In this document: positions 1 through 64,000 of the stretch, piece after piece | Layout: each line of letters starts with the position of its first letter | Position numbering within the stretch: position 1 is the stretch's first letter | From: Escherichia coli | GTDB taxonomy: Bacteria > Pseudomonadota > Gammaproteobacteria > Enterobacterales > Enterobacteriaceae | Length of the DNA stretch: 64,000 nucleotides | NCBI RefSeq assembly: GCF_965641715.1 | Contig: NZ_OZ282453.1 | Strand: one strand, 5' to 3' | Notes under the pieces: model-generated | What the model was told of the DNA's origin: nothing | What the model saw: only the letters and a program-made list of their open reading frames with translations | The model's database searches: none | Made by a program: the position numbers and the translations under genes

Positions 1-602
1 TAGGCATTGGTTTTGCCGGCGTGGCGCTGGCATTCGGTTTGACCGTTCTGACGATGGCCTTCGCTGTTGGTCATATTTCTGGTGGTCATTTTAACCCAGC
101 GGTCACTATTGGTTTATGGGCTGGCGGACGTTTTCCGGCAAAAGAAGTCGTTGGCTACGTAATTGCCCAGGTTGTCGGCGGTATTGTTGCAGCGGCGCTG
201 CTGTATTTAATTGCCAGTGGTAAAACGGGTTTTGACGCGGCAGCCAGCGGTTTTGCTTCTAACGGTTATGGCGAGCATTCACCAGGCGGTTATTCCATGC
301 TTTCCGCGCTGGTAGTTGAACTGGTATTGAGTGCAGGTTTCCTGTTGGTGATCCACGGCGCAACCGACAAATTCGCTCCGGCAGGTTTTGCGCCGATCGC
401 TATTGGTCTGGCCTTAACCCTGATTCACTTAATCAGTATTCCGGTGACTAACACTTCTGTTAACCCGGCGCGCAGCACCGCAGTTGCCATCTTCCAGGGC
501 GGCTGGGCATTAGAACAACTGTGGTTCTTCTGGGTGGTGCCAATTGTCGGTGGCATTATCGGTGGTCTGATTTACCGGACTCTGCTGGAAAAGCGTAATT
601 AA
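1..602 (+). CDS. aqpZ: aquaporin Z, 5'-truncated at the window edge (frame 3, stop TAA 600-602)
   Basis: Translation [35 protein letters not shown]... contains both MIP-family NPA motifs (NPAVT, NPARS) and matches E. coli AqpZ; the true N-terminus lies upstream of the window. Confidence 0.95.
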
Positions 603-1059
603 TTAGCATTGGCATTTTATCTGCCCTGGTTGTTTTATCTTCGACATTACAAACCGCACGGGTATTGGTGGCGTCAAAATCGCTGAAGCGTTCCCCGAAG
701 GCCGGGGCAGCCCACATGGATGTGGGCTGAGGGTGCGTCTTACAGGACGTTACCTCGCGCCCGACCCGGTAGCCGAAGGGGATAAGCTGAAGGTACCGCG
801 CAGCGGCGATTTTGTTCGCCAGAGCCCGGGGGTGCAGGGGGCGGCGGCGACTGGCCGCCCCCTGCGCGCTCCCTGCGCCAGTGGCTTTATATGGCATTGC
901 ACATGAAAGGAGCGCAACAATGCTAAACACTCATATAGAATTAAAAATCCCCCTCTGATGCATAACATTTCCTTTTAATTGCAACTTTACTCGTCCTTCC
1001 GCTTTCAGTAGTGTGTCATCGCGCATTTCGACTTCTTTCTTTGCAAGGGCTGGGTTTTC

Positions 1060-1959
1060 ATGTTTTCTGGGTTGTTAATCATTCTGGTTCCCCTGATTGT
1101 GGGTTACCTCATTCCGCTTCGCCAACAAGCTGCGTTAAAAGTTATTAATCAGCTATTAAGCTGGATGGTTTACCTTATTCTCTTTTTTATGGGTATCAGT
1201 CTGGCGTTTCTCGATAACCTCGCCAGTAACCTGTTGGCGATTCTGCATTATTCTGCCGTCAGTATTACCGTTATTTTACTGTGTAATATTGCCGCCCTTA
1301 TGTGGCTGGAGCGCGGTCTGCCGTGGCGCAACCACCATCAGCAAGAAAAACTCCCGTCGCGTATTGCGATGGCGCTTGAGTCGCTAAAACTGTGCGGCGT
1401 AGTAGTGATTGGTTTTGCCATTGGCCTGAGTGGACTGGCTTTCTTACAACACGCGACCGAAGCCAGTGAATACACCTTAATTCTGCTACTTTTCCTCGTC
1501 GGTATTCAGTTGCGCAATAATGGCATGACCTTAAAGCAGATTGTCCTTAATCGCCGGGGAATGATTGTCGCCGTGGTGGTGGTTGCCAGTTCATTAATTG
1601 GTGGTTTAATTAACGCCTTTATTCTTGATCTACCCATCAATACCGCGCTGGCAATGGCCTCTGGTTTCGGCTGGTATTCTCTTTCCGGTATTTTATTGAC
1701 CGAATCTTTTGGTCCGGTAATCGGGAGCGCGGCGTTTTTTAATGATCTGGCCCGTGAGCTGATTGCAATTATGTTGATCCCTGGGCTGATTCGCCGCAGC
1801 CGCTCTACCGCACTGGGCTTATGCGGTGCGACGTCGATGGATTTCACCCTGCCCGTTCTTCAACGTACTGGCGGGCTGGATATGGTCCCGGCGGCAATTG
1901 TTCACGGTTTTATTCTTAGCCTGTTAGTGCCGATCCTCATCGCCTTTTTCTCTGCGTAA
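1060..1959 (+). CDS. lysO: lysine exporter LysO (YbjE), 299 aa inner-membrane protein
   Basis: ORF track 1060..1959; hydrophobic multi-helix translation recognised as E. coli YbjE/LysO, same length. Confidence 0.9.
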   Translation: MFSGLLIILVPLIVGYLIPLRQQAALKVINQLLSWMVYLILFFMGISLAFLDNLASNLLAILHYSAVSITVILLCNIAALMWLERGLPWRNHHQQEKLPSRIAMALESLKLCGVVVIGFAIGLSGLAFLQHATEASEYTLILLLFLVGIQLRNNGMTLKQIVLNRRGMIVAVVVVASSLIGGLINAFILDLPINTALAMASGFGWYSLSGILLTESFGPVIGSAAFFNDLARELIAIMLIPGLIRRSRSTALGLCGATSMDFTLPVLQRTGGLDMVPAAIVHGFILSLLVPILIAFFSA

Positions 1960-1992
1960 TACCTCTCTGGCGGTAGATCCCTGCCGCCAAAA

Positions 1993-2006
1993 TTGCGCTA
2001 AATCAA
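1993..2006 (+). promoter_or_regulatory. putative FNR half-site pair TTGCG-N4-ATCAA upstream of hcp
   Basis: ttgcgctaaatcaa resembles the FNR consensus TTGAT-N4-ATCAA; hcp is a known FNR-activated gene; about 100 bp upstream of the hcp ATG. Confidence 0.35.
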
Positions 2007-2064
2007 TCTCCCTTAAAGTTGCATGAAAAATCCCTTTTATCCCCGCGTTAAGCGTCTTAACCTT

Positions 2065-2088
2065 AAACATGTATATTAAATATAACTT
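2065..2088 (+). promoter_or_regulatory. putative NsrR-like AT-rich site in the hcp leader (one good half-site AACATGTATAT)
   Basis: aaacatgtatattaaatataactt; left half resembles the NsrR half-site AAnATGcATnT, right half is weaker; hcp-hcr is NsrR-repressed in E. coli. Confidence 0.25.
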
Positions 2089-2102
2089 TAAAAGGTGTGA
2101 TC

Positions 2103-3755
2103 ATGTTTTGTGTGCAATGTGAACAAACTATCCGTACTCCGGCAGGAAACGGCTGCTCATACGCGCAGGGGATGTGTGGTAAAACGGCGGAAACCTCTGA
2201 CCTTCAGGATTTACTCATCGCGGCGCTGCAAGGGCTTTCTGCCTGGGCGGTAAAAGCGCGTGAATACGGCATCATCAACCACGATGTCGACAGCTTCGCG
2301 CCACGCGCCTTTTTCTCAACCCTGACCAACGTTAACTTCGATTCTCCGCGTATTGTCGGCTACGCTCGTGAAGCGATTGCCTTGCGCGAGGCGCTGAAAG
2401 CACAATGCCTGGCTGTAGATGCCAACGCCCGCGTCGATAACCCGATGGCTGACCTGCAACTGGTGAGCGACGATCTCGGCGAACTGCAACGTCAGGCAGC
2501 AGAATTTACCCCTAACAAAGATAAAGCGGCGATTGGCGAAAACATTCTCGGCCTGCGTCTGCTGTGCCTGTATGGCCTGAAAGGTGCGGCGGCCTATATG
2601 GAACACGCACACGTTCTCGGTCAATACGACAACGATATTTATGCCCAGTATCATAAAATCATGGCGTGGCTGGGGACCTGGCCTGCCGATATGAACGCGC
2701 TTCTTGAGTGTTCAATGGAAATCGGCCAGATGAACTTCAAAGTGATGAGCATTCTGGATGCAGGCGAAACCGGTAAATACGGTCACCCGACGCCAACCCA
2801 GGTCAACGTCAAAGCGACGGCGGGTAAATGCATCCTGATTTCCGGTCACGATCTCAAAGATCTCTACAACCTGCTGGAACAGACCGAAGGCACGGGCGTT
2901 AATGTCTACACCCACGGCGAAATGCTGCCTGCGCATGGCTACCCGGAGCTGCGTAAATTCAAGCATCTGGTCGGTAACTACGGCAGCGGCTGGCAGAATC
3001 AGCAAGTGGAGTTCGCTCGTTTCCCTGGCCCCATCGTGATGACCTCGAACTGCATCATCGACCCAACCGTAGGCGCTTATGACGATCGTATCTGGACCCG
3101 CAGCATCGTTGGCTGGCCTGGCGTGCGTCATCTGGATGGCGAAGATTTCTCTGCGGTCATTGCCCAGGCGCAACAAATGGCAGGCTTCCCATACAGCGAA
3201 ATTCCGCACCTGATCACCGTGGGCTTTGGCCGCCAGACGCTGCTTGGCGCAGCGGATACGCTAATTGATCTGGTGAGCCGTGAAAAACTGCGTCATATCT
3301 TCCTGCTTGGTGGCTGTGACGGCGCACGCGGCGAACGTCACTACTTCACCGATTTCGCCACCAGCGTGCCGGATGACTGCCTGATCCTGACCCTCGCCTG
3401 TGGTAAATATCGCTTTAACAAACTTGAGTTTGGCGATATCGAAGGTCTGCCGCGTCTGGTAGATGCAGGTCAATGTAACGATGCTTACTCAGCGATTATT
3501 CTGGCGGTAACGCTGGCAGAAAAACTGGGCTGCGGTGTCAACGATCTGCCGCTGTCGCTGGTGCTCTCCTGGTTTGAACAGAAAGCGATTGTCATTCTGC
3601 TGACGCTGCTTTCTCTGGGCGTGAAAAATATCGTCACCGGCCCGACTGCACCTGGTTTCCTGACACCAGATCTGCTGGCGGTGCTGAACGAGAAATTCGG
3701 CCTGCGTTCTATCACCACTGTTGAAGAAGACATGAAGCAACTGTTGAGCGCGTAA
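2103..3755 (+). CDS. hcp: hybrid-cluster protein (hydroxylamine reductase), 550 aa
   Basis: ORF track 2097..3755 trimmed to ATG 2103 (MFCVQCEQT...); N-terminal Cys cluster CxxC...C...C; matches E. coli Hcp. Confidence 0.95.
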
Positions 3756-3766
3756 GGAGTTTGTCG

Positions 3767-4735
3767 ATGACGATGCCAACGAATCAATGCCCGTGGCGGA
3801 TGCAGGTTCATCACATTAAGCAAGAAACGCCGGATGTGTGGACGATTTCCCTGATTTGCCACGATTACTACCCATATCGCGCCGGGCAATATGCACTGGT
3901 CAGCGTGCGAAACTCAGCGGAAACGCTGCGTGCTTACACTATTTCCTCCACGCCAGGAGTGAGTGAATATATCACCCTGACCGTGCGGCGGATTGATGAC
4001 GGTGTCGGCTCCCAGTGGCTGACGCGCGATGTAAAACGCGGTGATTATCTCTGGCTTTCGGACGCGATGGGGGAATTTACCTGCGACGATAAAGCAGAAG
4101 ATAAATTCCTGTTGCTGGCTGCAGGCTGCGGCGTCACGCCGATTATGTCGATGCGTCGCTGGCTGGCGAAGAATCGTCCACAGGCCGATGTACAGGTGAT
4201 CTACAACGTGCGTACGCCGCAGGATGTTATTTTCGCCGATGAGTGGCGTAACTATCCGGTAACGCTGGTGGCGGAAAATAACGTTACCGAAGGCTTTATC
4301 ACTGGTCGTCTCACTCGCGAACTCCTGACTCGCGTTCCTGACTTAGCTTCACGTACCGTGATGACCTGCGGCCCGGCTCCGTATATGGATTGGGTAGAGC
4401 AGGAAGTGAAAGCGCTCGGCGTGACGCGTTTCTTTAAAGAGAAATTCTTCACCCCAGTAGCGGAAGCGGCGACCAGCGGTCTGAAATTCACCAAACTGCA
4501 ACCGGCGCAAGAATTTTACGCTCCTGTTGGCACCACGCTGCTGGAGGCGCTGGAAAGCAATAAAGTTCCGGTTGTCGCCGCCTGCCGCGCGGGTGTTTGC
4601 GGCTGCTGTAAGACGAAAGTGGTTTCCGGTGAATATACGGTGAGCAGTACAATGACGCTGACCGACGCCGAAATCGCTGAAGGTTACGTACTGGCCTGCT
4701 CCTGCCATCCGCAGGGGGATTTGGTTCTCGCATAA
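3767..4735 (+). CDS. hcr: NADH oxidoreductase for Hcp (FAD/NAD binding plus C-terminal 2Fe-2S ferredoxin domain), 322 aa
   Basis: ORF track 3761..4735 (TTG) trimmed to ATG 3767 (MTMPTNQCPW...); C-terminal CRAGVCGCCKTKV cysteine motif; 11 bp after the hcp stop, operon arrangement. Confidence 0.95.
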   Translation: MTMPTNQCPWRMQVHHIKQETPDVWTISLICHDYYPYRAGQYALVSVRNSAETLRAYTISSTPGVSEYITLTVRRIDDGVGSQWLTRDVKRGDYLWLSDAMGEFTCDDKAEDKFLLLAAGCGVTPIMSMRRWLAKNRPQADVQVIYNVRTPQDVIFADEWRNYPVTLVAENNVTEGFITGRLTRELLTRVPDLASRTVMTCGPAPYMDWVEQEVKALGVTRFFKEKFFTPVAEAATSGLKFTKLQPAQEFYAPVGTTLLEALESNKVPVVAACRAGVCGCCKTKVVSGEYTVSSTMTLTDAEIAEGYVLACSCHPQGDLVLA

Positions 4736-4744
4736 TCGCCTTAT

Positions 4745-4776
4745 GCCCGATGATATTCCTTTCATCGGGCTATTTA
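4745..4776 (+). terminator. rho-independent terminator of hcp-hcr
   Basis: 9-bp stem gcccgatga / tcatcgggc with 8-nt loop followed by tattta, immediately after the hcr stop. Confidence 0.6.
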
Positions 4777-4867
4777 ACCGTTAGTGCCTCCTTTCTCTCC
4801 CATCCCTTCCCCCTCCGTCAGATGAACTAAACTTGTTACCGTTATCACATTCAGGAGATGGAGAACC

Positions 4868-6586
4868 ATGAAACAAACGGTTGCAGCTTATATCGCCAAA
4901 ACACTCGAATCGGCAGGAGTGAAACGCATCTGGGGAGTCACGGGCGACTCTCTGAACGGTCTTAGCGACAGTCTTAATCGCATGGGCACCATCGAGTGGA
5001 TGTCCACCCGCCATGAAGAAGTGGCGGCGTTTGCCGCTGGCGCTGAAGCACAACTTTCAGGAGAACTGGCGGTCTGTGCCGGATCGTGCGGCCCCGGCAA
5101 CCTGCACTTGATCAACGGCCTGTTCGATTGCCACCGCAATCACGTTCCGGTACTGGCGATTGCCGCTCATATTCCCTCCAGCGAAATTGGCAGCGGCTAT
5201 TTCCAGGAAACCCACCCACAAGAGCTATTCCGCGAATGTAGCCACTATTGCGAGCTGGTTTCCAGCCCGGAGCAGATCCCACAAGTACTGGCGATTGCCA
5301 TGCGCAAAGCGGTACTTAACCGTGGCGTTTCGGTTGTCGTGTTACCAGGCGACGTGGCGTTAAAACCTGCGCCAGAAGGGGCAACTACCCACTGGTATCA
5401 TGCGCTACAGCCGGTCGTGACGCCGGAAGAAGAAGAGTTACGCAAACTGGCGCAACTGCTGCGTTATTCCAGCAATATCGCCCTGATGTGTGGCAGCGGC
5501 TGCGCGGGGGCGCATAAAGAGTTAGTTGAGTTTGCCGGGAAAATTAAAGCACCTATTGTTCATGCCCTGCGCGGTAAAGAACATGTCGAATACGATAATC
5601 CGTATGATGTTGGAATGACCGGGTTAATCGGCTTCTCGTCAGGTTTCCATACCATGATGAACGCCGACACGTTAGTGCTACTCGGTACTCAGTTCCCCTA
5701 CCGTGCGTTCTACCCGACCGATGCCAAAATTATTCAGATTGATATCAATCCAGCCAGCATCGGCGCTCACAGCAAGGTGGATATGGCACTGGTCGGCGAT
5801 ATCAAATCAACCCTGCGTGCATTGCTGCCACTGGTGGAAGAAAAAGCCGATCGCAAATTTCTGGATAAAGCGCTGGAAGATTACCGCGATGCCCGCAAAG
5901 GGCTGGACGATTTAGCTAAACCGAGCGAGAAAGCCATTCACCCGCAATATCTGGCGCAGCAAATTAGTCATTTTGCCGCCGATGACGCCATTTTCACCTG
6001 TGACGTTGGTACGCCAACGGTGTGGGCAGCGCGTTATCTGAAAATGAACGGCAAGCGTCGCCTGTTAGGTTCGTTTAACCACGGTTCGATGGCTAACGCC
6101 ATGCCGCAGGCGCTGGGTGCGCAGGCAACCGAGCCGGAACGTCAGGTGGTCGCCATGTGCGGCGATGGCGGTTTTAGCATGTTGATGGGCGATTTCCTCT
6201 CGGTAGTGCAGATGAAACTGCCGGTGAAAATTATCGTCTTTAATAACAACGTGCTGGGCTTTGTGGCGATGGAGATGAAAGCCGGAGGCTACCTGACAGA
6301 CGGCACCGAGCTTCACGACACCAACTTTGCCCGCATTGCCGAAGCATGCGGCATTACGGGTATTCGCGTGGAAAAAGCCTCTGAAGTCGATGAAGCCCTG
6401 CAACGCGCCTTTTCCATCGACGGTCCGGTGCTGGTGGATGTGGTGGTCGCCAAAGAAGAATTAGCCATTCCACCGCAGATCAAACTCGAACAGGCCAAAG
6501 GTTTTAGCCTGTATATGCTGCGCGCAATCATCAGCGGACGCGGTGATGAAGTGATCGAACTGGCGAAAACAAAGTGGCTAAGGTAA
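4868..6586 (+). CDS. poxB: pyruvate oxidase (ubiquinone-dependent, ThDP/FAD), 572 aa
   Basis: ORF track; translation [32 protein letters not shown]... matches E. coli PoxB at full length. Confidence 0.95.
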
Positions 6587-6622
6587 AAAGGGTGGCATTT
6601 CCCGTCATAATAAGGACATGCC

Positions 6623-7624
6623 ATGATTGATTTACGCAGTGATACCGTAACCCGACCGAGCCGCGCCATGCTCGAAGCGATGATGGCCGCCCCGGTTGGG
6701 GACGACGTTTACGGAGACGACCCTACCGTTAATGCTCTGCAGGACTATGCAGCAGAGCTTTCCGGTAAAGAAGCCGCCATTTTTCTGCCTACCGGCACTC
6801 AGGCCAACCTGGTCGCTCTGCTCAGTCACTGCGAACGTGGCGAAGAGTATATTGTCGGTCAGGCCGCGCATAACTATCTGTTTGAAGCCGGTGGCGCAGC
6901 GGTGCTGGGCAGTATTCAGCCGCAACCCATCGACGCGGCTGCCGACGGCACGCTACCGCTGGATAAAGTGGCGATGAAAATCAAACCCGACGATATCCAT
7001 TTCGCCCGCACCAAATTACTCAGTCTGGAAAACACCCACAACGGCAAAGTGTTGCCGCGTGAATACCTTAAAGATGCATGGGAATTTACCCGCGAGCGCA
7101 ATCTGGCGCTGCATGTTGACGGTGCGCGCATCTTTAACGCCGTGGTGGCTTACGGCTGCGAACTGAAAGAGATCACGCAATATTGTGATTCGTTCACCAT
7201 TTGCCTGTCGAAAGGTCTTGGGACGCCAGTCGGTTCATTACTCGTCGGTAATCGTGATTACATTAAACGTGCCATTCGCTGGCGGAAAATGACAGGTGGC
7301 GGGATGCGCCAGTCCGGCATTCTGGCTGCTGCCGGGATGTATGCGCTGAAAAATAACGTCGCACGCTTGCAGGAAGATCACGACAACGCCGCCTGGATGG
7401 CGGAGCAACTGCGCGAAGCGGGCGCGGATGTAATGCGTCAGGACACTAATATGCTGTTTGTCCGCGTCGGCGAAGAAAATGCTGCCGCGTTAGGCGAATA
7501 CATGAAAGCGAGAAACGTACTGATTAACGCCTCGCCGATTGTCCGCCTGGTGACCCATCTTGACGTCTCGCGCGAACAACTGGCAGAAGTCGCCGCCCAC
7601 TGGCGCGCATTCCTGGCGCGTTAA
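6623..7624 (+). CDS. ltaE: low-specificity L-threonine aldolase, 333 aa
   Basis: ORF track; [13 protein letters not shown]... PLP aldolase fold, matches E. coli LtaE. Confidence 0.95.
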
Positions 7625-7634
7625 GGAGGGAGAC

Positions 7635-9065
7635 GTGCCGCAACGCATTTTAGTTCTTGGTGCCAGTGGCTACATTGGTCAACATCTGGTGCAGGCACTC
7701 AGCCAGCAAGGGCATCAGATCCTGGCGGCGGCACGTCATGTCGACAGGCTTGCAAAGCTGCAACTGGCAAACGTCAGTTGCCATAAAGTCGATCTCAGCT
7801 GGCCGGATAACCTTCCGGCCCTGTTACAGGATATCGATACCGTCTATTTTCTGGTGCACAGCATGGGCGAAAGCGGCGATTTTATCGCTCAGGAGCGCCA
7901 GGTGGCTCTCAACGTCCGCGATGCGCTACGTGAAGTACCAGTTAAGCAATTAATCTTTCTCAGTTCGTTGCAGGCCCCGCCACATGAGCAGTCGGATCAT
8001 CTGCGTGCTCGTCAGGCTACGGCGGACATTCTTCGTGAAGCGAATGTACCAGTGACCGAACTTCGGGCCGGAATTATCGTTGGCGCAGGTTCCGCAGCGT
8101 TCGAAGTGATGCGCGATATGGTTTACAACCTGCCAGTGTTAACGCCGCCACGCTGGGTACGCTCACGCACCACGCCTATCGCGCTGGAAAACTTGCTGCA
8201 CTATCTGGTGGCGCTGTTAGACCATCCAGCCAACGAACACCGCATCTTCGAAGCCGCCGGACCAGAGGTGCTCAGTTATCAGCAACAGTTTGAACATTTT
8301 ATGGCGGTGAGCGGTAAGCGCCGCTGGTTGATCCCCATCCCCCTCCCCACCCGCTGGATTTCGGTGTGGTTTCTCAATGTGATTACTTCCGTACCGCCCA
8401 CCACCGCCAGGGCGTTGATTCAGGGGCTGAAACACGATCTGCTGGCGGATGACACCGCGCTACGTGCGCTCATCCCACAACGGCTGATCGCTTTCGATGA
8501 CGCGGTACGTAGCACGTTGAAAGAGGAAGAAAAACTGGTCAACTCCAGCGACTGGGGCTACGACGCTCAGGCCTTTGCCCGCTGGCGACCTGAGTACGGT
8601 TATTTCGCCAAACAGGCGGGGTTTACCGTTAAAACGTCCGCCAGCCTTGCGGCTTTATGGCAGGTAGTGAACCAAATCGGCGGTAAAGAGCGTTATTTCT
8701 TTGGCAATATTTTGTGGCAGACACGGGCGTTGATGGACCGTGCGATCGGTCATAAATTAGCGAAAGGCCGTCCGGAGCGCGAATATTTACAGACCGGCGA
8801 TGCGGTGGATAGCTGGAAAGTGATTGTCGTTGAACCGGAAAAACAACTTACGTTGTTATTTGGCATGAAAGCGCCGGGACTGGGACGACTGTGTTTTACC
8901 CTGGAAGATAAAGGCGACTATCGTACTATCGATGTCCGCGCTTTCTGGCATCCGCACGGGATGCCGGGGCTGTTTTACTGGTTATTGATGATCCCCGCGC
9001 ATCTGTTTATTTTTCGCGGAATGGCAAAACGAATCGCCAGACTGGCAGAACAAAGCACAGATTAA
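7635..9065 (+). CDS. ybjT: NAD(P)-binding Rossmann protein YbjT, 476 aa
   Basis: ORF track 7560..9065 overlaps ltaE; trimmed to GTG 7635 just after the ltaE stop, with GGAGGG SD at 7625-7630; N-terminal GASGYIG dinucleotide-binding motif. Confidence 0.85.
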
Positions 9066-9163
9066 TCGACAAAACCTGCGTTATTCTTTCATGTTTCCCA
9101 TTGCATCATGGGGGAAATCACGGAAGAATGCGCACGTCATTTTCTCAACAACAGTGGATTGAT

Positions 9164-10177
9164 ATGAAGGTACTGGTTACCGGCGCCACCAGCGGCTTAG
9201 GTCGAAACGCGGTAGAGTTTTTATGCCAGAAAGGCATCAGCGTGCGAGCGACCGGTCGCAACGAGGCAATGGGTAAATTGCTGGAAAAAATGGGCGCAGA
9301 GTTTGTTCCGGCGGATCTGACCGAGCTGGTCTCATCACAAGCTAAAGTGATGCTCGCGGGCATTGATACGCTGTGGCACTGCTCCAGCTTTACCTCGCCC
9401 TGGGGGACACAACAGGCTTTCGATCTGGCTAACGTTCGCGCCACTCGCCGCCTGGGTGAATGGGCTGTCGCCTGGGGTGTGCGTAACTTTATTCATATCT
9501 CTTCCCCCTCCCTGTACTTCGATTATCACCACCATCGCGATATTAAAGAAGATTTTCGCCCTCACCGCTTCGCCAACGAGTTTGCCCGCAGCAAAGCAGC
9601 CAGCGAAGAAGTGATCAATATGCTTTCGCAGGCGAATCCACAAACGCGCTTTACTATTCTGCGCCCACAAAGTCTGTTCGGACCGCACGATAAAGTCTTT
9701 ATCCCCCGTCTGGCGCATATGATGCACCACTACGGCAGCATTCTGTTACCGCACGGCGGAAGTGCGCTGGTCGATATGACCTACTATGAAAATGCAGTGC
9801 ACGCCATGTGGCTGGCAAGCCAGGAAGCCTGCGATAAGCTACCTTCCGGGCGTGTGTACAACATCACCAACGGCGAGCATCGCACACTGCGCAGCATCGT
9901 GCAGAAGCTGATCGACGAGTTGAATATTGACTGTCGTATTCGTTCGGTTCCTTACCCGATGCTGGATATGATCGCCCGCAGCATGGAGCGTTTAGGCCGC
10001 AAGTCAGCAAAAGAGCCGCCGCTGACCCACTACGGCGTCTCCAAGCTTAATTTTGACTTTACGCTGGATATTACGCGGGCGCAGGAAGAGTTAGGTTATC
10101 AGCCAGTCATTACCCTGGATGAAGGTATCGAGAAAACTGCCGCCTGGCTACGCGACCACGGAAAACTGCCGCGCTAA
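9164..10177 (+). CDS. ybjS: NAD-dependent epimerase/dehydratase-family protein YbjS, 337 aa
   Basis: ORF track 9101..10177 trimmed to ATG 9164 ([15 protein letters not shown]...), the Rossmann GxxGxxG N-terminus. Confidence 0.85.
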
Positions 10178-11004
10178 TCCTGCCCGTATTTCTCCAGCAA
10201 CGCTTCGGCAATTGCCTGAGTTTCTGCATCCGCTTCGCCGTTGTATAACGTCGGGCGGAAATGCATCTGGAACGCCATAATCACGCGCCGCTGCTCGCGC
10301 GGTGTCATATCAGGTTTAACGTCATAACCGTAGCGCGCCAAAAGCTCCAGCAATGACGCGGTATCTACCGGTGTGTGCGGCGCGCGCCCGGCAAGGTAAA
10401 AGTTCACCCGCTGCGCATCCGGCCAGGCACCAATCCCCTGCTGCGCCAGTTGCTGCCAGGGAAATAATGGCCCCGGATCGTCTTTGCGCTGCGGTGCGAT
10501 ATCCGCATGTGCCACTACGTTTTCCGGCTTGATGTGATAACGGGCAATAATATCTTTCGCCAGTGGAATAAGCGCCTGAATCTGTGCCGGTTCAAACGGG
10601 GCAAAATATTTCACTCCCGCCGATTTCTGCCAGCCACGGTTTTCCAGCTCAATGCCAATAGAGGTGTCGTTAAGGCGAGTTGCCCCGCGCCAGGCGCTAA
10701 TCCCCGCATGCCAGGCCAGTTCTTGTTCCGGCACCAGTTGCCAGATGCGCGGTTTACCGTTGTATCGCGGTGGCACCGCAGGGACCAGATAATGCGAGCT
10801 GACCTGCTTATTGGTCAGTGTCGCCAGTGAGCTATCAAAATCATCTGCGGTGTAGTGGATCACCAGCACTTTAATGCGCGGATACGCCGCCTGCGCCTGG
10901 CGTCGGGTATCAAGCTGATATCCCTCTTTCTCGACAATGCCTTTTTCGCCCGCACACCCTGCCAGTAACAGAGCGGCAGCGACCAGCCAGAAGACTCTTC
11001 TCAT
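10174..11004 (-). CDS. amiD: N-acetylmuramoyl-L-alanine amidase AmiD (lipoprotein), 276 aa
   Basis: ORF track; lipobox LLAGCAG near the N-terminus; matches E. coli AmiD; start overlaps the ybjQ stop (ATGA). Confidence 0.9.
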
Positions 11005-11324
11005 CGACGCGTTTTCACCGCCGTACCGCTGACGCTAACCATCAGCATACTGCCGTTTTGCCCGACCGTTTCGTAGTCGATATCAATACCGACTACGGCA
11101 TCGGCCCCCAGCGCCCGCGCCTGGGAGCCGAGCTCCTCAAAGGCGATCTCCCGCGCTTTACGTAGCTCTTTTTCGTAGGCACCGGAGCGTCCGCCAACGA
11201 TATCGCGAATACCGGCAAAGAAATCACGGAAAATATTCGCGCCTAAAATCGCTTCGCCAGTCACCACACCGCAATATTCAACGATGGTCTGGCCTTCCAG
11301 AGTTGGAGTTGTGGAAAATTGCAT
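11001..11324 (-). CDS. ybjQ: YbjQ (UPF0145 family), 107 aa
   Basis: ORF track; [54 protein letters not shown]... matches E. coli YbjQ. Confidence 0.9.
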
Positions 11325-11534
11325 GATCGATCTCCTTGTTTGTTAAGCCTTCGATCTCTAAAGCATTATCGGACTGATATGCCATGTTGGGAAGAAGGTT
11401 TTGATCAGTTTAGGAAATCATCTCATTGTGTCAAAAACAGCTACATAAGCCTGTACAATTATCTGTTTCGTAACCGGATATTGGTTTCATTATGGAGCAC
11501 CGCTTACCTGCCCTATTATGTTGTGCCGGCAACA

Positions 11535-21477: not shown

Positions 21478-21798
21478 TTATTGATTAATTAAATGCGGAA
21501 AATGTTGCTGAACCACTTCATAAATTTGCTGACCAATAGTTTCACCGTCCATAATATTCTCTATCGGAATCAAATATTGCCCTTGTTTCGGGTCAAGACT
21601 AACCACATCGAGTAATTTTTTGGAAATAGCAAAAATATCCGCCCAGTCGGTAAATCCGCCGACTTCACCTGCGGCGGTATGTTCCATTTCAACTTTGAAA
21701 TCATATTTGGTCAGCGCTTTTTTAACGACCGTTTGTAACATAACGCTACTGCCTACACCGTAACCACAGACAAACAGAATATTAATTGTATCTTTCAT
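21478..21798 (-). CDS. PTS EIIB component, L-ascorbate (UlaB/SgaB) family, 106 aa
   Basis: N-terminal ILFVCGYGVGSS phosphocysteine loop typical of Asc-family IIB; 21 bp downstream of the IIC gene. Confidence 0.85.
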   Translation of the reverse strand: MKDTINILFVCGYGVGSSVMLQTVVKKALTKYDFKVEMEHTAAGEVGGFTDWADIFAISKKLLDVVSLDPKQGQYLIPIENIMDGETIGQQIYEVVQQHFPHLINQ

Positions 21799-21819
21799 TT
21801 TTAAACCCTTAATATTTAA

Positions 21820-23163
21820 TTAACCCGCGTAAGGACCAAGATGGAATGTTGCAGCGATAAATTTCAGAACTTCACAAATAGCAGGCCATACGGTTGCCCA
21901 GTCAAATATTCCTGTCCAGCCGACGCCATTTTCAGCAAGCCCGGTTAACGGAATAGCCCACACCGTACCGAAGGTCTGAATAATACCCAGCAAGAACGTA
22001 CAGATAATTACGGAACGGTATCCGCCCATGCGGTTTGCTAATACGCCAATTGGACCGCCAGAGAAAAACAGAGGTACAAAGCCAGGCAATACCATAATTG
22101 GGCTGTGAACCAGTAATAAGATCCCCATCGAAAAAATGGTGCCAAAAGTACAGAAGACGAAGCCTAACGTTGCGGCATTGGGTGAAAAAGGCAACAGCGC
22201 GGCGACATCGACGGCGGGAATGGCATTAGGAATAAAGCGATCCTGCCAGCCTTTAAACGAACCGTTAATTTCGCCCACCATCATGCGCACACCCTGCAGC
22301 AAAATGACCATATACATGGAGAACTGTAAGCCAAGGTTGATGATATAGATGTACCAGGGCTTGCCTTTCGCCATTAACTGGACATTATCGATACCCGTTG
22401 ATAGCAAGAAACCACCGACAAACAGCGTCATCACAATGGCGATAGCCGTTACGTTATGGTTAAAAATCGCCAGCCACCCGGGGAGTTTCAGGTTTTCAGC
22501 ATCGTGCTTTTCGGGGTCACCAAATTTATGGGCGAATTTGGAGAAAAACCACAATCCCAACATCTGGTTATGAGCAATGGTAAAACCGGCATCTTTGGTA
22601 ACTTTGGCAATGGGCTTAACAATGAGCGTGGTGGAGAACGCCCAGAATACACCCGTTAATATTCCGGCAATAATAATGGATGTAGTCCAGCTAAAACCCA
22701 GCCAAAAGACAATCAACCATAATACCGCCTGAGAATGTGAAACACCGGTATTCCCTGTCAAAAATATCCCTTTGGCACCAGTATACCGACCAAATAATAC
22801 CAGCAGCAGGTTGGTAAAAAACGCCAGTACAAATACATAACCGACATAACCAAAATTATCCCCCAACGCAATTTGCGTTGCCGCTTTCATTGCGTAGGAA
22901 TCCATTAAATATCCGTGAACACCATAGGCTTTACTTACGGCTTCTGCTACCGGTTTAAATGTTGCGGAAAACTGGAAACCACCAAATAACACCATCATTA
23001 ATCCCACCATGGCGCTGACCATGCCGGTAATAATTTTTATTGGCGATTTCTTATCAAGGGCATAACCAATACCCACCAGCAAACCAATTAAAATTGCCGG
23101 TTCAGTTAAAAACGTTTGAATAACATCTATGAATTTGGCAAACATCGTCGGAACGCCCTCCAT
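21820..23163 (-). CDS. PTS EIIC permease, L-ascorbate (UlaA/SgaT) family, 447 aa
   Basis: Polytopic membrane protein sharing UlaA-like motifs (FKPV, NLKLPGWL, GVRMMV, LPGFVPLFFS); first gene of the IIC-IIB-sulfatase operon. Confidence 0.85.
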   Translation of the reverse strand: MEGVPTMFAKFIDVIQTFLTEPAILIGLLVGIGYALDKKSPIKIITGMVSAMVGLMMVLFGGFQFSATFKPVAEAVSKAYGVHGYLMDSYAMKAATQIALGDNFGYVGYVFVLAFFTNLLLVLFGRYTGAKGIFLTGNTGVSHSQAVLWLIVFWLGFSWTTSIIIAGILTGVFWAFSTTLIVKPIAKVTKDAGFTIAHNQMLGLWFFSKFAHKFGDPEKHDAENLKLPGWLAIFNHNVTAIAIVMTLFVGGFLLSTGIDNVQLMAKGKPWYIYIINLGLQFSMYMVILLQGVRMMVGEINGSFKGWQDRFIPNAIPAVDVAALLPFSPNAATLGFVFCTFGTIFSMGILLLVHSPIMVLPGFVPLFFSGGPIGVLANRMGGYRSVIICTFLLGIIQTFGTVWAIPLTGLAENGVGWTGIFDWATVWPAICEVLKFIAATFHLGPYAG

Positions 23164-23353
23164 AAGCGTACATTTCCGTTGTCAATGCATGAACCTTCTG
23201 CTGACGTTAATAATGTCTCAGGAAATTTTGTGTTTCGCTAAGCAATGCCTCTGTATGTATTCGGTAAGTGCACTGTAGTAATCAAAACAGTTCAATTAAA
23301 GATCTTATTTGATTATTTGTGATTTGATTTGCAAAAATAGAGCAATATATAAC

Positions 23354-23389
23354 CGTGATCGATCGGTTATTATTAATCGATCGATCACG
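23354..23389. promoter_or_regulatory. GATC-dense inverted repeat upstream of the PTS IIC gene; candidate operator or Dam-sensitive regulatory site
   Basis: cgtgatcgatcgg-ttattattaa-tcgatcgatcacg: 13-bp arms matching 12/13 around a 10-bp AT spacer; four GATC sites within about 30 bp. Confidence 0.4.
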
Positions 23390-23442
23390 ATTATTATTTT
23401 GAGTGAATAGTTGTTGCCGAAAAATTTACTGCCGTGATGTAT

Positions 23443-24570
23443 TTAAATTTTTACCAGCAGCGTCAGCACTTCATAGTGCGCGGTGTGCGGGAACATATCA
23501 AAAAGCTGTACCCGTTCAATGCGATAACCAGGCAGTTCTCGGATATCTTTTGCCATGGTTTGGGCGTTACAGCTGGAGTAGATGATAAAACGCGGTGCCA
23601 TCGTTGAGAGATAATCACACAGCGGTTTACCAATGCCGCGGCGCGGCGGGTTAACCAGCACCAGCTCCGGCACCTCCCCCTGAGCGGTGGCAAACTGAGT
23701 GGAGTCCAGCGCCTGAAATTGCAAACGCGTTAAGCCCAGTTCAGCGGCTGACTGCTTTGCACAGGCAATGGCCTCTGGCGCAATTTCGATCCCGGTTAAC
23801 TGCATGTCAGGCGTCGCGCAGTGTAAACCAAAGCCCCCCACACCGCAGAACAGATCCCACATATGTTTAACCGGCAGCTGTCGTACCCAGTCGCGCGCGG
23901 TGGCGTACAGCTGGCTGGCGACCGCCGGATTAGTCTGGAAGAAACTTTGCGGACGGACCCACAGCGGCACATCGTTAAAACGCTCCGCCAGTGCCTGTTG
24001 TTCGGTTAGGTAGATCTCCGTCTCCCCTTCCATAATCGCCATATGTACCGGCTGAATATTGACGGTAATAACTTTTAGCTGCGGTAGTTGTTCCTGTAAC
24101 CACGGTAGCGCCTTACGCAGTTGCGCCAGCTTGGTATCAGAACGCAGTACAAAGCGCAGCATCATGCCGCCATCGCTCTGGCTTTCGGTCAGCAGAATGT
24201 ATTTCAGTTCGCCACGCTTACGCGCCACGTTGTAGGGCGTTAACCCCGCTCGGGCGATAAACGGTTTTAGCGCCGCAAAAACGGGCGCAAATGAGGCAGG
24301 ATAAAGCGGGCAGTCACAAAGGTCTTCCGGTGTGCCGTCTCGATGCAGCATACCGAGCAGTGGTTTTTCAACGCTACCACTCACCACCATTTTGGCTTTA
24401 TTACGAAACCCTTGTTCCGGGCCTGACACCGGCGCGCACCATTCCTCAACCGGAAAGTCGGCGAGCAGATTTTTAAGATCGGCGGTTTTAGCGGAGAGTT
24501 GCTCTGGAATCGGCTGCGTTATCCACTGACAGGAACGACAGCGACCCGCGTCGTAAAGTGCGCACTGCAT
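23443..24570 (-). CDS. rlmC: 23S rRNA (uracil747-C5)-methyltransferase RlmC (RumB), 375 aa
   Basis: ORF track; N-terminal Cys cluster [14 protein letters not shown] and SAM-methyltransferase C-terminus; matches E. coli RlmC. Confidence 0.95.
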
Positions 24571-24610
24571 ACATTGACCTTCACATCATCAGGGGCGACG
24601 ATTATACACA

Positions 24611-25099
24611 TTATTGCAACTGGAAGAACCGCCGACTGGTCGAGGGAACGAACAGCAGCATCAGGATGAGCATATCCGGCAGCTTCTGCAGCATCAGGCT
24701 ATGGAAGATTTCACGTTTTGATTCACCGGGAATGCTGAACAGCTCCGGATAACCGTACCCCAGCGAAGCCGCCCACAAGTAACTTGCGGCAGTGATTTGT
24801 GTCAGCAGATACAGCCAGCGCGCCCAGCGACGCCCTTTCACCAGTGAAAACGCACACCAGATCTCAATGAAAACCAGCACCAGACTGCTTAAAAAGACCA
24901 GCGTTAAACTCCAGGTTTGTACGCTGCGATGAATGAACTCGCCAATACCGCGCACGCCCAGCGTATTGAAAATCATCAGCACGTCGAGGCCACGGATCAT
25001 AATAATGGCGAGCGCCGCCACCTGCACAAGCGCAGGCACATTCAGGCGAGCATGAGATGAAGATGTTTTCTTAAAAAATCCCAACGTTTCGTCTTCCAT
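24611..25099 (-). CDS. ybjO: inner-membrane protein YbjO, 162 aa
   Basis: ORF track; matches E. coli YbjO. Confidence 0.9.
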   Translation of the reverse strand: MEDETLGFFKKTSSSHARLNVPALVQVAALAIIMIRGLDVLMIFNTLGVRGIGEFIHRSVQTWSLTLVFLSSLVLVFIEIWCAFSLVKGRRWARWLYLLTQITAASYLWAASLGYGYPELFSIPGESKREIFHSLMLQKLPDMLILMLLFVPSTSRRFFQLQ

Positions 25100-25158
25100 G
25101 AAAACAATGCCGCGACATACGCGGCATTATGTAGCCAGGTTGGCAAATTTTAGTGTCT

Positions 25159-26004
25159 TCAGCCACGTCTTGCACGCTGGATGTCGCGTATCCGCTGTTT
25201 TTCTGCGCGAGCCATCAGATACCAGGCGATAAATCCGACAATTCCGACCGCACCAAGGATCAATGTTGCCAGGGCGTTGATTTCCGGATTCACCCCCATC
25301 CGCACGCTGGAAAAGACCAGCATCGGTAACGTGGTGGCTCCCGGCCCGGAAACAAAGCTGGCGATCACCAGATCATCAAGCGACAAAGTAAAAGCCAGTA
25401 ACCAGCCAGAAATGATCGCGGGCATGATCATCGGTAGCGTAATGACGAAAAACACTTTCAGCGGCGTCGCACCGAGATCCATCGCTGCTTCTTCTATCGA
25501 GCGATCCAGTTCCCGCAGACGCGACGAAATAACGACTGCCACATAAGCCGTACAGAAAGTGACATGCGCCAGCCAGATGGTAAGCATACCGCGGTCCGCA
25601 GGCCAGCCAATGGCATGAGCAAGCGCGACGAATAATAACAACAGCGACAAGCCCGTGATGACATCTGGCATTACCAGCGGCGCGGTGATCATAAAGGCAA
25701 AGCCATTTGATCCGCGAAACCTGCCAAAGCGCACCAGCACCACCGCCGCAATAGTTCCGAGGATCGCCGCCGCCGTTGCCGCACAGGCAGCAATTGTCAG
25801 GCTTAAACCAACCGCACTCATCATCGCGTCATCGCGCAATAACTCACCATACCAGCGCGTTGACCAGCCGGCCCACACCGTCACCAGCTTCGAGCTGTTA
25901 AACGAATAGATAACCAGCATCAGCATTGGCGCGTAGAGAAAGGTAAAGCCCAGCAGCAAAATCACAATCCGCCAGGGCGAACGAACTACCGGTAAATTAT
26001 TCAT
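25159..26004 (-). CDS. potI: putrescine ABC transporter permease, 281 aa
   Basis: ORF track 25159..26046 trimmed to ATG 26004 (MNNLPVVRSPW...), which overlaps the potH stop (ATGA). Confidence 0.9.
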   Translation of the reverse strand: MNNLPVVRSPWRIVILLLGFTFLYAPMLMLVIYSFNSSKLVTVWAGWSTRWYGELLRDDAMMSAVGLSLTIAACAATAAAILGTIAAVVLVRFGRFRGSNGFAFMITAPLVMPDVITGLSLLLLFVALAHAIGWPADRGMLTIWLAHVTFCTAYVAVVISSRLRELDRSIEEAAMDLGATPLKVFFVITLPMIMPAIISGWLLAFTLSLDDLVIASFVSGPGATTLPMLVFSSVRMGVNPEINALATLILGAVGIVGFIAWYLMARAEKQRIRDIQRARRG

Positions 26005-26954
26005 CCGTGTTCTCCCACGCTTTTTTGCTGGTGTTTGTGGAACCACATTATCGGCACAATTAGCAGCAGCAACATGATGATCGCTACCGCCGAGGCCACC
26101 GGCCAGTCGCGGTTATTGAAAAACTCTTGCCATAGCACGCGCCCGATCATGATGCTGTCCGGGCCACCGAGCAGTTCCGGGATCACAAACTCGCCCACAG
26201 CCGGGATAAACACCAGCATCGATCCGGCAATAATCCCACCTTTAGTCAGCGGCACGATCACAGTAAAGAACGTTTTCAGCGGTCGTGCACCGAGATCCAG
26301 CGCTGCTTCCACCAGCGAATAATCAATACGAATCAACGCGGTATAAATCGGCAGCACCATAAACGGCACGTAGGCGTAAACAATGCCAATATAAACTGCC
26401 AGATTGGTATGAAGAATGGTCAGCGGTTGATCGATAACCCCCAGCCACAGCAGAAAATTATTCAGCACACCGTTGTTTTTTAATATTCCCATCCAGGCGT
26501 AGACACGAATCAGAAACGAGGTCCACGACGGCAGGATCACCAGTAATAATAAGATATTACGGGTCGAAGGCTTACTGTGCGCCACCGCCCACGCCAGCGG
26601 ATAGCCGATCAGTAAACAGCAAAATGTCGAAATCGCCGCCACCTGTAACGACTGGAGATAAGCATCGAAATAGAGCGGATCGTCGGTCAGTTGCAGGAAA
26701 TTACCGAAATTAAGGGTGATGGACAGTTGCCCGTCAGCCCACTCCATCAGTTCGGTATAAGGTGGAATAGCGCGCGCCATCTCCGCCAGGCTTATTTTAA
26801 AGACAATCAGAAATGGCAGCAGAAACAGCAAGATCAACCAGATATATGGCAACGCAATGACCAGTTTGCGCCCATGCTTCATTTGCAGCTGCGACAACCA
26901 CAGCTTAAATCCGCCCGGCGGTTTCGACTGGGCAGCAGGTTCAAGTGTACTCAT
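26001..26954 (-). CDS. potH: putrescine ABC transporter permease, 317 aa
   Basis: ORF track; matches E. coli PotH. Confidence 0.95.
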   Translation of the reverse strand: MSTLEPAAQSKPPGGFKLWLSQLQMKHGRKLVIALPYIWLILLFLLPFLIVFKISLAEMARAIPPYTELMEWADGQLSITLNFGNFLQLTDDPLYFDAYLQSLQVAAISTFCCLLIGYPLAWAVAHSKPSTRNILLLLVILPSWTSFLIRVYAWMGILKNNGVLNNFLLWLGVIDQPLTILHTNLAVYIGIVYAYVPFMVLPIYTALIRIDYSLVEAALDLGARPLKTFFTVIVPLTKGGIIAGSMLVFIPAVGEFVIPELLGGPDSIMIGRVLWQEFFNNRDWPVASAVAIIMLLLLIVPIMWFHKHQQKSVGEHG

Positions 26955-26963
26955 CTTTGCTCC

Positions 26964-28097
26964 TTAAACCGTCAGCACCACACAGCTGTCCACTTCCCAG
27001 CACAAACGCACTTCGTCGCCCCAGGTCGGTAACCCTTTATGATGACGATGGGCGTTTTGTAGCTGGGCGCTGATCATCTGCCCACTTTTCAGACGAACGT
27101 GATACACCGAAAGATCGCCGAGATAGGCAATGTGTATCACCTCCCCCACCGCGAAGTTACAACCATTGGCGGGCGGCTCTTCGCAAAGCATGATTTTTTC
27201 CGGACGCAGCGCTACGTGTACCGGCACGTTATCGACCACTGAAGCATCCGCATCGACTTTCAGTGGATGCACCAGCCCCGGCGAATAAAGCACCAGACCA
27301 TCTTCCTGACGCTCTTTGAGTACACCTTCAAAGACATTAACCGAGCCAATAAATTCGGCGCTATAGCGGGTAGTCGGATGCTCGTAGATCTCTTCCGGTT
27401 CGCCAATCTGGACAAATTTCCCACGATTCATAATGGCGATGCGCCCCGCCATGGTCATCGCCTCTTCCTGATCGTGGGTGACCATCACACAAGTCACACC
27501 GACGCGCTCCAGAATATCCACCACTTCAAGCTGCATCCGGTCACGCAGCTTTTTATCCAGCGCGCCCATCGGCTCGTCGAGCAGTAATAGTTTCGGGCGT
27601 TTGGCAAGGCTTCGGGCCAGGGCCACACGCTGTCGCTGACCACCGGAAAGCTGATGCGGTTTGCGTTTGGCGAACTCCTGCATATGCACAAGGCCGAGCA
27701 TCTCATTGACCCGACTGGCAATTTCCGCTTTCGGTAGTTTGTCCTGTTTCAGGCCAAAAGCGATGTTCTGTTCCACGGTCATATGCGGAAACAGCGCGTA
27801 AGACTGAAACATCATATTGATAGGGCGCAGGTAAGGCGGTACCTGTGACAAATCGACGCCATCGAGCATAATCTGCCCGGCAGAAGGTTGTTCGAAACCT
27901 GCCAGCATACGCAGCAGCGTGGACTTGCCACAGCCGGATGCGCCCAGCAGCGCGAAGATTTCACCTTTGTAGATGGTCAGGCTGACATCATCCACCGCAT
28001 GTTGACCATCGTAGGATTTGGTGAGGTTGCGGATTTCTAATAGCGGCGTCAGCGCCTTACGGGTTTTCGCCTGCGGGCGAGGGATAGCGTCATTCAC
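26964..28097 (-). CDS. potG: putrescine ABC transporter ATP-binding protein, 377 aa
   Basis: ORF track 26964..28178 trimmed to GTG 28097 (MNDAIPRPQAKTRK...) to match the PotG length; Walker A GASGCGKST. Confidence 0.85.
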   Translation of the reverse strand: MNDAIPRPQAKTRKALTPLLEIRNLTKSYDGQHAVDDVSLTIYKGEIFALLGASGCGKSTLLRMLAGFEQPSAGQIMLDGVDLSQVPPYLRPINMMFQSYALFPHMTVEQNIAFGLKQDKLPKAEIASRVNEMLGLVHMQEFAKRKPHQLSGGQRQRVALARSLAKRPKLLLLDEPMGALDKKLRDRMQLEVVDILERVGVTCVMVTHDQEEAMTMAGRIAIMNRGKFVQIGEPEEIYEHPTTRYSAEFIGSVNVFEGVLKERQEDGLVLYSPGLVHPLKVDADASVVDNVPVHVALRPEKIMLCEEPPANGCNFAVGEVIHIAYLGDLSVYHVRLKSGQMISAQLQNAHRHHKGLPTWGDEVRLCWEVDSCVVLTV

Positions 28098-28191
28098 GGC
28101 TGCTCTCCGGCATTGAATGTGTGCAAGCGCACCATGATGGTGCGAATTGCCGGCGGGTGTGGTGCGCCCGCCCGGCATCTAAGGCTGCGGA

Positions 28192-29304
28192 TTATTTTCC
28201 GCTCTTCACTTTGGTCCACGCGCGGGTGCGCACACGGTCGATTTTCGGATCCTGTACTTTCAGAGTGAACAACTTCGCGCGGACATCCGCAGGCGGATAA
28301 ATACCCGGGTTATCACGGACTTCCGCACTTACCAGCGGCGTGGCTGCTTTATTGGCGTTAGCATAGAACACATGGTCAGAGATATGTGCCACCACATCAG
28401 GACGCAGCAGGTAATTCAGGAACTGATAGGCTTCGTCTTTATTTTTGGCATCCGCAGGCATGGCGAATACATCAAAGAACGCCATCGCCCCTTCTTTTGG
28501 AATCGAGAACGAGACATTCACGCCATTCTTCGCTTCCTTCGCGCGGTTTGACGCCTGCCAGACATCACCTGCCCAGCCGATAGCGACGCAAATATCGCCG
28601 TTTGCCAGGTCGTTAATGTATTGAGATGAATGGAAATAACGAATGTTCGGGCGCAGCTTTAACAGCAGATCGGTAGCCGGTCCGGTGTAATCATCCGCTT
28701 TAGTGCTGTTGGGATCTTTGCCGAGATAATTCAGCACGGTAGCAAAAACTTCTTCTGGCGCATCGAGGAAAGATACACCGCAGCTTTTCAGTTTTTCCAG
28801 ATTTTCAGGCTTGAGGATCAAGTCCCAGCTATCGACGGGCGCGTTTTCGCCCAGCACCGCTTTGACTTTATCGACGTTATAGCCAATCCCGGTCGTCGCC
28901 CACATATAGGGCATAGCAAATTTATTGTCGGGATCGTGTTTGGCGACCAACTTCAGCAGTTCCGGGTCGAGATTCTTCCACTCCGGCAATTTGCTTTTAT
29001 CCAGCGGCTGGAAAACTCCCGCTGTCAGCTGGCGTTCAAGAAAGCTTGCTGACGGCACCACCAGGTCAAAGCCGGTGCTCCCGGCCATTAATTTGCCTTC
29101 CAGTACTTCGTTAGAGTCGAAAACATCGTAGACGACTTTAATACCGGTTTCTTTTTCAAAGTTAGCCACCGTGTCGGGGGCGATATAATCAGACCAGTTA
29201 TAAATGTGGAGTGTTTTTTGTTCAGCCGCGAGCGTGCCGACAGAGACGGCCATCAGAGCACCCGCAACCAGACCCGAAAGCCATTTTTTATTTAAGGCGG
29301 TCAT
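28192..29304 (-). CDS. potF: putrescine-binding periplasmic protein, 370 aa
   Basis: ORF track 28192..29454 trimmed to ATG 29304 (MTALNKKWLSGLVAGALMAVSVGTLA..., signal peptide). Confidence 0.9.
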   Translation of the reverse strand: MTALNKKWLSGLVAGALMAVSVGTLAAEQKTLHIYNWSDYIAPDTVANFEKETGIKVVYDVFDSNEVLEGKLMAGSTGFDLVVPSASFLERQLTAGVFQPLDKSKLPEWKNLDPELLKLVAKHDPDNKFAMPYMWATTGIGYNVDKVKAVLGENAPVDSWDLILKPENLEKLKSCGVSFLDAPEEVFATVLNYLGKDPNSTKADDYTGPATDLLLKLRPNIRYFHSSQYINDLANGDICVAIGWAGDVWQASNRAKEAKNGVNVSFSIPKEGAMAFFDVFAMPADAKNKDEAYQFLNYLLRPDVVAHISDHVFYANANKAATPLVSAEVRDNPGIYPPADVRAKLFTLKVQDPKIDRVRTRAWTKVKSGK

Positions 29305-29654
29305 ATCTCTTTCCTTCTGAAAGTTCGTTAACAAACGAACAAAAGTTGTCACACTGAAAGATATGCAATAAACGTGCATATTTTTTATCGGCGCGGTGTA
29401 AGAAAAGAGAACTCTCTCCCGGCCAGCACTGCTCGCTATATAAAAGCATCGCAAGAATAACTTTAGCCAGGGTTTGAGACTATAGCTCGGATTAAAAAAC
29501 GGTATTTAACAAATTTTTATGCGTATTTGCTCTATGTGATAAAGCCAAATCGACACAAGAGAAGTGAAATAATCTTTAAGAAAAGGTTAAAAACAGCAGA
29601 TAATTTTGCAGCGCGCAGCCACTGCACCAGCGACTGCGTGCTCGAAAGGAGTTA

Positions 29655-30131
29655 TCAGTGGAGGAAATAGTTTTCGGTAACGTTGTTTTGCCCTTCATCG
29701 TCAGTCGGTAACAGCAGTTGATGGGCATTAGCTTCAAGAATGACCATCGAAATCTGCTCTTCGCTCTGACGCACGAACCATGCAAACTGCTCATAGGTTA
29801 CGCCCTGCATAACGGATAAAGACTGGCAAACCACCAGCTTTGGCAGATTATCATCCTGCATATCAAGAAATGCCTTCACGGTCAGCGAACTGGCATTGAT
29901 GGCAGATAAATCCGCCGCCAGCGGCAATACGGCTGAAGGTCGGACTTCCGCCATGGCAGAAAACAGGATCGTGTTATCGATCAGATCGATTTTGGCATCA
30001 AAGACACCGTCGAAATTCTGCATATGGGGCAGATGCAGAGCCTGACAGTTATCACATTCAAAAAAACTCATCCCCAGGTCATCGAGCCATTGACGCAGCG
30101 TATCCAGACCAGGAACGACCAGCGATGTCAT
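29655..30131 (-). CDS. ybjN: YbjN (putative sensory-transduction/chaperone-like protein), 158 aa
   Basis: ORF track 29655..30179 trimmed to ATG 30131 (MTSLVVPGLDTLRQW...). Confidence 0.9.
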   Translation of the reverse strand: MTSLVVPGLDTLRQWLDDLGMSFFECDNCQALHLPHMQNFDGVFDAKIDLIDNTILFSAMAEVRPSAVLPLAADLSAINASSLTVKAFLDMQDDNLPKLVVCQSLSVMQGVTYEQFAWFVRQSEEQISMVILEANAHQLLLPTDDEGQNNVTENYFLH

Positions 30132-30218
30132 AATTTTGTACAACCTCTTTCGATAAAAAGACCGGCACAGCTTACGCAAAAAGCGCAGGCAAAACCATGA
30201 TCAGTAATGTGATTGCGA

Positions 30219-31121
30219 CTAACCACCCGTTTTCAGGCAATATTCTGTCGTAGCGTGGCGTTCGATCCAGCGGATCATTTTACCCGCGATGTCGATACCG
30301 GTGGTTTTTTCTATTCCTTCCAGCCCCGGCGACGCATTCACTTCCATCACCAACGGCCCGCGATTAGCACGCAGAATATCCACACCAGCAACGTCCAGCG
30401 TCATCGTTCGCGCGGCTTTTATCGCGATTTCACGCTCCTGTGGTGTGATACTGGCGACGCTTGCCGCGCCGCCACGATGCAAATTGGAACGAAAATCGCC
30501 CTCTTTCGCCCGCCGTTCAATCGCAGCGACCACTTCATCGCCAACAACCAGACAGCGGATATCGCACCCTTGCGCCTCTTTGATATATTCCTGCACCAGA
30601 ATATGCGCGTTCAGACCGCGGAAAGCGTCAATCACGCTTTCCGCCGCCTGACGCGTCTCCGCCAGCACGACGCCAATTCCCTGCGTGCCTTCAACCAACT
30701 TGACCACCAGCGGCGCACCACCGACCATGTCGATTAAATCGCTGGTATCATCCGGCGAATGCGCAATGCCCGTGACAGGCAGGTCGATGCCCTGACGCGC
30801 CAGCAGTTGCATGGAACGCAATTTGTCACGCGCCCGGGCAATGGCGACCGACTCATTGAGCGGATAGCTCCCCAGCATCTCGAACTGGCGCAGTGCCGCC
30901 GTCCCATAAAAGGTAATGGCGGTGCCAATACGCGGGATCACTGCGTCAAAATGGGGTAACTTGCGGCCTTTGTAGTGAATAGAAGACGCCGCAGGATTTA
31001 TGTTCATGTAGCAAGAAAGCGGATCAAGAATTTCAACCAGGTGACCGCGCTGTATAGCGGCTTCACGCAGCCGCTTACACGAATAGAGCGTTCCATCCCG
31101 GGACAATATGGCAATTTTCAC
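30219..31121 (-). CDS. rimK: ribosomal protein S6 glutamate ligase (ATP-grasp), 300 aa
   Basis: ORF track; [22 protein letters not shown]...; matches E. coli RimK. Confidence 0.95.
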
Positions 31122-31181
31122 CCTGCACCTCTCTGTCAGACCTGGTCAAAAGCCCGCGTATCATACATCGACGTGGCGGTT

Positions 31182-31904
31182 TTAGCGCGTCGCCCAACCC
31201 TGTTTGTGCAAATAATCCAGAATAAATGGGCGGCTTTCTTTAATGATTGTTCGGCGGATATGATCGCTCCAGGTATCCCGGCGATTATTGCTGCCACGGG
31301 TGAGGTAATATTCCGCCAGTTGCTCGTCATACTGCGCCAGTGCGTCTTTATCCAGCGGTTGATAGCTGTTTTCATGCACCAAAATGGAGGCCGGTAAACG
31401 CGGCTTGAGATCCGGATTATCCGCAGGCCAGCCAAGGCACAGCCCAAACAGCGGCAGAACATGCTGCGGTAATTTCAGCAGTTTCGTCACCGCTTCAATA
31501 TTATTGCGCAGGCCGCCGATATATACGCCGCCCAATCCCAGCGATTCCGCTGCGGTTAATGCATTCTGCGCCATCATTGCCGTATCAACGACACCGAGCA
31601 ACAGCTGTTCCGCCAGGCCGAGCTGAGCATCCGGACAGATCTGTAAATGGCGGTTAAAGTCGGCACAGAACACCCAGAACTCCGCCGCTTGCGCTACGTG
31701 TTTTTGCCCGCCGGTCAGCGTCACCAGCTCTTCACGTAATGCTTTGTCGGTAATGCGAATAATGCTACTACACTGCAAAAAACTGGAACTGGACGTCGCA
31801 CGGGCGCTGTTAATAATCGCCTCACGCTGCGCTTCGGAAATGGGTTCATCAGTGAAATGGCGAATGGAGCGATGGCCACAAATAAGTTCAATGGTTGGCG
31901 TCAT
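31182..31904 (-). CDS. nfsA: oxygen-insensitive NADPH nitroreductase, 240 aa
   Basis: ORF track; MTPTIELICGHRSIRHFTDEPISEAQREAIINSARATSSSSFLQ...; matches E. coli NfsA. Confidence 0.95.
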   Translation of the reverse strand: MTPTIELICGHRSIRHFTDEPISEAQREAIINSARATSSSSFLQCSSIIRITDKALREELVTLTGGQKHVAQAAEFWVFCADFNRHLQICPDAQLGLAEQLLLGVVDTAMMAQNALTAAESLGLGGVYIGGLRNNIEAVTKLLKLPQHVLPLFGLCLGWPADNPDLKPRLPASILVHENSYQPLDKDALAQYDEQLAEYYLTRGSNNRRDTWSDHIRRTIIKESRPFILDYLHKQGWATR

Positions 31905-32175
31905 TATCTTTTTCTCTTTCTGAACGTGAATATTGCGGTGGACGGTTCATCAGCTGTGGGGCAAGACGTTTTGCCACCTGAAGAATAACCACCACCGCAG
32001 CGGGAAGCATGAGCAAAACACCGAGAAAAATCATCAGAATCTGCACTTCTGGCCGAGAAAATGGCTCAGGCAGCGACAGGGAGTCGCTTACCGACAGCAG
32101 CGCCACCGCCAGCAACATCATTCCGATAAATTCCAGTATCAACACGCTTTTAGGCAATTTACCGATCGCGCGCAT
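31888..32175 (-). CDS. ybjC: small membrane protein YbjC, 95 aa
   Basis: ORF track; 17-nt overlap with the nfsA start, as in the E. coli ybjC-nfsA-rimK operon. Confidence 0.85.
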   Translation of the reverse strand: MRAIGKLPKSVLILEFIGMMLLAVALLSVSDSLSLPEPFSRPEVQILMIFLGVLLMLPAAVVVILQVAKRLAPQLMNRPPQYSRSEREKDNDANH

Positions 32176-32334
32176 ACGCTTCCCTCTGCAAAGTGAGCCT
32201 TCAGTCTAAAACTTTTCACTGTATTGTGTTTAACAGTTATAGCTTTTAGCAATTAATGCAACAGGTTAAACCTACTTTCAGCGAATACATTTTAGCGTGA
32301 TCATTACAGGCATAAATCTATGAGGAGAGAAATA

Positions 32335-32592
32335 ATGCAAACCGTTATTTTTGGTCGTCCGGGTTGCCCTTACTGTGTGCGTGCAAAAGATCTGGCTGAG
32401 AAATTGAGCAATGAACGCGATGATTTTCAGTATCAGTATGTAGATATTCGTGCGGAAGGGATCACTAAAGAAGATCTACAACAAAAGGCAGGTAAACCCG
32501 TAGAAACCGTGCCGCAGATTTTTGTCGATCAGCAACATATCGGCGGCTATACCGATTTTGCTGCATGGGTGAAAGAAAATCTGGACGCCTGA
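32335..32592 (+). CDS. grxA: glutaredoxin 1, 85 aa
   Basis: ORF track 32320..32592 trimmed to ATG 32335 (MQTVIFGRPGCPYCVRAK...); CPYC active site; GAGGAGAG SD upstream. Confidence 0.95.
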   Translation: MQTVIFGRPGCPYCVRAKDLAEKLSNERDDFQYQYVDIRAEGITKEDLQQKAGKPVETVPQIFVDQQHIGGYTDFAAWVKENLDA

Positions 32593-32621
32593 TCGTCTGA
32601 CAAGCCCTCGCGTTGAGGGCT

Positions 32622-32999
32622 TTACTGATTTTTTCTGTGCTGTGGTTTAAACAAACTACTGATAAATAAGAAACACAGTGCCCCCAGCGCACACCAGAAC
32701 ACCGCGCTTAGTAACCATGCCAGCTCTTGCCAGAATGAGCGGGTCGGTGAAAAAAACAGCCGCATAATAAGCATTGAACAGGGTGCCGCCAGCATTGCGC
32801 CAAACAGAGGTTTCAGGACTTCTCTACGCTGTGAAAAGAAACTGGCAACTGCTCCAGGAAGAATGAAAAACAGCAAGCCGATTTCAGGATGCCCGGCAGC
32901 CCGAAAAGCGCCTTTCATGTGCGTCGCCAGAAAAAGGCACACCACAATGAAGAGGACAAAACAGCAGATTGCCCCCGCCCAACGTTGTTTATGTTTCAC
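32622..32999 (-). CDS. ybjM: inner-membrane protein YbjM, 125 aa
   Basis: ORF track; matches E. coli YbjM. Confidence 0.85.
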   Translation of the reverse strand: MKHKQRWAGAICCFVLFIVVCLFLATHMKGAFRAAGHPEIGLLFFILPGAVASFFSQRREVLKPLFGAMLAAPCSMLIMRLFFSPTRSFWQELAWLLSAVFWCALGALCFLFISSLFKPQHRKNQ

Positions 33000-33268
33000 T
33001 CGTTCCTCCTGACACTGCGTCTATCGAACACATTTTTCGCCAGTGTGGCGTTCAGTAAGATAAAGCCGCTTCGCATTCCATGCTAATATAGGCCAACGCA
33101 ATTCATATAGCCGTTGATACCTAATGTGATTACACTAGTAAAATATATTGTTACTTTACTATCGTTTAGGTGCGCTGAATGAATCTGCGCCCTGAATTCT
33201 GGTAAAAAACATTATCGTAAATTACCATTTCTTTCAACAGCTTACTAGTAAACAAGAAGTTAGCCTCC

Positions 33269-34954
33269 GTGAATATAAACGTCGCCGAATTGTTAAATGG
33301 GAATTACATTCTGTTATTATTTGTGGTCCTCGCGCTTGGGCTATGTCTCGGAAAGTTACGACTTGGTTCGATCCAACTGGGTAATTCCATTGGCGTTTTA
33401 GTCGTATCGCTGTTATTAGGCCAACAACATTTCAGCATTAACACCGATGCGCTTAATCTTGGCTTTATGCTGTTTATTTTCTGCGTCGGGGTCGAAGCCG
33501 GACCGAACTTTTTTTCCATTTTTTTTCGCGATGGGAAAAATTACCTAATGTTAGCACTGGTGATGGTTGGCAGTGCGCTGGTGATCGCCTTAGGGTTAGG
33601 TAAGCTGTTTGGCTGGGATATTGGCCTGACGGCCGGTATGTTAGCAGGCTCTATGACGTCGACACCGGTTCTGGTCGGTGCTGGCGATACACTGCGTCAT
33701 TCCGGCATGGAAAGCAGGCAACTCTCACTGGCACTGGATAATCTGAGCCTCGGGTATGCCTTAACCTATTTAATCGGTCTGGTGAGTTTGATTGTTGGTG
33801 CGCGTTACTTGCCGAAATTGCAGCATCAGGACTTACAGACCAGCGCCCAGCAAATCGCCCGCGAACGTGGCCTGGACACTGATGCCAACCGTAAGGTTTA
33901 TTTACCGGTGATCCGCGCCTATCGCGTCGGCCCGGAGCTGGTGGCCTGGACCGACGGCAAAAATCTGCGTGAACTGGGTATTTATCGACAAACCGGCTGC
34001 TACATTGAACGTATTCGACGTAACGGGATTCTGGCAAATCCAGACGGTGATGCCGTGCTACAAATGGGCGATGAAATAGCGTTGGTAGGCTATCCCGACG
34101 CCCATGCCCGACTCGATCCCAGCTTCCGTAACGGCAAAGAAGTTTTCGATCGTGACCTTCTCGACATGCGTATCGTCACTGAAGAAGTGGTCGTTAAAAA
34201 CCATAACGCTGTAGGTAAACGTCTCGCACAACTGAAGTTGACCGATCACGGTTGCTTCCTTAACCGCGTCATTCGTAGCCAGATTGAGATGCCGATAGAT
34301 GACAACGTCGTGCTTAACAAAGGTGACGTTTTACAAGTCAGCGGCGATGCCCGCCGCGTAAAAACCATCGCCGATCGCATCGGCTTTATCTCGATTCACA
34401 GCCAGGTCACTGACTTGCTGGCATTCTGCGCCTTCTTTGTTATTGGGCTGATGATCGGGATGATCACATTCCAGTTCAGCACATTCAGTTTCGGCATGGG
34501 GAACGCTGCCGGGTTGTTATTCGCCGGAATTATGCTGGGCTTTATGCGTGCTAACCACCCGACCTTCGGTTACATTCCGCAAGGTGCATTAAGCATGGTG
34601 AAAGAGTTCGGCTTAATGGTGTTTATGGCAGGCGTTGGTCTGAGCGCCGGTAGCGGTATTAATAACGGCCTGGGCGCGATTGGCGGTCAGATGTTGATTG
34701 CCGGATTGATTGTCAGTCTGGTGCCCGTGGTTATCTGTTTCTTGTTCGGTGCTTATGTATTGCGAATGAACCGCGCACTGTTGTTTGGCGCAATGATGGG
34801 CGCACGCACCTGCGCGCCGGCAATGGAGATCATCAGTGATACAGCTCGCAGTAACATCCCGGCGCTGGGCTATGCGGGCACCTACGCAATCGCCAACGTC
34901 CTGCTGACGCTGGCAGGGACAATCATCGTCATGGTATGGCCAGGATTAGGATAA
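33269..34954 (+). CDS. ybjL: AAE-family transporter YbjL (two TrkA-C domains), 561 aa
   Basis: ORF track; matches E. coli YbjL. Confidence 0.9.
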
Positions 34955-35030
34955 AACTGAAGTTGCCCTGAAAATGAAATTTTTTTGCACAACCGCAGAA
35001 CTTTTCCGCAGGGCATCAGTCTTAATTAGT

Positions 35031-35109
35031 GCCACTGCTTTTCTTTGATGTCCCCATTTTGTGGAGCCCATCAACCCCGCCATTTCGGTTCAAGGTTGGT
35101 GGGTTTTTT
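35031..35109 (+). ncRNA. rybB: RybB small RNA (sigma-E-dependent, Hfq-binding), 79 nt
   Basis: gccactgcttttctttgatgtccccattttgtggagcccatcaaccccgccatttcggttcaaggttggtgggtttttt matches the known RybB sequence, including the terminator hairpin and U-tract; sigma-E-like -35 GAACTT and -10 TCTTA upstream; lies 76 bp after ybjL as in K-12. Confidence 0.9.
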
Positions 35110-35286
35110 GTTATCTAAATCCCCAAAATCTCCATTCTCTCCCCTGTCCAAAGCCTTATCTGACTGTCCTCTCTTCCAGAAAATCATTCTTTTTCGTACA
35201 AAGAACAAATAGTTATTGAGAAGCTTATTTAAAAACCTGAACAAAATCGGTAATATTCCTGGCTTTGCAATACACAGACTTTTTAT

Positions 35287-35838
35287 ATGGATATTAACGA
35301 GCTAAAAGAGTGCCTTCATCTGGAAGTCATTGGTAAAAGTAGGAAATTCACATGGCGTAAAGTCATTGTAAGGGCGATGAAACATCGGCGCGTTCGTTAC
35401 TTATTCTGGTGGCGTATCGCTAAATACGGCCATGAGAAAGGTGGTTACTGGCGGAAAATTGCTGGCAAAATTGAGCGAAAAATCCTTGATAGTTATGACG
35501 TTAAAATCCCATTAGTCGTTGATATAGGCAAAGGGTTGGATATTTCATACTTAACGGGAGTTGTTATCGGTCATAACGTAAAAATTGGTGAGAATTGTTC
35601 CATCAAACCCGGCGTAACCATCGGCCTACGTGGCCATTTTGACGAAATGGATATACAGATTGGCAACAATGTCACCATTGGTTGCAACGCCTCCATTCTG
35701 GGCGGCAAAGTCTATATTGGAGATAACGTCACGATAGGTGCACATGCATTGGTTTTGCATGATATCCCAGAAAACTCCATTTTTATCAATAAAATAGAAT
35801 ACGAGATTATCCCGAAAAAAGTTATAGCCGAAATGTGA
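35287..35838 (+). CDS. hexapeptide-repeat acetyltransferase, serine-acetyltransferase-like (CysE/WcaB family), 183 aa; not part of the K-12 backbone
   Basis: Tandem hexapeptide repeats (VVIGHNVKIGENCSIKPGVTIG ... IQIGNNVTIGCNASILGGKVYIGDNVTIGAHALV) and an SAT-like N-terminal region; no obvious SD; sits in lower-GC DNA between rybB and rcdA. Confidence 0.7.
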   Translation: MDINELKECLHLEVIGKSRKFTWRKVIVRAMKHRRVRYLFWWRIAKYGHEKGGYWRKIAGKIERKILDSYDVKIPLVVDIGKGLDISYLTGVVIGHNVKIGENCSIKPGVTIGLRGHFDEMDIQIGNNVTIGCNASILGGKVYIGDNVTIGAHALVLHDIPENSIFINKIEYEIIPKKVIAEM

Positions 35839-35897
35839 TCGCCAGTGAGATGATTAGCGCTATCGAGGGAGGTGTTGCGTCTTATCGACCTCTGTAG

Positions 35898-36434
35898 CTA
35901 CCCAGCAACCCTCTCAACCATCCTCAAAATCTCCTCGCGCGATAGCGGCTTACGGTCGGTGACAAAATGCAGCGTCATCCCCTCAATAAACGCATCAAGC
36001 GCGCGGGCGGTTCCGGGTTCAAACCATTGTTCGAGCGTTTGCTGACTGCGCTGCATCCAGTTTTGCATTACCGTTTTTAATAGCGGTTTTCGGCTAGCCA
36101 GCGCGTAGAGCTGGTACATCAGCTCCATGTTATCCGGCGTTGCAACCTGTGAGCTGTAGATCATATCGGTGATAGCCTGGCATGCGCCTTGAGCATCACT
36201 AACATCGCTAAAAAATGCCTGATATTGCCGGGACATGATCTCAGTAAAACTGCTGAACGCCTCCAGCAACAACTCATCAATTCCTGAAAAATAGTAGGTC
36301 ATCGATCCCAACGGTACCCCGGCAAGGGTAGCAATTTTGCGGTGCGTAACAGCATGTATTCCGTAAAGTTTCACCGCCTCCAGCGTGGCCTGGATAATTT
36401 TTTCTCGCCGTTGCGGATCGTTAGCGCGACGCAT
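35898..36434 (-). CDS. rcdA: TetR-family regulator RcdA (YbjK), 178 aa
   Basis: ORF track 35898..36464 (TTG) trimmed to ATG 36434 ([21 protein letters not shown]...). Confidence 0.9.
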
Positions 36435-36454
36435 GTCATTTCCTCTGTCTGCAA

Positions 36455-36474
36455 TTGTGTACAAATGTACACAA
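36455..36474. promoter_or_regulatory. perfect inverted repeat TTGTGTACA-AA-TGTACACAA in the rcdA/ybjJ divergent promoter region; probable RcdA (TetR-type) operator
   Basis: 9-bp arms are exact reverse complements; 21-40 bp upstream of the rcdA ATG and 44-63 bp upstream of ybjJ. Confidence 0.45.
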
Positions 36475-36517
36475 CCTTGCTAATGTTGTCTTCCTTCTTC
36501 TTATTTTGACGTGATCT

Positions 36518-37726
36518 ATGACCGTAAATTCTTCACGTAATGCATTGAAACGCCGAACCTGGGCGCTGTTTATGTTCTTCTTTTTGCCGGGCCTGTTAAT
36601 GGCGTCCTGGGCAACCCGTACGCCTGCTATCCGCGATATCCTCTCTGTCTCGATCGCTGAAATGGGCGGTGTTCTCTTTGGTCTGTCGATCGGTTCGATG
36701 AGCGGTATTCTCTGCTCGGCGTGGTTAGTGAAACGCTTTGGGACACGTAATGTCATCCTGGTCACCATGTCCTGCGCATTGGTCGGGATGATGATATTAA
36801 GTCTGGCACTCTGGCTGACATCGCCCCTGCTCTTTGCCGTTGGTCTCGGCGTCTTTGGGGCAAGTTTTGGTTCTGCGGAAGTGGCGATAAACGTTGAAGG
36901 TGCCGCCGTTGAGCGAGAAATGAATAAAACGGTTTTGCCGATGATGCACGGTTTTTATAGCCTGGGCACGCTGGCAGGCGCTGGTGTCGGGATGGCACTG
37001 ACGGCCTTTGGCGTTCCGGCAACGGTGCACATTTTATTGGCGGCGCTGGTAGGCATCGCGCCTATATATATCGCCATTCAGGCAATCCCTGACGGTACGG
37101 GCAAAAATGCTGCCGATGGCACCCAGCATGGCGAAAAAGGCGTACCTTTTTATCGCGATATCCAGTTGCTGCTGATTGGTGTTGTGGTGCTGGCGATGGC
37201 CTTTGCCGAAGGTTCTGCCAACGACTGGTTACCCTTATTAATGGTTGACGGTCACGGTTTTAGCCCCACTTCCGGCTCGCTGATTTATGCCGGTTTTACC
37301 CTGGGGATGACCGTTGGACGCTTCACTGGCGGTTGGTTCATCGACCGTTACAGTCGCGTTGCCGTGGTTCGGGCCAGTGCGCTAATGGGGGCGTTGGGTA
37401 TTGGGCTGATTATTTTTGTCGATAGCGCCTGGGTCGCTGGGGTGTCTGTTGTACTCTGGGGACTGGGTGCCTCGCTGGGCTTCCCGCTGACCATTTCTGC
37501 CGCCAGCGATACCGGCCCCGATGCACCAACCCGCGTCAGTGTGGTAGCAACGACCGGTTATCTGGCTTTCCTCGTCGGGCCGCCGCTGCTGGGCTATCTC
37601 GGCGAACATTATGGATTACGTAGTGCAATGCTGGTTGTACTGGCGCTGGTTATTCTCGCGGCTATTGTCGCGAAAGCCGTCGCCAAACCCGATACCAAAA
37701 CGCAGACGGCGATGGAGAATAGTTGA
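36518..37726 (+). CDS. ybjJ: MFS transporter YbjJ, 402 aa
   Basis: ORF track; matches E. coli YbjJ. Confidence 0.9.
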
Positions 37727-38541
37727 TGAGCATTAAATTAATTGCGGTAGACATGGATGGTACTTTCTTAAGCGATCAAAAAACCTATAACCGTGAGCGG
37801 TTTATGGCTCAGTATCAGCAAATGAAAGCACAAGGCATTCGCTTTGTGGTCGCCAGCGGGAATCAATATTATCAGTTGATCTCTTTCTTCCCTGAAATTG
37901 CTAATGAAATTGCCTTTGTGGCTGAAAACGGCGGCTGGGTAGTGAGTGAAGGCAAAGATGTTTTTAATGGCGAGCTGTCGAAGGATGCGTTTACTACTGT
38001 CGTGGAACATTTGCTGACGCGCCCGGAAGTGGAAATTATTGCCTGCGGAAAAAATAGCGCCTATACGCTCAAAAAATATGACGATGCCATGAAAACGGTG
38101 GCGGAAATGTATTATCACCGTCTGGAATACGTCGATAACTTTGACAACTTAGAAGATATCTTCTTTAAGTTTGGCCTGAATCTTTCCGATGAACTGATTC
38201 CACAAGTACAAAAAACATTACATGAGGCCATCGGCGATATTATGGTGCCGGTCCACACCGGCAACGGCAGCATCGATCTGATTATCCCCGGCGTACATAA
38301 AGCCAATGGCCTTCGCCAACTGCAGAAATTATGGGGAATAGACGACAGCGAAGTGGCGGTCTTTGGCGATGGCGGTAACGATATTGAGATGCTGCGTCAG
38401 GCAGGCTTTAGTTTTGCAATGGAAAATGCCGGCAACGCGGTCGTCGCAGCGGCAAAATACCGGGCAGGCTCCAATAACCGTGAAGGCGTACTGGATGTGA
38501 TCGATAAAGTTCTTAAACACGAAGCGCCATTTGACCAATAA
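37726..38541 (+). CDS. ybjI: HAD-superfamily (Cof-type) phosphatase YbjI, 271 aa
   Basis: ORF track 37723..38541 (TTG) trimmed to ATG 37726, which overlaps the ybjJ stop by 1 nt; N-terminal DMDGT HAD motif. Confidence 0.9.
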   Translation: MSIKLIAVDMDGTFLSDQKTYNRERFMAQYQQMKAQGIRFVVASGNQYYQLISFFPEIANEIAFVAENGGWVVSEGKDVFNGELSKDAFTTVVEHLLTRPEVEIIACGKNSAYTLKKYDDAMKTVAEMYYHRLEYVDNFDNLEDIFFKFGLNLSDELIPQVQKTLHEAIGDIMVPVHTGNGSIDLIIPGVHKANGLRQLQKLWGIDDSEVAVFGDGGNDIEMLRQAGFSFAMENAGNAVVAAAKYRAGSNNREGVLDVIDKVLKHEAPFDQ

Positions 38542-38626
38542 AAACGGCAGCACGCCCGGCAACACAATACCTGAATGAAGGCTGCATAATTCGCGGAAAT
38601 TAACCCGCTGCATTATTTCAGGCGAA

Positions 38627-38911
38627 ATGTTTATGAAAAATTGTCTACTGTTGGGCGCGCTTTTAATGGGCTTTACTGGTGTGGCGATGGCGCAAAGTGT
38701 CACCGTCGATGTGCCGAGTGGATACAAAGTGGTTGTGGTTCCTGATTCAGTCAGCGTTCCACAAGCGGTCAGCGTCGCGACTGTGCCGCAAACCGTCTAT
38801 GTGGCTCCTGCGCCAGCTCCGGCTTACCGCCCGCATCCTTATGTTCGCCATCTTGCCAGCGTAGGTGAAGGGATGGTTATCGAACACCAGATTGACGACC
38901 ATCACCATTAA
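38627..38911 (+). CDS. ybjH: secreted small protein YbjH, 94 aa
   Basis: ORF track; signal peptide MFMKNCLLLGALLMGFTGVAMA; matches E. coli YbjH. Confidence 0.85.
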   Translation: MFMKNCLLLGALLMGFTGVAMAQSVTVDVPSGYKVVVVPDSVSVPQAVSVATVPQTVYVAPAPAPAYRPHPYVRHLASVGEGMVIEHQIDDHHH

Positions 38912-38951
38912 TTCGAGAATGCCTGATCGCACAAAGCAATCAGGCATTTTT

Positions 38952-40184
38952 TTACCCTTCGTGAGAATTTCCCATCTGTTTATCTTTTAAAAAGATAACC
39001 ATCAGCGACAGCCACAAAATTCCGTTGACAAGGTTGAAGAGATTAAACAGTCCGTTGCCCCCGTTCAGCCAGGCATGTTTGCTGATTTCAATACCGACGG
39101 TAAAGATCAGCATTTGCAGCATTCCCATCGCCGCAGAAACCGTACCTTTACTCATATCGCTGGCAAACAGGGTTAATCGCACCAGTCCCGCATTCGCCAG
39201 ACCAATACCGAAAGCATAAATACTTAACCCGGCAGTCATCCATAAATACGCGTGCGATGAGATAACCGTTGCCGCAGCAGCGACCAACAGACCAATCATA
39301 ATCGGCCAGCCGCCCATAATAATCAGCGAACGTACGGTGCGGCGCGAGGTCAGACGCGCTAACAGCAAGTTACCCGCAATTAACGCCCCGAAAATAGGCA
39401 CTTGCAGCAAACCATATTCATAGCTGCTCAACTGCTCGCCGGTAATGATGATAATCGGCGACTGGGCGATCCACGCCAGCAACGGCAGGCTAACGAATCC
39501 CAGCGCCAGCGCCCCCGCCACAAAGCGACCGTTCTTCAGCACCAGCTTATAGTCACGACCGAGTTCTTTCAGCGACAGTTTCTCGCCTATACGCGTGGCG
39601 GTTTCAGGCATGGCTCGTTGCAGACCGAAAAAGGAGATCGCTGCCAATGCGGCAAACAAGACAAACATCCCTTCCCAGGGCAGCACATGGATCCACGCCG
39701 CGCCCACCAGTGGACCAAGTAGCGGAGCAATCAGCGCCACGTTCGCCATCAGCGCGGTGATCTTGATACAAACCGCCTCTTCGAAGGATTCCTGAATTGC
39801 GGCGTATCCCACAGCGCCAATGAAACAGAGGCTTATGCCCTGCAAGAAGCGCAACAGGGTGAATTGTTCAATGCTTTGCGCCAGTAATATTGCCAGACAG
39901 GTGACAATAAACCACACCACACCCGCCAGCATAACCGGACGGCGACCAATACGATCCGACAACGGCCCCAGGAGCCATTGTAAAAACATCCCGCCCGCCA
40001 GATACGCGGTCATCGAAGTAGGAACCCAATCAATGCCCGCCTGATATTGTTCCACCACGGCCAACATACCGGGTTGAATCATATCGTTGCCGATATAGGT
40101 TGAAAATTCGTAAAGCACCAGACAGAGAGGGAAAAGTAACGCCTGACGTCCAAGCCTGGCACCGGAAGCTAATTTATTTTGCAT
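38952..40184 (-). CDS. mdfA: MFS multidrug efflux pump MdfA (Cmr), 410 aa
   Basis: ORF track; [40 protein letters not shown]...; matches E. coli MdfA. Confidence 0.95.
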
Positions 40185-40468
40185 GCAATTTCTTCGCCAA
40201 TAATAATCGCGCAGAGTTTAATAAAAGCGCAGCTAACGAGAAAGCGAATTTTGTAGCTGAAACCACGGTTAAGCACATTCTTACATTATTGCGAGTATAG
40301 CTACGCTTTCTTTAAGTTTTATTTAACCTATGCCCGTTACAATCACCCACCGTAAACAGGCCGCTTGAGGGAAATAAGACGATGCCGCTTTACCCAGTTT
40401 AACCTGCACTTTATTCTCAACGACTTGCCTGTATTGGCTCCCTTTTAATCACTTTGCGTCGGGAAGTT

Positions 40469-41065
40469 ATGCTGGAAAATTTGAATCTCTCTCTATTCTC
40501 TCTTATTAACGCGACGCCAGACTCGGCTCCGTGGATGATCTCGTTGGCGATTTTTATTGCTAAAGATTTGATTACCGTGGTGCCGTTGCTGGCCGCAGTA
40601 CTTTGGTTGTGGGGGCTTACAGCACAACGGCAACTGGTGATAAAAATCGCTATCGCGCTGGCGGTCAGCCTGTTTGTGTCCTGGACGATGGGACATCTTT
40701 TTCCGCACGACCGACCCTTTGTCGAAAATATCGGCTATAACTTCCTGCATCATGCGGCGGATGACTCATTCCCGAGCGATCACGGTACGGTGATTTTCAC
40801 CTTTGCACTGGCATTTTTATGCTGGCATCGTCTGTGGTCCGGCTCACTTTTAATGGTGCTGGCCGTCGTCATTGCCTGGTCGCGCGTTTATCTTGGCGTC
40901 CACTGGCCGCTGGATATGCTCGGTGGATTGCTGGCAGGTATGATTGGCTGCCTTAGCGCCCAGATTATCTGGCAAGCGATGGGGCATAAACTCTATCAAC
41001 GTCTGCAATCGTGGTATCGCTTCTGTTTTGCATTACCGATCCGCAAAGGCTGGGTGCGTGACTGA
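40469..41065 (+). CDS. ybjG: undecaprenyl-pyrophosphate phosphatase YbjG (PAP2 family), 198 aa
   Basis: ORF track 40454..41065 (TTG) trimmed to ATG 40469 (MLENLNLSLF...), GGGAAG SD upstream; PAP2 motifs SFPSDHGT / SRVYLGVHWPLD. Confidence 0.9.
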   Translation: MLENLNLSLFSLINATPDSAPWMISLAIFIAKDLITVVPLLAAVLWLWGLTAQRQLVIKIAIALAVSLFVSWTMGHLFPHDRPFVENIGYNFLHHAADDSFPSDHGTVIFTFALAFLCWHRLWSGSLLMVLAVVIAWSRVYLGVHWPLDMLGGLLAGMIGCLSAQIIWQAMGHKLYQRLQSWYRFCFALPIRKGWVRD

Positions 41066-41122
41066 TCTCTGCTAAAAAGTGTAGTATTGAGCGGCTCGCT
41101 TCAATAACTATTCAGAGGGATT

Positions 41123-41881
41123 ATGGAAACACGTCGCGAAGAGCGTATCGGGCAGCTGCTGCAAGAATTAAAACGCAGCGATAAGTTACATCTTAAAGAC
41201 GCCGCCGCCCTGCTTGGGGTTTCGGAGATGACGATTCGTCGCGATCTGAACAACCACAGTGCGCCCGTCGTTTTGCTCGGCGGCTATATTGTTCTGGAAC
41301 CGCGCAGTGCCAGCCATTACCTGTTAAGCGATCAAAAATCCCGCCTGGTGGAAGAAAAACGCCGGGCGGCAAAACTGGCTGCGACGCTGGTAGAACCCGA
41401 TCAGACCCTCTTTTTTGACTGTGGCACCACCACGCCGTGGATTATTGAAGCGATTGATAATGAAATACCTTTCACCGCCGTTTGTTATTCGCTAAATACC
41501 TTTCTGGCGCTGAAAGAGAAACCCCATTGCCGCGCATTTCTGTGCGGTGGTGAATTTCACGCCAGCAACGCCATTTTCAAACCCATCGATTTTCAGCAAA
41601 CGTTGAATAATTTTTGCCCGGATATCGCTTTTTATTCCGCGGCGGGCGTGCATGTCAGTAAAGGCGCTACCTGTTTTAATCTTGAAGAGTTGCCGGTAAA
41701 ACACTGGGCCATGTCGATGGCGCAAAAGCATGTGCTGGTTGTCGACCACAGTAAATTTGGCAAGGTGCGTCCGGCGCGCATGGGTGACCTGAAACGCTTT
41801 GATATTGTGGTGAGTGATTGTTGCCCGGAAGATGAGTATGTGAAGTACGCGCAGACGCAGCGTATTAAGTTGATGTATTAA
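41123..41881 (+). CDS. deoR: deoxyribose operon repressor DeoR, 252 aa
   Basis: ORF track; N-terminal HTH and DeoR C-terminal sugar-phosphate-binding domain; matches E. coli DeoR. Confidence 0.95.
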   Translation: METRREERIGQLLQELKRSDKLHLKDAAALLGVSEMTIRRDLNNHSAPVVLLGGYIVLEPRSASHYLLSDQKSRLVEEKRRAAKLAATLVEPDQTLFFDCGTTTPWIIEAIDNEIPFTAVCYSLNTFLALKEKPHCRAFLCGGEFHASNAIFKPIDFQQTLNNFCPDIAFYSAAGVHVSKGATCFNLEELPVKHWAMSMAQKHVLVVDHSKFGKVRPARMGDLKRFDIVVSDCCPEDEYVKYAQTQRIKLMY

Positions 41882-41927
41882 TGACGTATAACCGGATGAC
41901 GTTTCGCGCCATCCGGTTATCAGAAGA

Positions 41928-43130
41928 TTAAGAGAACCAGCTGCCGAACCACTGATGGAATTTCATCATCACGAAATCCCACATCCGACCAAAGAATCCG
42001 CCCTCTTCCACATTTTCCATCACGATCAGCGGACGCTGCTCAATGGATTTACCGTTAAGCTGGAAATCAATGGTCCCGACAACCTGACCTTTTTTCAGCG
42101 GTGCGGTAAGCTGCGGTTCCGTTAATGTATAACTCGCTTTCAGGTTTTTCAGCTGCCCACGCGGTATGGTCACTGAGCCCGCTTCACCTGCCCCGAGATT
42201 CACTTCGCTCTTATCACCAAACCAGACGCGCTGAGTCACAAAGGTGGCATCAGGTTTAATTGGCGTCACGGTTTCAAAGAAGCGGAAACCCCAGGTCAAT
42301 AATTTCTCAGACTCATTAAAACGGATACGGTCGGTTTTCGCCCCCAGCACTACGGAGATTAAACGCATATCGCCCTGGGTAGCCGAAGCAACCAGATTAT
42401 ATCCCGCGCCTGCCGTGGTTCCTGTCTTCATGCCATCAACATTCAGATTGCTGCTCCACAGCAGACGGTTACGGTTAGGCTGACGAATTTTGTTGAAGGT
42501 GAACTCTTTCTCTTTATGAATGGCGTACTCTTCCGGCACATCGTGGATCAATGCTTTACCCAGCAATGCCATATCGCGCGCGGTACTGAACTGCCCCGGC
42601 GCATCCAGACCGTGCACCGTCTGGAAGGTAGTGTTGGTCAGCCCCAGTTTTTTGGCATAACCATTCATCAAACCAATAAATGACTCCTGGCTCCCGGCAA
42701 CGTAATCGGCCAGCGCAATACAGGCGTCATTACCGGACTGGATAATCACACCTTTGTTCAAGTCTGCCACCGAAACCTGATCGCCCGGTTTGAGGAACAT
42801 TACCGATGAACCACGCAGTGCCGGATTTCCCGTCGCCCAGGCATCTTTACCGACCGTCACCATATCGGTGAGTTTAATCTTATCGGCCTTAAGCGCCTGC
42901 CCAACCACATAGCTGGTCATGATTTTAGTCAGGCTCGCGGGATCCAGTTTCTCATCCGCATTGCCTTCTGCCAGCACTTTACCGCTGGCGTAATCCATTA
43001 AAATCCATGCACGCGCATCCACGCTCGGCGCTTCAACGGTTTGTTCGGCCGCGAATGCCGTTGGGGCAAAAAGGAATAAAAATGCAGAACCCGCTGCAAG
43101 ACCACGAAGGAGAGAGGAGTATTGCGTCAT
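41928..43130 (-). CDS. dacC: D-alanyl-D-alanine carboxypeptidase DacC (PBP6), 400 aa
   Basis: ORF track 41928..43151 trimmed to ATG 43130 ([14 protein letters not shown]...); SxxK motif SLTK; matches E. coli DacC. Confidence 0.95.
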
Positions 43131-43376
43131 AAATGCCACCCGAGTATCCATTCAAAAAAAATACGTTATATCGCCGTATGATAAGTTCGGTGATTAATAA
43201 CGCACACACAAACTTAAAGAAACCGTAAGTTGGTAAAGTTTTTAAAGTTTATGCAATATCCTGCCGCTTCGCTGCTTCTGGTGTCATTTTTTTGCCAGCT
43301 GTTGCTTAAAAGTTAACTTTACTTCACCATCGGAGTCCTGTTCAGCCTGTGGCTGCCTGTCGGAAAAGGGGTGAGT

Positions 43377-44003
43377 ATGATTACGCTGTGGGGTCGGAAT
43401 AATTCAACCAACGTAAAAAAAGTATTGCTGACGCTCGAAGAACTGGAACTACCTTATGAGCAAATTCTCGCGGGCCGTGAGTTTGGGATAAATCACGATG
43501 CTGATTTTCTGGCGATGAACCCTAACGGGCTGGTGCCGTTGTTACGTGACGACGAAAGTGATCTCATTCTTTGGGAATCAAACGCCATTGTCCGCTATCT
43601 GGCGGCACAGTACGGGCAAAAACGCCTGTGGATCGACTCACCGGCACGTCGTGCGGAAGCAGAAAAATGGATGGACTGGGCAAACCAGACACTCAGTAAT
43701 GCTCATCGCGGGATCCTGATGGGATTAGTCAGAACACCACCGGAAGAGCGCGATCAGGCCGCCATTGATGCCAGTTGCAAAGAGTGCGACGCCCTGTTTG
43801 CCCTGCTCGATGCGGAACTGGCAAAAGTAAAATGGTTCTCTGGCGACGAGTTTGGTGTGGGCGATATCGCTATCGCACCGTTCATCTACAATTTGTTTAA
43901 CGTTGGCCTGACCTGGACACCGCGTCCAAATCTGCAACGCTGGTATCAGCAACTCACTGAACGCCCCGCAGTGCGCAAAGTGGTGATGATTCCCGTTAGC
44001 TAA
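43377..44003 (+). CDS. gstB: glutathione S-transferase GstB (YliJ), 208 aa
   Basis: ORF track 43371..44003 (GTG) trimmed to ATG 43377 ([15 protein letters not shown]...). Confidence 0.9.
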
Positions 44004-45115
44004 TTGCGTGGGCTAACTTTAAGTAATTCCCCACTGGACTCGTCGGTGAGAACGTATAAATAACCGTCGGGTCCAGTGCGAACATCACGAATTCGCTGCC
44101 CTCTGTCCGTTAAAATACGGCCATCTTCTGTCACTTTGTCGCCGTTGACGCTCATCACAATGACATCTTTATCTTTCAGCGCGCCAATAAATAATTTTTG
44201 CTGCCACTGGGGGAATTTATCGCTGTTATAGAAGGCCATGCCGCTCACGGCGGGCGAATCTTTCCAGTAAAAAACAGGTTGCTCGGTCCCGGCGACGATC
44301 TCCCCTTTCGCTTCCGGTATCTTAAAGCCTGAATAGTTGATTCCCCAGGTTGCCAGCGGCCAGCCGTAGTTTTTGCCTTTTTGCGGGATATTAATTTCAT
44401 CACCACCGCGCGGGCCATGTTCATTCAGCCACAGTGCATTACTCCACGGATTCATCGCCATTCCTTGCGGATTACGAATGCCATAAGACCAGATCTCGGC
44501 GCGCGCACCGGATTCCTTTATAAAAGGATTATCATCCGGGATTTCGCCCTGGTCGGTCAGACGCACCAGTTTGCCCTGTAATTTATCCAGATCCTGCGCC
44601 GTCGGGCGCTGATTGTTTTCGCCCAGAGCAATAAAAAGATAACCTTTACCGTCGAATACCAGCCGCCCGCCAAAATGGTTGCCGGTAGACAGTTTTGGCA
44701 TCTGGCGAAAGACGGTGCGAAAGTCGGTCACTTTTGAGAGATCATCACTTAAGCGGCCATACCCCACAGCAGTTCCGGCTTTGCCATCATCGCCAACTTC
44801 GGAATAACTTAACCAGATGCGGCGAGACTGAGCAAAATCAGGCGCTAAAACCACGTCCAGCAGGCCGCCCTGCCCGTGCGCCCAAACGTCCGGAACTCCG
44901 GAAAGCGGCGCAGATAATCCTTTTCCTGCTTGCCAGTGACGCAACTCGCCGCCGCGCAGAGTGATTAACATACCGTGGTTATCGGGTAAAAAGGCCAGTG
45001 CCCAGGGATGGTCGAGTTTGTCTTGCAGTACTTCGACATTTACCGTTGCAGGAGCCGCCCAGAGAGCGGAAGAAAGACAAATAAGGGGCACAAGGAAAAA
45101 GAATTGTCGATGCAT
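44000..45115 (-). CDS. yliI: soluble aldose sugar dehydrogenase YliI (PQQ-dependent beta-propeller), 371 aa
   Basis: ORF track; signal peptide; matches E. coli YliI. Confidence 0.9.
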
Positions 45116-45225
45116 AACGCCTCCGGATTGACTCTGGCTTAAAGCGTAGTCAGTGGAGGAGATAACAAATTCATTTTTACAAAAACTTAAACATGAAGGG
45201 GGAGACGCTTTCTCCCCCTTAGTTT

Positions 45226-45609
45226 TCAGGCCTTCTCAAGCATGGCGTGCTTCTGCAGGCTCTGGATACTCAGCGTTAAGCTCATCAGACAATTTTCAAG
45301 CTTATCGGCGTTGACGGTAATAACAGTCGGGCAATCATGGTGCCCACTCATCAAACATACTGCGGCTGTCGCTAATGCTTCTTCAGCATGATGAAGAGCA
45401 CTCCACTCTTCCTGATCCAGATGAAGATTCAACCGCAGCGATTTATCGTGCAGTTCGCGATTCAGTTTAAAAAAGTTATCTCGTAGATGATTGCTTTCGC
45501 TGACGGACATGTATCCTTTTGCCTTCCTCAGTTGCACGTATGCAGCGAGGTCAACGCGTGCGTCGATCAACCGGTTCAGCAGATCGATTCGCTGTCTGTC
45601 AACGAACAT
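45226..45609 (-). CDS. bssR: biofilm regulator BssR (YliH), 127 aa
   Basis: ORF track 45226..45642 trimmed to ATG 45609 (MFVDRQRIDLLNRLIDARVDLAAYVQLRKAKGYMS...). Confidence 0.85.
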   Translation of the reverse strand: MFVDRQRIDLLNRLIDARVDLAAYVQLRKAKGYMSVSESNHLRDNFFKLNRELHDKSLRLNLHLDQEEWSALHHAEEALATAAVCLMSGHHDCPTVITVNADKLENCLMSLTLSIQSLQKHAMLEKA

Positions 45610-45821
45610 ACTTCGATCCTCCTCTTTCCAGCCTTGTTGCAATTAAATAGTATGGCTATTTTTTGAGCAAAATGCTGTCCAGGATCAATTCTTCACGCCG
45701 AATTAACAAAATTTACATTTCCTTCGCCTCCGCCAGCGAATGAGATTGCGATACAAATTTTATCCAGAACTCTGTAGAATCCCTGCCCTGACCTTTCCTG
45801 TAACTGAATATTTTTTAAGCT

Positions 45822-47147
45822 ATGAGCAAAGTAACTCCCCAGCCGAAAATCGGCTTTGTTTCCCTTGGCTGTCCGAAAAACCTTGTCGATTCAGAGCGTA
45901 TTCTCACCGAACTCCGCACTGAAGGTTATGACGTGGTACCGAGCTATGACGATGCGGACATGGTGATCGTCAACACCTGCGGCTTTATTGACAGCGCGGT
46001 ACAAGAATCACTGGAAGCCATTGGTGAAGCGTTGAATGAAAACGGCAAGGTAATTGTGACCGGTTGTCTGGGGGCAAAAGAAGATCAGATCCGCGAAGTC
46101 CACCCGAAAGTGCTGGAAATCACCGGGCCTCATAGCTATGAGCAGGTTCTGGAGCACGTTCATCACTACGTGCCAAAACCGAAACACAACCCATTCCTGA
46201 GCCTGGTGCCAGAACAAGGTGTCAAACTGACGCCGCGTCATTATGCCTATCTGAAAATTTCTGAAGGCTGTAATCACCGCTGCACCTTCTGCATTATTCC
46301 GTCTATGCGCGGCGACCTGGTGAGCCGTCCGATTGGCGAAGTATTAAGTGAAGCGAAACGTCTGGTAGATGCGGGCGTTAAAGAGATTCTGGTGATCTCG
46401 CAGGATACTTCCGCCTATGGCGTTGATGTTAAACATCGTACTGGCTTCCACAACGGCGAGCCGGTAAAAACCAGCATGGTCAGCCTGTGCGAACAGTTAT
46501 CGAAACTGGGGATCTGGACACGTCTGCACTACGTTTACCCTTATCCGCATGTGGACGACGTCATCCCACTGATGGCAGAAGGCAAAATCCTGCCGTATCT
46601 GGACATTCCGTTGCAGCACGCCAGCCCGCGCATTCTCAAACTGATGAAGCGTCCGGGTTCTGTAGATCGCCAACTGGCGCGCATCAAACAGTGGCGCGAA
46701 ATCTGCCCGGAACTGACCCTACGCTCAACCTTTATTGTCGGCTTCCCTGGCGAGACGGAAGAAGATTTCCAGATGCTACTCGACTTCCTGAAAGAAGCGC
46801 GTCTGGATCGCGTTGGCTGCTTTAAATACAGCCCGGTTGAAGGTGCAGACGCCAATGCCCTGCCTGACCAGGTTCCGGAAGAAGTGAAAGAAGAACGCTG
46901 GAACCGTTTCATGCAGTTGCAGCAGCAGATTTCCGCCGAGCGCCTGCAAGAGAAAGTGGGCCGTGAAATTCTGGTGATTATCGACGAAGTGGACGAAGAA
47001 GGCGCGATTGGTCGCAGCATGGCAGATGCACCGGAAATCGACGGCGCGGTTTATCTCAATGGTGAAACCAACGTTAAGCCGGGTGATATCCTGCGTGTGA
47101 AAGTCGAGCACGCCGATGAGTACGATTTGTGGGGTAGCCGGGTTTAA
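45822..47147 (+). CDS. rimO: ribosomal protein S12 methylthiotransferase RimO (radical SAM), 441 aa
   Basis: ORF track; radical-SAM CxxxCxxC (CNHRCTFC) and N-terminal MTTase cysteines; matches E. coli RimO. Confidence 0.95.
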
Positions 47148-47331
47148 TTAATCTAAAGGCAGATCTAACAAGGATATTGTTCTTCGATCTGCCTCTACTA
47201 CCCTTCCCGATGTCCTACCCTTACGCACAAAATCCCCTGACGCATAAATCGAGAAAAATGAATCGTACTCGAGGCAACTCTCACTTTTTCACACCAAATT
47301 AAAGTTTTGATCGCAATTACTTGAAATAAGC

Positions 47332-47357
47332 GTAATGGTTACTATAGTAAACATTAC
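47332..47357. promoter_or_regulatory. near-perfect 26-bp palindrome (GTAATGGTTACTA|TAGTAAACATTAC) upstream of the toxin gene; probable autoregulatory operator overlapping a -10-like TATAGT
   Basis: 12 of 13 arm positions are self-complementary; ends 15 bp before the toxin ATG. Confidence 0.5.
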
Positions 47358-47372
47358 CACAAGGATGGATGT

Positions 47373-47759
47373 ATGGGTGTGTATAAGGCAAGGCGATTCA
47401 GCCAAAGCACGAAAAAACTTGGTATTCACGATAAAGTTCTCATGGCTGCCGCTGAAGAAGTGATGCAAGGCATATGGGAAGCTGATTTAGGTAGCGGTGT
47501 CATCAAAAAACGGTTACCCCTCCAACAAGGAAAGAGTGGTGGAGCCAGAACAATTATCTTTTTTAAATCAGCAAATCATGTGTTTTTTTATGATGGTTGG
47601 TCCAAGAGTGGTCTAAGCAGTAAAGGAAGCAAAGAAATCGAAGATGATGAACTGGCAGCCTACAAAAAAATGGCAAATGCATTTCTGGCCTTTAGCAATA
47701 AGCAAATAGAGGATTTGATCGAAACTGGCTTCTTGATTGAGGTGAAAAATGAGCGATAA
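47373..47759 (+). CDS. type II toxin, HigB-2-like (RelE/ParE superfamily), 128 aa; not part of the K-12 backbone
   Basis: Motif GKSGGARTIIFF resembles the GGxRxIYYF core of HigB-2-type toxins; toxin-first order with an 11-nt overlap onto an XRE-HTH gene; AAGGA SD. Confidence 0.75.
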   Translation: MGVYKARRFSQSTKKLGIHDKVLMAAAEEVMQGIWEADLGSGVIKKRLPLQQGKSGGARTIIFFKSANHVFFYDGWSKSGLSSKGSKEIEDDELAAYKKMANAFLAFSNKQIEDLIETGFLIEVKNER

Positions 47760-48078
47760 ATTACAAATGATGCTGGAAGATGCAAAGGAACTGAATGCAC
47801 TGGGCCTGATGTCTGATAGTGAGGTTGATGCCATTGCCGTCATGGTCAAAGCCCGTGAAGTCAGCGCCCGTATAGCCAAAGTCAAATCAATGACGGGTGA
47901 AGAGATCAAAGCCATCCGCACCCGATACGGCATGTCACAATCCGTGCTGGCACATACAATGGGAATGTCAAAAGAAAGTGTCTCGAAATGGGAACGTAAT
48001 GAAATAAAACCGAGCGGCCCGGCACTACGTATTTTGAATACATTGGCAATAAAAGGGCCGGAAGTTTTTGCAAAGTAA
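47749..48078 (+). CDS. antitoxin, HigA-2/NadS-like XRE-family HTH protein, 109 aa
   Basis: C-terminal HTH (IRTRYGMSQSVLAHTMGMSKESVSKWERNEIKPSGPALRILN) typical of COG2944-type antitoxins; translationally coupled to the upstream toxin; GAGGTG SD. Confidence 0.75.
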   Translation: MSDKLQMMLEDAKELNALGLMSDSEVDAIAVMVKAREVSARIAKVKSMTGEEIKAIRTRYGMSQSVLAHTMGMSKESVSKWERNEIKPSGPALRILNTLAIKGPEVFAK

Positions 48079-48107
48079 AATGTTTGCAAATGATTTACCA
48101 CATTCAT

Positions 48108-48133
48108 TAGTACCCCTTGATTCAGGGGTACTA
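48108..48133. terminator. hairpin between the convergent antitoxin and dgcI 3' ends (stem tagtacccc / ggggtacta)
   Basis: 9-bp perfect stem, 8-nt loop, moderately T-rich flank; candidate bidirectional terminator. Confidence 0.45.
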
Positions 48134-48147
48134 ACACTATTCTAATT

Positions 48148-49476
48148 CTACTGCCAGCTAATCTGTGCCCTGCCGTTTTTCTTACTCTTATACAGCCGCT
48201 CATCCGCCAGCATTTTCAAGCGTTCGACGGTAGTACATTCATTTGAATGCGCTACACCGATACTGGTACTTAAATTAATGCTTCCCACCTGGAAATGAAC
48301 GATTTCTTTTAGAATCGATAGTAACTCTTCCAGCGTGCCGCCAGTATAAATCACCGCAAATTCGTCACCGCCGAAGCGGTAGACTTTACCTTTATCTACC
48401 GGGATCTGTGATTTAAGGATTTTCACCACTTTCATCAACACTTCATCGCCCAGCAAATGACCGAAGGTGTCGTTAATATTTTTGAATTTATCGACGTCAA
48501 ACAGGCACAAATAACCGCCTTTTTCCGGCAGCGCTTTTAAATCTTCGTCAAAGGATTTTCTGCCCATTGCTTTGGTCAGGTCGTCCAGGAACGCCGAGTT
48601 ATACATACTGTAGAGTTTTTTGACATCGGCAGCCGAAAAGAAAAGCCCGCCATCCAGTACGCGTTCAAAATGGTTATTAATAATGGCTTCTTTCTCCACA
48701 ATACCACGATTAATCACTCTGCGTACCAGATAGAGGCAACTGGTACCCGATATCACTGCCACCAATGCGGCAAAGAAAATAATCAATGTACAAACCCGCA
48801 AATAAACATCTTTTTTATACGCAAATACGTACAATCCGGTCGGCAAATAGGCGAAGTGCTCCATCGCTTCCGAAACGGTGAAGATGGCGTTTTTAGCATT
48901 ATATTCATCACCGGTCACCGGTTTACCGTTCTTAAACAGAGAGAACATCAGGTTCTCGCTGTCCATCGCCAGCGATTTTGACAGTAAAGAAAAACGCTCC
49001 AGACCAAGCAAAAATATCAGACTACGATTGTGAGTTACCGGATAGAGGTAATAGACGAAGGTTTTACCGTCAAAAGAGATAAACCCTGTATTTTTGACAT
49101 GTCGATACTTCACAACCTGCATAATATCTGCACAATAATTTTTCTCGAACTCCTTTACCTGAATACATTCGTCACTGGAAATCAGATAAGGACCGACATC
49201 GTACAAATAAGAGGGTGAAACCGAGTCGGCGTAAGCTGTGCGCAAGCCAACCAACAGCTGTTCCTCCGTGGGATTTAGCGTGTTGATAAGATCAATTGCC
49301 ACGCTACGACGATATTCAGCAATATTTGCCACCGCAAAAGCAGTATCAATAACGGACTGTTTCAGGCTATACACCCGTTCCTTTACCATTTGAGTGTAGA
49401 TCCCGCAGGCAACTGCTGAAATCATGATAAAAATCAGCAGACTGACTGTAAGTACGAACTTATTGATTCTGGACAT
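48148..49476 (-). CDS. dgcI: diguanylate cyclase DgcI (YliF), GGDEF domain, 442 aa
   Basis: ORF track; GGDEF motif RFGGDEF in the C-terminal domain; matches E. coli YliF. Confidence 0.9.
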
Positions 49477-49483
49477 ACGTAAA

Positions 49484-51832
49484 CTACTCTTTTACTAATT
49501 TTCCACTTTTATCCCAGGCGGAGAATGGCATGGGTTTCTGGTACAGATACCCCTGAGCCTGAACACATCCTAATTTGATTAATTCGCGCGCAACGTCTTC
49601 GCTCTCTACGCCTTCCGCAATCACCGGGATCCGGTTATAGCGTGCCAGGTCGAAAATAATGCGCACAATTTTTCCCGCAGTACCGAAAATATCGCCGGTA
49701 AATTGCGAGTCCACCTTTATGCTGTCTGGATTAATTTCATAAAAACGTTTCAGGTTTGACAAACCGGTGCCAAAGTCATCAATCGATATCCGTACCCCTT
49801 GTTTACGCAGTTGTTCAATATTGAGATAAAAATGTTCATTAATTCGCTCGATCACGGTTTCAGTGATCTCAACACAGAGGCTGTTCGCCTTCAGGCCATT
49901 TTCTTTCATGATGGTGGTAAAACGCTCATGAAAGTGCGGTTCGTTTAACTGCCAGGGCGAAACATTAATATGCAGTAAGAAATCATCCTTCAGCGACGCA
50001 CGCTGACTAAAATGTCTGAATTCACCCATTGCCGTTTTAATAATCTGATAACCCAGCTCATTGATAAACCCGATATCTTCAGCAATGGTAATGAACTTCA
50101 GCGGTGAAATGATCCCCCGCTCCGCAGACACCCAACGGCACAACGCCTCCGCGCCCAGAATGGCGCGGGTGTTAATATCAACGATCGGTTGATAGACAAG
50201 GAATAGTTCGCCAATTTCCATTGCATGGCGAATATTACGCGCAATCCAGATATTCTCTTCTATTTCGTTGAGTTTCGCGTCATCACAGAAAATAAACTCG
50301 GAGAACATATGGTCACGGATACTGGAAATCGCCAGTTTCAGTTTTTCTGCGTAACTCCAGGCGTTTTCCCCCTGCAAAGGTTCACAAATGGCAGACTTAT
50401 GGATGCGCAGATTGCGGTAGCCAAAGCTGCTGTCAAAATCGTTTACCATCGCTATTTTACGGGTAAATGTCTGTACATTTTCCCGACACAGAAGTAAATA
50501 GAGATCGGCATTGAATGTCACGATATCGCAGCATTGTGCATATTTCTCAGCAATTCGCTGACACAATTTCCTGACGATTTTATTGCGTTCATCAACACCA
50601 AACACCGCTTCCACGGCTTCCAGACCACACAGTTTGATGATCCCCACAGCCAGATACTGATTATTGTTGGACTCAATAATCGCCATATTTTTAATAAAAC
50701 CACTTTCCTGATCGTAAGAGATCAGTGAGAGCAATTTATTTGACCGTTCAATTTCGGCATCTTTCATTTCCGCGATCGAATTTTTGATGCTGATAATCTC
50801 TTTCGCATCGCCTTCGCGAATTTTCAGAGCCTCGATCTGATCCGTTGAGTCAGGCAAAAACGCCAGCGTATTAACCAACTCGGTCATTTCAGAAAATTGC
50901 CGACGGAACACACGAGTGGTCATTAAATAAACCACCAGCAATACGATAATAATGAACGCAAACGGCAGATAAAAAAGTTTATCTGATGCGTTCAATAAAT
51001 TACCGCCCGGATAATAAAAATAGATTTCGAATAATGCGTTGTTTGGCACCGCTGATGTTTTTTCGATATATTCAGTATCGACAGAATCAATAATATTATA
51101 ATTACCTTCGCTATTATAAATAATCAGTTTTTCACGAGCGAGTTGATTCTTGGCAATGATCTCATGGCCTTGTTTCAAAAATAGAACTTCATCATTAGCG
51201 CTGATTTGATCAAGATACTCGTTCAGATATCGCCAGTTTAAATCGACATGAATTTTATCCACCGCTAACAAATCGTGATCTTTGCCGTTGATGCGTAGCG
51301 TAAAAGAGATACATTTTTTACCCGGACGATCAAAGCAATTGTATGCCGGATTCCAGCTGTTGTTAGAGTCATCTGAAGCCACCGACCACGGTCGTTTCGA
51401 TGGGTTAAAATCGGCAAAAATAACCCGCCCTGACTCGTCGACAAGCGGTCCATTTACTTGTTCCTGATGATAAACAACGATTTTATCGTTCGCCCTCCGC
51501 GAAAAGAGATAATATTTATTATCATCAAGTACCAGTCCCACCGAGTCTAAAAATGGCATCATTTCCATTTTCAGGATCACAGCGCGTTGAATCTCCTCTG
51601 TATTTTTTAATAAATACAGTGAGTCCTTTAATGTCAGGGCCGAACGTTCAATATCTTTAAAGAAATAGCCAACGTTTTTCTGAATAAGTTCAAAGCGGCT
51701 ATCGGCACGTTTTACCGCGCGTTCCGATACCAGTTGATAGTTAATGATGAAAAAAAGGCCAATAAATGACAGTGCTGCCAATAAAAATAAAATTATCAGC
51801 CTTATCTTTATCTTTTCGTATAAACTCAGCAT
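49484..51832 (-). CDS. pdeI: c-di-GMP phosphodiesterase PdeI (YliE), EAL domain, 782 aa
   Basis: ORF track 49484..51910 trimmed to ATG 51832 ([18 protein letters not shown]...); EAL-domain signature in the C-terminal third. Confidence 0.9.
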
Positions 51833-52009
51833 GTTAATACATTTAACAAAATAACTGTCTGAACGCTGTGCCGCTGCAAAAACAGTCCCTTGCTGCGGCT
51901 TTTTAACCAAATTACCCGATTCTACAAAATCAGCAGAAAGTTACAACACTTGCTTAGGGCAATAATTTCCTGTGAGGTGATTACTCTTTCAAGCAATATT
52001 CAAACGTAA

Positions 52010-52921
52010 CTATCCTTTAATTTTCGGATCCAGCGCATCGCGTAAACCATCGCCCAACAAATTGAACGCCAATACAGTCAGAAAAATAGCCAGGGCCGGA
52101 AAAACAGCGACATGCGGCGCGATAACCATATCCGCTCGAGCCTCATTGAGCATTGCTCCCCACTCTGGTGTCGGCGGCTGCGCACCGAGGCCGAGAAATG
52201 ACAGGCTGGCGGCAGAGATAATCGAGGTACCAATGCGCATGGTGAAAAACACCACGATAGAAGAGACGGTCCCAGGCAGGATATGACGCAACAAAACGGT
52301 CATATCGCTGGCACCAATACTGCGTGCTGACTCAATAAAGGTTTGCTGTTTCAACACCAGCGTGTTGCCGCGCACCAGGCGGGCAAACGCGGGGATGGAA
52401 AAAATGGCGACTGCGATAATCACGTTAGCAATGCCGCTTCCCAACACCGCAACAACAGCGATCGCCAGTAAAATACCCGGGAAGGCAAACAGCACATCGC
52501 AAATGCGCATGATCAGCCGATCCCACCAGCCTTCATAATATCCAGCCAACAAGCCCAGCAACGTCCCTATCGCCGCACCGATAAACACGGCAAACACGCC
52601 CGCCGCCAGCGAGATTTGCGCACCAACCAGGACACGGCTGAAAATGTCGCGCCCCAGTGAATCGACGCCAAACCAGTGCTGCAAAGAAGGTCCGTTATTC
52701 AGATTGTCATAATCAAAATAATTTTCGGCGTCATAGGGAGCGATCCAGCGTGCAAAAATGGCCACCACAATCAATAAAATAACGAATAATGCGGCGGTCA
52801 TCGCCATATGCTGACGGCGAAATCGTCGCCAGAATTCATGCCACGGTGTACGTACCTGGTCAGGTTTGACCAGTGGCATGGCGTTTAACACCGCCTGACG
52901 TCGCCAGTTAAATAGTCGCAT
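52010..52921 (-). CDS. gsiD: glutathione ABC transporter permease, 303 aa
   Basis: ORF track; matches E. coli GsiD. Confidence 0.95.
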
Positions 52922-52923
52922 CC

Positions 52924-53844
52924 TTACTTGTACCTGATAGCCGGGTTAATGGCGGCGTAAAGCACATCCACCACTAAGTTGATAAGAATAAATTCCAGCG
53001 AGAAAAGCAGAATTTCCGCCTGAATCACCGGGTAATCGCGCATTTCTACGGAGTCAACGAGTAAGCGTCCAAGTCCGGGCCAGTTGAAAACTTTCTCCAC
53101 CACGATGGAACCACCGAGCAAAAAGCCAAACTGTAAGCCCATCATGGTCACTACCGGGATCATCGCGTTGCGTAGCCCGTGTTTGAGGACAACCCAGGTT
53201 TCGCTCACCCCTTTCGCCCTCGCGGTACGCATATAATCTTCGCTTAAAACGTCGACAAACGACGCGCGGGTAAAGCGCGCCATCACGGCGGCCACTGCCG
53301 CGCCGAGCGTCAGGGAGGGTAAAATGTAGTGCTGCCAACTGTCTGCTCCCACGGTAGGCAGCCAGCCCAGTTCAACGGAGAATACCTGAATTAAAAGCAT
53401 CCCCAGCGCAAATGCCGGAAACGAGATCCCCGACACCGCAATGGTCATACTCAATCGATCCGGCCAACGGTTACGCCAGACGGCGGCGATAATTCCCGCC
53501 GCCATACCAAATATCACCGCCCAGACCATACTGGTTATGGTCAGCCACAGCGTTGGCATAAAGCGGCTGGCAATCTCATCGGCAACCGGACGACGCGACA
53601 CCATCGACAGGCCAAAATCCCCCTGCACAGCATTGCTGATATAGTGCCAGAACTGGTGATACAGCGGCTGATCCAACCCCAGCTGCTGACGCACCAGTTC
53701 TATAACCTGCGCATCAGCTTCGGGCCCGGCAATCAATCGCGCCGGATCGCCGGGCAGCATATGCACAAATAAAAACACCAGCACCGAGACGATAAACAGC
53801 GTCGGAATCAACCCCAGTAAGCGTTTGATAACGTAATTAAGCAT
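52924..53844 (-). CDS. gsiC: glutathione ABC transporter permease, 306 aa
   Basis: ORF track; matches E. coli GsiC. Confidence 0.95.
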
Positions 53845-53861
53845 TCCACTCCCTGCGTTGC

Positions 53862-55400
53862 TTATTGCAAATCCGCGTCTTCAAAGCTGAAGCCGGTGTC
53901 TGGCATGATCCAAAAACCGGTCAGGTTTTTACTGTGTGCCGACACCAGTTTTTCTACCACCAGCGGGATCCACGGCGACTCTTGCCAGATGATATCCTGC
54001 GCCGCCTTATACAAGCGGGTCTTTTCCGCCGGATCATTAGTTTTCAGTGCCTGAGCCAGGAAGTCATCCACCTGTTTATTGCTGTAAAACGCGGTATTAA
54101 ACAGCGTCGGTGGCCAGTTCTGCGAGGCAAACAGCGGCGATAGTGCCCAGTCCGCTTCGCCGGTTGAAGCCGACCAGCCAGTGTAGAACATCCGCACGCC
54201 GCTCTCTTTTTGCCCTTTACCTTCAACTTCTGCCGCCCGCTGTCCGGCATCCATCGCAGTCACCTGGGCTTTAATCCCGACCTGCGCTAACTGCTGCTGA
54301 GTAAATTGCAGCACTTTCTGCGCGGTGCTGTGGTTATGTGACGACCACAGCGTGGTACTGAAACCGTTGGGATATCCCGCCTCTTTCAGTAATTCGCGCG
54401 CTTTCACTGGATCGTAAGGCCACGGTTTATAACTTTGCGCGTAGGCGATACTCGGCGGTACCACACCAGTAGCTGGCGTTGCATAGCCCGCGAAGGCCAC
54501 TTTCACCAGCGCTGGACGGTTAATGGCGTAATTCAGCGCCTCACGGACCTTCGGGTTATCGAATGGCTTTTGCGTCACGTTCATACTGATATAACGCTGC
54601 ATAATTGACGGACTGGCCATCAACTCGATATTTTTGTTTTTCTCCAGCAGTGCGGCCTGCTCGTAAGGAATGGGGAAAGCAAACTGCGCTTCACCGGTTT
54701 GCAGCATTGCCGCGCGGGTGTTGTTATCCGCCACCGGACGCCAGGTTATGCTGTCCAGTTTGGGCAATCCTGACTGCCAGTAACCCGCGAATTTTTTCAC
54801 CTTCACAAAATCGGTCTGATTCCAGGTATCCAGTTCATACGGTCCGGTTCCCACCGGATGAAAACCAATCTCCTTGCCATATTTTTCCAGCGCTGCCGGT
54901 GAAATCATCGCGGTCGCCGGATGGGCAAGAATATTAATAAACGCTGAGAACGGCTGTTTGAGGGTAATCTTTACCGTTGTCGAATCGATCGCTTCCGTTT
55001 TGGCAATATTCTTATACAGGTTGTAGCGTTTAAGATGATTCGCCGGATCGCTGGCCCGGTCCAGATTCGCTTTCACCGCTGCGGCGTTGAAATCGGTGCC
55101 ATCCTGGAATTTAATTCCTTCCCGCAATTTCACGGTGTAAGTAATGCCGTCATCGGAAACGGTATAACTCTCCGCCAGCACGTTTTTCAGTTTCATCTCT
55201 TTATCCAGACCGAACAGCCCCTGGTAAAACGATTTCGCTACGGCCTGAGATAACGTGTCATTCGCGTCATACGGATCGAGCGTGGTGAAATTCGATCCTA
55301 CCGCCACCACCACATCTTTGGCAGCGAATGCACAAGATGCCATCAACGCTGTCGCAATGCCCAGCGCCACTAACCCACTACGGTGTACAGCTCTTGCCAT
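53862..55400 (-). CDS. gsiB: glutathione-binding periplasmic protein, 512 aa
   Basis: ORF track 53862..55667 trimmed to ATG 55400 ([26 protein letters not shown], signal peptide). Confidence 0.95.
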
Positions 55401-55419
55401 TTTATTCTCCGCCTGAATG

Positions 55420-64000: not shown

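Follow-up and report, generated by a model that had tools for sequence, protein, structure and literature searches.

Identity and selected fold of a GC-rich, hairpin-dense element in the aqpZ-lysO spacer of Escherichia coli, a naturally inverted allele of the TRIP1a/RRS-lysO repeat

In the 64,000-nucleotide stretch of Escherichia coli DNA analyzed here (the window), the spacer between aqpZ and lysO is rich in G+C and dense in hairpins, which raises the question of what this sequence is and what it may do. Its composition is as described in an earlier sequence-only reading: the G+C content is 64.8% at positions 640-900, compared with 39.5 and 40.3% in the flanks of the spacer and 50.3% in the whole window. 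The hairpin reported at 708-729 is exact, and the repeated CCGAAGG motif is found at 695 and 773. A second hairpin, placed at 836-861 by that reading, is present but longer than was claimed, with 12 perfect pairs between arms 834-845 and 854-865 in an inverted-repeat search (833-844 and 855-866 in the family model described below). The statement that the region matches neither REP, ERIC, nor the local BIME was borne out by an Rfam scan and by a BLAST search in which the element, compared with the window as a whole, matched only itself; it is therefore unrelated to the REP/BIME at 17590-17680. The site at 17590-17680 is itself a genuine REP pair.

Judged by homology, positions 646-920 are the TRIP1a repeat, alias RRS-lysO, in a naturally inverted allele. 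The element is already known, having been named in 1999 and studied experimentally since 2023; it is one of the TRIP1 repeats, TRIP1a-e, of E. coli (Rudd 1999; Li et al. 2024, PMC10888264) and is the “replication risk sequence” (RRS) described at lysO and dusC (Pham et al. 2023, 2024; Kusi-Appauh et al. 2026 preprint). The K-12 copy between aqpZ and lysO aligns with the window element over 276 nt with 90.6% identity (E 5e-105) on the opposite strand, and copies at yohP-dusC and efeU-putP, the loci of TRIP1c and TRIP1b, respectively (PMC10888264), are 90-93% identical to it. The G+C content of the element, 63.6%, falls inside the range of 62-65% given for TRIP1 (PMC10888264), and the sequence family, the aqpZ-ybjE/lysO locus, the length of about 266-275 bp, and the partner loci putP-ycdN/efeU and yohI/dusC-yohG/mdtQ are also common to the window element and the published repeats; the “reverse direction” class of TRIP1a in that study is the allele of the window. 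There is no essential difference from published TRIP1, and what is added here is the ~10% divergence of the orientation alleles and their unrelated junctions. The sequence-only reading had suggested a structured RNA, a degenerate repeat family, or a group of protein-binding sites; the element is indeed a repeat family, but one that is well conserved and already named, and its identification as such, which that reading had itself listed as a ground for refutation, disposes of the novelty.

Of 5426 complete E. coli genomes, 5425 contain related copies, at a median of 4 places; such copies were also found in Klebsiella, Citrobacter, and Pseudocitrobacter. The number of TRIP1-like copies per genome ranges from 1 to 9 places in E. 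coli and is 13 in one K. pneumoniae chromosome. Copies at different loci adjoin unrelated genes; TRIP1 copies all lie 38-96 bp 3' of a stop codon and are dynamically created and removed (Li et al., PMC10888264). TRIP1b is without an internal 125 bp (PMC10888264), and the D1 direct repeats of the window copy (Table 1) are likely to be the end points of this internal deletion in TRIP1b and in some aqpZ-lysO alleles; the deletion derivatives L050 and L007 are joined at CCGGGG. According to the RRS literature, the RRS lies ~650 kb from dif with a second copy across Ter, and RRS chromosomal positions are conserved across enterobacteria. The gene order aqpZ-lysO-hcp-hcr is the same in the window and in K-12, and the yohP-dusC copy is present in O157:H7. 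A phage origin was rejected because there are no phage matches, and a plasmid origin because the matches labelled “plasmid” proved to be pieces of chromosome or chromosomes under a wrong label.

Table 1. Features of the aqpZ-lysO region, in coordinates of the window
Feature	Position	Strand	Basis
aqpZ (aquaporin Z), 3' part	1..602, stop codon 600-602	+	ORF 21..602; orthologous O157:H7 locus annotated aqpZ
Two overlapping mechanical ORFs, not genes	556..930 and 750..968	-	No Pfam family above cut-off; RefSeq annotates none
Allele-specific 5' junction, inverted TRIP1a allele	603..645	.	No homology to K-12 spacer between conserved flanks
TRIP1a/RRS-lysO homologous repeat unit	646..920	G-rich (“G4”) strand = +	90.6% identity to K-12 copy
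5' domain, TwoAYGGAY-like: long closing stem around two adjacent hairpins	663..825	+	RF01731 alignment; H1-H9 covary
Closing helix H1	675-682 with 807-814	+	3/8 pairs with compensatory changes
Direct repeats D1	690-707 and 814-831, 124 nt apart	+	Repeat search of window copy
Hairpin H6, 9 bp, UGGA loop, ACAUGGAUGU across loop	708..729	+	Perfect inverted repeat CAGCCCACA-TGGA-TGTGGGCTG; 3/9 pairs compensatory across genera
Hairpin H7/H8, inner 2-bp stem, loop AGGAC	731..762 (outer stem 731-737 with 756-762)	+	Family model
Small hairpin H9 (CCGC-GCA-GCGG), GNA-type triloop	796..806	+	3/4 pairs with compensatory changes
Published RRS G-quadruplex 20-mer GGGGGTGCAGGGGGCGGCGG	828..847	+	Exact match to sequence in PMC11194060
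Hairpin H11, 12 bp, 10-nt loop, overlaps G4 motif	833..866	+	Perfect inverted repeat; 9/12 pairs compensatory
Helix H12, closes 3' domain	867-873 with 908-914 (867..914)	+	3/7 pairs with compensatory changes
Allele-specific 3' junction	921..954	.	No K-12 homology; 12-codon mini-ORF (MLNTHIELKIPL), not conserved
lysO upstream (regulatory) region	955..1059	+	97% identical to K-12, same strand; common to both orientation alleles
lysO (L-lysine exporter)	1060..1959	+	ORF; orthologous locus annotation

The junctions on either side of the repeat are peculiar to the allele. The intrinsic aqpZ terminator hairpin of K-12 is absent from 603-645, where a terminator scan found nothing, and the sequence 3' of GGAGCGCAAC varies among loci and among alleles. 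A small ORF with a Shine-Dalgarno sequence 3' of the element (AAAGGAGCGCAAC-ATG) was considered and rejected, the peptides, of 3-12 codons or longer, being unrelated or absent between loci; GGAGCGC forms the 3' arm of the covarying helix H12.

In the window, the element lies on the sense strand of aqpZ, whereas in K-12 it is antisense to aqpZ and lysO. Marginal counts for each locus among the 5426 complete genomes are 895 of the window type (16%) versus 4028 of the K-12 type at lysO, and 1999 inverted (37%) versus 3309 of the K-12 type at dusC; the occurrence of TRIP1 in both directions at both loci is also reported by Li et al. (PMC10888264). The ~10% divergence together with the unrelated junctions points to alternative alleles of long standing and not to flips of recent date. 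A fimS-like invertible switch, an idea that arose from a 9-nt inverted repeat (603-611/918-926), was rejected because the alleles are ~10% apart with unrelated junctions; the inverted repeat is absent from L044, and ~0.4 such repeats are expected by chance. No empty aqpZ-lysO site was found in a spread of 60 genomes. On the + strand of the window, the GC skew is negative in 13 of the 15 intervals scored and, as the element is inverted relative to K-12, its G-rich strand is the leading-strand template. A flank-skew proxy (-0.014 in the window versus +0.008 in K-12) had the expected sign at every E. coli locus checked, and in the dusC copy of O157:H7 the G-rich strand is likewise the leading-strand template; in B2 strains such as ST131 or ATCC 25922, one of the two RRS copies is inverted. 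The K-12 arrangement, in which the G-rich strand is the lagging-strand template, is not that of the window copy.

The stability of the predicted structures is greater than expected from composition. RNA folding gives -147 kcal/mol for the + strand (z -5.5; none of 200 shuffles was as good) and -129.9 kcal/mol for the - strand (z -4.4), and DNA folding gives -78 and -71.5 kcal/mol for the two strands, both with z about -5. A 12-helix model of the G-rich strand, comprising 66 pairs, was examined in a set of 44 copies; 99.4% of the cells pair and compensatory changes are present in 26 of the 66 pairs, whereas in slid controls 36-45% of cells pair and 3-6 pairs have such changes, but it should be noted that the covariation largely divides three genus-level lineages and represents fewer independent events than the cell counts imply. 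The aligned copies show that selection has maintained one particular fold of the G-rich strand, made up of 12 helices and carrying ANGGA in two hairpin loops, and not the G-tract pattern as such. The conservation of the hairpins across genera with many compensatory changes supports a selected fold that acts as a folded single strand, for which RNA and single-stranded DNA are both possible carriers. The interpretation given in the sequence-only reading is partly supported.

Helix H1 is extended in the minimum-free-energy fold by pairing of 653-671 with 816-833, which is predicted for the window copy only; equivalent but differing pairings of the extension were recognized by eye in Klebsiella and Citrobacter copies. 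The letters CATGGATG of the H6 loop are fixed by the pattern with which the copies were collected, but A(N)GGA of this loop is also kept in subfamily-2 copies found by BLAST. The GGA of the H7/H8 loop, a site outside the collection pattern, is invariant in 44/44 sequences; in the window copy this loop has a 1-nt deletion relative to most members of the family. Among the cells of the 44 copies, 71 are G-U and 10 are A-C.

The published model of the RRS also includes a G-quadruplex. Simple G4 regular expressions depended on the loop-length threshold, and a G4Hunter-type score was used instead; it is 1.8 for the window copy, and its median is 1.84 in Escherichia-type versus 1.08 in Citrobacter-type copies. 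The Citrobacter copies have a lower G4 propensity, yet the hairpin that overlaps the G4 motif covaries; what is conserved is therefore not the G-quadruplex of the published model. The authors of the RRS studies cite the Neisseria gonorrhoeae pilE G4 as the other bacterial sequence that, like RRS, programs gap formation via a folded strand, but the pilE element is short, a canonical G-quadruplex linked with antigenic variation of pilin, whereas TRIP1/RRS is a multi-helix 270-nt repeat.

The explanation that we favor, and regard as probable, is that TRIP1a/RRS-lysO, a known GC-rich element conserved in the chromosomes of enterobacteria, works by the stable folding of one DNA strand on itself. 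In K-12, unwinding of the duplex at the replication fork lets the element fold and block DNA polymerases (PMC10287960, PMC11194060), producing at the RRS a transient lagging-strand gap of up to ~2 kb on which RecA and SSB load; the effect is strongest with the G-rich strand as the lagging-strand template. ssGap-seq peaks, polymerase blocks, and orientation dependence have been documented (PMC10287960, PMC11194060), and single-molecule gap formation has been added by a preprint (Kusi-Appauh et al. 2026). With an engineered inverted RRS, the RecA/SSB peaks are lost in vivo, and gaps form in about two-thirds of encounters in vitro. K-12 cannot lose both RRS copies cleanly, and the conditionally essential RRS function survives inversion and relocation but gap formation does not; RRS elements have been proposed to be programmed gap-forming “topological relief valves.”

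The window copy is the same element as the K-12 RRS but in the opposite orientation, the G-rich strand being the lagging-strand template at both lysO and dusC in K-12. Gap-forming activity is documented only for the K-12 copies. In the window allele, the weaker C-rich strand faces lagging-strand synthesis, and the RRS-lysO of this genome might be expected to act like the engineered inverted RRS, with fewer or weaker gaps. The absence of a RecA/SSB peak from the inverted RRS, set beside natural inverted alleles at 16% (lysO) and 37% (dusC), is a poor fit to a strict need for the G-rich strand as lagging-strand template. The presence of two ANGGA loops, the likeness to an RNA motif, and the strand asymmetry of wobble pairs are features more typical of functional RNA and were counted against a reading of the element as a generic replication obstacle.

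The latter features bear on another interpretation, possible although somewhat doubtful in our estimate, in which the selected function is that of an RNA. A ~250-nt structured RNA of the TwoAYGGAY class would be encoded by the element, as a gene of its own or as a 3'-UTR module; its two ANGGA hairpin loops would bind a dimeric RNA-binding protein such as CsrA, and the gaps would be a side effect of the great stability of the fold. Such an RNA is compatible with a role at the DNA level, and the two are not mutually exclusive. The Rfam scan of the spacer found no curated family; apart from noise (MIR1437, snoRNAs, and the tail of CsrC), it gave a single match, to TwoAYGGAY (RF01731), in which the alignment of the 5' domain is full-length but its score of 24.7 bits (E 0.29) is below the gathering score of 43. 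An E. coli-type copy from Pseudocitrobacter scores 31 bits, and the diverged copy adjacent to it, at 49.2 bits, passes the gathering score. In the window copy, the first loop is AUGGAU, which fits AYGGAY, and the second is AGGAC, but elsewhere A(G/A/C/U)GGA(C/U), i.e. ANGGAY. The 8 covarying bp of H1 and the predicted 16-bp extension give a closing stem of about 24 bp, in keeping with the large P1 of TwoAYGGAY, for which the original description cites stems of such size, e.g. 24 bp (Weinberg et al. 2010). Multi-copy gamma-proteobacterial (Psychromonas) members of the TwoAYGGAY seed have the same layout, with a long P1 and hairpins with CAUGGAUG and ACAGGGACGU loops. The family and the element have in common a long closing stem, two adjacent hairpins with terminal loops A-Y/N-GGA-Y, and multiple intergenic copies in a gamma-proteobacterial genome with no fixed gene context; they differ in that the enterobacterial element has an extra 3' domain (H11, H12) outside the Rfam model and, loops apart, resembles the seed sequences from Psychromonas and Clostridia weakly. 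Binding of CsrA has been suggested for TwoAYGGAY (PMC4333381).

Other observations are consistent with an RNA. The GGA of the loops is invariant even outside the collection pattern and is kept in subfamily 2, and, folded as RNA, the + strand is more stable than the - strand by 17 kcal/mol. The survival in K-12 of the conditionally essential function, but not of the gaps, on inversion or relocation would fit a trans-acting product, and the Citrobacter copies lie head-to-head on the two sides of ~100 bp of A/T-rich sequence, as divergent transcription units do. The excess of G-U over A-C cells is also in the expected direction, but folded single-stranded DNA tolerates G-T wobbles as well and the asymmetry is no proof of RNA. 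Scans detected no sigma-70 promoter or intrinsic terminator in the window or K-12 spacer and none that was consistent in Citrobacter or Pseudocitrobacter, a hexamer promoter scan of the 5' flanks giving weak, non-conserved candidates only. The window copy is under the Rfam cut-off with a 1-nt deletion in its second loop, and a literature search found no link of TRIP1/RRS to RNA, a transcript, Rfam, or CsrA. Like CsrB, CsrC, and RsmZ (Rfam clan CL00106), the element has GGA in hairpin loops, but its 275 nt contain four GGA motifs, of which two lie in loops, and two good sites, as opposed to roughly 9-22 sites in CsrC and CsrB; it is therefore not a CsrB-like sponge, for which at least 9 GGA sites, mostly in hairpin loops, and a promoter and terminator of its own were looked for. 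The consensus that Dubey et al. reportedly obtained for CsrA by SELEX in 2005 is RUACARGGAUGU, and loop 1 of the element (ACAUGGAUGU) is close to it. The more specific proposal that TRIP1/RRS is the enterobacterial branch of the TwoAYGGAY RNA family, and that what is conserved is a protein-binding RNA fold (for CsrA or another dimeric binder), in which a long stem presents two ANGGA hairpins, and not a G-quadruplex, is put forward tentatively and is in itself rather unlikely.

An identity of the element as a selfish mobile repeat, non-autonomous and of the MITE or REP-associated kind, that has spread to intergenic sites just 3' of stop codons and serves no host function is improbable. Mobility would account for the variation in copy number among E. 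coli and K. pneumoniae genomes, for both orientations with unrelated junctions at two loci, for tandem copies 437 bp apart at one Klebsiella locus, and for the creation and removal of copies described by Li et al. (PMC10888264). In Klebsiella, a REP palindrome lies regularly ~55 nt upstream of the copies. REP/BIME and TRIP1 are alike in being GC-rich, intergenic, palindromic, and multi-copy, and TRIP1-like copies of Klebsiella adjoin a REP, but there is no sequence similarity between them, and TRIP1 is much longer, with a complex branched fold and 1-13 copies per genome. Terminal inverted repeats and target duplications are not conserved, the only inverted repeat being the 9-nt pair discussed above, with its expected chance frequency and its absence from L044. 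There is no associated transposase and no match to phage, and the spread of 60 genomes contains no empty site at aqpZ-lysO. Arguments for a host function are the strong selection, both purifying and compensatory, that acts on a complex fold, the conserved chromosomal positions, and the inability of K-12 to lose both copies cleanly.

Also improbable is a cis-acting role in the transcripts of the neighboring genes, the element of the window allele serving as a structured aqpZ 3' UTR in place of the terminator or as a lysO leader. It is co-oriented with both genes in this allele, the K-12 aqpZ terminator hairpin is missing, and TRIP1 copies in general follow stop codons at the short distances noted above (PMC10888264). 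However, the element runs antisense to the two genes in K-12 and in the majority of strains, other copies flank unrelated genes, no hairpin has a U-tract on its 3' side, and the two alleles share an intact lysO upstream region (955-1059). Protein coding by the minus-strand ORFs, of 124 and 72 aa, can be dismissed with near certainty: the reading frames exist as described, but no Pfam family scored above cut-off in the four ORFs scanned, RefSeq annotates nothing at this site in the records examined, substitutions compensate base pairs and are not synonymous, and the ORF at 556..930 overlaps the end of the aqpZ coding sequence. Their attribution to G+C richness in the sequence-only reading is backed by the Pfam result and the covariation pattern.

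With respect to the favored role in replication, the natural orientation of the lysO copy in an O157:H7-like pathogen lineage is the one with which engineered K-12 lost its RecA/SSB peaks, and this copy, together with the dusC copy in O157:H7, is a ready-made natural test of the orientation model. If TRIP1/RRS were a branch of TwoAYGGAY, the conditionally essential function of the RRS, which does not depend on orientation or position, would come from an RNA or from a fold on either strand, replication gaps would be a by-product, and the inversions so often met with in nature at lysO and dusC would have no selective effect. The 12-helix model with its 26 covarying pairs and the tie to an orphan Rfam motif suggest experiments that would separate the hairpin from the G-quadruplex and DNA from RNA.

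The GC-rich block between aqpZ and lysO is the TRIP1a repeat, also described as RRS-lysO (replication risk sequence); this identity is settled, and the finding is to that extent a rediscovery. When 5,426 complete E. coli genomes were searched with the spacer, 5,425 proved to hold the element (median, four places per genome), its copies being 90–93% identical; other copies occupy the yohP-dusC and efeU-putP intervals. The TRIP1 name was introduced by Rudd (1999), and the survey of Li et al. (2024) (PMC10888264) places TRIP1a at aqpZ-ybjE/lysO, TRIP1b at putP-ycdN, TRIP1c at yohI/dusC-yohG, and TRIP1d and TRIP1e elsewhere. Pham, Cox, Goodman and colleagues described the copies at lysO and dusC as RRS (PMC10287960, PMC11194060); their published G-quadruplex (G4) 20-mer, GGGGGTGCAGGGGGCGGCGG (PMC11194060), is matched exactly in the window. 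The features described in the sequence-only reading are present in the spacer: a GC-rich core (64.8% G+C, compared with ∼40% in the adjoining spacer), two perfect hairpins, the second of which, placed at 836-861, proves to be 12 bp long, repeated CCGAAGG motifs, and two minus-strand ORFs, for which a family search gave no match. Its suggestion of a repeat family or structured RNA was a reasonable guess but missed the TRIP1a/RRS-lysO identity; it correctly separated the element from the BIME elsewhere in the window, a real REP pair (GTAGGTCTGATAAGACGCGCCAGCGTCGCATCAGAC, GCCGGATGCGGCGTGGACGCCTTATCCGGCCTAC) unrelated to TRIP1. The hairpin block is strongly non-random: both of its strands fold much more stably than dinucleotide shuffles, with RNA folding energies of −147 (z −5.5) and −129.9 kcal/mol (z −4.4) and DNA folding energies of −78 and −71.5 kcal/mol (z about −5 each). 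A 9-nt perfect inverted repeat (TTAGCATTG and CAATGCTAA) flanks the element in the window allele; it is absent from the related allele L044, has roughly an even chance of arising at random, and is probably meaningless.

Coordinates of the element, its parts and its relatives
Feature	Sequence	Positions
aqpZ stop codon	window	600-602
9-nt inverted repeat	window	603-611 / 918-926
Segment without aqpZ terminator hairpin	window	603-645
TRIP1a / RRS-lysO element	window	646-920
5' domain compared with TwoAYGGAY	window	663-825
Direct repeats at deletion joint	window	690-707 / 814-831
CCGAAGG occurrences	window	695; 773
First perfect hairpin	window	708-729
G4 20-mer	window	828-847
Helix H11	window	833-844 / 855-866
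Second perfect hairpin, arms	window	834-845 / 854-865
lysO start	window	1060
BIME (REP pair)	window	17590-17680
Compared segment with aqpZ terminator hairpin	L001 (K-12 aqpZ-lysO locus)	3277-3344
Tandem copies, K. pneumoniae	L008	2476-2765; 2913-3202
Klebsiella-type copies with upstream REP palindrome	L008, L009, L019, L025-L030, L038-L043	
Head-to-head pair	L010	2133-2755
Head-to-head pair	L048	5310-5910
Head-to-head pairs	L016, L018, L021-L023, L032, L045, L047	
rnk leader, Citrobacter youngae	L021	9705-9813
Copy in MAG labelled 'Desulfacinum sp.'	L019	
Copy in MAG labelled 'Proteobacteria bacterium'	L020	
Copy in MAG labelled 'Sporobacter termitidis'	L030	

The aqpZ and lysO flanks align with K-12 on the same strand (95–97% identity), whereas the element aligns over 276 nt on the opposite strand (90.6% identity) and is therefore inverted; the junction sequences on either side are unrelated between the two alleles. 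Among complete genomes, the window-type spacer is found in 895 and the K-12 type in 4,028. In the K-12 allele an intrinsic aqpZ terminator hairpin (AAGGCCTGGCGTAATGTCAGGCCTTTTTTT) directly follows the stop codon; the window allele lacks it, and a terminator scan of the window-type allele found no terminator-like site between aqpZ and lysO. A flanks-only probe of a 60-genome spread detected no empty site and gave aqpZ-lysO spans of 620–794 bp, the 620-bp class being an internal-deletion derivative joined at direct repeats, the same kind of deletion that defines TRIP1b. Such derivatives recur at different loci (L050, from DS566-1, and L007, TRIP1b), joined at short direct repeats, GTTC(C/G)CC..CCGGGG, with removal of both ANGGA hairpins; a distinct, smaller deletion is present in a K-12-type allele (L014, FCI23).

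The dusC locus is also dimorphic, with alleles that are 89% identical and have unrelated junctions; 3,309 genomes have the K-12 type and 1,999, including O157:H7, ST131, and ATCC 25922, the inverted type. Because the inverted dusC allele outnumbers the window-type lysO allele, at least about 1,100 genomes have the former without the latter; 'clone D i2' has the inverted dusC allele and a lysO spacer of K-12 length. The combination of K-12-type lysO with inverted dusC occurs in many natural E. coli, such as ST131, ATCC 25922, and 'clone D i2'. The two RRS then become direct repeats, in contrast to the published generalization that the pair always forms inverted repeats.

GC skew of the window + strand is negative in 13 of 15 windows, and the aqpZ-lysO-hcp-hcr order is syntenic with K-12; in the window copy, leading-strand synthesis therefore uses the G-rich (+) strand as template, and lagging-strand synthesis meets the C-rich one. 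K-12 has the reverse arrangement, with lagging-strand synthesis copying the G-rich strand at both lysO and dusC (PMC11194060). A crude and noisy flank-skew proxy has the expected sign at every E. coli locus examined and is negative in 34 of 48 copies overall (orthologous duplicates included), among them 11 of 14 Klebsiella-type copies; over these 48 copies it lends no support to placement of the G-rich strand on the lagging-strand template as a general rule. Experiments in K-12 have shown that the single-stranded element folds and stops Pol I, II, III, and IV, and that it gives rise to gaps as long as about 2 kb on the lagging strand, onto which RecA and SSB load. Both copies can be lost only if a large amplification accompanies the loss or if inverted or ectopic copies are present, and deletion or inversion of both alters genome supercoiling. 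The RecA/SSB peak is absent from engineered K-12 with inverted RRS, but in vitro gaps still form in about two-thirds of encounters when the C-rich strand is the lagging-strand template. The lysO copy of the window genome would be expected to be a weaker gap trigger.

Family members were gathered by a degenerate pattern scan of representative genomes together with BLAST hits, and 44 distinct copies from Escherichia, Klebsiella, Citrobacter, and Pseudocitrobacter were aligned, the columns fixed in the pattern (AAGGCCGGG, AGCC, CATGGATG, GGCT, and AGGG) being invariant by construction. RNAalifold gave a fold of 12 helices (H1-H12) and 66 pairs for the G-rich strand, with compensatory changes in 26 pairs; much of the variation divides three genus-level lineages, but several pairs still show three or four pair types. 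Paired cells amount to 99.4% on the predicted structure versus 36–45% with partners slid, double-change cells to 335 versus 22–37, and the covariation score is 0.343 versus 0.04–0.08. Wobbles are strand-specific (71 G-U and 10 A-C cells); what is selected is therefore the G-rich strand in single-stranded form, and neither a cruciform nor a symmetric duplex.

The covarying structure includes the published G4 motif: the 5' arm of H11, a helix with compensatory changes in 9 of 12 pairs, is made up of the motif's second G-run and GG-GG tail, and the predicted partner of the first G-run is the 5' leader, as part of an extended closing stem. Median G4Hunter-type scores are 1.84 for Escherichia-type, 1.76 for Klebsiella-type (minimum 1.0), and 1.08 for Citrobacter-type copies (maximum 1.20), the last falling below the usual threshold, reportedly 1.2–1.5 in the 2016 work of Bedrat and co-workers; a simple G4 regular expression shows the same trend, though its outcome is sensitive to the loop limit. 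Across the family, the hairpin is conserved and G4 propensity, lost in one branch, is not, a pattern that does not contradict the published polymerase-stop data. The hairpin at the G4 site has 12 bp, all but one GC, and would also explain the partial activity of the C-rich strand. The hairpin fold would be the selected feature.

The 5' domain aligns end to end with the Rfam RNA motif TwoAYGGAY (RF01731), but its 24.7 bits (E 0.29) fall short of the gathering score, 43; an E. coli-type copy in Pseudocitrobacter scores 31 bits, and a diverged second copy, head-to-head with it, passes the gathering score with 49.2 bits. The original description of TwoAYGGAY includes gamma-proteobacteria, a closing stem of up to 24 bp, and two AYGGAY loops, and a single Psychromonas genome contributes at least five of the seed copies; their layout, with loops CAUGGAUG / ACAGGGACGU, parallels that of the enterobacterial element. 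A(N)GGA is kept in both loops across the TRIP1 family, including the second Citrobacter subfamily recovered by BLAST. Gardner and Eldai proposed that TwoAYGGAY binds CsrA (PMC4333381). In K-12, the viability function is independent of orientation and position but gap formation is not; a live alternative is therefore a trans-acting RNA product, or a fold that can work from either strand. Against an RNA gene, promoter and terminator consensus scans came up empty for both the window and the K-12 spacer and gave no consistent signal elsewhere, GGA occurs just four times in the element, and the literature searched yielded no transcript or CsrA evidence for TRIP1/RRS. A 'double-Y' RNA fold is among the predictions of the TRIP1 paper (PMC10888264), which makes no mention of Rfam, CsrA, covariation, or other genera; the RRS paper is silent on hairpins and on any RNA product.

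Klebsiella-type copies regularly have a REP palindrome (GCCGGGTGGCGGCTGCGCCTTACCCGGCC) about 50–100 nt upstream, accompanied by a conserved spacer of ∼55 nt. What is repeated in these genomes is thus a longer unit than the one in E. coli, possibly associated with REP. In K. pneumoniae, a single intergenic region contains two direct copies 437 bp apart, each with an upstream REP. Citrobacter and Pseudocitrobacter have head-to-head pairs of two diverged subfamilies (about 68–70% identical) that have about 90–120 bp of A/T-rich spacer between them and form a very large imperfect palindrome; second-subfamily loops are AGGGAU and AAGGAA in place of AUGGAU. In Citrobacter youngae, an rnk leader (RF01771, 122.5 bits) lies ∼50 nt past a second-subfamily copy. 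Some MAGs labelled as non-enterobacterial hold copies of the Klebsiella or E. coli type in an enterobacterial flanking context, most likely because enterobacterial contigs contaminated them or were mis-binned.

What these results add to the known TRIP1a/RRS-lysO element is the possible link to TwoAYGGAY, the evolutionary argument for a hairpin over a G4, and the high frequency of naturally inverted alleles.

Follow-up and report, generated by a model that had tools for sequence, protein, structure and literature searches.

The 143-bp spacer between lysO and hcp, at positions 1960-2102 of the 64,000-nucleotide stretch of Escherichia coli DNA analysed here (hereafter the window), is the regulatory region of the NO-defence operon hcp-hcr and works as described for K-12, a reading to which we give a probability of about 95%. 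Control of hcp-hcr by FNR and NsrR is already known and the main finding contains no new element; both boxes were predicted by comparative genomics, through alignment of the DNA ahead of hcp from eight enterobacteria (Rodionov et al. 2005). The first-pass annotation, which had placed an FNR-like and an NsrR-like site ahead of hcp and had set them down as expected biology, judged the situation correctly, the hcp promoter being already well studied.

The window begins inside aqpZ, which is followed by lysO, hcp, hcr and poxB. The upstream neighbour lysO (ybjE), named by RefSeq as an L-lysine exporter, occupies 1060-1959 on the plus strand according to the open reading frame (ORF) list and the RefSeq annotation of identical DNA, and ends with the TAA stop codon at 1957-1959 (ORF list). 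The hcp gene, encoding the hybrid cluster protein of 550 amino acids, extends from its ATG at 2103 to 3755 on the same strand (ORF list and RefSeq annotation of the same DNA), and hcr, the NADH oxidoreductase gene and second gene of the operon, lies at 3767-4735, also on the plus strand (ORF list and K-12 annotation). Alignment with the characterised K-12 hcp promoter, to which the first-pass annotation had pointed, is identical at 143 of 143 bp (100%; MG1655, NC_000913.3, 913815-913957, reverse strand). Because the spacer is the K-12 hcp promoter base for base, the published K-12 data are directly applicable to it. The window as a whole differs from K-12, with 95.7-99.1% identity and four extra segments. 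This spacer separates lysO from hcp in 5424 of the 5426 complete E. coli genomes.

We scored the window with an NsrR weight matrix built from 17 half-sites of Mehta et al. 2015 (Table 2), the hcp sites being left out. Over both strands of the window, the highest-scoring 11-1-11 match is the inverted repeat AACATGTATAT-T-AAATATAACTT at 2066-2088 (site I), which has 20.1 bits (10.4 and 9.7 bits for its half-sites) and would extend from about -6 to +17 relative to the transcript start. A score this high is expected 0.02 times per 64 kb, and 2000 random 143-nt leaders matched in composition gave no instance of it. Since it ranks first against so low an expectation, site I is significant by sequence on its own, unlike the FNR box described below. 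The AT-rich palindrome aaacatgtatattaaatataac, called earlier at 2065-2086, does exist, but the call began 1 nt before the proper unit at 2066-2088 and stopped 2 nt short of its end.

Site I coincides with published occupancy. Mehta et al. 2015 found, in the hcp-ybjE intergenic region of strain CFT073, an NsrR ChIP-seq peak of 12-fold enrichment; its summit, 22 bp ahead of the hcp ATG, corresponds to window position 2081 and falls inside 2066-2088. The half-sites that they list, AACATGTATAT at 27 bp and AAGTTATATTT at 15 bp from the ATG, map exactly to 2066-2076 and 2078-2088, and the CFT073 sequence of site I is that of the window. What had been described as an NsrR-like site is an 11-1-11 operator, ranked first in the window and with the CFT073 summit inside it. 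Expression data point the same way: hcp is up 43.7-fold under nitrate in the CFT073 triple (3X) mutant (Mehta et al. 2015), hcp mRNA is 284-fold higher in a Salmonella nsrR mutant, and a fusion of the hcp promoter to lacZ (Phcp::lacZ, plasmid pNF383) is a standard NsrR/NO reporter. As cited by Mehta et al. 2015, hcp is also in the K-12 NsrR ChIP-chip of Partridge 2009. In E. coli, a 39-mer around the site is exactly conserved in 5149 of the 5426 complete genomes, and the one strain with a change in the NsrR core, T2072C, has its site moved towards the consensus.

The second element, TTGCG-N4-ATCAA, was found at 1993-2006, exactly where it had been reported. This FNR binding site, TTGCGCTAAATCAA, is centred at 1999.5 and reads TTGCG-CTAA-ATCAA; it keeps TTG and ATCAA and departs from the consensus TTGAT-N4-ATCAA at positions 4-5 only. 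Using a leave-one-out weight matrix trained on ChIP-bound sites from Table S6 of Myers et al. 2013 (62 sites, hcp left out), we obtained a score of 13.3 bits, the second highest in the 64-kb window; the sole better match, at 61233-61246, is the published ybiY/fsaA FNR site. The FNR training sites span 11.8 to 21.2 bits and 11% of them score below the hcp box; for FNR and NsrR alike, the matrix scores lie within what bound sites reach. On sequence evidence by itself, a box such as this FNR site is no rarer than random expectation, with 1.36 equal-scoring sites expected per 64 kb of random sequence, and matches to the consensus with 2 mismatches number 49 in the window against 35.8 +/- 5.8 in shuffles. 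Its significance comes only from its placement inside the 143-bp spacer, where the expectation for such a score is about 0.003, together with its conservation and the published occupancy. A CRP site was considered for the same bases and rejected, the half-sites starting with TTG/CAA, which is FNR-type, and not with GTG/CAC.

Myers et al. 2013 list this exact box, on the reverse strand as TTGATTTAGCGCAA, with a PatSer score of 13.11 and an ln p of -11.6, which passes their threshold of -10.75. They observed an FNR ChIP-seq peak over it, gave its position as -72.5 (their Table 1), and classed hcp-hcr as FNR-activated; their supplementary expression data give ratios of 0.43/0.40 for hcp/hcr. The FNR-like site of the first-pass annotation is thus the published K-12 FNR site. 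Occupancy of both sites in vivo, the FNR position and NsrR-dependent repression have all been shown in the literature. Among the 5426 complete E. coli genomes, 5319 have an exact copy of a 32-mer around the box, and the handful of E. coli polymorphisms, seen in divergent strains, all fall outside the FNR box.

We then compared hcp promoters across species. Species-representative genomes were scanned with a degenerate coding pattern of the Hcp N-terminus, yielding 120 loci, 115 of them with enough upstream DNA, and 110 distinct hcp promoters were retrieved; 86 distinct Enterobacterales promoters were compared. In every Enterobacterales genome retrieved, the top-scoring FNR match is 100-111 bp away from the ATG, and in nearly all of them the top-scoring NsrR match is 24-33 bp away from it. 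Site I is located at -24 to -33 from the ATG in 86 of the 86 distinct Enterobacterales promoters, with a minimum score of 16.8 bits and a median of 21.8 bits; no site I operator was found in the hcp promoters of Aeromonas or Shewanella. In a 21-genus alignment, the FNR and NsrR boxes stand out as conserved islands from divergent intervening DNA. Their spacing is also kept: of the 86 distinct promoters, 52 have the two centres 77.5 bp apart and 81 have them 76.5-79.5 bp apart, and 77.5 bp is the spacing predicted by FNR at -72.5 and NsrR at +6. The form of the FNR box found here, TTGCGCTAAATCAA, is the commonest one (56 of the 110 distinct promoters retrieved). Across the Enterobacterales its left half-site is never the consensus TTGAT, and Aeromonas boxes have a perfect TTGAT. 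The conservation of a non-consensus left half suggests, from these alignments, selection for a weak site.

If the centre of the FNR box, 1999.5, is set to the published -72.5, the transcript start (+1) is predicted on the plus strand at 2072, to within +/-1 nt. With this start, the operon would have a 31-nt 5' untranslated region and the NsrR operator would be centred at about +6, over the start itself, so that the positions of the two sites fit the published promoter geometry. Neither of the refuting outcomes named in the first-pass annotation, low motif scores or misplaced sites, was thus observed. The first-pass annotation had located both sites in the hcp leader. Only the NsrR operator reaches into the 31-nt leader; the FNR box is upstream promoter DNA, and the wording was loose in that the FNR box and the 7-2-7 site described below both precede the transcript start. 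A candidate -10 hexamer, TAACCT, is present at 2058-2063 on the plus strand, 8 nt upstream of the predicted start; its T1, A2 and T6 are kept across the genera aligned, and Yersinia, Serratia and Pectobacterium have TATGCT in its place. A Shine-Dalgarno sequence, AAGGTG, can be read at 2092-2097 on the plus strand, 5 nt before the start codon, and is conserved as AAGG or AAAGG in the alignment. A simple consensus scan of 1800-2300 yielded no sigma-70 consensus promoter, as expected of an activator-dependent promoter, for which such a scan is uninformative.

The spacer contains three elements that are absent from the first-pass annotation, i.e. a 7-2-7 site at 1960-1975, a hairpin at 1969-1988 and a further NsrR-like motif at 2016-2038. 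The first, TACCTCT-CT-GGCGGTA, is a pair of inverted heptamers of NarL/NarP type that directly follows the lysO stop codon. Against TACYYMT-NN-AKRRGTA, its left heptamer is perfect and the right one has 2 mismatches. Eight matches of equal quality were counted in the window, against 2.9 expected, and 4 of 100 shuffles reached 8, making the match weak by itself. In the Enterobacteriaceae the site is conserved as TACYYCT-NN-GGCGGTA, and the TAC...GTA ends are kept. Its centre, 1967.5, would correspond to -104.5 if +1 is 2072, in agreement with the position reportedly assigned to NarL/NarP in Filenko 2007 and Chismon 2010. MotifAdjuster places a 7-2-7' NarL arrangement upstream of hcp; its supplements give no coordinates for the hcp heptamers.

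The hairpin, GGCGGTAG-ATCC-CTGCCGCC, occupies 1969-1988 on the plus strand and starts 10 nt past the lysO stop codon. As RNA it folds with -17.5 kcal/mol (z = -5.0), all 8 of its pairs are kept in 45 distinct sequences, its loops are free in sequence and in length (4-6 nt), and its U-G wobbles pair only on the plus strand. Strong support from covariation was considered for it, and the support proved only modest, 98.1% of cells being paired and a single pair showing changes on both sides. It is probably a lysO 3'-end or terminator-like hairpin. A canonical intrinsic terminator at these positions was rejected, as the strong stem is followed by AAAAUUGCG, with no U-tract, and a terminator scan of 1800-2300 was negative. 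The Aeromonas counterparts of the hairpin do carry a T-run. An Rfam scan of the region returned no family at gathering score, its sole match being a sub-threshold TwoAYGGAY in the aqpZ-lysO spacer. The left arm of the hairpin is also the right NarL/NarP heptamer, and the two are not separable. Because this heptamer is a hairpin arm and only 4 bp separate the hairpin from the FNR box, transcription or termination of lysO and activation of hcp could interact.

The mechanism, as already described for K-12, is the following. During anaerobiosis, [4Fe-4S]-FNR binds TTGCGCTAAATCAA, an imperfect box with its centre at -72.5, and from this class I position would recruit RNA polymerase, through an inferred contact, to a promoter with poor core elements. 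NarL or NarP, activated by nitrate or nitrite, would bind the 7-2-7 site at about -104.5 and boost FNR-dependent transcription. [Fe-S]-NsrR, sitting on the 11-1-11 repeat at about -6 to +17, would block initiation, and NO would damage the NsrR cluster, take NsrR off the DNA and so derepress the operon. The combination of FNR activation and NsrR repression confines the synthesis of hcp-hcr to conditions without oxygen and with NO, the latter arising from nitrate or nitrite respiration. Anaerobic and nitrosative-stress control of hcp-hcr, as claimed by the first-pass annotation, is supported by the published occupancy, activation class and derepression.

An extension of this explanation, which adds to it and does not replace it, concerns the third of the additional elements, AAGTTGCATGA-A-AAATCCCTTTT at 2016-2038 (site II). 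This putative NsrR-like 11-1-11 motif would lie downstream of the FNR box and ahead of the -10 region, at about -56 to -34. NsrR could act through two operators, the start-site operator at 2066-2088 and an auxiliary one at 2016-2038, near -45 and before the -35 region, that would also block the contact between FNR and RNA polymerase; we regard this as possible, though we would bet against it. Site II scores 15.6 bits, the third-best 11-1-11 match in the window, and its left half, AAGTTGCATTA in CFT073, is the third possible NsrR site listed for hcp by Mehta et al. 2015, whose label for it, (11), does not fit the actual distance of 77 bp. A motif of at least 15 bits, always 9 nt beyond the FNR box, occurs in 21 of the 86 distinct Enterobacterales promoters, in scattered genera and far over a background with a 99th percentile of 0.0 bits, and it outscores site I in six Enterobacterales genomes. 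It is missing in most genera, however, with a median score of 1.4 bits; half-sites of its score are not rare (76 observed, 77 expected); and the only two E. coli polymorphisms seen in this segment fall inside it. The conserved right half, CCTTTT, may be just a -35-region or UP-like sequence. The single published ChIP-seq summit is on site I, 54 bp from site II, a distance at which two sites are beyond its resolution. The strengths of sites I and II show a weak inverse relation (rho = -0.24, p = 0.03, not corrected for phylogeny), and compensation of one by the other was, for these reasons, not relied on. Site II may be an auxiliary operator gained and lost among the Enterobacterales, or merely -35-region sequence. 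A wider reading would join such an auxiliary operator to an activator site fused with the lysO hairpin and to selection of a weak FNR half-site, the order-wide TTGCG that is never TTGAT, which would reflect co-dependence on NarL/NarP; taken jointly, these proposals are unlikely to hold.

Two other readings set aside the roles of FNR or NsrR altogether or in part. OxyR reportedly controls or influences hcp, and the palindrome or the non-consensus FNR half could mainly be the target of this or another factor, such as a nucleoid protein or sigma-E. The constraint on the FNR box exceeds the need of FNR contacts alone, the left half never being TTGAT in the Enterobacterales and the N4 spacer CTAA being conserved as well, with exactly TTGCGCTAAATCAA in 56 of the 110 promoters; the weak half-site is equally explicable by selection for NarL/NarP co-dependence. 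Myers et al. 2013 noted the absence of a sigma-70 ChIP peak at hcp and labelled a sigma-E site there. We found no sigma-E-like -35/-10 pair at hcp by eye, and the main text of Rhodius 2006, cited for the sigma-E site, contains neither hcp nor ybjW nor b0873. The table of Myers et al. 2013 also gives no overlap with Fis, H-NS or IHF at the hcp site, and published ChIP-seq demonstrates FNR and NsrR occupancy directly. We therefore consider another main factor very improbable. That both motifs resemble operators only by chance, the spacer being AT-rich, and play no regulatory role might be argued from the 49 2-mismatch FNR matches in the window (36 expected), from the about 1.4 sites of equal FNR matrix score expected per 64 kb, and from the 3 mismatches that separate each NsrR half-site from AAGATGCATTT. 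This reading is already refuted, by occupancy and by conservation: ChIP-seq peaks of both FNR and NsrR have been published on these exact bases, the 11-1-11 site ranks first where 0.02 are expected, and the boxes and their spacing are kept from Escherichia to Pectobacterium and Yersinia when the DNA between them is not. FNR activation with NsrR repression, as in K-12, accounts for the spacer.

The discovery value of the region is small, since it represents textbook control of an NO-stress operon, predicted in 2005 and confirmed by ChIP and reporter work. Its value is that of a positive control, in which real operator sites were recognisable from raw sequence. It also provides a calibrated example, with a true FNR site that is indistinguishable from chance by sequence alone and a true NsrR site that is distinguishable. 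The 77.5-bp spacing and the order-wide sub-optimal FNR half-site illustrate constraint on promoter architecture.

Comparison with known systems places the spacer closest to the K-12 hcp-hcr promoter (Filenko et al. 2005, 2007; Chismon et al. 2010; RegulonDB), to which it is identical over its whole length and with which it shares the flanking genes lysO and hcp-hcr, the FNR box at -72.5 and the NsrR half-sites; the promoter itself has no differences, and only the surrounding DNA differs. With class I FNR promoters, in which the dimer is near -61.5, -71.5 or further upstream (ackA at -74.5 and ydjX at -60.5 in Table 1 of Myers et al. 2013), it has in common an upstream-centred dyad with TTG/CAA intact, a weak core promoter and anaerobic activation. 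It departs from them in its left half, TTGCG instead of TTGAT and conserved as such throughout the Enterobacterales, in its probable co-dependence on NarL/NarP further upstream, and in a start-site repressor that overrides activation. Promoters of the nrfA, nirB, napF and yeaR type likewise combine an FNR box with a NarL/NarP 7-2-7 pair for nitrate or nitrite induction, but in hcp the putative pair is upstream of FNR, at about -104.5, and neither between FNR and the promoter nor over a repressor site; it overlaps the hairpin after lysO. The NsrR operators of ytfE and hmp, with AAGATGCATTT half-sites, share with hcp the inverted repeat with a 1-bp centre, a location, predicted for hcp, over the core promoter and start, binding in ChIP-seq and derepression by NO or nitrate. 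The hcp half-sites are degenerate, with 3 mismatches each to AAGATGCATTT and PatSer scores of 8.8 and 9.2 against 10.9 for ytfE, and site I is more AT-rich in E. coli (ATGTAT/ATATAA) than in Yersinia or Pectobacterium (AAGCAT/ATGCAA).

Between the FNR box (1993-2006) and the -35 region of the hcp promoter, i.e. upstream of the NsrR operator (2066-2088), sits a second NsrR-like motif of the 11-1-11 type (2016-2038), which ranks third among the 11-1-11 matches in the window. At a fixed offset, the motif was found in 21 of the 86 Enterobacterales hcp promoters, and within E. coli it is polymorphic at two positions (G/T at 2025 and C/T at 2033).

On the other side of the FNR box, a GC-rich hairpin, GGCGGTAG-ATCC-CTGCCGCC (1969-1988), begins 10 nt past the lysO stop codon. 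RNA folding yielded -17.5 kcal/mol with z = -5, and the hairpin is not followed by a U-tract. All 8 of its 8 pairs are retained across 45 distinct Enterobacteriaceae sequences; covariation is modest. In the NarL/NarP 7-2-7 site (1960-1975), the right heptamer is this hairpin's left arm, and the FNR box begins 4 bp past the hairpin's end.

The hcp promoter of the E. coli O169:H41 strain 2014EL-1345-2 (locus L122) was observed to carry an insertion of IS421 (IS4-like), occupying positions 3145-4552 of that locus. The breakpoint, at about window position 2043, falls downstream of the FNR box but ahead of the NsrR operator, and therefore the activator sites of this strain are cut off from the core promoter. 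A sigma-E attribution has been made for hcp (window 1993-2102) by Myers et al. (2013), and hcp is not named in the main text of the paper they cite for it. The same FNR ChIP-seq study bears on another part of the window: the highest-scoring FNR weight-matrix match of the whole stretch, TTGACGCACATCAA (61233-61246, 16.3 bits), is the ChIP-bound ybiY/fsaA FNR site published in its Table S6.

In the spacer between aqpZ and lysO, a segment of about 275 bp (646-920) matches K-12 MG1655 in inverted orientation (K-12 915008-915283) at only 90.6% identity; its flanks are 97-98% identical to K-12. The segment contains perfect inverted repeats and belongs to a repeat family that lacks annotation and is found in E. 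coli genomes at a median of 3 copies each, ranging up to 8. A TwoAYGGAY RNA match within it (663-825) is sub-threshold, at 24.7 bits versus a gathering score of 43. Overall, the segment appears to be a small element, mobile or exchangeable. Elsewhere in the window, an Rfam match above the gathering score places naRNA4 (nucleoid-associated ncRNA 4/CssrE, a REP325-type element) at 17596-17676 on the minus strand.

Four further segments distinguish the window from K-12. The largest, 4.9 kb between artJ and rlmC (18593-23452) and missing from K-12, encodes on the minus strand a PTS EIIC-GAT permease (21820-23163), a PTS IIB protein (21478-21798) and an IS4-family DDE transposase (20033-21151), the last of which interrupts a sulfatase gene and splits it into two pieces (21158-21466 and 18636-19832). 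Also missing from K-12 are 2.6 kb between ybjQ and ybjP (11386-13942), where a 600-aa pentapeptide-repeat protein is encoded on the minus strand (11535-13337). Compared with K-12, the window additionally carries a 1.0-kb insertion between rimO and dgcI (47153-48148) and a 0.8-kb insertion (35120-35897) immediately past the 3' end of rybB, the gene of the RybB sRNA (35034-35112).

Follow-up and report, generated by a model that had tools for sequence, protein, structure and literature searches.

Why does a solitary gene annotated as a serine acetyltransferase lie between the small-RNA gene rybB and rcdA in an Escherichia coli chromosome, at a place where K-12 has a spacer of only 19 bp? The question arose from a first-pass annotation of the 64,000-nt stretch of E. 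coli DNA analysed here (the window), in which the gene was called serine-acetyltransferase-like, with CysE-like and WcaB- or NodL-like subfamilies to be told apart, and in which it was suggested to modify a surface polymer, to be left over from a larger cassette, or to be read through from rybB.

The Insert Between rybB and rcdA

The features of the interval are listed below, where AT+ denotes a genome or locus carrying the acetyltransferase-like insert gene.

35031..35109, plus strand: rybB sRNA gene, intact (K-12 b4417 coordinates mapped here)
35099..35112, plus strand: att core of rybB-integrating 186/Fels-2-like prophages, (A/G)TGGGTTTTTTGTT, comprising the last 11 nt of rybB and 35110..35112; seen in attL and attR of locus L017 and in attR of L002
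35113..35119, plus strand: host-side arm ATCTAAA between att core and insert, same as K-12, with divergence from 35120
35120..35880: insert, its borders breaking inside the K-12 spacer ATCTAAA/A/CTTATC
35120..35286, plus strand: left non-coding arm of the insert, pyrimidine-rich, found only in AT+ genomes (distant blastn)
35243..35259, plus strand: candidate own promoter AAAATCGGTAATATTCC, with a -10-like TAATAT at 35251..35256, 31-36 nt 5′ of the ATG
35287..35838, plus strand: 183-aa ORF (RefSeq WP_000353913.1, "serine acetyltransferase"; PHROG 2154), four N-terminal helices and a left-handed beta-helix
35839..35880, plus strand: right non-coding tail of the insert
35898..36434, minus strand: rcdA (TetR-family regulator), convergent with the insert ORF; the K-12 spacing of 19 nt from the rybB terminator is lost

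Both Rfam (RF00110, RybB, 104 bits, match at 35034..35112) and alignment to K-12 b4417 bear out that rybB is intact and follows the ybjL stop codon (34954) by 76 nt, the sole difference from K-12 being an A-to-G change (35099) that creates a G-U pair within the terminator stem. The gap of about 790 bp that had been reported between rybB and rcdA measures 788 bp (35110..35897) vs. 19 bp in K-12; it holds an insert of 761 bp, and besides this a 9-nt difference from K-12 is found at 35887..35895. The lower GC content noted for this DNA was likewise reproduced (0.375-0.41 in the insert vs. about 0.51-0.53 in the flanks), and the gene is indeed solitary: no partner gene accompanies it in the gap, its neighbours are ybjL, rybB, rcdA and ybjJ with no polysaccharide cluster, and comparison with the K-12 interval places it outside the K-12 gene set.

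The first 14 nt of the left arm are similar to the rcdA-end DNA at 35920. In the right tail neither a terminator (fold z-score -0.96) nor a recognisable att or rybB remnant was found, local alignment to rybB being no better than with shuffled sequence, and the search of the flanks for cassette remnants thus detected no att remnant at the right border. The tail has an 11-nt motif in common with another solo copy, L015 (10/11 identical, a weak match). The insert tail and the rcdA end form an inverted repeat (13/15 nt), set aside as being at chance level by our estimate.

The Open Reading Frame and Its Distribution

The 183-aa ORF has no internal stop and no frame disruption relative to its homologues, and it exceeds the Pfam Hexapep (PF00132) cutoff of 27 with 53.5 bits in two stretches, so that the first-pass description of a beta-helix acetyltransferase-like gene holds. 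It also holds that no Shine-Dalgarno sequence precedes the ATG. A sigma-70 scan upstream of the ORF returned no site of at least 9/12, the -10-like element scoring under this threshold; AAAATCnGTAAnAT is nevertheless kept at equal distance in the solo copies L015 and L016, where the DNA around it is unrelated.

The insert is present in 70 of 5426 complete E. coli genomes (1.3%), invariably at rybB-rcdA. More than 10,000 assembly blocks record the identical protein WP_000353913.1; 24 of these blocks yielded 10 distinct places, every one of them between ybjL and rcdA. Among the matches listed, 30 of 30 rows give the gene as a CDS and not as a pseudogene. In L001, L002 and L136, loci chosen independently of protein identity, the protein is identical and substitutions are solely non-coding or synonymous.

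Phage Relatives and the Tail-Fibre Slot

The ORF protein belongs to PHROG 2154, a phage family with function unassigned (E = 5e-69; residues 2-177 against profile positions 5-181 of 185). Relatives with 76% identity are carried by 47-kb RepA phage-plasmids, IncY P1-like phage-plasmids and P2-like prophages, and more distant ones by Hafnia phage yong2 (55%) and Citrobacter phiNP (43%). In phages, phage-plasmids and prophages (including L004-L010, L013 and L102) the gene is convergent with a Caudo_TAP tail-fibre assembly gene, and in IMG/VR a Caudo_TAP gene lies directly downstream in 24 of 28 loci, the other four having either no room or a truncated Caudo_TAP gene. The usual home of the family is accordingly not a polysaccharide or O-antigen cluster, as the first-pass annotation had supposed, but, in temperate phages, the slot that follows the tail-fibre assembly gene. 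This slot, in opposite orientation after the tail-fibre gene, has been published as "moron position 2" of P2-like phages (PMC3573123); why P1-like phage-plasmids carry the gene is, according to one paper, unknown. Homologues from other genera in a genome scan across species are mostly not beside recognisable tail genes, a scan that returned only relatives with at most 45% identity and says little on the close clade.

DNA homology to the phage copies begins at the ATG and ends about 45 nt before the stop codon. The rybB-rcdA copy itself has no tail genes nearby, with 59 nt from its stop codon to rcdA, and we regard it as a derivative of the tail-fibre-adjacent moron class and not as one of its resident members. 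A tail-fibre assembly gene fragment 3′ of the ORF is impossible in those 59 nt, and the closest homologues share its native C-terminus (PKK...). Because the gene occupies the place of an alternative tail-fibre segment, capture by a Cin/Gin/Hin-type invertase was also considered, and was rejected as no crossover-like site of at least 14/20 occurs at the borders of this locus, L015, L016 or L004 (positive control L017, 18/20).

The rybB Attachment Site and Solo Copies

That rybB is a hot spot of prophage integration, used by Felsduovirus, is documented, and the rybB junction is disrupted in about 22% of genomes. This explains the location of the gene better than a link to sigma-E. At 35099 the att core carries G here, as it does at all 12 further AT+ loci where the site can be read; K-12, L017 and Salmonella carry A. 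The left end of the insert lies inside the host arm, 7 nt past the core, and the right border is without a core or significant similarity to rybB; a simple 186-like prophage remnant bounded by the att core was rejected on these grounds. Since the insert lies 7 nt beyond the known core of rybB prophages, an ordinary illegitimate insertion in the host arm may account for it.

Elsewhere, solo copies of the gene are positioned just downstream of RNA-gene integration sites. A 79% identical copy (L016) abuts an orphan rybB 3′ half (0/2000 shuffles score as well), which is colinear with the native Salmonella-type downstream gene, and a 77% identical copy (L015) lies 160 nt after a tRNA(CAU) gene with an IS3 fragment alongside. 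A 47% identical copy (L148) sits in an islet between direct repeats of 40 nt and 32 nt with a core-like motif, and a further solo homologue (L106) is found between copA and cueR. In strain 100181 a prophage has integrated between rybB and the cassette. A parental phage with the ORF allele or the left arm was found neither in phage records, plasmids and IMG/VR nor, apart from the 70 AT+ loci, in the 5426 E. coli genomes, and the left arm had no match in known phages, prophages or viral contigs; of two metagenome scans for the parental phage, the first returned nothing and the second only the same E. coli locus.

Fold and Active Site

Against the NCBIfam models the protein stays below every cutoff: EpsC (NF041874), the best-scoring NCBIfam model, gives 81.5 bits vs. 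150, WcaB (TIGR04016) 55 vs. 194.65, and the CysE models TIGR01172 and NF008349 give 71.5 vs. 210.65 and 44.6 vs. 397, respectively. This HMM comparison upholds neither of the first-pass alternatives, a CysE paralogue or a WcaB- or NodL-like enzyme. Structurally, an AlphaFold model from a 96-sequence alignment has a mean pLDDT of 93 with the beta-helix strands present, and the top 50 Foldseek matches in the PDB are all serine acetyltransferases (probability 1.0, TM-score 0.56-0.76), as is the best PDB sequence match (E = 9e-13). An earlier model from 35 sequences (beta-helix pLDDT 48-68, no significant Foldseek match) was discarded. The modelled protein has the serine-acetyltransferase-like fold, with a short helical domain and a beta-helix that presumably forms trimers.

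The catalytic role of an Asp-His dyad in serine acetyltransferases has been described (PMC8786284), and HMMER alignments to 6wye, 4n69 and 1ssm place the two positions as follows.

35503..35505, plus strand: codon of K73, aligned with the catalytic Asp (Ec Asp143, Hi Asp139, Ng Asp147)
35548..35550, plus strand: codon of Y88, aligned with the catalytic His (Ec His158, Hi His154, Ng His162)

All six active-site residues of serine acetyltransferases differ, Ng D147, D161, H162, E170, R196 and H197 being replaced by K, S, Y, H, M and D, where the serine-binding positions Asp161, Glu170, Arg196 and His197 correspond to S87, H96, M121 and D122. As the dyad and all mapped substrate residues are missing, acetyl transfer itself is in doubt. 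Judged at the sequence level, the evidence says that the RefSeq name "serine acetyltransferase" is wrong and that the protein is not an enzyme of the cysteine pathway. Among 120 homologue clusters the catalytic His position holds Tyr in 17, all at least 51% identical to the ORF protein, and His in the remainder.

Comparison with Known Systems

Like CysE and other serine acetyltransferases (PDB 1t3d, 1ssm, 6wye), the ORF protein has a helical N-domain followed by a left-handed beta-helix. It differs from them in a much shorter N-domain of four helices, in falling short of all curated CysE cutoffs by a wide margin, in the replaced dyad and serine-binding residues, and in a phage or accessory context instead of the cysteine regulon. 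With the short acetyltransferases WcaB and EpsC (TIGR04016, NF041874) it shares size and architecture, and the His-bearing sister clade of PHROG 2154 retains their acid-plus-His arrangement, which suggests a sugar acceptor; yet the ORF protein scores far under their cutoffs, is encoded outside a polysaccharide cluster, and belongs to a clade without the dyad.

Among phage-borne modifiers, NeuO of prophage CUS-3 is a hexapeptide-repeat O-acetyltransferase that modifies the K1 capsule, which is the phage receptor; it keeps the catalytic His, has phase-variable repeats, and is encoded beside the tailspike in a P22-like phage. NeuO was not among the PDB sequence matches of the ORF protein at E ≤ 0.001. 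A second parallel is neaT of E. coli CFT073, which fills "moron position 2" in the P2-like prophage phi-b0847 and is treated by its authors as a lysogenic-conversion gene, the prophage being named after b0847 (ybjL), the neighbour of rybB (Wiles et al. 2013, PMC3573123). Both are low-GC genes of acyltransferase type, and neaT lies after a tail-fibre gene in opposite orientation, the slot of the ORF's phage relatives. However, NeaT is a membrane Acyl_transf_3 protein (PF01757) of unrelated fold, and neaT is still inside a prophage, whereas the rybB-rcdA gene is alone on the chromosome. Small genes that are linked to a tail-fibre or receptor-binding gene, are expressed in the infected or lysogenic cell and inactivate the receptor of their own phage are also known from T5 (llp) and phi80/N15 (cor) (see also PMC9586334), a role that for the ORF is proposed only. 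Those products are outer-membrane lipoproteins that bind FhuA, in contrast to the predicted cytoplasmic beta-helix protein encoded here.

As for mobility, att-flanked remnants lacking an integrase can sit in tandem with incoming elements, as in cis-mobilizable elements and the sopE moron cassette of SopE-phi. Resemblance to these is seen in the single cargo gene between att-like repeats in L016 and L148, in the tandem arrangement of gene and complete prophage found in strain 100181, and probably in L016, and in the between-host DNA homology confined to the gene cassette. A difference is that the copy in E. coli lacks an att repeat on its right-hand side; the viral contigs searched did not contain the cassette, whose mobility is putative.

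Proposed Origin and Mode of Action

The reading that we favour, with a probability of about 0.55, is that the insert is a lysogenic-conversion cassette left behind by a phage at the rybB hot spot, and that its product probably targets envelope glycans or phage receptors, possibly in a non-canonical or non-catalytic manner. Two of the first-pass ideas, a remnant of a larger cassette and action on a surface polymer, remain the best leads. The protein is one of a family, about 180 aa in length, whose genes are a moron of temperate myoviruses and phage-plasmids, placed immediately after the tail-fibre assembly gene and convergent with it. In the scenario that we propose, the E. coli copy would have come in with, or as the end nearest att of, an element integrating at the 3′ end of rybB. 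Loss of the remaining element together with the right-hand att copy would later have locked the gene in place. Expressed from its own weak candidate promoter, the predicted cytoplasmic protein may act on an envelope-glycan sugar during assembly at the inner membrane face (LPS core, O-unit or ECA), altering the receptor of the tail fibres with which it normally travels and leading to superinfection exclusion or phage resistance. Replacement of the dyad by Lys, Thr, Val or Ile plus Tyr in the Tyr clade would mean either non-canonical chemistry, or binding instead of acetyl transfer. No family match was obtained at E ≤ 0.01 with the defence-system models of PADLOC-DB 2.0.

The second of these options can be taken further, in that the Tyr-clade protein may be a non-catalytic pseudoenzyme that binds, for instance sequestering a nucleotide-sugar or undecaprenyl-linked intermediate, or poisoning a host beta-helix acyltransferase through mixed trimers. 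This concerns mechanism only and is compatible with a phage-moron origin. It is consistent with the joint loss of Asp and His in the clade, where the former Asp position varies freely (K, T, V, I) and the Tyr is invariant, with the replacement of six out of six mapped active-site residues, and with N-terminal motifs (E13, F21, W23, FWWR) common to the Tyr and His clades. Substitution rates (pN 0.13-0.20, pS 0.73-0.90; dN/dS < 0.1) indicate that the Tyr clade is under strong purifying selection, which persists despite these losses. His loss is, however, no proof of lost catalysis, because some left-handed beta-helix N-acyltransferases function without a catalytic base, and we hold a purely binding role to be unlikely, though worth serious attention.

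Somewhat harder to sustain is the view that the gene is a functionless relic, a decaying leftover of an old integration retained because it is harmless. An orphan gene with no partners, Shine-Dalgarno sequence or strong promoter, with its catalytic dyad gone and occurring in so few complete E. coli genomes, would fit such a view, as would the sister copy L008, which is IS-truncated and relaxed (dN/dS 0.83). Against it stand the intact ORF, the invariance of the protein among examined AT+ genomes not picked for it and its consistent listing as a CDS, the number of assembly blocks recording exactly this protein, and the -10-like element kept among solo copies. The dyad loss is moreover old, common to copies in isolated phages and widespread phage-plasmids with dN/dS < 0.1. 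We therefore give decay a rather small chance.

Improbable, too, is the suggestion that the gene belongs to the RybB envelope-stress response and is expressed chiefly by sigma-E-dependent read-through of the rybB terminator. The ORF does share a strand with rybB and follows it at 178 nt, the DNA between the two having no strong promoter. But the rybB terminator has a 14-bp stem and then a six-U run (UUUUUUGUU), and with G35099 its hairpin still folds at -22.7 kcal/mol; phage homologues and the solo copies L015 (tRNA gene) and L106 (copA/cueR) have no sigma-E context, and strain 100181 has an entire prophage lying between rybB and the gene. With a strong terminator ahead of the gene and a conserved -10-like element 5′ of the ORF, read-through is on sequence grounds unlikely to be the main source of expression. 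We give next to no credence to a metabolic serine O-acetyltransferase, a CysE paralogue producing O-acetylserine, since the RefSeq product name and the nearest solved structures, by sequence and by fold, are outweighed by the bit scores, the six substitutions, the truncated N-terminal domain, residence of the family in phage tail modules, and a C-terminus (AEM) without the Ile-terminated tail by which CysE binds CysK.

Returning to the stranded phage cassette, a bolder version may be entertained as a long shot. PHROG 2154 might constitute an unrecognised class of tail-fibre-linked lysogenic-conversion proteins, of which the branch containing the E. coli gene dropped Asp-His chemistry, stayed under selection, and remodels or masks the receptor by binding or non-canonically; the gene might also spread as an integrase-less, att-bounded cassette piggy-backing on phages that integrate at rybB or tRNA genes.

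Implications

For annotation, the consequence is that a protein misnamed "serine acetyltransferase" is recorded in the more than 10,000 assembly blocks counted above, including those of the O145:H28 outbreak lineage. Solo copies linked to att sites show how phage morons can come to be stranded in chromosomes, and the paired loss of catalytic residues under purifying selection provides a natural experiment on functional change in beta-helix acyltransferases. If the favoured reading is true, surface glycans or phage susceptibility in particular pathogenic lineages would be altered by a phage gene that has been domesticated, and the family that many phage-plasmids (P1-like, P2-like and 47-kb) encode beside their host-range genes would gain a function.

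A single-gene insert between rybB and rcdA

The gene order ybjL-rybB-[insert]-rcdA-ybjJ lies in DNA of E. coli type, and the description of the locus in the first-pass annotation was right in each checkable detail: rybB is intact and follows ybjL after 76 bp, the gap to rcdA (put at about 790 bp) is enlarged relative to K-12, and it holds an ORF for a 183-aa beta-helix acetyltransferase-like protein in DNA of lower GC (37.5-41% in the insert, ~51-53% in the flanks), for which no Shine-Dalgarno sequence was found in the window.

Features of the rybB-rcdA interval
35034..35112, rybB by Rfam RybB (104 bits), or 35031..35109 as mapped from the K-12 annotation; start 76 nt past the ybjL stop
35110..35897, rybB-rcdA gap, 788 bp in the window; in K-12 the rybB end is 19 nt from the rcdA stop
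35120..35880, insert, within the K-12 spacer ATCTAAA/A/CTTATC by alignment with K-12
35287..35838, +, acetyltransferase-like ORF, sole ORF of the insert, 183 aa; Pfam Hexapep 53.5 bits, cutoff 27

The same alignment shows an extra 9-nt difference from K-12 directly ahead of the rcdA stop. At 35839..35960 the insertion takes rcdA away from the rybB terminator, which in K-12 is only 19 nt off; the ORF and rcdA converge in the window, and since no recognisable terminator stands between them, their transcripts may overlap in antisense.

Two further features were recorded elsewhere in the window:
20033..21151, -, transposase ORF, 372 aa, which we take to be of the IS186/IS4 family; it interrupts a sulfatase-like gene (halves 18636..19832 and 21158..21466)
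17596..17676, -, naRNA4 (nucleoid-associated, REP-derived RNA), Rfam, 74 bits

Of a 24-kb query, the transposase stretch is the part missing from those complete E. coli genomes that match best; elsewhere it occurs in multiple copies.

Distribution and variation in E. coli

The 788-bp interval occurs, in single copy each and at 99.6-99.9% identity, in 70 of 5426 complete E. coli genomes, a set from which the window's strain is absent; the O145:H28 lineage is among the 70. Two loci were inspected, and in both the interval is flanked by the rybB side and rcdA. The identical protein is RefSeq WP_000353913.1, annotated "serine acetyltransferase", with more than 10,000 assembly blocks on record; in the 24 blocks read, the context ybjL-gene-rcdA was found in all 10 distinct places returned. 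Thirteen other cassette-bearing loci, 10 of them picked by protein identity and only L001, L002 and L136 unbiased in this respect, differ from the window only at 35239, 35279 and 35864, all outside the ORF, and at one synonymous site, 35700. At 35279, 8 nt 5′ of the ATG in the presumed 5′ UTR, the window has C and all 13 have T, a strain-specific change.

Protein family, fold and active site

Membership in a phage family is established: the protein matches PHROG 2154, a family with no assigned function, over its whole length (E = 5e-69), and no PADLOC defence model matches it. An AlphaFold model built from 96 sequences (pLDDT 93), superseding a poor first model from 35 sequences, opens with four N-terminal helices and continues as a left-handed beta-helix; serine acetyltransferases make up all 50 of its closest PDB matches (TM-score 0.56-0.76). 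The predicted fold is CysE-like rather than NodL/LacA-like.

The active site was read by aligning the protein with HMMER to three solved serine acetyltransferases. The Neisseria gonorrhoeae enzyme has the catalytic dyad Asp147-His162, plus Asp161, Glu170, Arg196 and His197 (PMC8786284); in the order Asp147/His162/Asp161/Glu170/Arg196/His197, the window protein has K73/Y88/S87/H96/M121/D122, conserving none of the six. Tyrosine stands at the histidine position in 17 of 120 homologue clusters, all at least 51% identical to the window protein, and the Asp position of this Tyr clade is K, T, V or I, while nearly all of the remaining ~100 clusters have an acid and His. The canonical dyad is absent, and the clade has replaced it. 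A non-catalytic pseudoenzyme, compatible with the same phage-cassette origin, is an unlikely reading of the gene, if the foremost of the alternatives.

The Tyr clade is carried by isolated phages (Hafnia phage yong2, vB_EcoM-613R2) and hundreds of phage-plasmids. Within it pN is 0.13-0.20 and pS 0.73-0.90, with synonymous sites saturated, and close pairs have dN/dS of 0.05-0.08; the clade is not decaying and is under purifying selection, beside which a functionless relic at rybB seems less probable still. Decay of the gene within a prophage is exemplified by L008 (3714..5543, P2-like), where an IS with an rve transposase lies directly 5′ of a homologue with an altered N-terminus and a dN/dS of 0.83 against a near-identical allele.

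As to expression, a scan of the window found no sigma-70 promoter for the ORF at a match of at least 9/12, nor was a terminator found 3′ of it. The three close solo copies (the window's, L015 and L016) share AAAATCnGTAAnAT ~45 nt ahead of the ATG in otherwise unrelated DNA, which we regard as a candidate -10 element. Sigma-E read-through from rybB as the main source of expression is improbable in our estimation.

A true CysE paralogue, as had been suggested, is scarcely credible, with 0/6 active-site residues kept and a CysE score of 71.5 bits (NCBIfam cutoff 210.65). Separating CysE from WcaB by HMM gave neither, and the WcaB-like alternative fell away: the best NCBIfam matches, EpsC (81.5, cutoff 150), CysE and WcaB (55, cutoff 194.65), all stay far below cutoff. 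Given these scores, the phage family and the replaced active site, the product name "serine acetyltransferase" is unsupported, and the gene, although already annotated, is mis-named.

Tail-fibre genes as the home of the family

Linkage to tail-fibre genes is established. Alleles 76% identical to the window gene are found in 47-kb RepA phage-plasmids, IncY P1-like phage-plasmids and P2-like prophages, and alleles of 43-55% identity in Hafnia phage yong2, Citrobacter phiNP and prophages of cryptic Escherichia species; all stand directly after a tail-fibre assembly gene and convergent with it. In IMG/VR the arrangement holds in 24 of 28 loci, the other four having no room for a neighbour or a truncated copy. 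DNA similarity between the window and phage copies runs, cassette-like, from the ATG to ~45 nt ahead of the stop codon. A gene of this type has been seen with a swapped tail-fibre assembly gene in a paper on P1-like phage-plasmids, which called its presence unexplained. Wiles et al. (PMC3573123) give the name "moron position 2" to the place in P2-like phages that follows the tail-fibre gene and is read in the opposite direction; in CFT073, a prophage that takes its name from b0847 (ybjL) carries neaT there, whose product is a membrane acyltransferase unrelated to the window protein.

rybB as an integration site

Integration of Felsduovirus prophages at rybB has been published, and the K-12 rybB-rcdA junction is interrupted in 1195 of 5422 genomes of the collection, typically by a 34-kb 186/Fels-2-like prophage with the att core ATGGGTTTTTTGTT at the rybB 3′ end (35099..35112). 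A simple prophage stump was rejected, since the insert starts 7 nt past the core, in the host arm, and no copy of the core was detected at its right border. Window 35119..35133, ATCCCCAAAATCTCC (A35119 and the insert's initial 14 nt), matches ATCCTCAAAATCTCC at 35920..35934 in the rcdA 3′ end, 801 nt to the right, at 14/15 positions (~0.02 chance matches estimated in the region), and this repeat may be the footprint of microhomology-mediated recombination.

Linkage to att sites is likewise established, the two closest relatives being solitary and att-linked. L016 (79% identical) has an orphan rybB 3′ half 14 nt downstream (partial Rfam RybB match; 0 of 2000 shuffles score as well) that runs on into the gene natively after rybB in Salmonella-type genomes, an attR-type junction. 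L016 probably has the same prophage-cassette tandem as strain 100181, where a complete prophage lies between rybB and the cassette. L015 (77% identical; features at 670..745 and 1943..2107) stands 160 nt after a tRNA(CAU) gene that neighbours a UDG/mug-like gene; the other contig end carries the C-terminal end of an IS3-family transposase. L148 (47% identical, His clade) is in the same rybB-side islet, where direct repeats, ~40 nt and 32 nt long, part the modules. The repeats, at 73..104, 1007..1077 and 2197..2238, contain a core-like GTGGCTTTT(TT)GTTGATGAC and part a prophage end, a two-gene islet and the His-clade homologue, an arrangement suggestive of successive integrations into one att site.

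Across Enterobacteriaceae, variable islets occupy the rybB-rcdA interval. In Salmonella enterica CP191473.1 (L147, 4161..7300) it holds a different 3.1-kb islet of 42% GC, encoding proteins of 233, 211 and 74 aa without a Pfam match and no acetyltransferase homologue. Away from rybB, L106 (4001..4552), from a Citrobacter-type genome, is a further single-gene insertion of the family: a His-clade homologue (49% identical) stands by itself between copA and cueR, with no phage genes near it.

Position 35099, in the rybB terminator stem, is G in the window and in all 12 other cassette-bearing loci with a readable site, and A in K-12, the rybB lysogen L017 and Salmonella. The A-to-G change lies in the 3′ arm of the stem (window GGTTGGTGGG vs K-12 GGTTGATGGG); the prophage attR of strain 100181 has G on the phage side as well. 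It could be hitch-hiking, or the mark of a rybB 3′ end that an element brought in.

Only 3 of 70 cassette-bearing genomes have an extra insertion separating rybB from the cassette, against a disrupted junction in 1125 of 5352 others (~21%; odds ratio 0.17, Fisher p = 1.5e-4, uncorrected for clonal structure, many of the 70 being O145:H28). The depletion could stem from lineage, from the change in the attB host arm or from an exclusion effect of the gene product.

Origin and possible role

An element integrating at rybB would have brought the cassette there, either as cargo or as its own att-proximal end; the right-hand repeat would then have been lost in E. coli, fixing the gene in place. The parental element was not found in 5426 E. 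coli genomes, viral contigs including IMG/VR or metagenome scans; we consider a stranded phage cassette likely.

Genes that disable a phage's own receptor typically adjoin receptor-binding genes (T5 llp, phi80 cor), and in polysaccharide clusters short CysE-like beta-helix enzymes add acetyl groups to the sugars of lipid-linked intermediates, on the cytoplasmic side of the membrane. Together these make modification or binding of an envelope sugar the most likely role, and the gene may by analogy be a factor of lysogenic-conversion type. Its protein would modify, or in the Tyr clade perhaps bind, an LPS-core, O-unit or ECA sugar and so change how phages adsorb; protection from phages would be why the host kept the gene. 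Such an envelope or receptor role is put forward tentatively, at somewhat less than even odds, while for the whole statement, a stranded phage cassette with this role, we estimate a probability of roughly 0.55.

The accessory gene is real and intact; it is best seen as encoding a phage-derived, tail-fibre-associated beta-helix protein and as a single-gene cassette stranded at the rybB hot spot. The kinds involved, phage morons and beta-helix acyltransferases, are known ones, of which it is a variant.

Follow-up and report, generated by a model that had tools for sequence, protein, structure and literature searches.

The 20-bp inverted repeat at 36455–36474, which lies between the divergent genes rcdA and ybjJ in the 64,000-nucleotide stretch of Escherichia coli DNA that was analysed (the window), is the operator to which the TetR-family regulator RcdA binds with high affinity, situated amid overlapping divergent promoters; we give this reading a probability of about 0.93. 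It is an RcdA operator that was already known, and the identification, while correct, predicts nothing new. What is added here is a core sequence that is invariant across genera, a map of the overlapping promoters with a transcription start inside the operator, and a doubt about the positive autoregulation of rcdA.

Genes, palindrome and published RcdA binding

The genes and sites that surround the repeat are as follows.

35898–36434, minus strand: rcdA (ybjK), TetR-family regulator of 178 amino acids (open reading frame, RefSeq annotation, Pfam, PDB)
36440–36445, minus strand: putative ribosome-binding site of rcdA, GAGGAA (TTCCTC on the plus strand), in a pyrimidine-rich block that is partly conserved
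36455–36474: RcdA operator, in which two RcdA boxes (TTGTnnACA) of opposite orientation form the perfect 9-2-9 inverted repeat TTGTGTACA-AA-TGTACACAA
36518–37726, plus strand: ybjJ, MFS transporter of 402 amino acids, first gene of the ybjJ-ybjI operon (open reading frame, annotation, Pfam MFS_1 at 1.2e-33)
37726–38541, plus strand: ybjI, HAD phosphatase (annotation, Pfam Hydrolase_3)

RcdA carries the Pfam domains TetR_N (31.6 bits, cutoff 24) and TetR_C_31 (38.7 bits, cutoff 27.4), and matches the PDB chains 5x5i, 7acl and 7aco with E values of about 1e-115, at equal length and near-identity. None of the entries from this PDB search has a name that points to a complex with DNA. The gene names rcdA and ybjJ had been given in an earlier note made from the sequence, and they are right according to the RefSeq annotation and the RcdA matches in the PDB. 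The start of ybjI overlaps the stop of ybjJ, which indicates that the two are co-transcribed as ybjJI, the name used for the operon in PMC3535384.

The divergent spacer between rcdA and ybjJ is 83 bp long on the E. coli chromosome, and within it 20 bp separate the palindrome from the ATG of rcdA (36434, minus strand) and 43 bp separate it from that of ybjJ (36518, plus strand). K-12 has the same genes, the same spacer length and an identical 20-mer. Its spacer differs from that of the window at two single nucleotides only, 36447 (G for C) and 36495 (T for C), both of which are outside the operator and the conserved promoter block described below.

The window also differs from K-12 on the other side of rcdA. 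An insertion of about 0.8 kb (35120–35895) lies between the small RNA gene rybB and the 3′ end of rcdA, and contains an open reading frame (35287–35838, plus strand) for a hexapeptide-repeat acetyltransferase of 183 amino acids, annotated as ‘serine acetyltransferase’. In K-12, rybB follows 20 bp after rcdA, without the acetyltransferase gene. The insert is found in 70 of 5426 complete E. coli genomes, always at an identity of at least 99%, and O145 strains are among them. The RybB gene itself (35034–35112, plus strand) is full length (Rfam RF00110, 104 bits).

Read directly from the window, the plus strand at 36455–36474 is TTGTGTACAAATGTACACAA. The arms, 36455–36463 and 36466–36474, have 9 nt each, are 100% complementary and are separated by 2 nt, exactly the 9-2-9 palindrome that the earlier note had described. 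The operator pattern is unique in the window, with one occurrence in 64 kb when up to 3 mismatches are allowed and none in 100 dinucleotide shuffles. A perfect inverted repeat of this size would nevertheless be no surprise in a sequence of 64 kb. With arms of 9 nt or more and 0–4 nt between them, the window has four distinct perfect repeats (five overlapping hits), and 30 dinucleotide shuffles gave 1.8 on average and 6 at most. Nor is there any enrichment of the single unit TTGTNNACA, which occurs 6 times in the window where 8.6 are expected. The case for function is therefore made by position, conservation and published experiments, and not by the palindrome alone. The three perfect repeats of the window besides this palindrome are CAGCCCACATGGATGTGGGCTG at 708–729, TTATCTTTTAAAAAGATAA at 38980–38998, near the 3′ end of mdfA, and AGGTTGGCATTGCCAACCT at 63892–63910.

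The published experiments are those of Shimada et al. 2012 (PMC3535384), who used purified His-tagged RcdA, at that time named YbjK, for genomic SELEX. The ybjJ-rcdA spacer was among the top targets, with 15 SELEX clones and a SELEX-chip peak, and a probe of this spacer showed the highest gel-shift activity. A DNase I footprint on the spacer covers the palindrome, which was described as TTGTGTACAttTGTACACAA, and the RcdA box was defined as TTGTnnACA. In an rcdA mutant, ybjJI mRNA (by Northern blot) and a ybjJ-lacZ fusion both went up, making RcdA a repressor of ybjJI, while an rcdA-lacZ fusion went down, which the authors read as positive autoregulation. On a 496-bp probe more than 10 complexes were seen, with strong cooperativity (PMC3535384), and this counts against a firm figure for the binding stoichiometry.

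Read on the reverse strand, the window 20-mer is exactly the published TTGTGTACAttTGTACACAA, and the K-12 spacer carries the same 20-mer, so that the comparison with published RcdA sites which the earlier note had called for gives an identical sequence on the opposite strand. Its assignment of the palindrome as the RcdA operator between rcdA and ybjJ is borne out by the SELEX, gel shift, footprint and ybjJI derepression in PMC3535384. It had also put the operator forward as a prediction still to be tested, which does not hold, as the binding, the footprint and the reporter fusions in the rcdA mutant had all been published in 2012 (PMC3535384). The site, the protein that binds it and the effect on ybjJI have been in print since that year, leaving little here for discovery.

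PMC3535384 is not consistent on where the palindrome is: the text puts it in the tfaX-appY clones, while the legend of Figure 1 puts it in ybjJ-rcdA. No match to the palindrome within 3 mismatches occurs in K-12 between 581000 and 585000, the region of tfaX-appY, and a 50-bp query around the site matches at a single location in each of 5422 of the 5426 complete E. coli genomes. A second copy upstream of appY is accordingly rejected, and the palindrome belongs to ybjJ-rcdA only. It is concluded that the text is muddled on this point and that the legend is right.

Conservation across the Enterobacteriaceae

Orthologous loci were collected from one genome per species, giving 80 loci with RcdA relatives of 67–98% identity. 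They span Escherichia, Citrobacter, Salmonella (arizonae and diarizonae), Klebsiella, Raoultella, Enterobacter, Kluyvera, Kosakonia, Leclercia, Lelliottia and others, and together with the window they make up 81 aligned sequences. A divergent homologue of ybjJ is present in 79 of the 80; in the remaining one the contig ends first.

The universal element is a double TGTACA with an AA spacer. The 14-bp core TGTACAAATGTACA (TGTACA-AA-TGTACA, 36458–36471), which consists of two self-complementary TGTACA hexamers, is invariant in the window and in all of the 80 loci. The presence of the palindrome in orthologous promoters had been set as a test of the prediction, and it is the core that is found throughout. 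Next to it, 36472 is C in 80 of the 81 sequences, while the outer bases of the arms are less constant: 34 sequences have G and 47 have A at 36457, 67 have T at 36455, and 54 have A at 36474. A perfect 9-2-9 repeat is thus limited to E. coli and some other lineages. In the two most divergent E. coli spacers examined, the sole change in the 20-mer is at the outermost base, 36474, from A to G.

The same pattern bears on the suggestion that the site belongs to another regulator such as CRP, whose sites resemble TGTGA-N6-TCACA. The 20-mer does contain TGTGT and ACACA, but these pentamers are 8 bp apart and not 6, and position 36457, the second G of TGTG, is A in the majority of the aligned sequences while the TGTACA hexamers do not change. 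This is the wrong pattern for CRP, and we regard such a site as highly improbable.

The helix-turn-helix of RcdA is nearly invariant in the same species, with 51% invariant positions in residues 13–59 compared to 30% elsewhere. The site can be called non-random on the strength of the 83-bp divergent spacer in which it sits, the invariant core in 80 loci and the published RcdA binding.

In the loci checked, the operator lies 42–52 bp from the start of ybjJ, including those in which rcdA is farther away. Its distance to rcdA is 19–23 bp in 69 loci and 53–120 bp in 11. That the ybjJ distance is kept while the rcdA distance varies points to control of ybjJ as the constrained function.

Spacers of 118–185 bp are found in the loci numbered L022, L023, L025, L031, L039, L049, L058, L059, L062, L064 and L078. 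The long-spacer loci, which come from Salmonella arizonae and diarizonae, the Klebsiella oxytoca group, Raoultella and a few others, have 35–100 extra bp between the operator and rcdA and an unchanged distance from the operator to ybjJ. In the two Salmonella loci the GACA of the putative rcdA −35 element (see below) has also been lost.

Proposed overlapping promoters and the control of rcdA

Candidate promoters were ranked by a simple match count out of 12 over both strands of the spacer, and were compared with the alignment and with a transcription start mapped by Cappable-seq. This gives the following features.

36487–36492, minus strand: putative −35 element of rcdA, AAGACA, of which GACA (36487–36490) is 98–100% conserved
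36464–36469, minus strand: putative −10 element of rcdA, TACATT, invariant in 81 sequences and including the 2-bp spacer of the operator
36456, minus strand: transcription start of rcdA (A), from Cappable-seq, which in window numbering is base 2 of the palindrome
36458–36463, plus strand: putative −35 element of ybjJ, TGTACA, in the left arm of the operator and invariant
36478–36486, plus strand: putative extended −10 element of ybjJ, TGcTAATGT, in which TG, TA and the last T do not vary among the 81 sequences

The putative rcdA promoter AAGACA-17-TACATT scores 8/12, the joint best on the minus strand. The best candidate on the plus strand is TGTACA-17-TGcTAATGT, with 7/12 plus the extended −10. 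A general promoter scan of the spacer returned none, both promoters being below its threshold of 9/12.

The rcdA start is at 886624 (plus strand) of U00096.2, and is the only plus-strand start among those listed for 884045–888769. An offset of 777 takes it to 887401 of U00096.3, which is position 1902 of locus L082 and position 36456 of the window. We rest this offset in part on the coordinates of appY (582904 in version 2, 583681 in version 3); the start itself comes from one published dataset and has a modest score of 2.858. It falls 7 nt downstream of TACATT and inside the palindrome, so that the operator spans −18 to +2 of the rcdA promoter. No start for ybjJ or rybB turned up among the Cappable-seq starts listed. 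The ybjJ promoter was placed from its sequence and conservation; if it is as proposed, the operator would be at about −38 to −19.

A second block at 36476–36490, CTTGCTAnTGTTGTC, adjoins the palindrome and is equally conserved. The block and the core together read as two fully overlapping divergent promoters, which occupy the same 35 bp or so on opposite strands. All of the conserved bases outside the dyad are within either the ybjJ −10 element (TG, TA, T) or the rcdA −35 element (GACA), and the invariance of the non-palindromic AA spacer can be explained by its place in TACATT.

Other assignments within the spacer were considered. The block at 36476–36490 might be taken for a second operator, in the manner of eilO2 or tetO2, but no dyad in it survives in the orthologues, and it has no likeness to an RcdA box. 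The pair ACAAC/GTTGT that can be found in E. coli uses the variable positions 36473–36475, and no second conserved dyad was seen in the rcdA-ybjJ spacer in the ortholog alignment. The block reads better as the extended −10 of ybjJ together with the −35 of rcdA. An alternative rcdA promoter, TTAGCA-18-CACAAT, has an equal score and was rejected, since the start at 36456 would be inside its −10 and CACAAT is not conserved. TTGCTA was likewise rejected as a downstream −35 for ybjJ, there being no usable −10 at 16–18 bp in E. coli or in the orthologues.

The position of the promoters raises the question of whether the core is conserved mainly for its promoter hexamers, in which case the dyad would be a by-product of mirror-image promoters and RcdA would be secondary. 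The invariant bases do coincide with the putative ybjJ −35 (TGTACA) and rcdA −10 (TACATT), the AA spacer is invariant as well, and the outer bases of the arms, which should matter for a 9-bp half-site, are the ones that drift. On the other hand, promoter hexamers that depart so much from the consensus seldom stay unchanged between genera, and the helix-turn-helix of RcdA is conserved together with the site. Purified RcdA moreover selects and footprints this sequence in vitro, where there is no RNA polymerase (PMC3535384). We consequently regard this reading as improbable. The two readings are compatible, and the invariance of the core could be due in part to the promoter hexamers; the dyad is nonetheless best understood as the RcdA operator.

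The transcript boundaries are relevant to a further suggestion, namely that the repeat acts in RNA as a terminator or a 5′ stem-loop rather than in DNA as an operator. A 9-bp stem with a 2-nt loop can indeed be drawn, but a loop of 2 nt is sterically poor and no run of T follows. The rcdA transcript from 36456 holds only the last two bases of the palindrome, and the putative start of ybjJ is downstream of it. An intrinsic terminator was also rejected, as the terminator scan made no call at the site, which is upstream of or at the start of both transcripts. A hairpin is thus extremely unlikely, and it was discarded along with the CRP site, the two failing on spacing, conservation pattern and transcript boundaries.

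As an operator, the repeat would probably be bound by a homodimer of RcdA, each 9-bp RcdA box taking one helix-turn-helix. The centres of the half-sites are 11 bp apart, or about one helical turn, which would place the contacts on the same face of the DNA. RcdA bound there would cover the putative −35 of ybjJ and the upstream half of its promoter spacer, and would thereby keep off RNA polymerase carrying sigma-70. The binding of RcdA to this site and its repression of ybjJI are both published (PMC3535384). On the other strand, RcdA would be expected to cover the −10, the discriminator and the start site of rcdA, and so should limit its own transcription.

An operator at −18 to +2 thus predicts self-repression, and this conflicts with the fall of rcdA-lacZ in the rcdA mutant (PMC3535384). 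The earlier note had called the arrangement a classic one for TetR-type repressors, which control both themselves and an adjacent transporter; repression of the transporter has stood up, whereas self-repression has not, given the reported behaviour of the fusion. The promoter geometry nevertheless fits self-repression better than positive autoregulation, and with the operator in this place no mechanism but repression or an indirect effect is plausible for rcdA.

One way in which the two could be reconciled is through competition between the promoters. If RcdA is missing, polymerase may be shut out of the weaker rcdA promoter by the ybjJ promoter, which has an extended −10. RcdA at −18 to +2 could then favour its own promoter on balance, as it would hold the competitor down. 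That the positive autoregulation of rcdA is indirect in this way is a tentative suggestion, and a doubtful one; the alternative is that the reporter result is an artefact and that rcdA is simply self-repressed. If the effect is either indirect or an artefact, the curated sign and mechanism of rcdA self-control need revision. No independent data on the sign of autoregulation were found: the paper on a tunable transcription factor library has the localisation of RcdA only, and the metformin paper holds no RcdA binding-site or promoter data.

Inducers and comparison with known systems

Small cationic or amine compounds are candidate inducers, which could release RcdA and so allow expression of the YbjJ exporter; the published evidence for this is partial. 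Expression of ybjJ goes up about 3-fold with the imidazolium ionic liquid [C2mim]Cl, and loss-of-function mutations in rcdA give tolerance to ionic liquids. Weak ligands of RcdA are TMAO (Kd 7 mM) and Tris, the latter seen in crystals, and RcdA bound to either is curated as inactive. The effects of biguanides on vitamin B12 transporter genes require rcdA. Derepression of ybjJ by loss of rcdA is of use for ionic-liquid tolerance in biofuel strains, and the operator, which is compact and has a deeply conserved core and partly mapped promoters, could serve as a regulatory part in the way that eilO does.

A natural comparison is with TetR and tetO of Tn10, in which a dimeric repressor binds palindromic operators within the overlapping divergent promoters of tetR and tetA, and the target is an MFS transporter. 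The RcdA system is alike in having a TetR-family regulator that probably binds as a dimer, a palindrome in probable overlapping promoters and a divergent MFS target. It differs in having one operator of 20 bp where Tn10 has two tetO of 15 bp, and the sequences are unrelated. RcdA, unlike the Tn10 TetR, also binds about 40 other genomic sites. The self-regulation of tetR is negative, whereas that of RcdA has been reported as positive (PMC3535384).

EilR of Enterobacter lignolyticus (Jungle Express, PMC6127294) is a TetR-family repressor with a divergent MFS pump and a connection to ionic-liquid tolerance, as is RcdA. Its operator eilO likewise has inverted half-sites 2 bp apart. It is embedded in both promoters (PMC6127294), as the RcdA operator would be if the ybjJ promoter is as proposed. 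The differences are that the arms of eilO are 11 bp long, that its sequence, AAAGTTGGACACGTGTCCAACTTT, is unrelated, and that each spacer contains two copies of it (PMC6127294); its 11-2-11 consensus, AAAGTTGGACAC/GTGTCCAACTTT, is not matched here in sequence, arm length or copy number, the RcdA site being single. EilR structures are also absent from the PDB relatives of RcdA at E values up to 1e-5, and membership of the EilR/eilO type was rejected on all of these grounds.

Compared with TetR-type divergent systems in general, the TetR domains, the conserved divergent transporter and an operator lying over the rcdA promoter elements are all present. The derepression of both genes that would be typical is seen for one of the two, with ybjJI going up and rcdA-lacZ down in the mutant (PMC3535384). 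In relation to the RcdA box itself, every feature tested is there, including the inverted TTGTnnACA units and the divergent ybjJ/rcdA spacer, and the RcdA box of K-12 (PMC3535384) is the same site, with an operator that shows no difference at all.

Follow-up and report, generated by a model that had tools for sequence, protein, structure and literature searches.

A two-gene module in the rimO-dgcI spacer

The rimO-dgcI locus of the 64-kb window (the whole stretch of DNA that we analysed) carries a module of two open reading frames, a toxin ORF at 47373-47759 (+) and an antitoxin ORF at 47749-48078 (+). Together with their promoter, candidate operator and flanking hairpins, they make up the following features:

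47153..48148, no strand: variable segment of 996 bp, delimited by comparing filled with empty sites; a 42-bp spacer stands here in K-12 and strain 536
47157..47194, + strand: hairpin directly 3' of rimO, without a U-tract (inverted repeat; MFE -16.2 kcal/mol, z -2.96)
47321..47326, + strand: -35-like hexamer TTGAAA (promoter scan)
47332..47357, no strand: 26-bp palindrome, candidate antitoxin-dimer operator (inverted-repeat search, conservation)
47343..47348, + strand: -10-like hexamer TATAGT, at the palindrome centre (promoter scan)
47361..47365, + strand: toxin Shine-Dalgarno AAGGA, 7 nt upstream of the ATG (read from sequence)
47373..47759, + strand: toxin gene, 128 aa, PF06296 (HigB-2 family, RelE/ParE superfamily; Pfam, profile, fold, homologs)
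47739..47744, + strand: antitoxin Shine-Dalgarno GAGGTG, within the toxin 3' end (read from sequence)
47749..48078, + strand: antitoxin gene, 109 aa, with a C-terminal HigA-2-type XRE helix-turn-helix (HTH) at about residues 48-107 (HMM, profile, fold)
48107..48134, no strand: hairpin with a perfect 11-bp stem in the convergent gap between antitoxin and dgcI (inverted repeat)

The first-pass annotation had rimO and dgcI as adjacent and convergent in K-12, and K-12-type and 536 genomes bear this out, with 46 bp separating the two coding sequences. Its description of a segment of about 1 kb between these genes, holding two ORFs that overlap by 11 nt, likewise holds at the coordinates given above; only the exact bounds needed correction, to the 996 bp from 47153 to 48148. 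The segment starts 5 nt past the rimO stop codon and ends within that of dgcI, which reads TAG in the window and TAA in K-12, and the filled and empty records span 2001 and 1047 bp, respectively, a difference of 954 bp. The module's genomic neighbours are rimO, dgcI, pdeI and gsi genes.

The hairpin at 47157-47194 may terminate rimO in place of the hairpin that the K-12 spacer contains. It is specific to E. coli, without conservation in other genera; in UBA5654, homology upstream of the -35 hexamer is absent. The second hairpin, at 48107-48134, is probably a two-way terminator, although one without a clear U-tract (MFE -16.8 kcal/mol on the + strand; -23.5 kcal/mol, z -5.0, on the - strand). 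Since an Rfam scan of 47000-48300 (E <= 1) returned no match, the 173-bp spacer upstream of the module contains no known RNA.

The toxin, annotated in RefSeq as a type II toxin, matches a single Pfam family, PF06296, along the entire model, residues 1-124 aligning with positions 1-120 of 120 at a score of 113.9 bits (cut-off 27, E 6.8e-33). V. cholerae HigB-2 belongs to this same family ('RelE') (PMC11980606). The Gp49 assignment that had been guessed at the outset had to be abandoned, as the PF05973 HMM gave no match at E <= 0.1; NCBIfam has no model for the protein. Although a search of PDB sequences with the toxin as single query found nothing, even at E <= 10, a 20-sequence family profile reached the solved HigB-2 chains (E 3e-4) over the GKxGGxR strand-loop-strand. 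The toxin's own motif, GKSGGARTIIFF, lies at residues 53-64. When its AF2 model (pLDDT 84.7, pTM 0.80) was compared with the PDB using Foldseek, the best eight matches, all of them HigB2 chains, had E 2e-4 to 2e-3 and TM 0.45-0.59; next came M. tuberculosis HigB1, YafQ, RelE, ParE and YoeB. HMM, profile and predicted fold thus all uphold the original reading of a HigB-2-like protein of RelE/ParE type. The active site of HigB-2 comprises K49, R51, R64, Y82 and K84 (PMC5416850, PMC10098735). Its four basic residues, K49, R51, R64 and K84, align with toxin K45, R47, R59 and K78, which are invariant across 67 homologs, while the Y82 position is occupied by W76 and is aromatic in every one of these homologs (W 30, F 33, Y 4).

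For the antitoxin, a profile search of all PDB gave HigA-2 as the best match (5jaa_A, E 8.1e-13; E 5.7e-4 with the single sequence), and HigA2 was also the top PDB match to the predicted fold, the HTH domain superimposing on 5j9i with an rmsd of 1.1 Å over 61-62 residues (TMt 0.83). Together with the toxin-first gene order, these matches agree with the earlier description of a HigA-2-like XRE-HTH protein; the accompanying 'NadS type' label does not survive, as the protein reaches 36.7 bits with NF041265, whose cut-off is 60. Scores also fall short of threshold for the MqsA models (TIGR03830, 47.1 bits, cut-off 61.8; PF15731, 20.6 bits, cut-off 30) and for the YiaG model NF007481 (E 6e-6, 26.7 bits, far under the 110-bit cut-off). 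As in HigA-2, an N-terminal segment comes before the HTH domain (residues 1-47), but the alignment with HigA-2 begins at residue 46, the N-termini having no match in sequence, and the segment is predicted to form two helices (2-17 and 23-43, pLDDT 80-96). The protein contains no cysteine.

The antitoxin gene lies directly downstream of the toxin gene in every relative examined, and the genes also overlap or abut in Kluyvera and Xenorhabdus. The position of the antitoxin Shine-Dalgarno inside the toxin 3' end suggests that translation of the antitoxin is coupled to that of the toxin.

Promoter and candidate operator

The hexamers TTGAAA and TATAGT, 16 nt apart, score 10/12 as a sigma-70 promoter. 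The palindrome GTAATGGTTACTA|TAGTAAACATTAC overlaps TATAGT, has arms that match at 12/13 positions and ends 15 nt upstream of the toxin ATG, just as the first-pass annotation had it. It consists of an inner block, TTACTA|TAGTAA, and an outer one, GTA...TAC; its central 6 bp would be conserved merely as a -10 element. An alternative reading gives two 11-bp units, GTAAnnnTTAC, in tandem at a spacing of 15 bp.

Across 23 Enterobacterales promoters the blocks GTA-N7-TTACTA|TAGTAA-N5-(T)AC are both symmetric and conserved, and this conservation reaches into the -35/-10 spacer, a part of promoters that is usually free to vary. In V. cholerae, the operator occupies the same position, running from past the -35 across the -10 (PMC11006873). 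The retention of the symmetric blocks in the 23 relatives, together with the way in which the palindrome spans the -10, makes its reading as an autoregulatory operator well supported at the level of sequence. The palindrome had also been called unusually clean: clean it is, but not exceptional, since the symmetric positions number 14/16 in Pantoea formicae against 12/16 in the E. coli module.

Could the palindrome instead have been kept only for its -10 hexamer, or as a DNA or RNA hairpin? TATAGT does lie at its exact centre, AT-rich promoter DNA readily gives partial symmetry, and as RNA the region does fold, if weakly (-7.6 kcal/mol). Against this, the symmetric conservation at +/-11-13 (GTA/TAC) and +/-3-6 extends beyond the hexamer into the spacer, and no other zero-spacer palindrome in the window has 13-nt arms with one mismatch or none; first-order Markov simulations lead one to expect 0.08 per 64 kb. 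Moreover, more distant relatives of unrelated sequence carry a different palindrome in the same place, and antitoxin binding there has been demonstrated experimentally in two relatives (PMC11006873, PMC10098735). We therefore regard a palindrome without operator function as highly improbable.

Distribution, origin and likely role

The module is present in 1138 of 5426 complete E. coli genomes (21%), always on the chromosome and at the rimO-dgcI site, and is contiguous with both rimO and dgcI in 1129 of them. This survey agrees with the earlier view that it is accessory in E. coli and not universal backbone. Carriers include lineages as distant as O157:H7 and EAEC 042 (the latter identified by accession), while K-12 and 536 are without it. 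Three matches of 99% listed as plasmids in PLSDB were rejected as mislabelled chromosomes or chromosome fragments (0.73-4.9 Mb), and the sole partial E. coli copy inspected, that of BS-01, was dismissed as evidence of decay because the assembly is homopolymer-ridden and of low quality.

Comparison of alleles that differ by about 1.4% shows 7 nucleotide changes in the toxin gene, 6 of them synonymous and one producing the conservative substitution S86T; the antitoxin gene carries 3-4 nucleotide changes and no amino-acid change. The 52-bp stretch of promoter, operator and leader is identical between divergent E. coli carriers. These data bear on the suggestion that decay or domestication has left no more than a remnant, in which the toxin has lost its toxicity and the HTH protein is kept either for ordinary regulation or for anti-addiction against relatives borne on plasmids. 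Such relatives do occur, in Providencia, Moellerella, Pantoea and others; chromosomal E. coli toxin-antitoxin systems are known to decay, as in the case of ccdO157 (cited in PMC7167474); the protein database contains toxin variants truncated to 73-122 aa; and the Tyr82 equivalent is Trp. However, Trp or Phe at this position is the family norm and no lesion, the toxin is full length with all of its basic active-site equivalents invariant, neither the gene overlap nor either ribosome-binding site is damaged, and the exact toxin sequence is found on at least 1000 contigs. Set beside the almost entirely synonymous differences between divergent toxin alleles, these observations make decay or domestication improbable.

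Outside E. coli, both Kluyvera and the Enterobacteriaceae genome UBA5654 carry relatives of 68-74% identity that adjoin gsiD and stand next to bssR or rimO. Locus tag Z1062 corresponds to bssR. Homology between genera is confined to the module itself, from the -35 to the antitoxin stop codon, with none beyond on either side; in UBA5654, accordingly, conservation with the E. coli module begins at the -35 hexamer. Other relatives are found adjoining Tn3-type transposase genes in Xenorhabdus, and one phage genome encodes a relative of 36% identity.

The first-pass annotation spoke of a module inserted at this locus. This wording is not sustained: we found no target-site duplications, direct repeats, IS elements, integrase or mobility genes, or att-like features at the junctions, and relatives share the neighbourhood in other genera, so the polymorphism may reflect loss as much as gain. 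Given this shared location in Kluyvera and a further Enterobacteriaceae genome, repeated loss of an old resident is as likely an explanation as insertion. A recent horizontal insertion into an ancestrally empty spacer has several points in its favour, in that 79% of E. coli genomes are without the module, a scan of one genome per species recovered no representative of another Escherichia species, relatives reside on plasmids or next to transposase genes, and the cross-genus homology has the limits expected of a portable cassette. Yet, besides the featureless junctions, the divergence of about 1.4% among carrier alleles equals that of the flanking genes, the carriers span distant lineages, and relatives beside gsiD form the pattern expected of orthologs. 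Recent insertion is, on this evidence, a serious but less favoured possibility.

A more far-reaching proposal, which we consider unlikely, is that the module has been an ancient vertical resident of the bssR/rimO-gsi neighbourhood in Escherichia, Kluyvera and a related genus, repeatedly lost, with an operator of four half-sites (GTAA/TTAC x 4) for two antitoxin dimers. If true, it would be a rare type II toxin-antitoxin system kept in place across genera, implying a benefit at the level of the host that is possibly tied to the adjacent c-di-GMP and biofilm genes.

Taken together, the locus very probably houses a chromosomal, self-repressing type II toxin-antitoxin operon of the HigBA-2 family, an old resident under purifying selection. 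The following steps are drawn from the sequence and from characterised relatives. Both genes are probably transcribed as one mRNA from the single sigma-70 promoter (TTGAAA-16-TATAGT). Like V. cholerae HigB-2 and Coxiella ToxP, the first product is probably an mRNA endonuclease of RelE fold that depends on the ribosome, and it would halt translation by cleaving mRNA in the ribosomal A site. The antitoxin probably neutralises it via the N-terminal helical segment, dimerises through the C-terminal HTH domain and, alone or toxin-bound, represses the operon from the palindrome spanning the -10; loss of antitoxin faster than toxin would then free the toxin and derepress the promoter. Within E. coli, the module is a presence/absence polymorphism fixed at one site, and its divergence at about the same rate as the flanks, combined with purifying selection, points to an old resident as opposed to a recent arrival.

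A role primarily as an abortive-infection system against phage would be compatible with the discussion of RelE/ParE-superfamily toxins as defence toxins (PMC11980606) and with the relative encoded by a phage, but in PADLOC-DB 2.0 the toxin matches no family and the antitoxin only generic HTH entries, and the genes around the module provide no defence-island context. We consider such a primary role unlikely.

The module is real and looks intact, but it is ordinary, already annotated and not new. A search of the literature by locus tags, RefSeq accessions and gene names found no experimental paper on the rimO-dgcI toxin-antitoxin locus, and the supplements of PMC11980606 do not list the accessions of its proteins. 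Its significance goes little beyond bookkeeping: a precise family assignment (PF06296/HigBA-2 rather than Gp49 or NadS), a consensus for the operator of the enterobacterial branch, and a clean marker by presence or absence in E. coli (present in O157:H7; missing from K-12 and 536). With promoter, operator and both genes intact, it is a ready candidate for an E. coli-native study of HigBA-2. The apparent synteny across genera adds a small data point on whether chromosomal toxin-antitoxin systems are selfish passengers or kept for the sake of the host.

Comparison with known systems

V. cholerae HigB-2/HigA-2 (higBA2; PDB 5JA8, 5JAA, 8A0X) likewise combines a PF06296 toxin with toxin-first order. 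The two toxins have a RelE-like fold and counterparts of K49, R51, R64 and K84 in common, both antitoxins join an N-terminal segment, which is neutralising in HigA-2, to a C-terminal XRE HTH, the domain through which HigA-2 dimerises and binds DNA (PMC5416850), and higBA2 has a single inverted-repeat operator from the -35 across the -10 (PMC11006873), for which the E. coli palindrome is the candidate equivalent. The similarity is nevertheless remote, with about 13% identity in the structural alignment of the toxins, and the E. coli toxin is 18 residues longer C-terminally and has Trp for the catalytic Tyr82. Whereas the HigA-2 N-terminus is a disordered helix-plus-strand, that of the E. coli antitoxin is about 10 residues longer and consists of two confidently predicted helices, so that the geometry of neutralisation may differ. 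HigA-2's four base-contacting residues are all different in the E. coli antitoxin (E76, S79, K80, E85), and so are the operators themselves (GTAATGGTTACTA|TAGTAAACATTAC in E. coli, TGTACGC-N5-GCGTACA in V. cholerae). Unlike higBA2, the E. coli module lies outside any integron.

The closest experimentally validated relative that we found is ToxP/AntitoxP of the Coxiella burnetii plasmid QpH1 (CBUA0028/CBUA0027), the two proteins being 36% and 33% identical to the E. coli toxin and antitoxin over their full length (E 5e-24 and 2e-12). ToxP is toxic and blocks translation, and its partner AntitoxP binds it as well as the promoter (PMC10098735). The two operons have the same layout, each with a palindrome over a TATAGT -10, but ToxP/AntitoxP is plasmid-borne and serves plasmid maintenance, its operator reads ..TTCACTTAGTGATATAG.., and Tyr is kept at the aromatic active-site position.

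The relE-yiaG modules (PMC11980606), which pair PF_RelE toxins with YiaG-like antitoxins, also place a PF06296 toxin ahead of an HTH protein that begins with two helices, and the E. coli antitoxin shows a weak match to the YiaG model. They differ in that this match falls far short of the cut-off and in that their toxins have extended, disordered N-termini, whereas the E. coli toxin begins right at the conserved fold. Finally, MqsR/MqsA and HigB/HigA (ygjN-ygjM) of E. coli K-12 resemble the module in having the toxin first, an HTH antitoxin and repression via promoter palindromes, and the C-terminal domain of MqsA is similar to the module's antitoxin; the toxin, however, does not match the MqsR or HigB Pfam families, and the antitoxin has no counterpart of MqsA's N-terminal zinc-binding CxxC domain.

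A two-gene module in the rimO-dgcI spacer

Between rimO and dgcI lie two overlapping genes, which RefSeq names 'type II toxin-antitoxin system RelE/ParE family toxin' and 'helix-turn-helix domain-containing protein'. Beyond these two flanking genes, the neighbourhood comprises yliI and bssR on the rimO side, and pdeI and gsiDCBA on the dgcI side. Reading the sequence, we recovered the two reading frames, the toxin motif, the 11-nt overlap and the palindrome with its TATAGT as a first-pass annotation had described them:

Features of the rimO-dgcI toxin-antitoxin (TA) segment
47153-48148: variable segment, 996 bp in the filled site in place of 42 bp in the empty site
47157-47194 and 48107-48134: hairpins at the ends of the variable segment, neither with a clear U-tract
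47321-47326: -35-like TTGAAA
47332-47357: palindrome with arms GTAATGGTTACTA and TAGTAAACATTAC, 12 of 13 arm positions complementary, ending 15 nt before the toxin ATG
47343-47348: -10-like TATAGT, at the palindrome centre
7 nt 5' of the toxin ATG: AAGGA, plausible ribosome-binding site
47373-47759, + strand: toxin ORF, 128 aa, with GKSGGARTIIFF at residues 53-64
4 nt 5' of the antitoxin ATG: GAGGTG, plausible ribosome-binding site
47749-48078: antitoxin ORF, 109 aa, overlapping the toxin ORF by 11 nt

The convergent, adjacent arrangement of rimO and dgcI described for K-12 was borne out: only 46 bp separate the two coding sequences in strain 536 and a K-12-type genome, and a GC-rich hairpin lies within this spacer. 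The variable segment starts 5 nt past the rimO stop codon and ends within that of dgcI (48148-48150), which is TAG in module carriers versus TAA in K-12 and 536. The segment junctions showed neither direct repeats nor IS elements nor recombinase genes, and no known RNA was found in the TA region. In neighbouring pdeI, the longest ORF (49484-51910, - strand) has a TTG start and encodes 808 aa, as against 782 aa in the RefSeq O157:H7 annotation, a difference of start-codon choice only.

Promoter-like site and candidate operator

TTGAAA and TATAGT, separated by a 16-nt spacer, score 10/12 as a sigma-70 promoter. Apart from the palindrome over this -10, the 64-kb window has no zero-spacer palindrome whose 13-nt arms show one mismatch or none; Markov simulations of the window give a chance expectation of 0.08 such sites per 64 kb. 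For arms of 11 nt, under the same mismatch limit, the window-wide scan returned four other zero-spacer palindromes, at 708-729, 13624-13645, 42604-42625 and 51598-51619.

We then read the DNA 5' of each toxin gene at 76 related loci, taking one genome per species. In 23 Enterobacterales relatives the consensus at the palindrome position is gtnGTAatnnTTACTA followed by TAgTAatnattACnac. Its inner TTACTA/TAGTAA and its outer GTA and (T)AC mirror each other across the midpoint and reach at least 80% conservation, while positions +/-7-10 vary. The left outer block falls between the -35 and the -10, a stretch whose sequence a promoter as such does not constrain. More distant relatives (Legionella, Thiotrichales, Coxiella and others) carry another palindrome, TATAxCACTnAGTGxTATA, likewise over the -10, and the footprinted V. 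cholerae operator, TGTACGC-N5-GCGTACA, runs from just past the -35 across the -10 (PMC11006873). Because a palindrome thus recurs at the promoter across relatives and in V. cholerae, the layout is, on this comparison, a family trait, and 47332-47357 is very probably the antitoxin's binding site. An alternative reading divides the element into two tandem 11-bp palindromic units, GTAAnnnTTAC, spaced 15 bp apart, and one dimer or two may bind. It had been called unusually clean; clean it is, but not exceptional, since 12 of 16 symmetric positions match in E. coli versus 14 of 16 in Pantoea formicae. Sequence comparison establishes how the operon is laid out, its promoter-like site and, over the -10, a conserved symmetric element.

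Distribution and origin of the module

In a survey of 5426 complete E. coli genomes, 1138 (21%) have the TA segment, which confirms the module as accessory at this locus; 1129 carriers have it contiguous with rimO as well as dgcI. O157:H7 strains carry it at 99.9% identity, and many human and poultry isolates with genomes of 5.0-5.3 Mb at 98.4-98.8%; judged by accession, EAEC 042 is a further carrier. All real E. coli copies are chromosomal: the PLSDB 'plasmid' records with the module, NZ_CP134663.1, NZ_CP141089.1 (4.9 Mb) and CP088669.1 (730 kb), are of chromosomal size, being chromosomes or fragments mislabelled as plasmids. In E. coli BS-01 (NZ_CP172816.1) the rimO-dgcI region has many homopolymer runs and frameshifts, with pdeI flagged as a pseudogene; these defects reflect assembly quality, not biology. 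A 1198-bp contig labelled Collinsella sp. MAG (JAIJJM010000872.1), with 99% protein identity for the toxin and 100% for the antitoxin and dgcI 3' end, almost certainly reflects E. coli DNA contaminating the bin.

Comparing the window with three carriers of a divergent allele group, we found 7 nt differences in the toxin, causing only one amino-acid change (S86T), 3-4 nt differences and no amino-acid change in the antitoxin, and no difference at all in the 52 bp that lead from the -35 up to the toxin ATG, while the flanking parts of rimO and dgcI diverge to an extent similar to the module. The mostly silent changes, identical promoter and flank-like divergence indicate that the module is under purifying selection and has long resided in E. 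coli.

Relatives 68-74% identical share the neighbourhood outside E. coli, ordered bssR-TA-gsiD in Kluyvera sichuanensis, TA-gsiD in K. georgiana and yliI-bssR-rimO-(one extra gene)-TA-gsiDCBA in Enterobacteriaceae bacterium UBA5654. The extra UBA5654 gene (L012:3738-4688, in that genome's locus) is a 316-aa ORF of unknown family with no E. coli counterpart. Between genera, DNA homology starts at the -35 and goes no further than the antitoxin stop codon, and the scan of one genome per species recovered no other Escherichia species representative with the module. Most E. coli may have lost the module, or some may have gained it. A recent insertion at rimO-dgcI, as the first-pass annotation's wording implied, is conceivable, if somewhat unlikely; given the synteny with other genera and the divergence matching the flanks, we favour the module as an old resident of E. 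coli. Some family members do travel on transposons, unlike the E. coli copy: in Xenorhabdus sp. KJ12.1 (L010:1-8387), genes for a Tn3-family transposase, a resolvase and a DDE transposase flank the homologous module.

Protein families and known relatives

The toxin's only Pfam match is a full-length one, to PF06296 ('RelE'; 113.9 bits against a cut-off of 27, E 7e-33); PADLOC defence models gave no match. PF06296 holds V. cholerae HigB-2 (Q9KMA6), and Gp49 (PF05973) is a separate family (PMC11980606), so the earlier label 'HigB-2-type' was right and 'Gp49' wrong. The link to solved HigB-2 is remote: the single toxin sequence matched no PDB chain even at E <= 10, and a 20-sequence profile reached HigB-2 chains at E 3e-4, across the strand-loop-strand bearing GKxGGxR. 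The eight best Foldseek matches of the AlphaFold model (pLDDT 84.7) are HigB2 structures, followed by other RelE/YafQ/ParE/YoeB folds. The HigB-2 active site includes K49, R51, R64 and K84 (PMC5416850, PMC10098735), which align in the profile to toxin K45, R47, R59 and K78, invariant across 67 homologs collected from genomes; Tyr82 corresponds to Trp76, and all 67 have an aromatic residue there (W 30, F 33, Y 4). Escherichia phage PhiR12_3 (host E. coli ECOR13) encodes a 36%-identical relative, annotated hypothetical (PV340552.1:4340-4657).

The antitoxin has an XRE helix-turn-helix (HTH) domain (PF01381, E 2e-9); it scores under threshold as MqsA, YiaG or NadS, and the proposed NadS type falls. 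A 37-sequence profile finds V. cholerae HigA-2 as best PDB match (E 8e-13), and in the structure prediction the HTH domain, with pLDDT about 95, overlays the C-terminal domain of HigA-2 to within 1.1 A across 61 residues. The 47 residues N-terminal to it are predicted to form two helices, whereas the HigA-2 N-terminal segment is a disordered helix-plus-strand without sequence similarity to them. HigA-2's base-reading residues R68, E71, N72 and R77 (PMC11006873) align to E76, S79, K80 and E85, which fits an operator sequence unlike HigA-2's. The profile searches that had been suggested thus place the toxin in PF06296 and the antitoxin among XRE HTH proteins, with HigA-2 as its best PDB match; sequence shows both family memberships, conservation of active-site equivalents and purifying selection.

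The HigBA-2 family, its structures and its operator logic are already published, and we found no paper testing this E. coli locus in the open-access literature. The rimO-dgcI TA module is an uncharacterised member of this known family, a reading that was correct and ordinary. A validated relative much closer than HigB-2/HigA-2 is ToxP/AntitoxP of Coxiella burnetii plasmid QpH1 (toxins 36% identical, E 5e-24; antitoxins 33%, E 2e-12). Experiments on that pair demonstrated toxicity and inhibition of translation, as well as binding between toxin and antitoxin and to the promoter (PMC10098735). By analogy with V. cholerae HigBA2 and Coxiella ToxP/AntitoxP, the E. coli toxin would cut mRNA on the ribosome and be neutralised by the antitoxin's N-terminal segment, and an antitoxin dimer, alone or with toxin, would repress the promoter; preferential loss of antitoxin would leave the toxin active and transcription derepressed.
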